Positions 1-41,440 are shown, counted from the stretch's first letter. The stretch is 41,440 nt of DNA from a virus (IMGVR_UViG_3300011433_000003:1-41440), one strand, 5' to 3'. Notes: generated by a model from the letters alone, not told the origin. Numbers and translations: made by a program.

Positions 1-123
1 CATGACCGATCCGGACACCACGTACGTGCGCTTTGACGATGACATCGTCTACGTGCACCCCGACGCCGTGGCGCGCCTGGCGCGCTCCGCCCGGGAGCGC
101 GGCGCGGGCGGCGGCGTGGCCAG
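1..123. repeat. Terminal direct repeat, copy 1 (identical to 41318-41440); circular assembly overlap
   Basis: Bases 1-123 (catgaccgatccg...gcgtggccag) match the last 123 bases, and the repeat lies inside one reading frame that crosses the junction. Confidence 0.95.
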
Positions 124-622
124 CTTCCCGGTGATGTGGAACAACTCCATCATCTCCAAGTTCGCCCAGCTCACCGGCATCATCCCGGAGGCGGGCACGC
201 GGGAGGCGGACGGGTACACGTGGCCGGAGGTGGGCGGACCGTACTGCATGGACGCCGTGGGCTGGGCGGATGGCCGGTTCGCCGTCCGGATCCACCACCT
301 GCTCCTGGCGGCGCTGGAGAACGGGGAGGAGATGGAGAAGTTCTTCTTCTACCAGGACTTCCCCGTCCAGCTGGGCACCCAGTTCTCCGTGTCCGTGTTC
401 GCCTCCCTGGGCGCGACGTACGCCGCGCTGCCCACGCCGGGCCTGCTGGTCCCGGATGAGGAGGAGCACTGGCACACGGTCCACCAGCCGCGCGTCCTGG
501 GCCAGCCCAACGTCATCGTGGGCGATGCCCTGGTGAGCCACTACACGTTCAACCCCCAGCGCCGGATCGTTCTGGCGTCCAATACGCTGGAGCGCTACCG
601 CGCCCTGGCGGAGAAGATCTGA
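2..622 (+). CDS. C-terminal part of a GT-A fold glycosyltransferase (true start at 41046, across the junction; ~297 aa total)
   Basis: YVRFDDDIVYV DxD-type motif; in frame with ATG at 41046 through the terminal overlap; third gene of the epimerase-GT-GT cluster. Confidence 0.75.
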   Translation: MTDPDTTYVRFDDDIVYVHPDAVARLARSARERGAGGGVASFPVMWNNSIISKFAQLTGIIPEAGTREADGYTWPEVGGPYCMDAVGWADGRFAVRIHHLLLAALENGEEMEKFFFYQDFPVQLGTQFSVSVFASLGATYAALPTPGLLVPDEEEHWHTVHQPRVLGQPNVIVGDALVSHYTFNPQRRIVLASNTLERYRALAEKI

Positions 623-633
623 AGGAGAGCAGC

Positions 634-936
634 ATGAGCGACGGATTCGAGCAGGAGATGGAGCAGGCGTTCCCCTCCATCCACCTGGAGGAGACCGGCG
701 GCGTGCCGGAGGGTGGCGGCGTCGGCGTGTCGGTCCCGGTCAACGTGATCATGGACCAGATGCACCAGCACTACGCGCGCATCATCGCGGACCAGGTCCA
801 GCGCAACGCCGAACTGGCGGCGGCGCTGACGGTGGTCACCGATGAGCTGACGGAGACGAAGTCCAAGCTCCAGGCGCTCACCGACGTGACCAACGCGCCG
901 GAGTCCGGCGACAGCGGCGCGGTGCGCACGCTCTGA
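634..936 (+). CDS. Hypothetical protein with C-terminal coiled coil
   Basis: GAAGGAGA RBS upstream of ATG 634; heptad-like C-terminus. Confidence 0.75.
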   Translation: MSDGFEQEMEQAFPSIHLEETGGVPEGGGVGVSVPVNVIMDQMHQHYARIIADQVQRNAELAAALTVVTDELTETKSKLQALTDVTNAPESGDSGAVRTL

Positions 937-945
937 CGAGACACG

Positions 946-990
946 GAAAAGGCCCGGCCAGCTCCACGGGGGAGAGCGGCCGGGCCTTTC
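946..990. terminator. Probable bidirectional terminator between converging arms
   Basis: gaaaaggcccggcc...ggccgggcctttc inverted repeat between convergent ORFs ending at 936 (+) and 1008 (-). Confidence 0.8.
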
Positions 991-1007
991 TGCTGTGCAG
1001 AGTACAG

Positions 1008-1226
1008 CTACTCCACAAGCGACGCGTTGTCGGACCGGCCGATCCGAGAGGCGGCCACGCCCTTCAGCACGGCCAGGATGAAGCCCAGCCCGGCCGCTCC
1101 GGCGACCACGTCCCAGCGGACCGCCTGTACCAGTTCGATGCTGGCCGGGATGGCGACGATAGCAGTCTGGGCGGCGGTGGAGACAGCGCGCTCCAGCAGG
1201 TCTTTCAGGAACTTCTGGGTGAACAT
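1008..1226 (-). CDS. Holin (r1t-like)
   Basis: FLKDLLERAVSTAAQTAIV N-terminus typical of r1t-type holins, two hydrophobic segments, last gene of lysis cassette. Confidence 0.8.
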   Translation of the reverse strand: MFTQKFLKDLLERAVSTAAQTAIVAIPASIELVQAVRWDVVAGAAGLGFILAVLKGVAASRIGRSDNASLVE

Positions 1227-1243
1227 GGGGGTGCCCCGTTCGG

Positions 1244-1570
1244 TCAGCGTTGCGCCGGGATGGAGGAGGAGGTCAGCTCCAGCTTCAGCTGGGCTTCCTC
1301 CAGGCGGTCCACCACATCGCGCAGCGACCCGCCGGAGTTGGGGAAGATCTCATGGGTGATCTTGTCCTGGCCGCGCTCCAGGTCCACCAGGCGCTGCATC
1401 ACGCCGGGTACGGCCGGGCGGCCGGGGCGGGGCGGGGTGCCGTTCCAGTCGTCCAGGAACATATCCCACTTCTTGCCGTGCCTGAGTGCCGCGCTGATCC
1501 ATTTGAGCATGAGCGCCAGCGCACCTCCGACCGTCACGATTCCCGCCGCCCAGTAGAGCACGTCCTCCAT
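1244..1570 (-). CDS. Lysis-cassette membrane protein (N-terminal TM helix, coiled coil)
   Basis: TM helix followed by PGRPAVPGVMQRL and PNSGGSLRDVVDRLE, an arrangement common in actinophage lysis modules; lies between lysin and holin. Confidence 0.7.
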   Translation of the reverse strand: MEDVLYWAAGIVTVGGALALMLKWISAALRHGKKWDMFLDDWNGTPPRPGRPAVPGVMQRLVDLERGQDKITHEIFPNSGGSLRDVVDRLEEAQLKLELTSSSIPAQR

Positions 1571-1643
1571 GGTTCCCTCCCCCGTGGTGTCATAAACGGG
1601 ACACCCGGCTGGATGTCCCGTTCACAGATAGTAGCGGTCCGGA

Positions 1644-2531
1644 TCAGGCCGGGTCGATGGCCTGCCCGCCCGCCCGGAGAGCGTCTCCGAGACCGTCACG
1701 GACAGCAGCCTGGACCAGCTGCGCGAGCGCCGCCGGGTCGATGCCACCGGCCGCCGGGATGAGCGCCTTGATGGCGGCCAGCTCGCTCTTGACCACGGAG
1801 ATCTCCGTGCGCAGCGCGGCGGCGTCCGCCTTGGCGGCGGCGGCGTCGACAGCCGCGCCGTGCGAGTGGTCCCAGACCTGGGTCATCCAGAACTGGTACT
1901 GGACGGTCGGGTTGGTCTCGGCGTCCTCCCTCCACCAGCGGTTCGGTACACAGTCCACCGGCAGGTCTTCACGAATACCCATGAGAGCCCCCTTCATCAG
2001 CTTGCCCCCGGCGGACAGGTAGTCCGCCAGGCTCTGGTCCTTCAGCATGGACAACATACACAGCTTGTTGTCCCAGTCGGCCACGAAGGCGGTGTGCTCC
2101 GAGAAGTGCCAGTGCCACTCATGGGTGGAGTCCGGCACCCGGCGGAACCATCCGTCGAAGTCCAGCGCCTCCGCCGCCTTGTCCGTGTCCGTCTGGCCCA
2201 GCGCCTCCCGCCAGCCGTAGAACCGAGGATCCTTGGCCAGGAAGAACTTCTCCAGGCGGTCCCCGTACTTGGCCATGGTGGAGTAGTCGCCCCGCTGAGC
2301 CTTGTGGTGGGTCCAGTCGTACGCCCTGCCCTTGTCCCGGGGACCCGTCTTGTCCAGCGGGTGCTGGACGGAGTAGTCACGGGGGTTGCGGGCCAGGTTC
2401 TCGGCAACGGTTCCGTGATACCCCGGCTTGTTGCCGTAGATCCCGGAGTTTTCCGTGTCCGGCTCCAGCGCCACCAGCGCGTTCATGAACCGCGCGCTGG
2501 CGTCGGTGATCCGTGCTGTCGCTACCGCCAT
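1644..2531 (-). CDS. Putative endolysin (His/Asp metallopeptidase-like N-domain, Ala-rich helical C-domain)
   Basis: Position between tail genes and holin; GYH...AYD...HEWHWH candidate Zn ligands. Confidence 0.6.
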   Translation of the reverse strand: MAVATARITDASARFMNALVALEPDTENSGIYGNKPGYHGTVAENLARNPRDYSVQHPLDKTGPRDKGRAYDWTHHKAQRGDYSTMAKYGDRLEKFFLAKDPRFYGWREALGQTDTDKAAEALDFDGWFRRVPDSTHEWHWHFSEHTAFVADWDNKLCMLSMLKDQSLADYLSAGGKLMKGALMGIREDLPVDCVPNRWWREDAETNPTVQYQFWMTQVWDHSHGAAVDAAAAKADAAALRTEISVVKSELAAIKALIPAAGGIDPAALAQLVQAAVRDGLGDALRAGGQAIDPA

Positions 2532-2550
2532 GCCGCAACCCCCGTCGTCT

Positions 2551-3150
2551 CTATCCGTTGTGCAGTGCGGTGACCAGGACGGTTGCCCCGCCCAGCGTCA
2601 GCAGACCGTTGTTCTGGACCGTCACCTCTACGGTGTCGGCGTCCACCACAGTGTGGCCCAGGATGGCCAGGGCGCCAAGTAGCTGGGCGGACCCGGCCAG
2701 CGCCACGGCCACGGAGTACCCGGCGTCCGGCAGCGCGGGCACCATGGGCACGGTGACCGTGGCCGACGCGCTGACCACCAGGCTGGGCACCACGGCGTAG
2801 CCCACGGCCAGGGTCAGCGCCGCCGGGACGGGCAGCTGGCCAGCGATGAAGTCCGCCAGCGGCACCACGAACGCTTCGTTCGCCAGCACCTCCGCCGGGT
2901 ACCGCTCGTTCATGCTGATAAGCCAACCGTCTCCCACGGAGAAGTTGATTTCCTGACCGCCGTTGAGCGGGGTGTCCGTGGTGACCTGGAACGTGGCCGA
3001 CGCTCCCGGGTAGTTGGCCGACGCCGTGACGGTGCTGTTGGGATACGGGATGATGATGGCGTCCACGATGTCGTCCAGGTTGGTGCCGTCGAACACCCGG
3101 TGGCGCTGGGTCAGCACGAAGATCACGTCATTGGGCAAGGGGTCCTCCAT
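2551..3150 (-). CDS. Minor tail / tail-associated protein
   Basis: Beta-rich composition; end of tail operon. Confidence 0.55.
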   Translation of the reverse strand: MEDPLPNDVIFVLTQRHRVFDGTNLDDIVDAIIIPYPNSTVTASANYPGASATFQVTTDTPLNGGQEINFSVGDGWLISMNERYPAEVLANEAFVVPLADFIAGQLPVPAALTLAVGYAVVPSLVVSASATVTVPMVPALPDAGYSVAVALAGSAQLLGALAILGHTVVDADTVEVTVQNNGLLTLGGATVLVTALHNG

Positions 3151-3181
3151 CTGTGGGGTGTCACCCGGAAGTGTGACAGGG

Positions 3182-4258
3182 TCACGCCATCCGGCCGGAC
3201 ACGCTTCCGCGCGCGGTGATGGTGTTGGAGGAGCTGGCCGCCGACCACTGGGCGGAGATGACCAGGCTCTGGTCCGTGGTGGTGTCCCTGGTCAGGGAGG
3301 CGATGACGATAGGTCCCACGGTGGTGTAGGTGCCCACGCCCGTGATGAAGTTGTGAGTCAGTTTCAGCATGCCTGTCCAGGTGCCGCTGGAGCCCAGCGT
3401 GACGTTGGTCAGGATCAGCTCAATGTCCCAGTACCCGTCCGTCATGCCGGAGCGGGCGGTGATGGCGTTCATAGACACGATGGTCTGGCCGCCCACGCCG
3501 CCGAGCTTGGCCTTGAACGTCATGGAAGGCGTGCCGGTGACCGCCATCGTGCCGAACATGCGGATCTGGTAGGTCGCCCCCACGGCGGCGGAGTTGGCCA
3601 GGACCACCACCGTCTGGAGCGCGGTCTCCGTGGTCGTGTTGGCCACGGTGGTGGCCACGTGCGCCTGGGGCGTGAACCGCGCACCGCCCACCAGGAAGTT
3701 GCCCCCCACGATCACGTCATCCAGCGTGCTGGACCCGGCCACGGTGAGGTTGCCCCCCACGGTGAAGCTGTCATCCGTGGTCAGCGTGTCGGCGGCGGAC
3801 CGGTACAGGTTGGTGTCCCCGGCCACCGCACCGTCGCCCCAGAGGGTCTTCCCGTCCGCCAGCACCAGGTAGCGGTCATCGGCGTCGGCGGTCAGGCGGG
3901 AGGCGTACGAGCCGCTGGTGGCCAGCGCCCGGTAGGACCGGAAGAAGGAGCCGGAGGCGACTACGGAGCCGTTGAACGTCATGCCGCTGTCGAAGTCCGC
4001 CCCGGCCACCGGCACCTGGACGAAGACCGCCGACGCCCCGGAGGACGTGTTCAGGTAACCCTTCCCGGTGTCGGTCTGGTAGAAGGCCGCCCCCTGGTAG
4101 GCGCTGGCGGGCATGGTGCTGGAGGTGACCGGCCGCCAGGACAGCAGCGCGTCCAGCCTGTCCCAGTTCTGGTTCAGGTCGGTGACAACATTGACGTTGT
4201 CCGATCCGTCAGCGGCTGGCTTGTAGAAGTTGCCCCTGCTGGTGTATGTCCCGGGCAC
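3182..4258 (-). CDS. Minor tail protein / tail fibre
   Basis: N-terminal YKPAADGSDNVNVVTDLNQNWDRLD fibre-type start; GDTNLYRSAADTLTTDDSFTVGG repeat typical of actinophage fibres. Confidence 0.7.
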   Translation of the reverse strand: MPGTYTSRGNFYKPAADGSDNVNVVTDLNQNWDRLDALLSWRPVTSSTMPASAYQGAAFYQTDTGKGYLNTSSGASAVFVQVPVAGADFDSGMTFNGSVVASGSFFRSYRALATSGSYASRLTADADDRYLVLADGKTLWGDGAVAGDTNLYRSAADTLTTDDSFTVGGNLTVAGSSTLDDVIVGGNFLVGGARFTPQAHVATTVANTTTETALQTVVVLANSAAVGATYQIRMFGTMAVTGTPSMTFKAKLGGVGGQTIVSMNAITARSGMTDGYWDIELILTNVTLGSSGTWTGMLKLTHNFITGVGTYTTVGPIVIASLTRDTTTDQSLVISAQWSAASSSNTITARGSVSGRMA

Positions 4259-4270
4259 GGCCGTGCCTCC

Positions 4271-7200
4271 TTACTTGGTGAACGTGATGGTGATGGACGG
4301 GCGGTTGGACCCGAACCCGGTGAACTTGCCGTAGTAGATCAGGTCGGAGGAGGGGGCGGGACCGAAGGCGATGCCGGTGATCGATCCGTCCCGGATGCCG
4401 TTGCCCACGGAGTTGGCCAGCGTCACGGTTCGCTTGGCCGCGCGCGGCCAGCCGCTGGACTGCTGGCCGTTCTGGGCCACCCGGCTGTCCGCCCAGGTGC
4501 TGGGCTCGGACGTGTAGTTGTGCGTGCCCAGCACCGCCGTACCGCCGTTGTTGTAGTACCAGTGCTCCGCGTACGCCGTGAAGGTCACCTTGTTGATGGT
4601 GGAACCGGCCAGGTCGGAGCGCATGTCGGCGTAGTCGAACCCGATCAGGGACCGCTGGTTCCCGTCGCTGCTGGAGTAGCGCCCCTGATTGGCCGTGGTG
4701 TCGGACTTCTGGGTGTTGTCCTCGCTGTACGTCTGGTACCAGGTCGCGCTGTACGTGCGGGTGTAGGTGGTCACGGCGGGCGGTGCGGGGGTGCTCGCGA
4801 TGTACACCACGGCGGTGTCCGGCACCAGCACGCTGGACCCGGTGTCTTCGATGTACATCACGGCGGGGTGGTTCTCCAGCCGGATGTTGGGGGCGGAGTC
4901 GAAGGAGAAGAAGGTCCAGAGCAGCCGGTGAAGTCCCTCCGTGAACTCCCCCAGGTAGTCCAGCGTCAGGTCTACGTTGAACGCCTCCAGGCCGTTGATC
5001 GTCTCGGCGCGGCTGATCCGGGTGGAGGAGGTGCTGGGCTGGCTGGCGCCGCCGTCGCGCAGCTGGAACGACAGCTCATCGCTGGCGATGCTGCCCAGCT
5101 GGGCATTGCAGAACACCCGGTAGCGGCGTCCTGCCTCCGCCACGAAGCTCAGCTCCATGAACGGGGTCTCATTGGCCTCCCCCACGCCCAGCGCCGCGAA
5201 GGAGTTGGATCCGTTCTGGGCGGCGGTCCACTGGCCGTAGGCCTGGATACCTCTGGGCTGGGGATCGTAGTAGTCCTCCAGGAACGACGCACCGCCGATG
5301 ATCATGTCATCGGCGCTGACCTCCTGGAACGACCCGTTGCCCAGGGAATCGATCGTGGCCAGGGAGTTGTCCGTGCCGTCCGTGATGGAGAAGAAGTTGC
5401 TGCTGGCGGCGCTGGTGATGTTGATGACCGGCTGTCCGTTGGCGTCGTACAGGGTGACGCCGGAGCTGTTCAGCTCCACCCGCGCCCCGTCCTCCGCCGT
5501 GGTGATCCGGGCACCCATCAGGATGGACGCCAGGATGGTGCCCGCCGTGATCTTGGAAGCGGTCAGGTCGGAGATGTGGGCGGAGTCGAGCAGGAGCACC
5601 GACGACTGCACGGCGTCGGAGGGGCCGGACCGGTTGCCGAACCGGTCCACGGCCACCACCTTGACCCAGACATCCTCCGTGCTCTCCAGGCCGAACTGTC
5701 CGACCACCGGGATCTGACCGGACAGGTGGCTGTCATTGGCCGACAGGTTGCCCAGGTGCGTGGAGTCGTCGGGGTAGAAGGCCGGTCCTCCGGCGTGCAC
5801 CTCCAGGTGGTGGAGGTCCCGGGCCAGGTTGAACGTCCCGCCCGTGGCCGCGCCCAGGTTGTGCGTCACCAGGATGGCGATCCGGGAGGCGGCCACCACC
5901 GGCACGGCAGGCTGCTCCGGTGCCAGCGTGTCCGTGCGGGTGGTGTGGAAGACGGAGGCGGACCAGCCGGACTGGTTGGGCGGCGTGGCGTTGTCCACCG
6001 CCCGGATCTGGAGTTCGTACTCCGCCGACACCATCAGTTCACCGATGGTCAGCTGTTCGGTGTCCCACCCGACGAAGTAGGTCTTCCACTGGTCGGCGGT
6101 GGCGGCGTCGTTGGACAGCGGCCTGCCCCAGGTGGCCAGCTCACCCCAGGTGAAGTCATCGGCCCTGTTCCAGGGGATCTGGTAGTTGAACGTCTGGGTG
6201 GACCTGATCCGGATCTCATAGTGGTCCCCGTCCAGCACGGTGGACCCGTCCTGGTTGAGCGGCTCATTCCAGGCCAGGTACAGCGCGGCGCGGGTGTCGT
6301 TGGCCAGCAGGGACTGGTAGGCCACGGAGTCCGTGGCGGTGAACGCCGGGGCGGCGGGGGTGGAGGTGTCGGCCACCGGCCGGGTGCCCACCGGCTCGCC
6401 GTTGATCCCGGTCAGCGCCCGTCCGAAGTCCCCGACCTTGATCGTGGTGCTGCCCCCTTCCGGCACGTAGGCGTCGGACAGGTCGGTCCAGGTTCCGTCC
6501 AGGCTGGAACGGTAGGCCACCGTCCACCCGGCCTGAACCGGCCAGGTCAGCTCCACCACCTTCAGGGCGATGGGGTTGATCGGCTGGCCGTTCCAGAACA
6601 TCTGGCGGGCGGGGTCGGTGAAACCGGCGTCCGGGTCGAACACAGCGATCGTGTCCCCCACCGCCACGGTGCCCACCACGTCGTACTCAGCGGTGGACAG
6701 CTCCACCTCCGGCCGGGCGTTGCGGAACCGGTTCAGCTGGAGAGTGGCACGGGCCTGGGCGTTGGCGGCGCTGGTCTCGCTCTCGCTGATCAGGCGCACG
6801 ATGGTGATCATGTTGCCGTAGCGGTCCAGGTACGGGGATGCCTGGGTGGCCGACGCCGTGACGGTGGCCGCCCCCTCCCCCTCCGCCAGCAGGACGACCG
6901 TGGTCGTGTAGTCCTCCACGTCCAGGCCCAGCGCCAGGTTGCCCTGGATGCCGGTGGTGAACATGTCCCGGCCGCCGCCCTTGCGCACCAGGATGGTGAC
7001 AGGGTCGGTGACAAACAGGGAGCTGTCCGGACCGGCGTCCAGCGTGCTGTCCCCGTTGACCCGCCAGGACACGGGGACCGACTCCGTGGAGTAGGTGTCG
7101 GTCAGGTAGGTCAACGCCTTGCGTGAGGTCTGGTACTGGAACGATCCGGAGAAGGTGCCCGGCACGGCGTACAGCGTGCCCTCCAGGACAGCACCGCCGG

Positions 7201-7540
7201 GCGGTAGGACAGCGCGCACGCTGTTGGCGAAGCTCGCGCTGGCGACGGTGACAGGGTTGACGAACACGTCCCCCTTGTCATCCTCATCGCCCAGCCAGAA
7301 CTCCATGCCGCACCCGAACAGCTCCGTGACACCATCGCTGCTGTCCACCCGGCCACGGAGCACGCCGACGTAGCGGGCGGCGGACAGCAGGTTGTCCCCC
7401 ACCGTGCGGACATCCACCCGGCCGGGCACCACGGCCACTAGGCCGAAGTTGGACAGCGAGTCCAGTGTTTCACGTGAAACATCGCCCCGAAGACGAAGGT
7501 TCCACTGGCCCAGCGCCTGCTTGACCTGGGTGATTGTCAC
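4271..7540 (-). CDS. Large minor tail protein (baseplate hub / central fibre with Fn3-like domains)
   Basis: 1089 aa, second gene after tape measure; Fn3-like YELQIRAVD and VKVVAVDRFGNRS; ISDLTASKITAG repeat. Confidence 0.8.
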   Translation of the reverse strand: MTITQVKQALGQWNLRLRGDVSRETLDSLSNFGLVAVVPGRVDVRTVGDNLLSAARYVGVLRGRVDSSDGVTELFGCGMEFWLGDEDDKGDVFVNPVTVASASFANSVRAVLPPGGAVLEGTLYAVPGTFSGSFQYQTSRKALTYLTDTYSTESVPVSWRVNGDSTLDAGPDSSLFVTDPVTILVRKGGGRDMFTTGIQGNLALGLDVEDYTTTVVLLAEGEGAATVTASATQASPYLDRYGNMITIVRLISESETSAANAQARATLQLNRFRNARPEVELSTAEYDVVGTVAVGDTIAVFDPDAGFTDPARQMFWNGQPINPIALKVVELTWPVQAGWTVAYRSSLDGTWTDLSDAYVPEGGSTTIKVGDFGRALTGINGEPVGTRPVADTSTPAAPAFTATDSVAYQSLLANDTRAALYLAWNEPLNQDGSTVLDGDHYEIRIRSTQTFNYQIPWNRADDFTWGELATWGRPLSNDAATADQWKTYFVGWDTEQLTIGELMVSAEYELQIRAVDNATPPNQSGWSASVFHTTRTDTLAPEQPAVPVVAASRIAILVTHNLGAATGGTFNLARDLHHLEVHAGGPAFYPDDSTHLGNLSANDSHLSGQIPVVGQFGLESTEDVWVKVVAVDRFGNRSGPSDAVQSSVLLLDSAHISDLTASKITAGTILASILMGARITTAEDGARVELNSSGVTLYDANGQPVINITSAASSNFFSITDGTDNSLATIDSLGNGSFQEVSADDMIIGGASFLEDYYDPQPRGIQAYGQWTAAQNGSNSFAALGVGEANETPFMELSFVAEAGRRYRVFCNAQLGSIASDELSFQLRDGGASQPSTSSTRISRAETINGLEAFNVDLTLDYLGEFTEGLHRLLWTFFSFDSAPNIRLENHPAVMYIEDTGSSVLVPDTAVVYIASTPAPPAVTTYTRTYSATWYQTYSEDNTQKSDTTANQGRYSSSDGNQRSLIGFDYADMRSDLAGSTINKVTFTAYAEHWYYNNGGTAVLGTHNYTSEPSTWADSRVAQNGQQSSGWPRAAKRTVTLANSVGNGIRDGSITGIAFGPAPSSDLIYYGKFTGFGSNRPSITITFTK
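7466..7481. promoter_or_regulatory. parS: Perfect bacterial parS palindrome TGTTTCACGTGAAACA
   Basis: 16/16 match to the canonical chromosomal parS consensus; lies within the 4271-7540 CDS (encodes DVSRET). Confidence 0.75.
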
Positions 7541-8742
7541 CGTCGTACCCCGTTCGTCGTGTCGGCCATGGCCATCAGGTACTGGTCGCGCAGGTCCCCG
7601 GCGGCATCGCCGGTAGCGGCACCGGAGCCGGACACCACCGCGCCCACGAAGAAGTCCAGCGTCCGTGTCGCGCTGGCGGACAGGCCGCCCTGGACAAGCT
7701 GGGCGGTGAACGTGCGGGCGGAGCCGACGATGAACCGGTTCCCGTCAGCGTCGTTGGCGGTGGCCGTGACATAGGCGGCGGACGCCGGGCTGGTACCCGC
7801 CTCCGCCGTGGTGCGCAACAGCCACAGCGTGTCCGCCGTGCCGGTCTGGAGGTACCCCTCCACGGTGCGCGCGCCCCGGCGGAGGGACAGGTCCAGCGTG
7901 TGCCGGGCGGGAGCGCTCCAGACCAGGCGGACCGTGACCATTTCGTAATCGTTGCGGAGCACGGTGACAGCGTTGAGGTCCTGGCCGGACAGCAGGTCCG
8001 CCCCCACGAACAGGTCCCAGCTCTTGTCCTCCCACGCCGCCCCGCCCCAGCTGGACACGGTGAGGCTGGCCGACGCCCCGGGCTCGACCTGGGTCAGGGA
8101 GTTGGACACGCTCCAGGCGGAGCCGGACACGGCCAGGTTGATACCGGTGCGCTCCGCCCCGTCCAGGACGAACCGCGCCCGGCCGCCGGGATATCCGGCG
8201 ACGGTGGACCCCCACCGGGGATTCGCCCCGTCCGGCAGCCCCAGGTACACGGTGACGGTCCCGTCCGCCCCTACCCGGGACACAGTGCCCGCCGGGCTCG
8301 TAGACCCCGTGTAGTAGCTGTGAGCGCCCACGGCGGGGGCGTGCCAGCTCACGCCGGTCCGCCCGAAGTCGTTGATCCGCCCGGCGGCGGTGAGCCTGTC
8401 CTCCAGGTCCACGGCGTTGGCCGGGCCTACCAGCTCCAGGGAGATGTTCCAGTTGACCCAGGCAACTTCCCCCTGCCAGTTGGTCTGGCTGGCTCCGGTG
8501 TCGGTGACCCGGTAGAACCCGTCCAGGTCGGACTTGTCCGTGAAGGCGACCTGGACCAGCCTGTCCTGGAGACCCATGATGTCCTCGCGCCGCTGGCGCA
8601 GCTGAGCCAACGTGAGCGGCGGTGTGGACTCCTGGCCGGTGATGACCATGGAACGGACGCCGCTGTTGGCGTTGACCTTGTCTTCGGCCAGCACGGTCTC
8701 CCGCAGCGTCAGGCGTCCGACCTGGATAGTCCCCCAGCTCAT
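7537..8742 (-). CDS. Minor tail protein (distal tail, Dit-like position)
   Basis: First gene after tape measure; overlapping start/stop coupling. Confidence 0.7.
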   Translation of the reverse strand: MSWGTIQVGRLTLRETVLAEDKVNANSGVRSMVITGQESTPPLTLAQLRQRREDIMGLQDRLVQVAFTDKSDLDGFYRVTDTGASQTNWQGEVAWVNWNISLELVGPANAVDLEDRLTAAGRINDFGRTGVSWHAPAVGAHSYYTGSTSPAGTVSRVGADGTVTVYLGLPDGANPRWGSTVAGYPGGRARFVLDGAERTGINLAVSGSAWSVSNSLTQVEPGASASLTVSSWGGAAWEDKSWDLFVGADLLSGQDLNAVTVLRNDYEMVTVRLVWSAPARHTLDLSLRRGARTVEGYLQTGTADTLWLLRTTAEAGTSPASAAYVTATANDADGNRFIVGSARTFTAQLVQGGLSASATRTLDFFVGAVVSGSGAATGDAAGDLRDQYLMAMADTTNGVRR

Positions 8743-10859
8743 CGGGCATATCCCTTCTGGTAGCGGTTCAGCAGGTCGAACAGGACGGCGATCATGCGCC
8801 GGACGGCGGCCGGGTCGGTGAAGTCCCAGACACCCTGGATGGTGAGGTTCTGGACGACCAGCCCGGCCGGGGCGGCGGACACCGTGGCGGTGGCAGCACC
8901 GGAGCGCCCGGCGGCGGTCATGTCCGGCACCAGGCCCTGCATCGCGTTCACCAGACTGGGGGTCTCGCGCTCAATGCCCTCCTGGACGCCCCGGGGGATC
9001 CACCGTCCCACCTCATCGCGCATCACGACGGAGGGGGAGCCGATCTTCAGGGCGTCGATGAACCCGTCTTTGATGGAGTTGGCGGCGGACCGGGCGGCGT
9101 CGACAGCCCAGCCCAGCGCGCTGGACACGCCCTTCACCAACCCGCTGATGATGTCCTTGCCCACCTGGACCAGCCAGCCACCGGCACCGGACAGCGCGCC
9201 CATGATCTTGTCCTTCAGACCGATCACGGCATCGTAGGCCCGGCCGGGCAGCTTGGCGAACCAGGCCACCGTGTCGTTGACGGTCTTGGACACCCAGCTG
9301 GTCACGGAGGACCAGACCTTGGACACCCAGCCGGACACCGACGCGTACAGGCTGGAGAAGAATCCGCCGATACGCCCCGGGAGCAGGGCAAACCATGCGA
9401 TGGTGGCATTCCACCCGGCCGTGGTCTTGGCCACGATCCAGTCCCACATGGAGGTCCACAGCGCCGCCACGCGGGCGGGCAGCCCGGACAGGAAGCCCCA
9501 GATCTTGCCCGGTGCCTCCGTGAACAGGCGGTAGACGACGCCCAGGCCGAACCCGATTGCGTAGTGGACCAGGTCGAACAGCTGCCCGAACAGCGCGCCG
9601 ATCCGCCCCGGGAGGGAGGACAGGAAGCCCCAGATCCGGCCCGGGAGCGCGGCGAACCAGTCACCGACGCCGGAGACGAAGTCACCGATGGTCGTGCCCA
9701 GGTCGGAGAACCAGGAGCCGACGCTGGAGCCCTTGCCCGTGATCCAGTCCCAGACCCCGGAGAAGAAGGTGGTGACGTGCCCCCAGATCTTGACGAACCA
9801 GTCACCGGCCGCCGACAGCCAGCCGGGGATGGAGGTGAAGAAGTCGCGCATCGCCTGGTAGGCGATCGACAGACCCTTGATGATCTTGCCGATCACCAGG
9901 ATCTGCCCCAGGACCATCGTGAAGAAGTCCTTCAGGAAGGAGTTGGCACCCTCACTGCCTCCGGCGATGTCTTCGAAGAACGTCCCGAACGTGGTGCCGA
10001 TCATGGGCAGGACCTGTGCCAACGTGTCCAGCAGCGGGAGGCTGGACTCGATCAGCTTCATGAAGCCGGGCAGCGCGTTGCGCACCATGTCCGCCAGCCC
10101 CTGTGCCAGCGGCTCAATGGCGGGGTCCAGAGTCGCGAACATCTCCGACAGCTTCGGAGTGATCTCCTTGACCAGGTCCTGGAAGATCTTGAGGCTGTTG
10201 ACCACCGGCTGGATCAGCGGCGCGGCGGCGTCCTTCAGCGAGAAGTTCTCCCTGTTGAACTTGTCCGCCGCCGCCAGCTCCTTGCGCACCGCCGCCAGGT
10301 TGGCGCGCGCCTCCCTGATCCTGTCCTTGTTGCCGGACTTCAGGGCGGCGGTCAGCTCTTCCTGGGCGGCCTGGGCGCGCGCCTTCACCTCGGAGGTGTC
10401 GATGTCGAACAGCGTCCGGCCCAGCTCGCTGGCCGCCTTCTTGACCTCCGGAGCGTCCTTGATCAGCGCGATGCCACCGGCGATGACGCCCAGTCCGGCA
10501 CCCGCACCGATGGCGGCGGCCAGCCCGGCACCGATGGCGGGGGCGGCCACGGCCACGATGGCGGCGGCCAGGCCCACGCCCACGGCGGTGATGACCGGGT
10601 TGGAAGAGAACGCCCCGGAGATGGAGCCGCTCCCGGCCAGGCCAGCGCTGATGGTCTTCAGGAAGCCGGTGGAGAAGCTGTCCTTGATCCCGGACAGGAT
10701 GCCGTCTCCGGCCTTCTTACCGACCGTGGACTTCACCTTCTGCTCAACCCGGGGGGCGACCTTGACCACCACGTCTTCCAGCGCACGCTGGAACTGGGCG
10801 CGGTCCAGTTTCGCCTCAACCTCAACGTAGGCATCAGCAATCTTGAATCCATCGGCCAT
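8739..10859 (-). CDS. Tape measure protein
   Basis: 706 aa, Ala/Gly-rich helical with periodic Trp/Phe; KIADAYVEV N-terminus and LKIGSPS C-terminal motif; follows tail chaperones. Confidence 0.9.
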   Translation of the reverse strand: MADGFKIADAYVEVEAKLDRAQFQRALEDVVVKVAPRVEQKVKSTVGKKAGDGILSGIKDSFSTGFLKTISAGLAGSGSISGAFSSNPVITAVGVGLAAAIVAVAAPAIGAGLAAAIGAGAGLGVIAGGIALIKDAPEVKKAASELGRTLFDIDTSEVKARAQAAQEELTAALKSGNKDRIREARANLAAVRKELAAADKFNRENFSLKDAAAPLIQPVVNSLKIFQDLVKEITPKLSEMFATLDPAIEPLAQGLADMVRNALPGFMKLIESSLPLLDTLAQVLPMIGTTFGTFFEDIAGGSEGANSFLKDFFTMVLGQILVIGKIIKGLSIAYQAMRDFFTSIPGWLSAAGDWFVKIWGHVTTFFSGVWDWITGKGSSVGSWFSDLGTTIGDFVSGVGDWFAALPGRIWGFLSSLPGRIGALFGQLFDLVHYAIGFGLGVVYRLFTEAPGKIWGFLSGLPARVAALWTSMWDWIVAKTTAGWNATIAWFALLPGRIGGFFSSLYASVSGWVSKVWSSVTSWVSKTVNDTVAWFAKLPGRAYDAVIGLKDKIMGALSGAGGWLVQVGKDIISGLVKGVSSALGWAVDAARSAANSIKDGFIDALKIGSPSVVMRDEVGRWIPRGVQEGIERETPSLVNAMQGLVPDMTAAGRSGAATATVSAAPAGLVVQNLTIQGVWDFTDPAAVRRMIAVLFDLLNRYQKGYAR

Positions 10860-10875
10860 GGCCGCCCCTCCCCTC

Positions 10876-11175
10876 TTACTCCATGTCGAACAGGTCGCCC
10901 AGGTTGGACGCCTTCAGCGCCGACGCCGTGCCGGGCACCACGCTGGCCACTTCCCTGCCCCCGGTGGACCGCCGTTGCGCCTCCGCCTGCTCCGCCCGGA
11001 GGTTCTCCAGCCTGGCCCGCATCACGCCCTGGTAGGCGCTGCACCGGTAGGCCAGGGCCATCAGGTCAGGACCGGACTCCCTCCGGACCGCCTCCGCCCA
11101 GGTCAGGCGGTAGAAGCAGCGGAAGTCGGCGTCCAGGTCGCGCGTGTGGTCCAGGATCCAGGCGAGCTGGGCCAC
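10876..11175 (-). CDS. Tail assembly chaperone, frameshift (T) portion
   Basis: In the -1 frame relative to 11184-11492 and open from the GGGGGAA slippery site. Confidence 0.75.
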   Translation of the reverse strand: MAQLAWILDHTRDLDADFRCFYRLTWAEAVRRESGPDLMALAYRCSAYQGVMRARLENLRAEQAEAQRRSTGGREVASVVPGTASALKASNLGDLFDME

Positions 11176-11183
11176 ACGCGCGG

Positions 11184-11492
11184 CTATTCCCCCTGCATCT
11201 GCTCCAGCGCGCCCATGACCTTCTCGCGGATGACCGTGACCACGGCGGACATCTGGGTCCGGGTCACGGTCTTGCAGGCCAGCAGCGCGCCGTAGGCGTT
11301 CTCGCCCAGGACCTCCTCCAGCAGCCAGGAGATGGCCACGGACTCGCCCTGCTTGCGGGCGGTGTCCAGGAGGGTCAGCGCCAGGGTGCCCGGCATGTCC
11401 TTCGGGATGGTGTAGACCACTCCGTCGATGCTGAACAGGTCCTCCCGCTCAACGGGCGGGGCGTCGGTCGTGGTGATCTCAATAAGTGCCAT
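11184..11492 (-). CDS. Tail assembly chaperone (G)
   Basis: Between major tail and tape measure; ends CAG GGG GAA TAG. Confidence 0.8.
   Translation of the reverse strand: MALIEITTTDAPPVEREDLFSIDGVVYTIPKDMPGTLALTLLDTARKQGESVAISWLLEEVLGENAYGALLACKTVTRTQMSAVVTVIREKVMGALEQMQGE
11187..11193 (-). other. Programmed -1 frameshift slippery site GGGGGAA
   Basis: Same heptamer as in mycobacteriophage L5 tail chaperones; -1 frame reads GIAARVAQLAW into the 10876-11175 ORF. Confidence 0.75.
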
Positions 11493-11513
11493 GGTGGTGC
11501 GCCTCCTTCAGGT

Positions 11514-11677
11514 GGAGGGAGTGGAGGGTCCGGATGGACCCGCCCACTCCCGTATACGGAAATAAAAGTACGTTTCCCTATGGGCCTGTAATCACATCGT
11601 CACTCGACACATCGCGTAACGATGTTTTTTCCCTTACGTGGAGGGTGGGGACTTCCTCCGGTCCCTCCGGTCCCTCC
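11514..11677. repeat. Origin-like element copy A (inverted 9-bp GGAGG iterons around an AT-richer core)
   Basis: GGAGGGAGT GGAGGGTCC GGATGGACC ... cttcctcc ggtccctcc ggtccctcc; homologous to 26216-26378. Confidence 0.8.
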
Positions 11678-11680
11678 GTA

Positions 11681-12250
11681 TCAGGCAGTCTGGTCGATGA
11701 TCCGGAAGGGGCGGATGGAGCCGCTGACGTAGTGGCACGAGAAGGTCACCGGGAACAGGACCTGTCCGTCCTTCTTGTAGCTGGACTCCACGCTCTCCAC
11801 GGAGAGCACCTTCCGGGCGATCACCCATCGGCGCATCCCGTTCGGGGCGAACCCTTCGAACAGCACGGCCTTGTAGGTCGGCTGGGTGGCCGCCGTGTCG
11901 TCGGTCGGCTCGTACTCCTCGTACCCGGAGGACGCCGTGACGGTCCCCCCGTTGAGCACCAGCGACAGGTTGTCCAGCGTCGGCTCCGCCAGGTTGGTCA
12001 CCAGCTGGAGGTCCCGCTTGGTCAGGCGGCGGCCGGGGATGTCCACCACCTGGTCCACCTCCAGCTCGAAGAACTCCCGCTCGACGTTGAGGGAGAGCCC
12101 GTCCTGGGTCGCCCCCACGTCGGTGAAGGCGGAGCCGCTGTAGGCGGCGTTGATGGCGGAACCGGCGGGCTCCGCCGCGCCGAAGGCGCCGTGGAACAGG
12201 TGGCCGGGTCCGGCGATGAGGTTGGTCACGTCGATGGCGGCGGCGGGCAT
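11681..12250 (-). CDS. Major tail (tube) protein
   Basis: DVGATQDGLSL and NLAEPTLDNL motifs typical of actinophage tail tube proteins; synteny. Confidence 0.85.
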   Translation of the reverse strand: MPAAAIDVTNLIAGPGHLFHGAFGAAEPAGSAINAAYSGSAFTDVGATQDGLSLNVEREFFELEVDQVVDIPGRRLTKRDLQLVTNLAEPTLDNLSLVLNGGTVTASSGYEEYEPTDDTAATQPTYKAVLFEGFAPNGMRRWVIARKVLSVESVESSYKKDGQVLFPVTFSCHYVSGSIRPFRIIDQTA

Positions 12251-12253
12251 GGG

Positions 12254-12433
12254 TCAGTCCTCCTGGGAGTCGTGCGCACGGAGAATGCCCGTGCTCAGCT
12301 TGGAAGGCGGGACGGTGGCCGTGTCGTACGGCTCCACCGTCTCCAGGACCAGGCCCAGGCGCTGGAGGGACCGGTACTCCACGTCCCCCACCTCCAGGGT
12401 CTGGTCCGGGCGGATCGTGGTGCGGACCTTCAT
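12254..12433 (-). CDS. Small hypothetical protein (59 aa, MKVRTTIRPDQTLEV...)
   Basis: Read by hand, below the ORF-track cutoff; GGAGG RBS, ATGA overlap with upstream gene. Confidence 0.65.
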   Translation of the reverse strand: MKVRTTIRPDQTLEVGDVEYRSLQRLGLVLETVEPYDTATVPPSKLSTGILRAHDSQED

Positions 12434-12663
12434 GAGGGCACCTCCGGTGCGGTGATGGGGGCGGTGAACCTGAAGACGTACGTACCGCCCTCAGCGGGCT
12501 CCAGAGCCTCGAAAGCGGGCAGGGTGGTCACGGAGTACCCCGCCGCCGTGAGAGCGCTCAGAGCGGCCTGGGACATGGCGCGAAGCACCTTGCCTCCGGT
12601 GTCGTTGGTCGGCCACGGGAAGCTGACCGTGGCGGTGGTCCCGTCGTCGGACAGAGTGATCAT
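12430..12663 (-). CDS. Small hypothetical protein (MITLSDDGTT...)
   Basis: ATG 12663 overlaps the stop of the upstream gene; GAGGA RBS. Confidence 0.6.
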   Translation of the reverse strand: MITLSDDGTTATVSFPWPTNDTGGKVLRAMSQAALSALTAAGYSVTTLPAFEALEPAEGGTYVFRFTAPITAPEVPS

Positions 12664-12896
12664 GACCTGAAGTCCTCTCGGCGCAACGGGAACGTCACCG
12701 GCTCCATGCCGGGGCAGTCCGCCAGCGCGATGGGCGGGAGCGGGGAGCGGGCGGCCAGGTCGGCGTCCGTCACGGCCACGATGCGGGTCTCCGGGAACAG
12801 CCACTCCAGTTCGGCGCGGTCGGTGTGCACGATCGGGCGTCCGTCCCGGGTCAGGATGTCCCGGGTCTGGCTGCCCCACAGCGCGTAGCGGGTCAC
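12660..12896 (-). CDS. Small hypothetical protein (VTRYALWGSQ...)
   Basis: GTG 12896 overlaps the tail-terminator stop; GGAGG RBS. Confidence 0.6.
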   Translation of the reverse strand: MTRYALWGSQTRDILTRDGRPIVHTDRAELEWLFPETRIVAVTDADLAARSPLPPIALADCPGMEPVTFPLRREDFRS

Positions 12897-13342
12897 CGGG
12901 GTACCTCCACCCAGCTGAACAGGGCGTCCATGGTGTACCGGGCGAACTCCGCCGCATCGTCGCGCACCCGGCGCGGTTCGGTGAGCGGGTAGACGGTGAC
13001 GCACCGGGCGTTGTTGTAGGCCGCTGGGAGGGTCAGCGCGCGCTGTACGGCGTCGTGGTCGAGCATCCCCCGCCGGGCCACCTCCGCCAGCTGGTTGGCC
13101 TTGTTCCACGGAGGCTTGCCGGATCCGGGGGCGTTCGCCCAGAAGTCCAGCGACACCACCGGGTTGGCCAGCGGGAAGTCCAGCGACGGGGACCCGCCCA
13201 CGGTCAGGACCTGGGTGAAGCCGGACGCCGCCCAGCTGGTGGCGTCGGCGGGCAGATCCGTGGCCACCAGGTTGTTCAGGCCGGACAGACCCTTCAGCCA
13301 GGCCACGGCCACCAGCTCAGAGGTGGGGTGCAGGAGTGCCAT
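12893..13342 (-). CDS. Tail terminator / tail completion protein
   Basis: Synteny after the HK97 gp10-like gene; typical size and VVSLDFWA strand. Confidence 0.7.
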   Translation of the reverse strand: MALLHPTSELVAVAWLKGLSGLNNLVATDLPADATSWAASGFTQVLTVGGSPSLDFPLANPVVSLDFWANAPGSGKPPWNKANQLAEVARRGMLDHDAVQRALTLPAAYNNARCVTVYPLTEPRRVRDDAAEFARYTMDALFSWVEVPR

Positions 13343-13653
13343 CAGAGGTTTGCCTCCAGGTCCGCCAGGCGGAGCCGGTACAGCGCGGGGCGCATGAACG
13401 GCTGGGCGTCCATCTTGGAGGTGCCGTACTCGTTGAACGACCAGTGGTCCGTCCCGACCCAGACCCGCCCCCGGTTCCAGCTGGGATACGTCACGCGCAG
13501 CGTGCCCATCAGCTCCCCGGTGTCCACCGGCACCAGCGAGCGGGCGGCGTAGTAGACATCATCGGTGACCTGGGTGACCAGCTGGTGCACCTTCAGCTGA
13601 AGCTGCTTCCATCCATCAGGATCGATGGTGAGGCGCACACGCTTGCGAGCCAT
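13342..13653 (-). CDS. HK97 gp10-like neck protein
   Basis: ARSLVPVDTGEL...EYGTSKMDAQPFMRPA signature. Confidence 0.85.
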   Translation of the reverse strand: MARKRVRLTIDPDGWKQLQLKVHQLVTQVTDDVYYAARSLVPVDTGELMGTLRVTYPSWNRGRVWVGTDHWSFNEYGTSKMDAQPFMRPALYRLRLADLEANL

Positions 13654-13726
13654 GCAGATCACCGGCCTTTTCGGGGGTGGGGGTGGTGCCGATCACGGGC
13701 CTTCTTTTCGTCGGCCAGGGGTGCGA

Positions 13727-14056
13727 TCAGCTTGCCTTTCGTAGGTCCAAGCGTACGTCATTGAGCTGCACCGGGCTCTGCACCTGGGAGCTGGAATCCA
13801 CCCGGTACACCTGACCTGTGTTTTCGTCCCTGATCCGGTCGCTGAGCAGGACCACCGTGTCCCCGGGCACCCGGGCGGTGAAGTAGAGGACCTGCTGGAC
13901 CCGGCCTTCCGCCGGGGTGAACACGGTGCGCCGCTGCTCCAGCAGCGAGCACGGCACGCCGGAGGCGGCCACGGTGTCGGCGTCCACCACGTCCCCGAAG
14001 GCGTCCGTAGAGCTGCCCCGGAGTACGGACACGGTGGTGGTCGGGATGGCCCACAT
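13727..14056 (-). CDS. Head-tail stopper / head closure protein
   Basis: DAFGD...DRIRDENTGQVYRVD SPP1 gp16-like pattern; start at MWAIPTT overlaps upstream stop. Confidence 0.7.
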   Translation of the reverse strand: MWAIPTTTVSVLRGSSTDAFGDVVDADTVAASGVPCSLLEQRRTVFTPAEGRVQQVLYFTARVPGDTVVLLSDRIRDENTGQVYRVDSSSQVQSPVQLNDVRLDLRKAS

Positions 14057-14529
14057 CAGAAGCTGCTCACGAAGTGCGGGGCGGCGGCCGGGTCGCCGAT
14101 GGAGAACGGCGTCCAGGAGCTGTACGGGTCGGACTCTTCGTTGGTGAAGTTCCCGGCGTATCCCAGCGGGGTCCGGATGGTCGGGATCCGCACGGTCCGG
14201 CTCACCTTCCACGACAGGTTCTTCAGCGCCCGGGCGGCCAGCGGGGCAAGGCTGATCTGCCACTCCTTGCCGTAGACCACGGAGAAGCCGTCCTGGGTGG
14301 TCTGGGTGTAGCTGGACCGCTGGTGGTAGCCGGGCTGGACGATCTGCCAGGCGGTCTGGAAGCTGGTCGCCTGGGCCAGGGTGTTCAGGTCGCGCGGGGT
14401 CATGGAGCCGGAGGCGTCCACCGTGCGGTTGGCGTACACGGTGATGACCGCCGACGCCTCCGCCACCTGCTGTTCGGTGACGGTCTTGCCGGTGAGCGCC
14501 AGTACGTTGGCGGCGGTGGCCCAGCTCAT
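14056..14529 (-). CDS. Head-tail adaptor
   Basis: MSWATAANV start typical of gp15/gp6-like adaptors; synteny. Confidence 0.7.
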   Translation of the reverse strand: MSWATAANVLALTGKTVTEQQVAEASAVITVYANRTVDASGSMTPRDLNTLAQATSFQTAWQIVQPGYHQRSSYTQTTQDGFSVVYGKEWQISLAPLAARALKNLSWKVSRTVRIPTIRTPLGYAGNFTNEESDPYSSWTPFSIGDPAAAPHFVSSF

Positions 14530-14600
14530 GCCCTACTCCTGTCTGGGGGTGCCCGGCCGGGCGAAGGAGGCGACAACTCCCGGCCGGGCGGTCCGGCGGT

Positions 14601-15008
14601 TCAGTCCGTGGTCTCGCTGGTGCCGTCTCCGGCGGCCAGCTCCTTGGACACGGTGACCGTGGAAGGGGCGTGCGCCTGGTCGGCGGGCAGCACCTTCACG
14701 GAGTAGGACAGGCGGGTGGTGTCGCGCCCACGGTTGCCGTGGATCAGCTCCGCCCCGTCGTACCGGGCCTCCTCCTGGGGGTGCAGGCCGTGGTGGAGCG
14801 CGGCGTCGAGCACGGCCAGCCTGTTGGCGGCGTGCATCGAGTCATGCTCCGGGGCCTCCCAGTCCTCGCTGGCCGCCGACACCGTGAAGACGTGGTGGTA
14901 GCGCCCGTCCTGGGCGTCGCTGTCCGCCTGGCGCGCGGCGATCTCCTCGTTCGTGGCCATCTCGGTCACGCGGGGAGTCTTCGGTCCGGCCTGCTTCTTG
15001 GTGCTCAT
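14601..15008 (-). CDS. Hypothetical protein following the major capsid gene
   Basis: GGAG RBS; followed by GC hairpin at about 14551-14589. Confidence 0.65.
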   Translation of the reverse strand: MSTKKQAGPKTPRVTEMATNEEIAARQADSDAQDGRYHHVFTVSAASEDWEAPEHDSMHAANRLAVLDAALHHGLHPQEEARYDGAELIHGNRGRDTTRLSYSVKVLPADQAHAPSTVTVSKELAAGDGTSETTD

Positions 15009-15083
15009 GATCGGGTTCTCCGTTTCTCGGTAGAGGGAAGGGCCAGAGCAGGCGTACCCACCCTGGCCCCATCCAGACCAGGG

Positions 15084-16013
15084 TCAGCTGGTCTTCTCGA
15101 AAACGGCAAACGCCTTCTCGTGACCGACCACGAACGCGCGGCGCATGGCCGCCTTCATCAGCGCCTCATCGGTCAGGAAGCCGACGCCGTTGATCCCCCG
15201 CTGGAGCGCGAAGCCCGGGTTCGTGGAGGCGATGCCCGGGGAGAGCTTGGCCAGCCCCTGGATCATGAACCGCATGTTGCCGATCACCATGATCGGGTTG
15301 CCGGTCGGGTTGTAGGTGTTCGTCCCCGACACCCGCGCGCCACGGCTCCAGTAGATCTGGTGCCCGAACAGGGTGTCCGGCGTACCGGCCAGCCCCTGGA
15401 CCCAGATGGGCATGTCGTTGGCGTCCTTGACGCCCCGCAGCGCCTGGCGGAACGCCGGGTGCGCGATGACCTTGGTGTCCCCGGCGTCGAAGAACAGGCC
15501 GCCCTCCACCTTGGCCAGCGTGGCGGACAGGTTGTCGTACGTGGCGGAGCCGGACACGTAGTTGTCATCCGCCGTGTAGCTGGTGGCGGAGTTGGTGGTC
15601 CGGATCGCCTTGTACACCGACGTGTACAGGATGGTGGTGCCGTTCTGGGCACCCGAGGTGGCCAGCGAAGCGTTGTCGTAGAAGATCGCCATGTTGCGGG
15701 CGGCGTCCGCCCGCTTGGTGGCCAGGATGTCCGGCGCGGCGTCCATCAGGTCCTCTTCGGCCACCCGGAGCACGCCGCCGACCTTACGGGCGATCAGCTC
15801 CACGTAGTCGTTGGTGCCCGAGGTCTCGCCGTAGGCCGCACCCTTCGCCACCGCGCCGATGGCGAAGTCACCGGAGCGCGGCACCTGCTTGGTGTCGCTG
15901 GCCATGGTCTCCGGCCGGGCGAGCTGCGCCACGGCGGAGGTCTGGTTCAGCGCCTGGATCGCCACGTCTCCGGTCTCTACCGGGATCCAGTCCTCAAAAG
16001 TCTCACGTGCCAT
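15084..16013 (-). CDS. Major capsid protein (HK97 fold)
   Basis: 309 aa; WIPVE...VAKGAAYGET...ELIARKVGGVLRVAEEDL pattern; follows scaffold. Confidence 0.9.
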   Translation of the reverse strand: MARETFEDWIPVETGDVAIQALNQTSAVAQLARPETMASDTKQVPRSGDFAIGAVAKGAAYGETSGTNDYVELIARKVGGVLRVAEEDLMDAAPDILATKRADAARNMAIFYDNASLATSGAQNGTTILYTSVYKAIRTTNSATSYTADDNYVSGSATYDNLSATLAKVEGGLFFDAGDTKVIAHPAFRQALRGVKDANDMPIWVQGLAGTPDTLFGHQIYWSRGARVSGTNTYNPTGNPIMVIGNMRFMIQGLAKLSPGIASTNPGFALQRGINGVGFLTDEALMKAAMRRAFVVGHEKAFAVFEKTS

Positions 16014-16170
16014 CAGGAAGGCTCCTATCAGGGATGGCCGAACGGGAAGGTTTCTCTACCGTCAGGGTCCATCCGGAGCCCTCGTGTTGCCGTGATCCTC
16101 CTGGCGTCCGCCTGCGGAGGTAGGGCAACGGGAGCAGTGTACGCCGTACGCCACCGCTCCCGCTACCAGG

Positions 16171-16704
16171 TCAGACCAGCAGCCCGGCCGCCCGCATGAG
16201 CTTCTCCGAGGTGCGGTCCGTGGGGGTCTTGGTGGAGGGCTTGACCCCGCCGTCCGTGGTGGTCACCTTGGCGGGGGTCTTCTTGCCGGGGGCGGTGGTG
16301 AACAGCGCGGGGAACTTGGCCTTCAGGTCGGCCACGGAGTCGTCCAGTCCCTCCACGTCCCCGTCCTCATCCAGCTCGCCCAGCTTGAGCATGCCCACCA
16401 GCTCCTTGGCCTGGTCCCGGGAGAGTCCCTCCGACACCAGCGCGGTGATACCCGCCTGGCGCTTGACGCGCGCCTCCGTCTTGGCGGTCTTGTCCTCCGC
16501 CGCCGGAGCCGTGGTCTTACCGGCGGCCTCCTTGGCGGCGGCGGCCTCCCGCCGCGCCTCATCGCGCTCCCGCTTGCGGGTGGCGGCGGTGCGCTGGGTC
16601 TTCTCCCACTCCTCCTTCGTCGGAGGAGTCCAGGGCGTGCCCTCCTCTTCGGAGTCTTCCTCTTCGTCCCCGGCCGGGTCGGCGTTGGGGTCTGCTTCTG
16701 CCAT
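16171..16704 (-). CDS. Capsid scaffolding protein
   Basis: Acidic N-terminus, coiled coil, LKAKFPALF motif; directly upstream of capsid gene. Confidence 0.8.
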   Translation of the reverse strand: MAEADPNADPAGDEEEDSEEEGTPWTPPTKEEWEKTQRTAATRKRERDEARREAAAAKEAAGKTTAPAAEDKTAKTEARVKRQAGITALVSEGLSRDQAKELVGMLKLGELDEDGDVEGLDDSVADLKAKFPALFTTAPGKKTPAKVTTTDGGVKPSTKTPTDRTSEKLMRAAGLLV

Positions 16705-16743
16705 GGTGGCCTCCTTCAGGTCAGGTGTACAGCGTACATGTGA

Positions 16744-17703
16744 TCAGGCATTGAGCTGGGTACGCGGGCGGTGTCGCTGGCTGAACGCCTCACGTTTGCG
16801 ATCGGCGGCGGCGCGGGCCAGCACGGACTTGGGCAGCGCCACGCCACGGGCCAGCAGCTTGTCCAGCGCCGCCAGGCGTTCGGGCTTGCTGGCGTAGTCC
16901 GACCAACCGCGCGCCACGGTGCGGTTGGCCTCCCGGACCAGGCCGCTGGCCTCATCGGTGCCCAGCGGTGTGGCGGCCGGGCCACGGTAGGGGCGGACCC
17001 GGCAACGGCAGTAGCGGTGCAGCGGCGGGTACGGCACCGGTCCCAGGGTGGACACCCGCCCCAGGGACAGGCCAGCCGGGAAGTCCGTTCCCGGCCTCAC
17101 GGTCAGGCCGGAGTAGGCCAGGCACTTCAGACAGGCGTTGCGCTCGCTGGCCCACAGCAGACGCGCGCCGTTGGCGGCGGCCACGTCGGAGATCCCGGCG
17201 TTGATGGCGCGGTTGGCCGCCCACCGGGTCGTGCCCTCCGCCCCCTTGCCGGAGCTGGTCACCTTGGAGGCCACCGTCAGGACGTTGGCCTCCTCCTCCA
17301 GGTCCAGCAGGTCCGCCAGGCGGTCCGCCTCATCCAGCACGGCCTGGGCTGCGCTGTCCACCGTGGCCACGGCCTGGCGAAGCTCCGGATCCAGGGTGGC
17401 GGACACGATCGGACGCCACCTCCTGCCCAGCAGCGCGAACGCCTGGACGCGACCCAGGCCGTACCCCTGATGAGTAGCGGCGAACAGCCGCGCGCGCATG
17501 GCCGGGCGAACGCCGCCGATGAGCCGGTGCGCGATGTCGGCCAGTACGGCGGCGGTGATCTGCCCGGCCGCCACGGCGGCGGACCCGGCCAGCAGCGCCG
17601 CCACGATGACCTGGAGGGAGGAGACGAAGTCCCCCGTGACGGTCGCCTCCGCCGCCAGTTCGTACTCCAACGCCTCCAGGTCCTGCTCCTCCGCCAGCGT
17701 CAC
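16744..17703 (-). CDS. MuF-like minor head protein
   Basis: ACLKC...PPLHRYCRC motif; follows portal. Confidence 0.75.
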   Translation of the reverse strand: MTLAEEQDLEALEYELAAEATVTGDFVSSLQVIVAALLAGSAAVAAGQITAAVLADIAHRLIGGVRPAMRARLFAATHQGYGLGRVQAFALLGRRWRPIVSATLDPELRQAVATVDSAAQAVLDEADRLADLLDLEEEANVLTVASKVTSSGKGAEGTTRWAANRAINAGISDVAAANGARLLWASERNACLKCLAYSGLTVRPGTDFPAGLSLGRVSTLGPVPYPPLHRYCRCRVRPYRGPAATPLGTDEASGLVREANRTVARGWSDYASKPERLAALDKLLARGVALPKSVLARAAADRKREAFSQRHRPRTQLNA

Positions 17704-19352
17704 GGCTTACCGGCCGGAGGCTTCTGAGCGGGGGCACCGCCCGCCGCCGGAGGCTGGAGCTTGGCCTTCGCCTCCTCCAGTGCGATGGGGTCCGGCGGTC
17801 CCTGCACCGGCTCCTCCTTGACGCCCATCAGCATGGCGATCACCTGCTGTGCCTGCTCAGCGTTGAGCACGCCGGAGCCCACCGCCGCGCCCAGCTTCTG
17901 GGCGGCGTCGGCCACCTTGACCATGAGGTCCGTCCGGCGGACCAGGTCCATGTCCTCGGCGTCGTCGTCCAGCCAGGAGTCCACGGTCTCCTTCTCGTAA
18001 CCCGCCTCCACCAGGGTCTGGCTCTGGGGCACCCCGCTGGCCTGCTTCAGCTGAATGGTCTCCCAGTCGTCCTTCCCGGTGGCCACGTCGGCGGGCAGCC
18101 AGCTGACCTCCAGGGTGTCCACGACGATGGACACCACGGCCAGCGTGAACTTCCACAGCTCCATGGTCGGGGAGGTGAGCAGGGTCTGGAGGTCCTCCAC
18201 CTGGTCGTTGAGCGGGGCATTCTTGACCTTCAGGGACTCCCCGCTGGGGACCTCGCCGGACGGGTCATAGAAGTGCATGGGCACGCCGGTCTGCTGGGCC
18301 ATCAGCCGGATGTAGAACTCCGCCGGGTCCAGCAGGTTGGCCGGGTCGGCGGCGTCGAACTGCTTGAGGTCCTTGACGCCGTGCAGGTAGCTCAGCGTGC
18401 CCGGTCCGGTCCGGAGGCTGGACTGGCTGATCTGGCGGTCCCCGCTGGGCGGTGCCTGGGCGTCGTCCCCGCTGGGAAAGTCCGGGTCGTCGTTGGCCTG
18501 GTCCAGCTCCGCCCCGGCGTCGGTCAGGGCGAACCTGGCCGGGAAGCCGGTGGTGTCGATGGTGGCCAGCTCCACGTTCAGGATCTTGGTAATGGCGTCC
18601 TGGGTGCCGTAGGCGTCGATGTGCACCGGCACGCCGTAGGGCAGCGCGGTGCGGAAGTGGAAGGCCGGGATCTCCCCCTCCTGGTTGACCTGCACGGACG
18701 GCGTGGCCGACTCCGGCACGTCCGGGAAGCCGGTGAACTCCTGCCAGCCGCTCTCCTCCGCCAGGTTCTCGGCGGTCTTGGACACCCAGTGCTCCACGCG
18801 GGTGGCGTACCAGATGTCCACCCGCCAGACGATGAGGTCACCCGGCCGGAGCACCGCCCACCGCTTGATCCAGAACCACTTCCGGCGGCGGTTGGCCGGG
18901 TCGTACATCATCCGGGCGTGCTTAGGGTTGTGGACCACCAGCTCCACGGCGGCGGCGTCCAGCTCCGGGTCCGGCTGGACATCGGAGGGGGCGTCCTCCT
19001 CCACGATCGGCCACACCATCATGTACGCGTCGCCATACTCCAGCGTCATCCGGACAAGGTCCGGGAACTCCACGTCCAGGTTGTTGGCGTCGGAGATCTC
19101 CGTGATCTTCTCCGTGGTGGCGTCGTCCTCCGCCGTGACCGCGCGCAGCTTGACCTTGGCGGCCAGCACCTTCACGGGGGTCTTGGCCAGGTTGAACCGG
19201 TACTTGCCCGCCGACTCGCGGAGCAGGGTGGCGATCCGGGCGGAGGCGAAGACCTCCCGGGCGTTGCCGGTGTAGTAGCGCTCCGCCTGCTCGTAGCCGG
19301 GGAGCGCCTCCTCCATGGCTCGCCAGCCGGTGATCAGGTCCGTAACGGACAC
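17700..19352 (-). CDS. Portal protein (SPP1 gp6-like)
   Basis: YYTG...NLAKTPVK...YGDAY...PSGESLK motifs; follows TerL. Confidence 0.9.
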   Translation of the reverse strand: MSVTDLITGWRAMEEALPGYEQAERYYTGNAREVFASARIATLLRESAGKYRFNLAKTPVKVLAAKVKLRAVTAEDDATTEKITEISDANNLDVEFPDLVRMTLEYGDAYMMVWPIVEEDAPSDVQPDPELDAAAVELVVHNPKHARMMYDPANRRRKWFWIKRWAVLRPGDLIVWRVDIWYATRVEHWVSKTAENLAEESGWQEFTGFPDVPESATPSVQVNQEGEIPAFHFRTALPYGVPVHIDAYGTQDAITKILNVELATIDTTGFPARFALTDAGAELDQANDDPDFPSGDDAQAPPSGDRQISQSSLRTGPGTLSYLHGVKDLKQFDAADPANLLDPAEFYIRLMAQQTGVPMHFYDPSGEVPSGESLKVKNAPLNDQVEDLQTLLTSPTMELWKFTLAVVSIVVDTLEVSWLPADVATGKDDWETIQLKQASGVPQSQTLVEAGYEKETVDSWLDDDAEDMDLVRRTDLMVKVADAAQKLGAAVGSGVLNAEQAQQVIAMLMGVKEEPVQGPPDPIALEEAKAKLQPPAAGGAPAQKPPAGKP

Positions 19353-19361
19353 GTTGTCCTC

Positions 19362-20894
19362 CTAGACATAGCTGGTGGTTGATTCCTTGATGCGCTTCGC
19401 GCCCAGGAGAAAACGGTCCGTGCCGGACACAGCCGCATCGATCACGTCATCATAGGCACCGTTCGGGAAGGCCACCCCCTCCTCCATCAGGCGGGGGATC
19501 TCCTTGGCCAGCACCACCCGGCCGCGCTGCCAGTGTCGCAGGTTGGCACCGAAACGCACCTCCTTGGACACCGTGGCCGTGTGGTGGCGGTAGCGCACCC
19601 CCGGAATGTGGCTGAAGACCTCCGCCCACAGCTCGCCCCCCTGGTTGGTCTCCACGTACACCATGGAGATCTCCGGGAACTGCTCCAGCACCTTGTCCAC
19701 CACGAACTGGCGCAACGGGGTGCCGGTCAGGCGCACACCCCACGCCGCCGCCACGATGCACTTGCGGGCCACCGGGTCGTACCCCACCACGGCAAGGCCG
19801 GTGAAGTCACTGGTCTTGGACCGGGTGATGGCCGGGTCCACGGCCAGCAGCCAGTGGACCGCCCCGGGCAGCTCGCCGATCCGGAAGTCTTCCCGGAGCC
19901 AGTACAGGCCGTCACGGGCCATGGGGTCGTTGGCGTAGTTCTTGGCGTACTGGCGGGTGTGCCGGTTCGCCTGGAGCCAGGCCAGCGGCCACTTGGCGGG
20001 CCAGACGGACAGCTCCTCCCCGTCGTCGGCGGTGATGATCGGGAGGTGGTGGTGGGCCTGGATGTTCGCCTCCTTAATCCAGTCCCCCTCCCCGTCCTCG
20101 CCCAGGCGGTTGCCCGCCGACTTGACCAGCTGGTGCATCACGGAGCCCGGCATGGTCACCGTGCCCACCATGACCACCCGGGCGTAGATGTTCAGCGGGA
20201 AGATGGCGTCCAGGATGGTGCCCAGCCGCTTGACTGCCTGGTCCCCGGAGTAGGACGCTTCATCGGGCTCCACGTCGTCCAGGACCAGCAGGTCCGGCCG
20301 GAGCTTGCCCACCTTCATGCCCAGGCTGGCGGCATCGATGCCCCGGGCGGCGAACACGAACCCGTTGCGCATCCGGAGCATGCCCATGTTGTCGGCCACC
20401 GTGGCACCGGAGGGCTTGCGCAGCGGGGTGCACAGGTCGGGGAAGTCGTGGATCAACAGCGCGTTGTGGTCCAGTTCGTGCTTGAACGTCTTGAGGTGGT
20501 TCTCCGCCTGGCTGGCGGCGTGGGCGAAGGCGGCGGCGAACCGGACGTGGCCGAAGGCCGCGCCCCACAACGGCAGGATCAGGAACCACCAGGTGGACTT
20601 CCCCATGCCCCGGGGGGCGATGAAGGCGTGTCGCTCCTCCTCCGGCACGTCGGACAGGCCGCCCGCCCACCCGCGCGCCAGTTGCGCCCACTCGTAGTGC
20701 ACGGAGGAGAAGGTCATCTGGTTGCCGGTCTCCTCCGTGACCAGGTGGTCATAGAGGTAGATCCGGGCGAACGCCACCGGGTCGTCCTGGCAGAGGGCAC
20801 GCCGGATGGCCGCCTGTTCGTGCGGCTGGTAGAACGGGAGGTTCACCAGCTCACGATCCAGGCGGCCATGCCAGGAGTCGTCCCACCGGGTCAT
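19362..20894 (-). CDS. terL: Terminase large subunit
   Basis: APRGMGKS Walker A, LLVLDDVE Walker B, AVDPA and YDDVIDA RNase H-like nuclease motifs. Confidence 0.95.
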   Translation of the reverse strand: MTRWDDSWHGRLDRELVNLPFYQPHEQAAIRRALCQDDPVAFARIYLYDHLVTEETGNQMTFSSVHYEWAQLARGWAGGLSDVPEEERHAFIAPRGMGKSTWWFLILPLWGAAFGHVRFAAAFAHAASQAENHLKTFKHELDHNALLIHDFPDLCTPLRKPSGATVADNMGMLRMRNGFVFAARGIDAASLGMKVGKLRPDLLVLDDVEPDEASYSGDQAVKRLGTILDAIFPLNIYARVVMVGTVTMPGSVMHQLVKSAGNRLGEDGEGDWIKEANIQAHHHLPIITADDGEELSVWPAKWPLAWLQANRHTRQYAKNYANDPMARDGLYWLREDFRIGELPGAVHWLLAVDPAITRSKTSDFTGLAVVGYDPVARKCIVAAAWGVRLTGTPLRQFVVDKVLEQFPEISMVYVETNQGGELWAEVFSHIPGVRYRHHTATVSKEVRFGANLRHWQRGRVVLAKEIPRLMEEGVAFPNGAYDDVIDAAVSGTDRFLLGAKRIKESTTSYV

Positions 20895-21064
20895 TTACGA
20901 CCGGCAATCTCAATGATCAGGTCACAGGTGACACACCCCCGGTAGCGGGTGCCCCCGGGAACCAGCAGCAGGGGCACCCGGGGTGCCTTGCAGATGGCGC
21001 ACAGGACTTTGAACGGGTCCGGTAGCGCGGGCCACCGGGGCGTCCTACGCGGTGCCTCCGGCAT
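20891..21064 (-). CDS. Small CxxC...CxxC zinc-finger protein
   Basis: MPEAPRR...CAICK...CVTCD; GGAGG RBS; stop overlaps TerL start. Confidence 0.55.
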   Translation of the reverse strand: MPEAPRRTPRWPALPDPFKVLCAICKAPRVPLLLVPGGTRYRGCVTCDLIIEIAGRK

Positions 21065-21069
21065 GTCGG

Positions 21070-21294
21070 CTACCTCCGGTTCTTCTTGGACCGCTGGGAG
21101 TTGCCCGGCGGCATCCGGACACTGATGGGCTGGTTGGCCTTCGTGGTCAGGTGCCAGTACCGGCAGTTCGGGCACTGGTACGTGGTGTAGATCCTGACCC
21201 CCTGAGCGGCGTGGCCGATCATCGCTTGGGTGGCCAGCTTCCAGGTCGGATAGATCCTCTTGCCGGTCTTCTGGCAGCGCGGGGCGTCGGCCAT
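21070..21294 (-). CDS. Small zinc-binding protein
   Basis: CQKTGKRIY...YQCPNCRYWHLT pattern common in actinophage small proteins. Confidence 0.65.
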   Translation of the reverse strand: MADAPRCQKTGKRIYPTWKLATQAMIGHAAQGVRIYTTYQCPNCRYWHLTTKANQPISVRMPPGNSQRSKKNRR

Positions 21295-21566
21295 CAGGCA
21301 CCCGCTGATGGCGGCGTGCCCGGGAAGGTGAGCGAGACCGGTTCGTCCAGCTGGCGGTCCGGCGGGTACAGCATGGCGGCCTGCCGCGCCTCCCGGCGCA
21401 GGCGCTCCGCCGCCGTCAACGCCATGGTGTAGATGCCCTCCCAGGTCTGGGCGGACACCACCAGGCGACCGTTGCGCCGGAGCACCCAGCACCCGCCGCC
21501 CGGGTAGTCCGCCTCCCAGCGCAGCGACAGCCGCTGTTGCTTGACCGGTTTCGGGGTGATGTTCAT
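21294..21566 (-). CDS. Hypothetical protein (MNITPKPVK...)
   Basis: GGAGG RBS; start/stop coupling on both sides. Confidence 0.55.
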   Translation of the reverse strand: MNITPKPVKQQRLSLRWEADYPGGGCWVLRRNGRLVVSAQTWEGIYTMALTAAERLRREARQAAMLYPPDRQLDEPVSLTFPGTPPSAGA

Positions 21567-21727
21567 CGGTAGATCCTCCAGGAGGTCAGGGACAGCGGGC
21601 CGATGGACCAGACCCAGCTGTCCGATTGGAACGAGTAGCGGCCACCTACCACCCAGTTGCCCAGGAGGATGCCCACCTTCCAGTCCCTGCCGAGCATCCG
21701 CCAGCGCCAGATGGGCATGCGCTTCAC
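21563..21727 (-). CDS. Small Trp-rich hypothetical protein
   Basis: GTGA and ATGA overlaps with both neighbours. Confidence 0.45.
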   Translation of the reverse strand: MKRMPIWRWRMLGRDWKVGILLGNWVVGGRYSFQSDSWVWSIGPLSLTSWRIYR

Positions 21728-22200
21728 GACTGGTCCGCCAGCATCCGGGCGGCGGCGGCGGCGGCCAGTTCGGCGGCCTTGGTGGCGGCGGCGTCGGACA
21801 CGGTGGCATCCACCTTCAGCGGCTGGTCCAGGCCCAGCAGCTGGCGGAGGTTCTTCTGTACGTCCAGGCCCAGCTTGATGGCGCTGGCCCGGCCGCCGAT
21901 GTCCAGCACCGGCTGGCGGGTCCGGGGGTCGATCAGCGGGTTGCCCTTCTGGTCGAACGCCGGGGGCAACGGCATCACGGCCAGCTCCGCCGCCGCCCGC
22001 CGCATGTTGTCCAGGTGCTCCACCTCGCGCTGGATCAGCTGGACGCGGTCGGTCTCGGGGATCTGGGCGCGCACGGCGCTGATGATCGCGCTGATCCGCT
22101 GCTGGCTGATGTCGTACTTCTCCGCCAGCGCCTCCTGGGTCCACCCAGCCACCCAGAGAGCCCAGATCTCCCCGTTGCGTCCCTCCCTTGCACGTCCCAC
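21724..22200 (-). CDS. terS: Terminase small subunit (N-terminal HTH)
   Basis: WTQEALAEKYDISQQRISAII HTH and RQLLGLDQPLKVD C-terminus; upstream of TerL; AAGGAG RBS. Confidence 0.75.
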   Translation of the reverse strand: MGRAREGRNGEIWALWVAGWTQEALAEKYDISQQRISAIISAVRAQIPETDRVQLIQREVEHLDNMRRAAAELAVMPLPPAFDQKGNPLIDPRTRQPVLDIGGRASAIKLGLDVQKNLRQLLGLDQPLKVDATVSDAAATKAAELAAAAAARMLADQS

Positions 22201-22235
22201 TGTGAAGCACTCCTTTCACAACGCATTACAACAGG

Positions 22236-22826
22236 TCAGAGCTTTATTCCATCGACCTTGGTCGACTCCTCGCCCAGGCACCAGGCCATCGTGTCGTCCT
22301 GCCCCCAGACGTGGGAGTCGTGGTGACGGTAGTCGGTGCCGCACGGGCGCACCGGGGCGGTGATCTTGCGTCCCTCCCAGGTGCCGGTCTTGGTGCCCCA
22401 ACACAGGGCGGACCGGCCGTCACCCGTCGCCCAGCTGTGCGTGGTGTGGTACTCCAGGGTGGACGGGTTGGACGCCGGGCGAGCCCGGAAGCACGGCTGG
22501 ACATCGGCGGCCGGAACGACGGTCAGCGTCCGCTCCTCCGCCAGCCGGGTCCGTGCCGCACTCGCCAGCCCGGCCTGGGCCAGCAGGGCGTCCGTGGTGC
22601 GCTTGGTCGCGCCGTCCCCGGCCGCCGCTGAGATGAGCAGGTGCACCGCTCGCGCACCGTCCTGGGCCAGGTTCAGCGCCTTCTGCGCCTCCACCACCCG
22701 GAAACGGGCGTCGGACTCCAGGTTGAACAGGTAGGCGGCGGCGGCGTCCACCTGCTCCGGGGTCGCCCCCATCGTCTCCAGGCCGCTCGCTATGCGGTCA
22801 CGGATGCGGGTCTTCTCGTACGTCAC
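22236..22826 (-). CDS. Hypothetical protein with His/Cys-rich C-terminus
   Basis: ORF coupled to upstream stop; HxxHxW...C repeated twice. Confidence 0.6.
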   Translation of the reverse strand: MTYEKTRIRDRIASGLETMGATPEQVDAAAAYLFNLESDARFRVVEAQKALNLAQDGARAVHLLISAAAGDGATKRTTDALLAQAGLASAARTRLAEERTLTVVPAADVQPCFRARPASNPSTLEYHTTHSWATGDGRSALCWGTKTGTWEGRKITAPVRPCGTDYRHHDSHVWGQDDTMAWCLGEESTKVDGIKL

Positions 22827-23128
22827 GGCTTCTGCGCTCCCTTGATCATGTCGGCGTTGCCTTGCGCCCAGGTCTGCACCTGGGTCCAGTCGTACACCCG
22901 TCCGGTGGCCAGCTGGGCGATCGGCGGCGGGAAGTGCGTGTCCCGGTAGCCGGTCCAGTTCCAGAGCCGCTGCTTGGTCACGCCCAGGCGGGAGGCGATC
23001 TCCGCCAACCCCACGATGTCCTCCGGCCGGACGCGTTCGTCCAGGTAGGCCATCAGTCGCTCTGCCATGGCCGTGGTGCCCCCGTCGCCAAGCACAAGGA
23101 GGAGGGTCCGGCGGCGGTTGTCCTCCAT
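22823..23128 (-). CDS. AlpA/MerR-like HTH DNA-binding protein
   Basis: DIVGLAEIASRLGVTKQRLWNW...FPPPIAQLATGRVYDW; GGAGGAGG RBS. Confidence 0.8.
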   Translation of the reverse strand: MEDNRRRTLLLVLGDGGTTAMAERLMAYLDERVRPEDIVGLAEIASRLGVTKQRLWNWTGYRDTHFPPPIAQLATGRVYDWTQVQTWAQGNADMIKGAQKP

Positions 23129-23174
23129 CGGACCCTCCTCCCCTGCCTGCACGATCGAACCTGACGTGTACAGC

Positions 23175-23597
23175 TTACACCACAACCTGGGCGGGCGGGC
23201 ACTCCAGGTACTCCGCTATGGACCGGAAGACGGTGGGGTCGTCCCCGGCGTCACCCAGCATCTGGTTGTGCGTCGAGCAGAGCAGCCCCCGCACCGCCCC
23301 CGTGCGGTGGTCGTGGTCCACCGCCAGCTTGCGCCGCCCGGTGCCGGTGGCGCGGCAGTAGAGCACCGCGCACTTGCCCCCCTGAACGGCGTACAGCCGC
23401 GCGTACTCGCCCGGCCCTAACCCGTACACCCGTTGCACCCTGGCATCGTGCGTACGTGCCTTCTGGGCCTTGCGGAAGGCCCGGTGGTGAGTGACGCACC
23501 GGGGACCGGGGTGCGGGCAGGCCCTGAACTTGGCGGGGACCGCCGGTCTCCCGGCGGCCTCCCGTTCGTCCCGACAAACCTTGCACTCCTTGGTCAC
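23175..23597 (-). CDS. Recombination endonuclease VII family protein
   Basis: QGGKCAV...LAVDHDHRTGAVRGLLCSTHNQMLG signature. Confidence 0.9.
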   Translation of the reverse strand: MTKECKVCRDEREAAGRPAVPAKFRACPHPGPRCVTHHRAFRKAQKARTHDARVQRVYGLGPGEYARLYAVQGGKCAVLYCRATGTGRRKLAVDHDHRTGAVRGLLCSTHNQMLGDAGDDPTVFRSIAEYLECPPAQVVV

Positions 23598-23833
23598 GGG
23601 GATCGCCACTGCGCCACCATCCTGTGCCAGGTCCGGCTCCAGCGCTCCCGCCGGGCCAGCTGCCACTCCCCGCACCACCGGTAGTGCTCACCGGCCGCCC
23701 GGCCGCACCCCCGGAAGGCGCACGGCTCCAGGTCATGCCAGTTGGTGCTGTTCCACTGGCGGGGGCGGAACCAGTGCCCGCCCCACGCCTTGCCCGGGAC
23801 CATGTCCAGGACGCCGCTCATCCTTTGCGCCAT
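23594..23833 (-). CDS. Small hypothetical protein
   Basis: Fills the gap between pol and endo VII; GGAG RBS; stop overlaps endo VII start. Confidence 0.45.
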   Translation of the reverse strand: MAQRMSGVLDMVPGKAWGGHWFRPRQWNSTNWHDLEPCAFRGCGRAAGEHYRWCGEWQLARRERWSRTWHRMVAQWRSP

Positions 23834-25695
23834 CTGCTCACTCCGTCCTCATCGGTCAGGACCTCCGCCGTGGCCGTGATCGGCACGCCCATGAAGTCCA
23901 TGGTCATACAGTCCTGGATGGCGGCCACCGCCCGCTCCACCTGGTCTACCGGCACCTCCAGCACGATCTCATCGTGGATCGCCATCCAGACCCAGCTGCC
24001 CAGGCCGTACTCCCGGTCAAAGCGCCACCAGGCGCGCACCAGCAGGTCACGCGCGCTGGACTGGATCATGTAGTTCAGGTTGGCGTAGACCTTGGGGGAT
24101 CCGTCCCGGCTGTCGATGGCCACCGGGATCCGGCGGTGGCTGAAGGTGCGCAGCTCATGCCGCTCGTACTTCAGCGCGTCGTTGTACCCCTTGATCCGGG
24201 AGTAGGTGGACCAGAACCTGGTCAGCACCTCCTGGGCCTGCTCCAGCGGGATGCCCGCCGCCGCCGCCAGCTTGCCCGCCCCGCCGCCGTACACCACCAG
24301 GAAGTTGGTCATCTTGCCCACCTTCCTGGGCTGGCCGATCCCGTCGGCGGTGAGTTGGTGCAGGTCATCGCCCCGCTTGATGGCGGTGATCATCACCGGC
24401 TCCTCCGCCAGCCCGGCCACCACGCGCAGCTCCACCTGGTCGAAGTCACAGCTGATCAGCACGTGGCCCGGCCGGGCCACGAACACGCCCCGGGTCTGGG
24501 CGCTGAAGTTCTGCATGTTCGGCCCGCTGCTGGACATGCGGGCGGTGACCGCCTCCAGGGTGTTCAGCGCCGGGTGGATCAGGCCGCCGGAGTCCAGGGC
24601 CAGGAAGACCCCCTCCAGCTTGGTCAGCATGTCGGCGTGCTGCTGAACCTCCGCCATGGCGGTGACCGCCGCCCGCCCCTGCTGGGTCAGGCCGGGCTGC
24701 TTGGTCAGCAGGTCCGGGAGCGCGTCCCCGGCCAGCGACGGGTTGCCGGTCTTGGTCATGGTGCCCCGGGACCAGTCCACCCCCTGCCCGCCCAGCCACT
24801 CGACCAGCTTGACGTTCTGGGAGGAGCCCAGGCCGGTCAGCTCGCGCACCGCCGTGTCGGCGGCGGTGGTGTGCTTCTTGGCGTTGGCGTGCAGCTCGCC
24901 CAGGAGGACCTGGTCCACCAGCATGCCGCGCATCTGGAGCCGCGCCGCCGCACCGGCCAGCCACATCTCCGCTTCGATCAGCGGGCGGGGTGCGCCCGTG
25001 GCCGGGATGAGCAGCTCCACCAGGCGGCGTGCCACGATGGCGTCCAGCCCGGCGTACTGGGTGTATAGCGGGTCGTCGGTCGCGATGTTGCCCCACGCCC
25101 ACGCCTTGCCCTCTGGTCCCCATGCTGCGGTGGGCAGGCCGGTGGTGGGCTGTCCGGCGGTCTTGGCGTCGGTCCGCATCCGGCGGGCGTGCGCCGCCCA
25201 CAGCACCTTCATGTGCTCCTCCAGCGCCTTGTCCGCCGCCGGGAGCTGGGGCATCCCGTAGCGACCGGCCAGAGACTTCAGGTCGGCTCCGCCCAGCTCC
25301 ACGTCCGGGGCGGCCATCTTGCCCAGGACCAGCGTGTCCACGTTGCGCTCACTGATGTCCAGGCCGAACGTGCGCCAGACGGAGAGCACGTCCATGGAGG
25401 AGTGGGAGGCGAACCGAACCGTGGGATCCGCCAGCAGCCCGGCGGCGGCGGCGCGCTGGGTGGGGTCGTCCAGGTCGAGCACCCAGGCGTAGCCGGTGGT
25501 GGCGAACTGGACCGTGCGCACCCGGAAGCCGGGGTGGAAGTGGCGGAGCCGCTTGTCCATGTAGGTCCCCTCCACGTCCAGCCCGTACAGCTGGCCGCTG
25601 GGGAAGTCAGCGTGGAAGACGGTGGGGTCGAACTCCCCCGGCCGGGGCGCGTTCACCACGCACTCCAGGCCCAGGGGGTTGGCGTATACCTGCAT
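23818..25695 (-). CDS. polA: DNA polymerase family A with 3'-5' exonuclease domain
   Basis: GLDVEG ExoI; CDFDQVELR motif A; RKVGKMTNFLVVYG motif B; IHDE motif C; start chosen from GACGAAGGGA RBS. Confidence 0.95.
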   Translation of the reverse strand: MQVYANPLGLECVVNAPRPGEFDPTVFHADFPSGQLYGLDVEGTYMDKRLRHFHPGFRVRTVQFATTGYAWVLDLDDPTQRAAAAGLLADPTVRFASHSSMDVLSVWRTFGLDISERNVDTLVLGKMAAPDVELGGADLKSLAGRYGMPQLPAADKALEEHMKVLWAAHARRMRTDAKTAGQPTTGLPTAAWGPEGKAWAWGNIATDDPLYTQYAGLDAIVARRLVELLIPATGAPRPLIEAEMWLAGAAARLQMRGMLVDQVLLGELHANAKKHTTAADTAVRELTGLGSSQNVKLVEWLGGQGVDWSRGTMTKTGNPSLAGDALPDLLTKQPGLTQQGRAAVTAMAEVQQHADMLTKLEGVFLALDSGGLIHPALNTLEAVTARMSSSGPNMQNFSAQTRGVFVARPGHVLISCDFDQVELRVVAGLAEEPVMITAIKRGDDLHQLTADGIGQPRKVGKMTNFLVVYGGGAGKLAAAAGIPLEQAQEVLTRFWSTYSRIKGYNDALKYERHELRTFSHRRIPVAIDSRDGSPKVYANLNYMIQSSARDLLVRAWWRFDREYGLGSWVWMAIHDEIVLEVPVDQVERAVAAIQDCMTMDFMGVPITATAEVLTDEDGVSRWRKG

Positions 25696-25724
25696 GTCTG
25701 TCCCTTCGTCGGTAGAGCTGTGCA

Positions 25725-25916
25725 TCAGTGAGTGTGATCGCTGAACGGGCGGAGACACCGGACGGGACGTCCCTGCTTGGACATGTGTTCGGTCAGCAGG
25801 GACGACACCAGGGCAGACACGCTGGTCTTGTTCTCCTTCGCCCAGGTCCGGGCCTCCTCCCAGGTACAGATGTCCTGTTCGGAAACGTAAAGGGTCTTCG
25901 TCGTGGGGTGCGTCAT
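25725..25916 (-). CDS. Ribbon-helix-helix (Arc/CopG-like) DNA-binding protein
   Basis: TKTLYV strand then WEEARTWAKENKTSVSALVSSLL helices; probably leaderless (TATACT just upstream). Confidence 0.65.
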   Translation of the reverse strand: MTHPTTKTLYVSEQDICTWEEARTWAKENKTSVSALVSSLLTEHMSKQGRPVRCLRPFSDHTH

Positions 25917-25966
25917 GACCTCAGTATACACATACGTAGGTTGTGGCGCACCCCACGACGAAGACC
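25893..25966. repeat. Perfect 20-bp inverted repeat enclosing the RHH gene start
   Basis: ggtcttcgtcgtggggtgcg (25893-25912) and cgcaccccacgacgaagacc (25947-25966). Confidence 0.9.
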
Positions 25967-25969
25967 AGG

Positions 25970-28651
25970 TCAGAAGGGTGGAGAGACCACGAACATCTGG
26001 GGGTGGCACGCCGGGCAGGCGTAGCCGATCCCAGAGGGAGGGACCGGGAGGCGCACCGTCGCGCACTCCCCGCACTCCATGCCCACCGGCTCCTCCGCCA
26101 GCGCATACAGGCCCTCCAGCGGGTCCGTGTGCTCCGTGAATGGGTTCGCCGGACGCTGGTCTACTGCGGTGGCCGCCCGCTGCTCCGGGACGTGGAAGGG
26201 GTCTTCCACGATCACGGAGGGAGTGGAGGGTGCGGAGGAAGGCTCCAGCTCCGATACACGTGAATTACGTGTGCTTTTCACGGGCGCTGTAATCGTCTCG
26301 TCACTCAACACATCGCCAACGATGTTTTTTTCCCTTACGTGAAAGGGGGGGACTTCCTCCGGTCCCTCCACTCCCTCCCTCTGAAGGGGAATGTTGGGCG
26401 ATTTGCCCGGGTGGACCACGATGGCCCACTTCGCCACCTTTCCGTGGCCGGTCCCCTCCCCCCGCACCAGGCGGTAGGAGCCGTGCCAGCGGTCCCGCTG
26501 GCGCTGGTAGGCCATGCCCAGGGTGCGGACGTAGCCGGGGGCGGACAGGTCGGCCATGCCTGGGGGCTGCTCCGCCGTGTCGGCGTTGCGGGCCAGCCAG
26601 GTGGTGACCTCCTTGGCGGTGAACTCCCGGTCCCCGAAGTGCTCCCAGAGCCCGGCCAGGTGCAGCTCCCACAGCGCCTGGCTGTAGTCGGAGTCGCTCC
26701 TGAACTCCTTCTGGTTGCCCAGGAAGCCGGGCACCCCGGCCACCCGGAGGATCCCTCCCACCACCCGCTCCCACTGTTCGAAGGAGCCGAAGGAGGTCCC
26801 TCCCTCCGGTCCCGGCCGCCCGGCGGCGTACCAGGCCCGGACCAGGGTGAGCAGCGCGGCCAGGATGGTGGCGCGGTTGGCCAGGGTCCAGCCTTCGATG
26901 TCGGGGTGCCGGAAGGAGGAGCTGGCCCGGTCCTGGGGGTTGGGGGAGTCGGTCCGCATGGCGATCTGGTAGACCCGCCGCATCATGTCCCCCTCCACCC
27001 GCACGGAGTTGCCCAGGGTGACCCAGGTGGCGCGGTTGGGGAAGTTGACCATGATGGACCCGCCCAGCACCCGGTCCGAGTAGGTGGGCGACGTGATCGC
27101 CCTGGCGAAGTGCTCCCCCTCCAGGTGGTGGCACTCATCCCAGACCATCAGCGTCTGGCCGGAGCGGAACACGGCGGTCATGACCTTCCGCTGCTCCTCC
27201 CCGTCGCGGTTGTAGCCCAGCGGGGTGGCCTGCTCGCCGATGGCCACCAGCGAGACACAGTTGGCGAACTTGTTCTTCCCCACCCCCATCTGGAGCCCGT
27301 TGACCACGGCCACCGGCACCAGCGTGCACAGCCCCCGGATCATCGGGGTCAGCACCAGCGCCAGCGCGTTGGCCCGGTCCGCCTGGGTCGGGAAGGGGAA
27401 GTCACCCAGCCACTCCTCCTGGAGGTACGCCACGGCGGCGGCCACTCCCTCCGGGGAGGGGTCGTCGGCCACGTTCACCTCCAGTCCCTCCGCCAGGGCC
27501 AGCAGGGTGGCCGACTCCTGGTCGTACCCGGGGGTCGTGACCACCGTCCCGTCAATGCGGACAAACGGGGCGCGCTGGATCTGGTCCAGCTTCGTGAACG
27601 CCTTGCCCCGGCTGGCCACGGCCATCACCACGTTGGGGTCCGGCCAGGCCGCCGTCTCCTTGACGTTGCCCTCCCCGTCCTCGGAGCGGGTCACCATGAC
27701 GGCGGTCCCGGCCAGCAGGTCCAGGAACGCCCCCTTCTCCAGGGGCTCTACCTGGTGGCCCTCCACCGTCGACAGCGCGCCGCCGAAGTTGAACAGCCGG
27801 GTGCCGTCCCACCGCTCCCCCAGGGCGCGGGTCAGGTCATTGATCACGTAGTGCCGGTCCCCGTTGACCGGGATGGTGGGGCGGTCCCCTCCGAGTCCCT
27901 CCGACCCTCCCGCGCTGACCGTGCGGACCTTGGCCTTCGCCTTGGGTTTGGTGTCGGCGGGCTTCTTCGTAGCGTTGCCGATCATCCGGAGCAGCATCCC
28001 GGCGCGGCGGTTAGGCACCTGTGCGCCCAGCACATCGTCCAGCCCGGCCTTCTTGCCCGCGCCCAGCCGGACGAACTGCACGCCTGTCGCCCCCTGCATC
28101 TTGCAGGCGTCGGCCAGCGCCACGGCGGCGCTGTACACGTCCAGGTTGGACGACACGTCCCCGTCCAGGCAGATGAAGACCTCCCGGTCCTCCACCACCA
28201 CCAGGTCCGGCGTCGGGACTCCGTCCTTGGACCAGCCACGGCAGCCCAGCACGCCGTAGACCGACGTACCGGCCGGGGCGTAGCTGGCGGCGGCCAGGAC
28301 CTGCTTGGACCCCTCCACGATCAGGACGCGCGTGGCGTCGGGGTCGGCCTTGCCCACCACCAGCTGGGCGTGGTTGCCCAGGCCGAACAGGTACTTCGCC
28401 TGCTGGCCCTTGCCGTTGGTCACCGGGGTCACCGGCTTGATCTGGGTGCGCAGCTGCCCGGACGGCTCGCGCCAGGGGAACAGCAGCGCGGGGAGCACGG
28501 CCTGGCCCAGGTAGGCCAGGTCCTCGGGAAGGTCGGTCACGGTGTCGGCGGTGCGGACACCGATGGAACGGGCCACCTCCGGGAGCACGGCGGCGGCGTC
28601 GAGCACGGCGGCGTGGTCGGGGGAGAGCGGAAGATCAGCCCAGGTGGTCAT
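25970..28651 (-). CDS. Primase-helicase (TOPRIM/DUF3854-like N-domain plus P-loop NTPase)
   Basis: LIVEGSKQ, CLDGD and GLDD TOPRIM motifs; GLQMGVGKN Walker A-like and VWDE Walker B; GGAGG RBS before MTTWADL. Confidence 0.8.
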   Translation of the reverse strand: MTTWADLPLSPDHAAVLDAAAVLPEVARSIGVRTADTVTDLPEDLAYLGQAVLPALLFPWREPSGQLRTQIKPVTPVTNGKGQQAKYLFGLGNHAQLVVGKADPDATRVLIVEGSKQVLAAASYAPAGTSVYGVLGCRGWSKDGVPTPDLVVVEDREVFICLDGDVSSNLDVYSAAVALADACKMQGATGVQFVRLGAGKKAGLDDVLGAQVPNRRAGMLLRMIGNATKKPADTKPKAKAKVRTVSAGGSEGLGGDRPTIPVNGDRHYVINDLTRALGERWDGTRLFNFGGALSTVEGHQVEPLEKGAFLDLLAGTAVMVTRSEDGEGNVKETAAWPDPNVVMAVASRGKAFTKLDQIQRAPFVRIDGTVVTTPGYDQESATLLALAEGLEVNVADDPSPEGVAAAVAYLQEEWLGDFPFPTQADRANALALVLTPMIRGLCTLVPVAVVNGLQMGVGKNKFANCVSLVAIGEQATPLGYNRDGEEQRKVMTAVFRSGQTLMVWDECHHLEGEHFARAITSPTYSDRVLGGSIMVNFPNRATWVTLGNSVRVEGDMMRRVYQIAMRTDSPNPQDRASSSFRHPDIEGWTLANRATILAALLTLVRAWYAAGRPGPEGGTSFGSFEQWERVVGGILRVAGVPGFLGNQKEFRSDSDYSQALWELHLAGLWEHFGDREFTAKEVTTWLARNADTAEQPPGMADLSAPGYVRTLGMAYQRQRDRWHGSYRLVRGEGTGHGKVAKWAIVVHPGKSPNIPLQREGVEGPEEVPPFHVREKNIVGDVLSDETITAPVKSTRNSRVSELEPSSAPSTPSVIVEDPFHVPEQRAATAVDQRPANPFTEHTDPLEGLYALAEEPVGMECGECATVRLPVPPSGIGYACPACHPQMFVVSPPF
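26216..26378. other. Putative replication origin, copy B, inside the 3' end of the primase-helicase gene
   Basis: 26-bp inverted arms matching at 24/26 positions, each made of three 9-bp-spaced GGAGG units, flanking a core with a T7 run. Confidence 0.7.
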
Positions 28652-28730
28652 GCGTGCTATCCTCCGGGTGTCGGTAGTGCCTGGTGGCCGGATCTCTTCG
28701 GGGGTCCGGCCGCTGTCGTCGGCGGCCATG

Positions 28731-28910
28731 TCAGTCCTGGACGGGCTGGACCAGCGCGTCCACCTGGTCGGCGTCGAACCGGACCGACTGGAGGTCACCG
28801 ACCTTGTACTTGGTCAGCTTCCCCTCCCTGGTCCACCGGTCCACGGTGTGCTTGGAGCAGCGGAGCCGCTCAGCGGCCTCTTCCCGGGTCAACCACTTGA
28901 TGTTTGTCAT
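28731..28910 (-). CDS. Excisionase-like HTH_17 DNA-binding protein
   Basis: WLTREEAAERLRCSKHTVDRWTREGKL...VRFDADQV. Confidence 0.85.
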   Translation of the reverse strand: MTNIKWLTREEAAERLRCSKHTVDRWTREGKLTKYKVGDLQSVRFDADQVDALVQPVQD

Positions 28911-28917
28911 GCCGCCT

Positions 28918-28967
28918 ACGTTACAGGGGTGACGATGGTTGCGCAACCTTGACCCCCCGTGTACTGT
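28918..28967. promoter_or_regulatory. Divergent sigma70-type promoters sharing the palindrome GGTTGCGCAACC
   Basis: Plus strand TTGCGC-N17-TACTGT then ATG 28975; minus strand TTGCGC-N17-TAACGT then ATG 28910. Confidence 0.75.
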
Positions 28968-28974
28968 TCCCGGC

Positions 28975-29190
28975 ATGAAGAACTTCGTATCCCTGGCGCT
29001 GGCGGTGCTGCTGTCCTGGTTCGACCACATCACGGGCGACCTGGCCAAGCGCTGGGCGGCGCGGGCGGAAGGACAGCTTACGCCGGTCGTCGTGCCCCCC
29101 TGGTCCGCCCAGGGGTACGAGGACATCGTCTGGTCCGAGCGAATCCACGCGATGGCCGCATACCGGAGAGAGGTCTACGGATGGCAGTGA
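28975..29190 (+). CDS. Hypothetical protein, probably leaderless
   Basis: ATG 7 nt after the -10 box; hydrophobic N-terminus. Confidence 0.6.
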   Translation: MKNFVSLALAVLLSWFDHITGDLAKRWAARAEGQLTPVVVPPWSAQGYEDIVWSERIHAMAAYRREVYGWQ

Positions 29191-29672
29191 TCAAGGTTCC
29201 GACCAGGAACAGGTGGAACGGCAAGCCGGACTTCGTGCTGGACTACAGCGCGCTGGAGAAGGGGGACGTGGTGGCGGTGCTACACAGCAACCGTCACAAC
29301 GGACCGGGCGTGACCGTCTACACCGTGGACCGCACCACCCCCAAGCAGTTCATCCTGAAGACCGGTGGCCACAACCACGAGTACCGGCGCTGGACGGAGT
29401 CCGGCCGGGAGGTGGGCAGCGCCTACGGCTCCGTGCCCACCGCCGTGGACCACCCGGACGTGCTGGTGGCGCTCCAGGCCCAGGAAATGAGGGACTTCAC
29501 CCGGCGGGTGGAGAAGGTGCTGGAGGGCAAGGGTCCGGACGGGCTCAAGCACACCGGGTACACCGCCTGGCTGGAGACCCTCCACAAACTGACCACCCTG
29601 GTTGGGGAGACCACCGTCCTGATCAACCAGCTGGAGAACCAGCGCAACGCCCAGGAGAGCACCGATGTCTGA
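29181..29672 (+). CDS. Hypothetical protein (SH3-like beta N-domain, helical C-domain)
   Basis: GAGG RBS; LEKGDVVAV...VDRTTPKQF. Confidence 0.7.
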   Translation: MAVIKVPTRNRWNGKPDFVLDYSALEKGDVVAVLHSNRHNGPGVTVYTVDRTTPKQFILKTGGHNHEYRRWTESGREVGSAYGSVPTAVDHPDVLVALQAQEMRDFTRRVEKVLEGKGPDGLKHTGYTAWLETLHKLTTLVGETTVLINQLENQRNAQESTDV

Positions 29673-29910
29673 GACCATCACCGTCCAGGGGACCAGCCTC
29701 TACTCCGTCATGGCGGAGCTTGCCGATCACCTCCAGGACGCTCCCGGGTTCGTCCTGTCCGGGGTCCGCACAGGCCAGCCCGCCAGCTGGACGGTGACCG
29801 CCCACGCGGTGGCCATCCCGACCCAGCGCGCAGCGGTGGTCAAGCTCTGCTCCGTGTGCGGTCTGACCGGCGGGAGCCACCGCCTCTTCTGCTCCGACGC
29901 CGTCCGATGA
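29665..29910 (+). CDS. Hypothetical protein with CxxC...H...C motif
   Basis: AGGAG RBS; overlap coupling. Confidence 0.6.
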   Translation: MSETITVQGTSLYSVMAELADHLQDAPGFVLSGVRTGQPASWTVTAHAVAIPTQRAAVVKLCSVCGLTGGSHRLFCSDAVR

Positions 29911-30035
29911 CCGGCCGCAAGTCCATCCCGCCCGCCGCCGTGCCGGGCAAGCCCAGGACGGTGGCCCCCATGCAGCCCATCCCGGCAACGCCGCCGAAGA
30001 AGTCCGTACCCCCGCCAGCAAGGAGACCCCGATGA
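29907..30035 (+). CDS. 42-aa Pro/Lys/Arg-rich peptide
   Basis: Read by hand; ATGA overlaps at both ends (MTGRKSIPPAAVPGKPRT...). Confidence 0.5.
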   Translation: MTGRKSIPPAAVPGKPRTVAPMQPIPATPPKKSVPPPARRPR

Positions 30036-30226
30036 CCGCCAAACCCAGACTGGCCTTCACCGACAAGGAGGCGGCCACCGCCCGGACCGCCGCCCAGCTG
30101 GTGGCCAAGGAGCAGCGCGCCCCCAAGCAGCCTGCCGCCGACCCGGCGGACCTGAACTGGGCTGGTGGCCCGGTGGGCGGCCGGTCCAACGCCAGCCCGG
30201 ACGGCTGGGGCACCGGTCGGGACTGA
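30032..30226 (+). CDS. Small hypothetical protein
   Basis: AAGGAG RBS. Confidence 0.55.
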   Translation: MTAKPRLAFTDKEAATARTAAQLVAKEQRAPKQPAADPADLNWAGGPVGGRSNASPDGWGTGRD

Positions 30227-30235
30227 CCGATCCAG

Positions 30236-30281
30236 CAGGGGTGGACAAGGATGTGCAACTCCCTGTCCACCCCTGTACTGT
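30236..30281 (+). promoter_or_regulatory. Putative promoter within a 12-bp inverted repeat
   Basis: GTGCAA-N17-TACTGT; arms caggggtggaca / tgtccacccctg. Confidence 0.55.
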
Positions 30282-30318
30282 GTGAGGAGTAAGGCACACA
30301 GCGACGAAGGAGGCACCG

Positions 30319-30831
30319 ATGTTCCAGCTCAGCTACTACCGGGCCAGCTACAACAACGAGACGTACACCTGGGAGACCGGAGCGGCCACCACCGTGGAGA
30401 ACTTCGCCACGCTGGCGGACCTGAAGCGGGCGGCCACGCTGGAGCACGGCGTGCCGATGGCTCCCTTCTCGGAGGGCCGCACCTCCTACACCTTCCACAA
30501 CGACCGGTGGACCTGGACGGAGATCTCCGACCTGGCCGGGCTGGAGAAGGCGCTGGACATGGCTCCGGTGGAGATCGCCACGGCGCTGGAAGTCCACCTG
30601 CGCACCGTGCGCCGCTGGATCGCGGGCAGCAACAAGCCGGGCAAGGACAGCCTGGCCAAGCTGAAGGCGCTGGCCAACCGCGTGCACCAGGAGGTCACCG
30701 CCGCCTCCCGGCTGGACACCATCCAGGATCGCCGCCTCCGTGGCCTGCACGCCGTGCTGATGACCCCCGCTGAGCGCGCCGAAGAGGCCGCCGACCGTGA
30801 CCGGATGCGCGCCGCATTCGGCATCAAGTGA
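30319..30831 (+). CDS. XRE-like HTH protein
   Basis: MAPVEIATALEVHLRTVRRWIAGSNKP. Confidence 0.8.
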   Translation: MFQLSYYRASYNNETYTWETGAATTVENFATLADLKRAATLEHGVPMAPFSEGRTSYTFHNDRWTWTEISDLAGLEKALDMAPVEIATALEVHLRTVRRWIAGSNKPGKDSLAKLKALANRVHQEVTAASRLDTIQDRRLRGLHAVLMTPAERAEEAADRDRMRAAFGIK

Positions 30832-30844
30832 AGGAGAGCTGACC

Positions 30845-31225
30845 ATGGCCCGCAAGAAGAACCCCCGCGTGAAGGCGCTGGAGCTGCTGAAGGACCTGAA
30901 GTCCTGGACGGAGGGAGCCCGCAACCACTGGACCGTTGCCAGCACCGTCTGGGAGCACGGCACCATGACCCGGCAGATCCCGGCCTGGCACATCAACCCC
31001 CTGTTGCGCGGCACCCCGAAGGGGGAGGAGCTGCTGGAGCGCGAGTACAGCAACAGCTCCACCCGCAAGCGGCGGCCGGAGGAGTACCCGGAGACCAGTA
31101 TGGACAGCTGGAACCAGTTGTTCGGCCAGGCTCTGGAGATGGAGCGGTTGGCGCGCGAGCTGAAGGAGCACGCCCGGACCGAATGGACGAAGCTCGCGCA
31201 GGCGCTAAACCGGAAGGAGAACTGA
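30845..31225 (+). CDS. Hypothetical protein
   Basis: GAAGGAGA RBS before MARKKNPRVK. Confidence 0.7.
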   Translation: MARKKNPRVKALELLKDLKSWTEGARNHWTVASTVWEHGTMTRQIPAWHINPLLRGTPKGEELLEREYSNSSTRKRRPEEYPETSMDSWNQLFGQALEMERLARELKEHARTEWTKLAQALNRKEN

Positions 31226-31227
31226 TC

Positions 31228-31377
31228 ATGGAGTGGTACGAGAAGCGCAAGCCGTTCTGGCTGCACCGCTGCAAGCCGGACACCGTGGGCTGGGCGTACG
31301 GGCTGTTCGTCTCCCGCTGCGCCTGCGGCGGCATCCGGATGGGCTCCGGCTCCTGGCTGGAGCGCAACAGCCGCTAA
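31228..31377 (+). CDS. Small Cys-containing hypothetical protein
   Basis: AAGGAG RBS; WLHRC...SRCACG. Confidence 0.6.
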   Translation: MEWYEKRKPFWLHRCKPDTVGWAYGLFVSRCACGGIRMGSGSWLERNSR

Positions 31378-31381
31378 CGAT

Positions 31382-31422
31382 TGGACAACCGTGGGCACCC
31401 TTGATAGTCTCGGGGTGCCCAC
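31382..31422 (+). promoter_or_regulatory. Putative promoter with -10 box inside a 10-bp inverted repeat
   Basis: TGGACA-N17-TAGTCT; arms gtgggcaccc / gggtgcccac. Confidence 0.6.
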
Positions 31423-31445
31423 AGTTCTACCGACGAAGGAGCCTC

Positions 31446-33074
31446 ATGAACGCCCAGATCCTGACCCCCCGCCCCTACCAGGTGGAGGCGCTGACCGCCG
31501 TGAAGTCAGCGTGGACCCGCCAGCTGGAGACCCCCGGGCACCCCGCAGTTGTCCTGCCCACCGGCATGGGCAAGACCGTCATCTTCGCCCACCTGGTCGC
31601 CCAGATCGTGGAGGAGGGGGGCTGGCCGCTGGTGCTGGTGCACCGCGATGAGCTGGCTCAGCAGGCCGCCAAGAAGATCAAGCAGGTGGCTCCGCACCTG
31701 ACCGTGGGGCTGGTCAAGGCCAAGCACCGCGACGTGGACCGCCAGGTCCTGGTGGGGTCCGTGCAGACGCTGGCCCGCCCCGGCCGCCGGGCGGAGCTGC
31801 CCCGGATCACGCACATCATCATCGACGAGTGCCACCACGCCGCCGCCAAGTCCTACCGCGACATCATCGACGCGTTCCCGGCCGCCCGGGTGGTGGGCTT
31901 CACCGCCACCATGGTCCGGGCGGACAGCAAGGGCCTGGGCGACGTGTGGTCGGAGGTGGTCTACAGCCGGGACATCCTCTACGGCATCCGCAACGGCTTC
32001 CTGACCGACGTGACCGGCCGGACCGTAGTCATTCCGGACCTGGACATGAGCCAGATCAAGACCGCCCACGGGGACTACCAGGAGGAGGCGCTGGCGCTGG
32101 CCCTGGAGGAGTCGGAGGCGGGGCACTTCATCGCGAAGGCGTACCTGGAGCACTGCCCGGACCGCTCCGGCATCCTGTTCGCCCCCACGGTGGCCACGGC
32201 CTTCATGTTCGCCGAAGACCTCAACGCCGCCGGGATCACCACGGAGGTGGTCACCGGGGAGACCCCGCTGGAGGAGCGCGCCGCCATCTACGCGCGGGCG
32301 GAGAGCGGTCAGACCCAGGTGCTGGCCAACTGCATGGTGCTCACGGAGGGATTCGACATGCCCCGCATGTCCGTGGCCGTGATCGCACGCCCCACCACCA
32401 GCGTGGGCCTGTACATCCAGATGGTGGGGCGGGTGCTCCGGCCGTTCCCCGGCAAGGGGGTGGCGCTGGTGCTGGACGTGGTCGGCGTGGCCTCCAAGCT
32501 GGCGCTGGCGTCGGTGATCGACCTGTCCCCGACCCACGTCAAGCCGGAGCCCGGGGAGACCCTGGCCGACGCTGAGGAGCGCTTCGAACTGGAGGAGGCG
32601 GGCAAGCCGGTCAAGATGGGCCGGTCCACCGCCGGGCTGGCGCTGGAGGAGATCGACCTGTTCCACCGCTCGCGCACGGTCTGGCTCCAGACCCCGCTGG
32701 GCGTGTGGTTCATCCCGACGAAGGACCGGTTCTACGTGCTGTGGCCGCTGGGTCCCGGTGACCAGTGGACCGTCAACACCCTGCCCAACAAGCAGGGCAA
32801 GCGGGAGCGGCTCATCGGCGAGCTGTCCATGGAGAACGCCATGGCGTGGGCGGAGCAGCTGGCGGCGGAGGAGGAGCTGAAGGCGGAGGGTTTCCAGGTG
32901 GCCAGCAAGAAGGCGGCGTGGCGGCGCGGGAAGGTCATCAGCGGACCTCAGCGGGACTTCGCCATGGGCCTGGGAGTGGACACCACCGGCATGAACAAGG
33001 GCGAGGTGTCCGACGCCATCAGCGTGGCACTGGTGGCCCGCTCCCTGCCGGTGGCCTACCCCACGTTCGGCTGA
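31446..33074 (+). CDS. Superfamily 2 DExH helicase (ResIII/Irc3-like)
   Basis: RPYQ, PTGMGKT, IDECHH, GFTAT, LTEGFD, QMVGRVLR motifs. Confidence 0.95.
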   Translation: MNAQILTPRPYQVEALTAVKSAWTRQLETPGHPAVVLPTGMGKTVIFAHLVAQIVEEGGWPLVLVHRDELAQQAAKKIKQVAPHLTVGLVKAKHRDVDRQVLVGSVQTLARPGRRAELPRITHIIIDECHHAAAKSYRDIIDAFPAARVVGFTATMVRADSKGLGDVWSEVVYSRDILYGIRNGFLTDVTGRTVVIPDLDMSQIKTAHGDYQEEALALALEESEAGHFIAKAYLEHCPDRSGILFAPTVATAFMFAEDLNAAGITTEVVTGETPLEERAAIYARAESGQTQVLANCMVLTEGFDMPRMSVAVIARPTTSVGLYIQMVGRVLRPFPGKGVALVLDVVGVASKLALASVIDLSPTHVKPEPGETLADAEERFELEEAGKPVKMGRSTAGLALEEIDLFHRSRTVWLQTPLGVWFIPTKDRFYVLWPLGPGDQWTVNTLPNKQGKRERLIGELSMENAMAWAEQLAAEEELKAEGFQVASKKAAWRRGKVISGPQRDFAMGLGVDTTGMNKGEVSDAISVALVARSLPVAYPTFG

Positions 33075-33361
33075 TGGTCCAGAAGAACAAGGGTGCGCGG
33101 CGCAACCGCGAGCGACAGCACGGCCGGAAGGTCGCGCACCCCACCCAGTGGGAAGCCTGGGCGCATATCGAAGACCTGGCCGCCAACAAGGGCATCCTGG
33201 CCGCCCTGCACCTGGAGCCTTACCCCTGCTGGTGGGGCGAGCGGCTGGAGTGCGGCCAGGTCTACCCGGAGCACTGGCACGTCGGCCACCCCACCGGTAC
33301 CCAGGTGCGTGCTGGCCACCTTCACCACCCATCTCTACCTTGTGGAGAAACCTGTGGATAA
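33074..33361 (+). CDS. Hypothetical protein (YxC...HWHVGH)
   Basis: TGATG coupling with helicase stop. Confidence 0.6.
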   Translation: MVQKNKGARRNRERQHGRKVAHPTQWEAWAHIEDLAANKGILAALHLEPYPCWWGERLECGQVYPEHWHVGHPTGTQVRAGHLHHPSLPCGETCG

Positions 33362-33626
33362 CCCGTTCGCACCTACCCCGATCGAAGTGCTCAGCGAGAA
33401 GATGGCCGCTGTCCTGCTGGAGGCTGGCCTGATGAACCAGGGCGATGCCCTGGCTGGCCGGGTCATCACCGTGGACCTGGCGGAGTTGGCCATCCACCAG
33501 GCCGGACAGATCAAGGAGCTGACCCAGATCCTGGAGCAGGTCAAGGCGGCGCTGGATGAGATCCACCCGGGCTGGACGTACGGCGGGCACTACGAATGTT
33601 CGTGGCGCTGTACTCACGAGGATTGA
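33354..33626 (+). CDS. Hypothetical coiled-coil protein
   Basis: GGAG RBS and GTG start; ends just before a terminator. Confidence 0.55.
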   Translation: MDNPFAPTPIEVLSEKMAAVLLEAGLMNQGDALAGRVITVDLAELAIHQAGQIKELTQILEQVKAALDEIHPGWTYGGHYECSWRCTHED

Positions 33627-33630
33627 TCAG

Positions 33631-33657
33631 GGCGGCCGGGTGACCGGCCGCCTTTTT
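33631..33657 (+). terminator. Intrinsic terminator
   Basis: ggcggccgg-gtga-ccggccgcc followed by TTTTT. Confidence 0.85.
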
Positions 33658-33736
33658 CCTGCTCAGCGGCGGCATCCTAGGAGGGTGGGACGGTTACCGG
33701 TGTGACGTAGACCACACGCCGTGGGTCGTGCAGGAG

Positions 33737-33765
33737 TGGACAAGGCTGTGCAAGGCACGTAGTGT
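33737..33765 (+). promoter_or_regulatory. Putative promoter
   Basis: TGGACA-N17-TAGTGT. Confidence 0.55.
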
Positions 33766-33802
33766 CATGGGTGTAAGGCACACCGACACGAAGGAGCCCC
33801 CG

Positions 33803-34129
33803 ATGCGCGCCACCACCGCCCGCAAGTCCCCCGCCCAGCTGATCGCCGAACTGGCCGCCGCTCGCGACACGATGCAGGTCCTGATCAAGACCTCCACCCC
33901 CGGTACGGAGCGCGCCGCCCAGGAGGCGCTGATCAACCGTCTGCGCCGCCAGATCACCAAGGCGAACGCCGACCACCGCACCGTGGCGGCGCTGGCCAAC
34001 GAGCTTGGTTGCCGGGTCTGGGAGCTGGTCACCGTCTACGCCTTCGGCGGACCGGTCGGACCGACCACCCGCCTGTCCGACCGCGAGCGGGACATGGTCC
34101 GCACCGCCTGGACCGCAGCGCGCGGCTGA
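33803..34129 (+). CDS. Hypothetical protein
   Basis: ACGAAGGAG RBS before MRATTARKS. Confidence 0.7.
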   Translation: MRATTARKSPAQLIAELAAARDTMQVLIKTSTPGTERAAQEALINRLRRQITKANADHRTVAALANELGCRVWELVTVYAFGGPVGPTTRLSDRERDMVRTAWTAARG

Positions 34130-34173
34130 TTCACGCCAGGGAGGGATCTCCGGGTCCCTCCCTCCCCTCCAAG

Positions 34174-34202
34174 TTGCGCAACCTTGTCCACTCGTGTACA
34201 GT
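34174..34202 (+). promoter_or_regulatory. Putative promoter
   Basis: TTGCGC-N17-TACAGT; shares gttgcgcaaccttg with the promoter at 28938-28951. Confidence 0.65.
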
Positions 34203-34238
34203 CTTAAACGTAAGCAAGACCAGACGAAGGAGCCCACG

Positions 34239-35540
34239 ATGTCGAACTTCCAGCCCGCCGGTACGAAGGATGTCAAGATCAACCTGGCCGGTGCGTACCG
34301 GACCACCTTCACGCACCTGGTGGAGGGCGACGTGATCCGCCTGGACCGCCGGGTGGACGGGCTGGCCAACGGCGCGCTGATCCCGACGCCCACCCACTCC
34401 CCCAAGCGCTCCTTCTGGGCGACGGTGACCAAGGTGGAGCGCGCCGGACGCATCCAGATCACCACGGACCAGGGCCTCATGCCGTGGGAGGCCGCTCACA
34501 CCTCCATCACTCGCAAGGAGCGCAAGTCGGAGACCACCGCCCGCCTGGCCATCGACGCCACCGCCCGACAGGCGGCGCTGCTGGACTCGGAGCGCGAGGT
34601 GGCCGCCGGTCACATCCAGGACATGGCCGCTGAGCACGAGGACGCCGCCCGCACGCCCCGTGAGGCGCTGACCGCTGAGCTGGCCCAGGTCCGCGAGGAT
34701 CGCGCCCGGATCGTGTACGGCGTGACCCGCCCCAACGTCAAGAAGGCGGCGGCGGATGCCCGGATTGCTGAGCTGGAAATCCAGCTGGCGACGCTGGACG
34801 CCACCCCGGAGCGCGCCGCGCTGGGTGAGCCCATGTGCCTGGGTGACTTCGGTGCCTACGGCCAGTGCATCGCGGTCCCCGGGCACTTCGGTCCCTGCAT
34901 GGACGCCTTCGGCCACCGGTTCGACGGACGCAACCGCAACGCCGCGCTGCCCACCCGCACGATCACCCTGGACCAGCTGGGAGACCCGGACGCCATGTTC
35001 CCGGCCACCAGCGCCTACCCGGTGATGACCGGCACCCCGAAGACGGACCCGGCCTACGTCCCGGTGATCCGTCAGGATGAGATCCGGCCCATCAGCGGCC
35101 AGACGGAGATGACGAAGCGGACCCGGGGCGTGCAGGTCTGGCACCCCGACTACACGGGCACGGTCTGGGTGGTCACCGCTGCGGTAGGTGACCAGTGCAA
35201 CCTGGTCGTCCCGGCCACGGGGGACGTGCTGCTGGACGTTCCGGCCTGGCTGCTCCAGCCGGTCACGGTGGAGAACATGGCGGCGTACGTGGCCACCCTG
35301 GGACCGCGTGGCGGCGGCGCGGCGCTCGCGCTGGTGGCGGTCCAGGACCGTCTGCGCAAGGGCACCCAGGCGTCGGACAAGGTGAAGGACGCCCGCCGGG
35401 TGCTGGCGGACAAGCTGGCCGGGGCGAAGGAGCAGCGGCGCGCGATGAACGGCCGGTTCCTGGACCTGGACCGGGTGGCCCAGGCCGCCAACGATGCCCG
35501 CATTGAGGCGCTGGAGGAGGCGCTGTCCCTGCTGGCCTGA
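34239..35540 (+). CDS. Multi-domain hypothetical protein (433 aa)
   Basis: GACGAAGGAG RBS; beta-rich N-domain, coiled coils, C...C...H...C segment. Confidence 0.75.
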   Translation: MSNFQPAGTKDVKINLAGAYRTTFTHLVEGDVIRLDRRVDGLANGALIPTPTHSPKRSFWATVTKVERAGRIQITTDQGLMPWEAAHTSITRKERKSETTARLAIDATARQAALLDSEREVAAGHIQDMAAEHEDAARTPREALTAELAQVREDRARIVYGVTRPNVKKAAADARIAELEIQLATLDATPERAALGEPMCLGDFGAYGQCIAVPGHFGPCMDAFGHRFDGRNRNAALPTRTITLDQLGDPDAMFPATSAYPVMTGTPKTDPAYVPVIRQDEIRPISGQTEMTKRTRGVQVWHPDYTGTVWVVTAAVGDQCNLVVPATGDVLLDVPAWLLQPVTVENMAAYVATLGPRGGGAALALVAVQDRLRKGTQASDKVKDARRVLADKLAGAKEQRRAMNGRFLDLDRVAQAANDARIEALEEALSLLA

Positions 35541-35612
35541 TCAGAACTGGGGTCCGGCAGAAATGTCGGACCCCCTTTGTACTGTGTACACAACCGACGA
35601 AGGAGAGCCCCC

Positions 35613-36701
35613 ATGCCCCCCAGGCCCAGGAAGGCCGCCCCGCCCGCCGTGGCGGATCCGTTCGCCACTCCGGCGTCCGGGAACACCAAGGACGGCGGTC
35701 CGGTCCGTAGGGACCGCTACGGCCGGTACATGGCACCGACCCCGCCCACGGAGGCGGAGCCCAACGGCGGGTTCAAGGACCAGCCGTACACCCGGGCCAC
35801 CACGATGGCCAAGACCATTTCGGACACGTTCGCCTTGGACCAGTGGGGCAACCGCATGGTGGCGAAGGGGCTCACGCTCCGGCCGGATCTCCGGGCGCTG
35901 GTGGCGGCCACGCCGTTCACCGACAGGGACACGCTGAACAAGGCGTGCGAGGACGCCAAGTCCGCCGCCGGGTCCAAGGTCTCCGCCAACCTGGGCACCG
36001 CCCGGCACGCGCTGACGGAGCTGGCCGACCGTGGCCAGCCGCTCCCGCCGCTGGAGCCCGCTGAGCAGGCGGACCTGTCCGCCTACCAGGCGGCGCTGGC
36101 GGAGGCCGGGATCAAGGTGCTGCCCCAGTACATCGAACGGACCGTCATCCGACCGGACTTCGGCGTGGCCGGGACGTATGACCGGATCGTGGAAATGCCG
36201 GACGGGACCCGCCGCATCGCGGACCTGAAGACCGGGGCGGACCTGTCCTACGGTTGGTCGGAGATCGCCATCCAGGAGGCGATCTACCAGGGGGCGGAGT
36301 GGATGTACGACTACGTGACCGGCACCTGGGAGCGGATGCCGGAGACCGACCCGGCCATGGGCCTGGTCATGCATCTGCCCGTGGGCCAGGGCGTGTGCAC
36401 GCTCTACCACGTCAACCTGGCCGCTGGCCGGGCCGGTCTCGCGCTGGCCCACCAGGTCCGGGCGCACCGCAAGCTGAAGAACCTGGCTGTCCCGTTCGGC
36501 ACGGCCACCGTGGCGATCACCGGCCAGGCGGAGGTGGGTACGCCCACCGTCGCCCCGGCCACGCCCCTCCAGCGCGTGCGTGCGGCCACCAACAAGGCCA
36601 CGCTGGCGGCGCTGTGGGAGGAGCTGAACCCCCAGGGTCTCTGGACCGGTGAGCTGATGGCCGCCGCCCAGGACCAGCTCACGAAGTTCGCCACCACGTA
36701 G
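35613..36701 (+). CDS. PD-(D/E)XK exonuclease (RecE/Cas4-like phage nuclease)
   Basis: GTARH, E-R, AGTYDR, IADLKTG and QEAIY motifs. Confidence 0.85.
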   Translation: MPPRPRKAAPPAVADPFATPASGNTKDGGPVRRDRYGRYMAPTPPTEAEPNGGFKDQPYTRATTMAKTISDTFALDQWGNRMVAKGLTLRPDLRALVAATPFTDRDTLNKACEDAKSAAGSKVSANLGTARHALTELADRGQPLPPLEPAEQADLSAYQAALAEAGIKVLPQYIERTVIRPDFGVAGTYDRIVEMPDGTRRIADLKTGADLSYGWSEIAIQEAIYQGAEWMYDYVTGTWERMPETDPAMGLVMHLPVGQGVCTLYHVNLAAGRAGLALAHQVRAHRKLKNLAVPFGTATVAITGQAEVGTPTVAPATPLQRVRAATNKATLAALWEELNPQGLWTGELMAAAQDQLTKFATT

Positions 36702-36710
36702 TGCCTTGAT

Positions 36711-36754
36711 CACGGTTGGCTGTCGTTTGACAGCGGTGGCCAACCGTGTATAGT
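36711..36754 (+). promoter_or_regulatory. Near-consensus promoter embedded in a hairpin
   Basis: TTGACA (36727-32), 16-nt spacer, TATAGT (36749-54); arms cacggttggc / gccaaccgtg. Confidence 0.7.
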
Positions 36755-36759
36755 GGAAA

Positions 36760-37190
36760 TTGCGAACCGGGGCACCGGGGAGCTGGCCCGGGAAGTCATG
36801 AGCCCGGGTAGAGGTGAAGGTGTGAAGTCGCACAGGGAACCGGTGGGCTTAGGCCGATGGCGACCAGGACGGGGAGCGTTACCCCGGCACCTCGCAAGGC
36901 GGAAACAAACCCTGACACGGGATCTGGATGGCTACCGGCGCGCTGCGCCTCACCTGTCCAGGCGGTGAGCAGGTGGAAACTGGCCTTCCAGGGAACGCCA
37001 CCGTTTACTTAGGCGTGACCACCAGCAGAGCTGGGACCAGGTAGAGCGGGCACCTACGGTACCGCGAGGACGGCATGCCTGCCGTGACAGCTGGGAGAGA
37101 CCAGCACCCGCCGGGCGGAGCAGGGAGGCTAGTGGCCGAACCTCCGCCCGGCGGACCACCCAGAAGCGGCGCGCAAGCGCCCACCCCCTA
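36760..37190 (+). ncRNA. Putative large structured non-coding RNA (or structured leader), family unknown
   Basis: No convincing ORF in ~500 bp; about ten stems including a 13-bp perfect stem (37108-20 / 37142-54) and a GCAA tetraloop hairpin; strong promoter upstream. Confidence 0.55.
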
Positions 37191-37206
37191 GCCAGGAGGC
37201 TTAGCA

Positions 37207-37752
37207 ATGACCGAGACCATCACCACGGACCCGTTCGCCGCCGGTACCGAGGACGACCCGTTCAACCGGCCGAACGCCGGAGGCGGGTTCCCCAAGCTGG
37301 AGGACCTGGAGGGCCAGCTCCTGCTGATCAAGCCCCTGGCCATCAAGGCGGTGCCGGACCGGTTCGCCCCGGCGGACTCCCCGCGCCTGAAGGACCGGGC
37401 CACCTGCGACGTGACCGTGTTCCAGGAGGACGGTACCCACCGCACCTTCCGGAGCATGTACATCAGCCAGGCGGGTCTCCTGCCCCAGCTGGCCCAGATC
37501 CTGGAGGACGCCAACCCGAACAAGCCCTTCGTCCTGGGCGTCCTGGGCATGCTGCCCAACAAGGACGCCAAGAGCAAGGGCATCGACACCCGGGAGAAGC
37601 TGAAGGCCGGTCTGGACGCCTGGGTCAAGCGCGGTGGCAAGGGTGACAAGCCGGGCTACTTCTGGGGTCTGGACGCGTTCACCCCGGAGCAGGCCAACCA
37701 GGCCCGGCCGGTCGCGCTGGCGATGCTGAACAAGTCCAACCCGTTCGCCTGA
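37207..37752 (+). CDS. Conserved-looking phage protein, possibly ssDNA-binding
   Basis: AGGAGG RBS; beta-rich core; NPFA C-terminus; neighbour of the exonuclease. Function is inferred only. Confidence 0.5.
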   Translation: MTETITTDPFAAGTEDDPFNRPNAGGGFPKLEDLEGQLLLIKPLAIKAVPDRFAPADSPRLKDRATCDVTVFQEDGTHRTFRSMYISQAGLLPQLAQILEDANPNKPFVLGVLGMLPNKDAKSKGIDTREKLKAGLDAWVKRGGKGDKPGYFWGLDAFTPEQANQARPVALAMLNKSNPFA

Positions 37753-37807
37753 TAGACCCGCTGTCCCGGCCGTTGCTTCTCGTAGCGCGGCCGGGGCGGT
37801 GAACATG

Positions 37808-37892
37808 GAGCCTGTAGCTCAGCGGCAGAGCAGCGACGGTAGACCGGTCCCTGGCCGATCGTGTGTCGTCGGTTCGAATCCGACCAGGTTCC
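37808..37892 (+). tRNA. tRNA-like element 1 (canonical acceptor, D and T arms; enlarged anticodon arm, identity undetermined)
   Basis: GAGCCTG/CAGGTTC acceptor; TAGCTCAGCGGCAGAGC D-arm; GTCGG-TTCGAAT-CCGAC T-arm; no encoded CCA. Confidence 0.65.
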
Positions 37893-37914
37893 CTTGACAG
37901 CCCGGAAAGACGGG

Positions 37915-37997
37915 TGTTCGCCCCGGGCAGACGTGCCCACCAGGCAGAGCCGGAGGGACTCCCGGCGGGTGGTTCGAATCCACCAGGGGCACGAGCA
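37915..37997 (+). ncRNA. tRNA-like element 2 (T-arm intact, other arms non-canonical)
   Basis: GGTGG-TTCGAAT-CCACC; closing stem TGTTCG-CCCC / GGGG-CA-CGAGCA; two internal hairpins. Confidence 0.5.
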
Positions 37998-38139
37998 GTC
38001 CGCCCACCGGCACGACTGGTCTGAACAACTCATCCGGTGGCCCGCCCAGGGTTAGGGGTGCACGATCAGCCCGGTCGACAAGGCCGGTAAGGGGCGTCGG
38101 GCCTGAAGGTCGAATTACCCGGCGTCCACCGGGCTGCAA

Positions 38140-38234
38140 TGGGAAGTTGGCGGGATGACGGCAGTCCCGCGCCGCTCTTTTGCGGTGGTGCCCGGCCAGG
38201 CACCCGGCCGGAGGTTCGACTCCTCCCTTCCCAG
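38140..38234 (+). ncRNA. tRNA-like element 3 (6-bp D stem, long variable arm, 6-nt anticodon loop)
   Basis: TGGGAAG/CTTCCCA acceptor; GCGGGA/TCCCGC; GCCGC-TCTTTT-GCGGT; GGTGCC/GGCACC; GGAGG-TTCGACT-CCTCC. Confidence 0.6.
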
Positions 38235-38238
38235 CGAT

Positions 38239-38267
38239 GCCCGGCTACGGCCGGGCTTCACCCTTTC
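38239..38267 (+). terminator. Hairpin closing the RNA cluster (possible terminator)
   Basis: gcccggc-TACG-gccgggc followed by ttcacccttt. Confidence 0.5.
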
Positions 38268-38278
38268 AAGGAGGCGGT

Positions 38279-38497
38279 ATGACGTTCTGGGACCTGGTGG
38301 ACAAGTACCCGGCAGGGTTCGCCCTGCTCTACTTCTTCACGCTGCTGTTCGTGGTCTTCGTGGTGGCCGGTGCGTTTATCGAGAAGACCAAGCGCACCAT
38401 CGCGGAGAGCGCGGCGGTTACCGCCGTGTCGGCGTCGGAGAGCGCGGCGGAGATCGCGAAGGCCCAGGCTTTCGCAGCTACGCACCAGCACGGCTGA
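38279..38497 (+). CDS. Small single-pass membrane protein
   Basis: AAGGAGG RBS; hydrophobic GFALLYFFTLLFVVFVVAGAFI. Confidence 0.75.
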   Translation: MTFWDLVDKYPAGFALLYFFTLLFVVFVVAGAFIEKTKRTIAESAAVTAVSASESAAEIAKAQAFAATHQHG

Positions 38498-38547
38498 ACC
38501 GGTCCGGCGGGCAACCGCCGGGCCTTACCCCCTCCTTGGAGGAGACC

Positions 38548-38679
38548 ATGAACTGGAACTTCCGGATCGGCCCGCTGCGCTTCACCAAGCGGGCATCGTT
38601 GATCGGTATCGTGGTGGCCGCCTGGCTGGTCATCATCGTCTGTTGCTGCTTCCCATTCGTGGTTGGCAGCGGGATCTGA
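38548..38679 (+). CDS. Small single-pass membrane protein (43 aa, CCC motif)
   Basis: GGAGGAG RBS; LIGIVVAAWLVIIVCCCFPFVV. Confidence 0.7.
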   Translation: MNWNFRIGPLRFTKRASLIGIVVAAWLVIIVCCCFPFVVGSGI

Positions 38680-38690
38680 AGGAGGCGCAC

Positions 38691-40004
38691 ATGCGTATCG
38701 GAATCACTGGCGGCGGCGGGTTCATCGGGTCGCACACCGCCCGGATGGCGCTGGACATGGGCCACCAGGTGGTGGTCCTGGACCGCACCGGGGACCTGAA
38801 GGGACCCATCGGAGCGATGCTGGAGGACGGGACCGCCGCGCTGTTCCTGGGCGACGTGCGCGACCAGTCCACCATGATGGAGCTGGCCGCCCACGTGGAC
38901 GGGATCATCCACCTGGCGGCCTGCCTGGGCACTCAGGAGACTATCCAGAACCCCCTCCCGGCGGCGGAGACGAACATCTTCGGCGGCCTGAACTTCCTCC
39001 AGGCGTGCGCCCAGTACAGCGTCCCGGGCGTGTACATCGGGGTGGGCAACCACTTCATGGACAACAGCTACTCGATCACCAAGACCACGGTGGAGCGGTT
39101 CGTCTCCATGTACAACCGCGAGCGCGGCACCCGGGTCAACATCGTCCGGGCGGTCAACGCCTACGGTCCCGGCCAGTCCGTGGCCGCCCCGTACGGCTCC
39201 GCCAAGGTTCGCAAGATCACGCCCAGCTTCGTGTGCCGGGCGCTGCTGGGTCACGTCGTGGAGATCTACGGGGACGGTCGCCAGATCAGCGACATGGTCC
39301 ACGTCACCGACGTGGCGAAGGCGCTGGTCCTGGCGCTGGAGGCGGCGGCGGACGGCCGGTACCTGGGTACCTCCATGGTCCCGGTGCCGGTGGAGGTGGG
39401 GCCGAAGGCGGAGGACTCCCTGTCCGTCCTCCAGGTCGCCCGGCTGGTGGTGGAGGACGCCACCGCCTACCAGGCCAGCAAGCTGGACACGGTGGGCATG
39501 TCCCAGATCAGGCACCTCCCCATGCGGCCGGGCGAGATCGCCGGAGCGCGGGTCTCCGCCGACACGCGGACGCTGCGCTCTATCGGGTTCAACGTGGCCG
39601 ACCTGGTGCCGGTCCGCGTGGGCATCCAGCAGACCGTCCGCTGGTTCGCTGAGCACTGGCTCCCGGAGTACCAGGTGGAGCAGGAGCGCCGCACCCAGGC
39701 CACCCGGTCCCGGATCGGCCACCTGCTGGACTACGTGAGCGACAACATCGCCCGGGAGGAGGAACTGAACCGGTTCCCTGCCCAGCACGTGGACCTGGCG
39801 GACTTCCCGGTCCCGGCGGAGGTGCTGGGCGAGACCCCGCCCATCCTCCGGCAGATGCAGCGGGACATGGACCTCCACCAGGAGGCCGCCGCCGTGGTCC
39901 GGGACATCATGCGCCCGGCGGCATCGGCTCCGGAGATCGGTCCTGACGCCTCCGTCCTGCTCCCGGACTTCACCGCGACCCAGGCCCACGGGGACATCCA
40001 CTGA
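38691..40004 (+). CDS. NAD-dependent nucleotide-sugar epimerase/dehydratase (extended SDR)
   Basis: ITGGGGFIG, IIHLAA, YSITK (YxxxK), NAYGPGQ, GDGRQISDMVHVTD; AAGGAGG RBS. Confidence 0.92.
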   Translation: MRIGITGGGGFIGSHTARMALDMGHQVVVLDRTGDLKGPIGAMLEDGTAALFLGDVRDQSTMMELAAHVDGIIHLAACLGTQETIQNPLPAAETNIFGGLNFLQACAQYSVPGVYIGVGNHFMDNSYSITKTTVERFVSMYNRERGTRVNIVRAVNAYGPGQSVAAPYGSAKVRKITPSFVCRALLGHVVEIYGDGRQISDMVHVTDVAKALVLALEAAADGRYLGTSMVPVPVEVGPKAEDSLSVLQVARLVVEDATAYQASKLDTVGMSQIRHLPMRPGEIAGARVSADTRTLRSIGFNVADLVPVRVGIQQTVRWFAEHWLPEYQVEQERRTQATRSRIGHLLDYVSDNIAREEELNRFPAQHVDLADFPVPAEVLGETPPILRQMQRDMDLHQEAAAVVRDIMRPAASAPEIGPDASVLLPDFTATQAHGDIH

Positions 40005-41053
40005 TGAAGATCTTCTTCTGGAGCGCGGGCAGCGATGGCAGTAGCTTCTACCGCCAGGCCCTGCCCGCGCTCGGACTCGGGTGGCGCGGCCACCGGGTGG
40101 GTACGGGTCAGCAACTGTCCCTGCCCGCCGTACGCGACTGTGACGCCGTGATCGGTGCACGGATAGCCAGTGCCCCCGCAACGCTTGCCTGGCAGGCTCT
40201 CAGCGCCCAGGGCGTGCCCCTGGTGCTCGACCTGGACGACGACTACTTCAACCTGGACCCGTCCAACCGCCGGGCGTACGAATTCTGGGGCAAGGACGGG
40301 CTGCGCCAGCGGCTGGCGGACAACATGGACGCCGCCAGCCTGGTCACCGTCGCCAGCCAGGGCCTGGCCGCCGCCATGGCGGAGCGGACCAGTACGCCCA
40401 TCGCGGTGGTGCCCAACCTCCTGCCCGCCCAGTACCTGGCCGCCCCCCGGGCGTACGGGGACAAGGTGACGGTGGGCTGGGCGGGGTCCAGCTCCACGCT
40501 GCACGAACTCCCGATCATCGCCCGGTCCCTGAACCGCCTGGCGCGGCTGGCCCGGCCGGTGCAGGTCAAGCTGGTGGGCTGCACGCTGGAGGAGGCGGGA
40601 GCCATGGGGGTGGACGTGTCCACCGGCCTGGTGTCGGCCACCGGCTGGATCCCGGACGTGCCCAGCTACCTGAAGGAGTGCATGGCTTTCGACATCTGGC
40701 TCGCGCCGTACCGCCCCACCCCGTTCAACCAGGCCAAGTTCCCCACCAAGGCGCTGGAGTCCAGCTTCCTGGGCATCCCCCTGTTGGCCAGCCCCACCCG
40801 GCCGTACGCCGACTGGGTCACCGACCGTGGGCCGAACCCGTGCGGGGTCACCCTGGTCCGCCATGACCACGACTGGGGGCACTACCTGAAGGCGCTCACC
40901 GACCCCGACGACGGTCCGGTCCGGCGGCGCGCGGCCGGTGAGGCGGCCACCGCCGCCGCCAGCTCTTCCATCCTCCAGTCCGGCGCGGCCTGGTGGGAGT
41001 CCGCTATCCAGACTGCCCGCATCAACACCAAGAGGGAGGCACCCCATGCTTGA
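40004..41053 (+). CDS. GT-B fold glycosyltransferase (GT4-like)
   Basis: FYRQALP, DLDDD, VGWAGS, DIWLAP...FNQAKFPTKALE...LGIP. Confidence 0.85.
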   Translation: MKIFFWSAGSDGSSFYRQALPALGLGWRGHRVGTGQQLSLPAVRDCDAVIGARIASAPATLAWQALSAQGVPLVLDLDDDYFNLDPSNRRAYEFWGKDGLRQRLADNMDAASLVTVASQGLAAAMAERTSTPIAVVPNLLPAQYLAAPRAYGDKVTVGWAGSSSTLHELPIIARSLNRLARLARPVQVKLVGCTLEEAGAMGVDVSTGLVSATGWIPDVPSYLKECMAFDIWLAPYRPTPFNQAKFPTKALESSFLGIPLLASPTRPYADWVTDRGPNPCGVTLVRHDHDWGHYLKALTDPDDGPVRRRAAGEAATAAASSSILQSGAAWWESAIQTARINTKREAPHA

Positions 41054-41440
41054 CGGACTCCCCGTCATCGCCTGGACCCCGTACGGACGCCAGGAAACGG
41101 TCAGCGTGCTGGCCCGCTACATGGAGCGCGACCACGCCGCCGGGCTGCTGGATGAGTGGTGGCTCTGCCTGAACACGGACCCCTCCGGCCAGGAGGGAGA
41201 CCTCCGTTACGCCTACACGCTGGCCCGCCAGCACAGCTGGATCAAGATCAAGGACCGTCCGGCGGGCTTCCCCCGCAAGCACCCCAAGCAGCGCAACACG
41301 GGCTACTTCTACACCTACATGACCGATCCGGACACCACGTACGTGCGCTTTGACGATGACATCGTCTACGTGCACCCCGACGCCGTGGCGCGCCTGGCGC
41401 GCTCCGCCCGGGAGCGCGGCGCGGGCGGCGGCGTGGCCAG
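41046..41440 (+). CDS. N-terminal part of the GT-A glycosyltransferase (continues at 124-622 via circularity)
   Basis: GGAGG RBS; MLDGLPVIAWTPYGR...; ATG 41046 is in frame with ATG 41319, which equals position 2. Confidence 0.75.
   Translation, partial: MLDGLPVIAWTPYGRQETVSVLARYMERDHAAGLLDEWWLCLNTDPSGQEGDLRYAYTLARQHSWIKIKDRPAGFPRKHPKQRNTGYFYTYMTDPDTTYVRFDDDIVYVHPDAVARLARSARERGAGGGVA
41318..41440. repeat. Terminal direct repeat, copy 2
   Basis: Identical to 1-123. Confidence 0.95.

What the first reader, a model, noticed from the sequence alone, without database searches (positions are those of the whole stretch)
37760..38267. Array of three tRNA mimics with intact T-arms but non-decoding anticodon arms, interleaved with other hairpins
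Seen: three T-arms (GGTTCGAATCC twice, GGTTCGACTCC once), each in a cloverleaf-like fold with a pairing closing stem. None has a normal 5-bp stem with 7-nt anticodon loop, and none encodes CCA after the discriminator. Between elements 2 and 3 lie further stems (ccaccgg/ccggtgg at about 38004-38040; cagcccggt/accgggctg enclosing gccggtaa/ttacccggc at about 38067-38136). Inference: stem pairing is kept while decoding parts differ, which fits selection for tRNA shape better than simple decay. Possible roles are decoys for host anticodon nucleases or tRNA-sensing defences, or RNase P/Z punctuation marks that release the intervening RNAs. This is my best candidate for an undescribed RNA system.
Basis: partly seen in the sequence, partly recalled or inferred. 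Interest (0 to 1): 0.85.

Follow-up and report, generated by a model that had tools for sequence, protein, structure and literature searches.

The report
Non-decoding tRNA look-alikes punctuate phage transcript
This soil-and-sediment type phage has no ordinary tRNA gene but keeps three tRNA-shaped RNAs with remodelled codon-reading arms right behind a probable DNA-binding-protein gene, a layout shared by relatives including cultured Streptomyces phages, and they likely serve as cut marks for the host's tRNA-trimming enzymes that would release several small folded RNAs.

Summary
Real and selected, not decay. Three T-arms lie at 37868-38226 (at most 1 in each of 1000 shuffles). Three related phages have three-element arrays at the same place. 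Element 1 keeps 64 of 64 stem cells paired across four phages, with four compensatory pairs, while its anticodon arm is a different sealed hairpin in each. Two corrections: missing CCA is normal for such phages (2 of 22 ordinary tRNAs encode it), and element 3 has a weak Lys(UUU) register, 10 kcal/mol disfavoured. New: a pan-phage UGACA-GARAGA hairpin, which precedes real tRNAs by 3-8 nt, sits 4 nt before element 2. The layout gene-hairpin-tRNA shape recurs unannotated in three of four cultured Woodruffviruses examined; TP1604 lacks it, so it is accessory. Best reading (0.5, inferred): host RNase P and 3'-end enzymes cut these shapes, splitting one promoter-driven transcript into mRNA and small stable RNAs. 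Anticodon-nuclease decoy is unlikely; decoy for tRNA-body binders stays open. No expression data. Closest known: T4 RNAC/RNAD, irregular tRNA polycistrons, YrlA. Earlier scan notes report similar elements and the same hairpin on other DNA.

The parts
36727..36754 (+). sigma-70-type promoter (TTGACA, 16 nt, TATAGT); the only one found in 35400-38800, conserved in L002 and L003; likely drives leader, gene and array as one transcript (inferred)
   Evidence: (1 match, 0 in 100 shuffles)
36755..37206 (+). 450-nt non-coding leader; first 170 nt 79% identical to L002; 700 and 960 nt long in relatives; holds a copy of the UGACA-GARAGA hairpin at about 37085-37105
   Evidence: fold energy alone not significant, z -0.99
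37207..37752 (+). phrog_870 gene, probable single-stranded-DNA-binding protein (weak support: best structural match PRD1 SSB P12, Z 5.4, rmsd 4.0, 100 aligned; many OB folds below; Foldseek gave nothing at E<=0.001)
37759..37801 (+). very stable hairpin without a U tract, between the stop codon and E1, ending 6 nt before E1; counterpart in 4 of 4 family members (z -3.3 to -5.3)
37808..37892 (+). E1: tRNA-shaped RNA with 7-bp acceptor, normal D arm and T arm, anticodon arm replaced by an about 32-nt sealed irregular hairpin; C73, C74, no CCA
37895..37915 (+). UGACA plus 5-bp hairpin with GARAGA loop: widespread phage motif that precedes tRNA genes by 3-8 nt; here 4 nt before E2
37920..37991 (+). 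E2: reduced tRNA shape (5-bp closing stem, extra hairpin in place of D-stem, single-stranded D-loop remnant with GG, 5-bp arm with 8-nt loop, T arm); orthologues in L002 and L005
37996..38040 (+). predicted H-type pseudoknot (37996-38000 with 38014-38018; 38004-38010 with 38034-38040); low confidence, thresholds chosen after seeing it
   Evidence: 4 of 1000 shuffles
38067..38136 (+). long irregular hairpin ending 3 nt before E3; no counterpart in sequence in the relatives
   Evidence: (z -2.39, 6 of 200 shuffles)
38140..38234 (+). E3: 7/5 cloverleaf, 6-7 bp D-stem, 5-bp arm with 6-nt loop (minor register: Lys UUU 7-nt loop), variable arm, G73, C74, no CCA; not alignable with the third elements of relatives
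38239..38256 (+). closing 7-bp hairpin before the ribosome-binding site of the next gene (38279-38497); similar hairpin in L003 and L005
   Evidence: (z -5.48)

Best explanation
The three elements are tRNA-shaped RNAs kept by selection for their acceptor, D-loop and T-arm body while the codon-reading arm has been remodelled, and they likely act as cut marks and stable carriers that host RNase P and tRNA 3'-end enzymes would excise from one long phage transcript. Shown: the shapes, their covariation, their position behind the phrog_870 gene, the strong hairpin before E1 and the pan-phage tRNA-leader hairpin before E2. Inferred: (1) one transcript runs from the promoter at 36727 through leader, gene and array; (2) RNase P cuts at 37808, 37920 (less certain, short closing stem) and 38140, leaving the probable ssb mRNA and the spacer RNAs each with a hairpin and a 3-6 nt tail at its 3' end; (3) RNase Z or exonucleases and CCA-adding enzyme finish the 3' ends, as for ordinary CCA-less actinobacterial tRNAs; (4) the products are a stabilised mRNA and several small folded RNAs whose own jobs are not identified. 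The system is accessory, since a close cultured phage lacks the tRNA shape.
For: Covariation: E1 in four phages, 64 of 64 cells paired, 4 of 16 pairs changed on both sides, 0 of 500 column shuffles as high for percent paired (the control does not keep relatedness), while fourfold-degenerate sites of the adjacent gene are only 51-65% identical, 42% expected at saturation. E2 in three phages: 5 of 21 predicted pairs with a double change. All 12 family elements keep a T arm but acceptor identity positions and the discriminator vary (A, C, G), so shape and not synthetase identity is conserved. 9 of 12 have 6 or 7 of 7 acceptor pairs in register; a 7-bp acceptor is named as the main RNase P determinant, and a tRNA-like domain is cut by RNase P and gains CA in M. 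smegmatis (PMC4201824, passages). The UGACA-GARAGA hairpin keeps both variable pairs in 117 of 117 distinct loci and has a tRNA 3-8 nt downstream in 22 of 117, with 49 same-strand and 0 opposite-strand tRNAs; RNase P protein binds leader positions -8 to -3 (PMC11143913, passages); here the gap to E2 is 4 nt. Hairpin before E1 in 4 of 4. Same layout, hairpin then 5 nt then long-armed tRNA shape, behind the phrog_870 gene of cultured phages Xkcd426 and phiSAJS1, and a two-T-arm version in YDN12. Non-decoding shapes between exonuclease and ssb-like gene in 3 of 9 distant relatives and in L035. Only one promoter-like site in 35400-38800.
Against: No transcript, end-mapping or cleavage data. TP1604 keeps two hairpins behind the same gene but has no tRNA shape, so the hairpin can stand alone as a terminator or 3' end and does not prove a cut; 6 of 9 distant relatives and 5 of 5 other cultured actinophages examined also lack the shapes. 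No unusually stable hairpin in the 50 nt before E2 or E3 in any of the four arrays (z -1.3 to +1.7). E2 has only a 5-6 bp closing stem with a bulge, a poor RNase P substrate on paper, and it is not formed in the fold of the whole gap. Pure punctuation does not explain why E1 keeps a long sealed arm or why three shapes and changing spacer modules are needed. Covariation rests on four and three sequences.
Confidence: 0.5

Rival explanations
1. The excised RNAs are abundant trans-acting decoys or sponges for host proteins that bind the tRNA body (elbow or 3' end), such as tRNA-end-modifying toxins or tRNA-sensing defences; processing is only the way they are made.
For: They sit in a unit with a near-consensus promoter; patchy presence and fast turnover are typical of accessory counter-defence genes; the body is conserved and the arms are sealed, which would keep them out of the ribosome. 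35 of 39 distinct long-armed hits in viral contigs also lack a canonical arm (the pattern selected for long arms, so this shows existence only).
Against: No target identified. For anticodon nucleases specifically the fit is poor: recognition is sequence-dependent in the anticodon loop (PMC10264068) and 11 of 12 elements have no such loop. In L035, L205, L206, L207 the shapes lie in a 5' leader, which suits a cis role.
Confidence: 0.22
2. The shapes stay uncut in the transcript and work in cis as structural modules (exonuclease barriers, read-through or translation control for the downstream membrane-protein, epimerase and glycosyltransferase genes).
For: The array lies between a strong hairpin and the next ribosome-binding site; E2 is a poor fit to RNase P rules; leaders of relatives contain the shapes.
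Against: 7-bp acceptors, intact elbows and C74 are what processing enzymes read; a tRNA-leader hairpin stands at its usual distance before E2.
Confidence: 0.1
3. Decaying tRNA pseudogenes or remnants of tRNA attachment sites.
For: Single elements fold only moderately better than shuffles; third elements are unalike between phages; one close cultured phage has lost the element.
Against: No unpaired cell in 64 for E1; no relative holds a canonical tRNA at these positions (0 of 9 elements in L002, L003, L005; ARAGORN on the two whole records gives only two unassigned calls); no tyrosine integrase or serine recombinase in 3 of 3 records (records may be incomplete).
Confidence: 0.06
4. The remodelled arms or spacer RNAs are antisense guides against phage transcripts, as C4 and CI RNAs are, with the tRNA shape only for maturation.
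For: C4 RNA is an RNase P substrate (PMC11143913); the arms vary like guides.
Against: Longest exact complement elsewhere in the own genome is 13-14 nt in 3 of 3 phages, within the 11-20 nt range of 30 shuffles each; matches of 12 nt or more are more numerous than in shuffles (19 vs 6.6, 15 vs 9.8, 22 vs 8.5) but scattered over stems and both orientations. No Rfam C4 hit. Host targets could not be tested.
Confidence: 0.07
5. E3 alone is a working or mischarged tRNA: a Ser-type body (variable arm, G73) with a Lys UUU loop, like allo-tRNAs.
For: A canonical-format register exists; long V arm and G73 are SerRS determinants (PMC5389517).
Against: Register is 10.3 kcal/mol worse, 0.2% populated; G37 instead of A37 (A37 rule recalled); only 11 AAA codons among 10678 counted; relatives have 5-, 4- and 10-nt loops at the third position.
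Confidence: 0.05

Closest known systems
Phage T4 RNAC and RNAD (species 1 and 2 RNAs)
   Same: Small phage RNAs from a tRNA-type transcription unit with unknown role (PMC3014915 and PMC12685909, passages).
   Different: T4 has them among working tRNAs; this family has no canonical tRNA in window, G001 or G002 and places the shapes next to an ssb-like gene. I did not compare sequences with RNAC/RNAD directly.
Polycistrons of irregular tRNAs and allo-tRNAs (Mukai et al., PMC5389517, parts 2-3 of 5 read)
   Same: Tandem irregular cloverleaves from soil bacteria or their elements, some charged but not used in translation.
   Different: Allo-tRNAs have 8/4 or 9/3 branches and anticodon loops and lie near toxin-antitoxin genes; E1 and E3 are 7/5, 11 of 12 elements have no canonical arm, and the context is a lytic-looking actinophage replication module.
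Bacterial Y RNAs YrlA/Yrn1 (PMC4201824, passages)
   Same: tRNA-like D and T arms without decoding; cut by RNase P and CCA-tailed in an actinobacterium.
   Different: No Ro60/TROVE gene in 3 of 3 records, no YrlA hit in the window, no GNCGAAN(0-1)G motif in the window array.
tRNA punctuation (animal mitochondria, plant t-elements, MALAT1/mascRNA) and the engineered tRNA scaffold
   Same: A tRNA shape recruits RNase P/Z to define ends of neighbouring RNA, or carries cargo in place of the anticodon loop. These comparisons are recalled, not read here.
   Different: Those are organellar, eukaryotic or engineered; here a phage would do it with host enzymes, and cutting is not shown.
Canonical tRNA (Rfam RF00005)
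   Same: E1 passes the gathering score; D arm nearly identical to actinophage tRNA-Asn.
   Different: No 17-nt anticodon arm in E1 or E2; disfavoured in E3.

Membership tests
canonical decoding tRNA (RF00005) | 7-bp acceptor stacked on 5-bp T arm with TTCRA loop | tested here: met
   E1 and E3 7 of 7 pairs; E2 only 5
canonical decoding tRNA (RF00005) | 5-bp anticodon stem with 7-nt loop, U33, purine 37 | tested here: not met
   Absent in E1, E2 and in 9 of 9 elements of relatives; present in E3 only as a 0.2% register
canonical decoding tRNA (RF00005) | Rfam gathering score | tested here: inconclusive
   E1 45.2 bits over 29; E2 and E3 only 19.8 and 16.7 bits to tRNA-Sec, cut-off 47
canonical decoding tRNA (RF00005) | aminoacylation and use on the ribosome | not testable with these tools
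   needs experiment
allo-tRNA | 8/4 or 9/3 acceptor branch | tested here: not met
   E1 and E3 are 7/5; definition from PMC5389517
allo-tRNA | long D-stem and long variable arm, G73 or U73 | tested here: inconclusive
   E3 has a 6-7 bp D-stem, V arm and G73, but a 7-9 nt D-loop, not a tetraloop; E1 and E2 do not
Y RNA (YrlA, RF02553) | Ro60/Rsr gene adjacent | tested here: not met
   PF05731 0 of 3 records, control rang in 2 of 14 genomes; a host-encoded Rsr is not excluded
Y RNA (YrlA, RF02553) | covariance-model match and GNCGAAN(0-1)G motif | tested here: not met
   No hit at E<=10 in the window; 15.4 bits vs 69 in L005; motif absent from 3 of 4 arrays, one unplaced match in L002
tmRNA | tRNA-like domain with tag reading frame | tested here: not met
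   No ARAGORN or Rfam call
theta (HDV-like) ribozyme at tRNA 3' end | nested double pseudoknot with P3/L3 and catalytic C in J4/2 starting at the tRNA 3' end | tested here: not met
   The pseudoknot after E2 has only 3 nt between its second 5' strand and first 3' strand, no room for P3/L3 (read by hand; strand order of HDV recalled; the published descriptor was not run)
C4 antisense RNA / c4-a1b1 | Rfam C4 match or complementary a1/b1 targets | tested here: not met
   No hit; no long complement in own genome; c4-a1b1 rows seen in the supplement of PMC2864571 do not resemble the local hairpin (first rows only)
tRNA punctuation element (RNase P/Z substrate) | intact elbow and 12-bp acceptor/T helix with short single-stranded leader | tested here: met
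   Met in sequence for E1 and E3 (gaps 6 and 3 nt); only partly for E2
tRNA punctuation element (RNase P/Z substrate) | cleavage at the stem ends in vivo | not testable with these tools
   no RNA data available
T4 RNAC/RNAD | sequence or structure homology | not tested
   T4 sequences were not fetched; blastn of the region against 50,697 phage records gave no T4-like hit

The most novel reading that the evidence does not exclude
These actinophages run a natural small-RNA expression cassette: a strong host-type promoter, tRNA shapes that recruit the host's tRNA-maturation enzymes, and an exchangeable set of folded cargo RNAs (sealed arms, pseudoknots, long hairpins) released at high copy to neutralise host defences or regulators, a natural counterpart of engineered tRNA scaffolds and tRNA-spaced guide arrays, signposted by an uncatalogued pan-phage leader hairpin.
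Probability: 0.2. Interest if true: 0.85.

Novelty: new variant of a known kind. Interest (0 to 1): 0.6.

Why it matters
Phage tRNA-like RNAs without a job have been known since T4 RNAC/RNAD, and annotation tools discard or mislabel them (ARAGORN calls E1 Ser and misses the Xkcd426 element altogether). Here they occur without any working tRNA, show compensatory change, and are tied to one gene across distant actinophages. The practical gain is a test system: cultured Streptomyces phages Xkcd426, phiSAJS1 and YDN12 carry the layout, unannotated, and TP1604 on the same host as Xkcd426 lacks it. That makes the old question of what non-decoding phage tRNA shapes do directly testable. The UGACA-GARAGA hairpin, estimated in about 2600 stored viral stretches and absent from Rfam hits, may be a general signal of phage RNA processing.

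Tried and rejected
Rfam on the whole window gave only three chance hits and missed E1; the narrower scan found it. blastn of 36700-38300 against cultured phages: 3 short matches only. Single-protein and exact-DNA scans of viral contigs found nothing; genome contigs held no relative of the gene and two unrelated long-armed hits, so no prophage or host was identified. Promoter-pattern scan gave only the two known relatives and three unrelated loci; acceptor-pattern scan gave no new family member. A covariance model of E2 found only its three training sequences above 35 bits in 48 sources. Sequencing runs: no RNA holder listed; this says nothing on expression. My recalled idea that the UGACA hairpin is c4-a1b1 was rejected. 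G3-U70 (Ala) and G-1/C73 (His-like) features of E1 are not shared by relatives, so I do not read them as identity elements. A 2dG-II riboswitch hit in L002 (23.9 bits, cut-off 60) and a CRISPR-DR9 hit in L005 (17.5 bits, cut-off 45) were taken as chance. Foldseek gave no match at E<=0.001 for the phrog_870 model. Paper searches returned no description of this arrangement or of the hairpin motif; the library lacks most subscription journals, and supplements of bioRxiv preprints are closed, so motif catalogues in such files could hold either. Logan-only relatives (proteins P0002-P0020) could not be read at DNA level, which limits covariation to four arrays.

Full report
Setting. The window is a 41,440-base virus record with direct terminal repeats, 66-72% G+C, with terminase, portal, capsid, tape measure, DNA polymerase, primase, helicase and exonuclease genes. 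Its capsid protein is about 50% identical to that of Streptomyces phage Zuko and exonuclease relatives are actinophages, so an actinobacterial host is inferred, not shown. No tyrosine integrase or serine recombinase was found in it or two relatives. The finding lies in a 526-nt gap between a phrog_870 gene (37207-37752) and a small membrane-protein gene (38279-38497), followed by an epimerase and a glycosyltransferase. The phrog_870 protein is probably a single-stranded-DNA-binding protein: a confident model (pLDDT 84) matches PRD1 SSB best (Z 5.4, rmsd 4.0, 100 residues) with OB folds below, which is weak support.

Observation. The three T-arms are real and far beyond chance: 3 in the gap against at most 1 in 1000 shuffles, in this array and in each of three related arrays. 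E1 (37808-37892) has a 7-bp acceptor, normal D and T arms and a sealed arm of about 32 nt; it scores 45.2 bits as tRNA. E2 (37920-37991) has a 5-bp closing stem, an extra hairpin in place of the D-stem, and a single-stranded remnant of the D-loop. E3 (38140-38234) is a 7/5 cloverleaf with a long D-stem and variable arm. E3 can be drawn with a 7-nt Lys(UUU) loop, but that register costs 10.3 kcal/mol and has 0.2% pair probability, and the phage has 11 AAA codons among 10,678 counted in 32 reading frames. And lack of CCA is ordinary: of 206 distinct ARAGORN calls in the loci I held, I dropped 35 that my scan patterns had forced, 18 with non-canonical arms and 11 without a recognisable T-loop; of the 22 left in loci of 60% G+C or more (7 loci, two near-duplicates), 2 encode CCA and 22 have C74; in lower-G+C loci 67 of 120 encode CCA. 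M. tuberculosis lacks CCA in 32 of 45 tRNA genes (PMC10673834, passages). The family elements follow the same pattern: none of 12 has CCA, and all 10 with a standard-length acceptor strand have C74.

Relatives. Twenty homologues of the gene product were found; an alignment of them retrieved two viral contigs of about 40 kb (L002, L003) and one short metagenome contig (L005) besides the window's own record. All three carry three T-arm elements in the same gap. E1 is orthologous in 4 of 4: 64 of 64 stem cells are paired, 4 of 16 pairs changed on both sides, and slid controls reach at most 50%. The tool warns that its shuffle ignores relatedness, and four sequences are few; but fourfold sites of the neighbouring gene are only 51-65% identical against 42% at saturation, and the 50-nt E1 body is 39-48 of 50 identical with every stem change tolerated. 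The arm differs in each phage yet is always a paired hairpin. E2 is orthologous in 3 of 4, with 5 of 21 pairs doubly changed. Third elements and spacers are unalike: tetraloop, 5-nt and 10-nt loops, and a predicted pseudoknotted module shared by L002, L003 and L005 but not the window. No relative has a canonical anticodon arm (0 of 9). This is turnover under selection for shape, not decay of ordinary tRNAs.

Context signals. One near-consensus promoter (36727-36754) is the only one in 35400-38800 and is conserved; 450 nt of non-coding leader separate it from the gene. In 4 of 4 phages a very stable hairpin without a U tract lies between the stop codon and E1 and ends 1-6 nt before it (z -3.3 to -5.3); no such signal was seen in the 50 nt before E2 or E3. 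Between E1 and E2 sits a 21-nt motif, UGACA plus a hairpin with a GARAGA loop. A scan estimated about 2600 viral stretches with it and returned 120 loci; in 117 distinct ones both variable pairs are kept 117 of 117 times although the pattern allowed mismatches, 32 have a tRNA within 300 nt, 22 have one starting 3-8 nt downstream, and all 49 tRNAs are on the same strand. Rfam has no hit on it in 20 of those loci. Here it ends 4 nt before E2, which supports 37920 as a tRNA-like 5' end. RNase P protein binds leader positions -8 to -3 (PMC11143913, passages), which fits the spacing; this link is my inference. An earlier scan note (e1-5874229) reports the same hairpin elsewhere.

Wider spread. A pattern for a normal D arm and T-loop set too far apart found 43 viral loci; 35 of 39 distinct ones lack a canonical arm, which shows existence only. 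Among distant exonuclease relatives, 3 of 9 have non-decoding shapes between a promoter and an ssb-like gene, as does L035. Among nine cultured actinophage regions examined, three of four Woodruffviruses have an unannotated tRNA shape behind the phrog_870 gene: Xkcd426 (104 nt, 15-bp hairpin 5 nt before it, 48.2 bits as tRNA, homology of the gene 94% probability), phiSAJS1 (124 nt, compensatory acceptor changes) and YDN12 (two T-arms). TP1604 keeps the hairpins but has no tRNA shape, and EmiRose, Puppers, TPA2, Hammy and Phaedrus have none in the gaps. The element is therefore accessory, and the hairpin can exist without it, which weakens the hairpin as evidence for cutting.

Mechanism. What is conserved is what RNase P, RNase Z and CCA-adding enzyme read: acceptor/T helix, elbow, C74. 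What synthetases, ribosomes and anticodon nucleases read is not conserved. In M. smegmatis a tRNA-like domain with a 7-bp acceptor is cut by RNase P and gains CA (PMC4201824, passages). I therefore favour punctuation and carrier function (0.5): the host enzymes would cut the long transcript into a hairpin-capped mRNA and several stable small RNAs. All cutting steps are inferred. The main rival is that the released RNAs are decoys for proteins that bind the tRNA body (0.22); the two are compatible, and the long sealed arms and changing spacers are not explained by punctuation alone. Uncut cis modules (0.1), antisense guides (0.07; longest own-genome complement 13-14 nt, as in shuffles), decay (0.06) and a decoding E3 (0.05) rank lower.

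Known kin. [quoted passage not shown] Mukai et al. describe polycistrons of irregular tRNAs, some charged but not translated (PMC5389517, parts 2-3 of 5). Y RNA, tmRNA, allo-tRNA, C4 and theta ribozyme membership each failed a defining test. Mitochondrial punctuation, mascRNA and the engineered tRNA scaffold are recalled analogies. Ten paper searches showed no account of this arrangement; unseen subscription papers and preprint supplements may bear on that. Earlier scan notes describe similar elements on other DNA; they are unchecked and not counted as support.

Verdict. A real, selected, accessory cluster of non-decoding tRNA-shaped RNAs: a new variant of a known but unexplained kind, now testable in cultured phages. 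Interest 0.6.

Noticed in passing
window 37895-37915 and about 37085-37105; L079-L198: Uncatalogued pan-phage motif UGACA plus GARAGA-loop hairpin, estimated in about 2600 viral stretches of 27-68% G+C, with strict covariation and a tRNA 3-8 nt downstream in 22 of 117 distinct loci.
   Followed up: partly
window 36755-37206; L002 3340-3994; L003 3090-4000: Long modular non-coding leader (450, about 650 and about 910 nt after the promoter) with a conserved 5' domain and repeated copies of the GARAGA hairpin; no Rfam hit; may be a structured RNA in its own right.
   Followed up: partly
L002 4943-5030, L003 4884-4970, L005 1485-1574: Shared module before the third element: a hairpin with a 13-nt loop whose loop can pair with an upstream 5-mer that covaries between the phages (read by hand); absent from the window.
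   Followed up: partly
L212 4926-5029 (Xkcd426), L217 815-938 (phiSAJS1), L219 about 1010-1128 (YDN12): Unannotated long-armed tRNA-shaped elements behind the phrog_870 gene of cultured Streptomyces phages; TP1604 (L218) lacks one.
   Followed up: yes
L217 286-715: The phrog_870 homologue of phiSAJS1 appears to change frame in the deposited record and is annotated as a reverse-strand gene plus a fragment; possibly a sequencing error.
   Followed up: no
L019 (G004), about 1000 nt upstream of its match: A 41.7-kb phage with an exonuclease relative has about 1.3 kb of non-coding structured sequence with five T-arms and one GARAGA hairpin.
   Followed up: no
L007, L027, L031, L036, L045, L049: Several viral contigs share a nearly invariant remodelled anticodon arm of about 31 nt in a tRNA body, a separate conserved family.
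   Followed up: no
L087 129-243 and 330-444: Two 115-nt tRNA-shaped elements with about 49-nt inserts on either side of the GARAGA hairpin.
   Followed up: no
window 38691-41053 and 40974-41440 continuing at 2-622: Epimerase, glycosyltransferase and a further gene that runs across the ends of the record, a possible glycosylation cluster downstream of the array.
   Followed up: no
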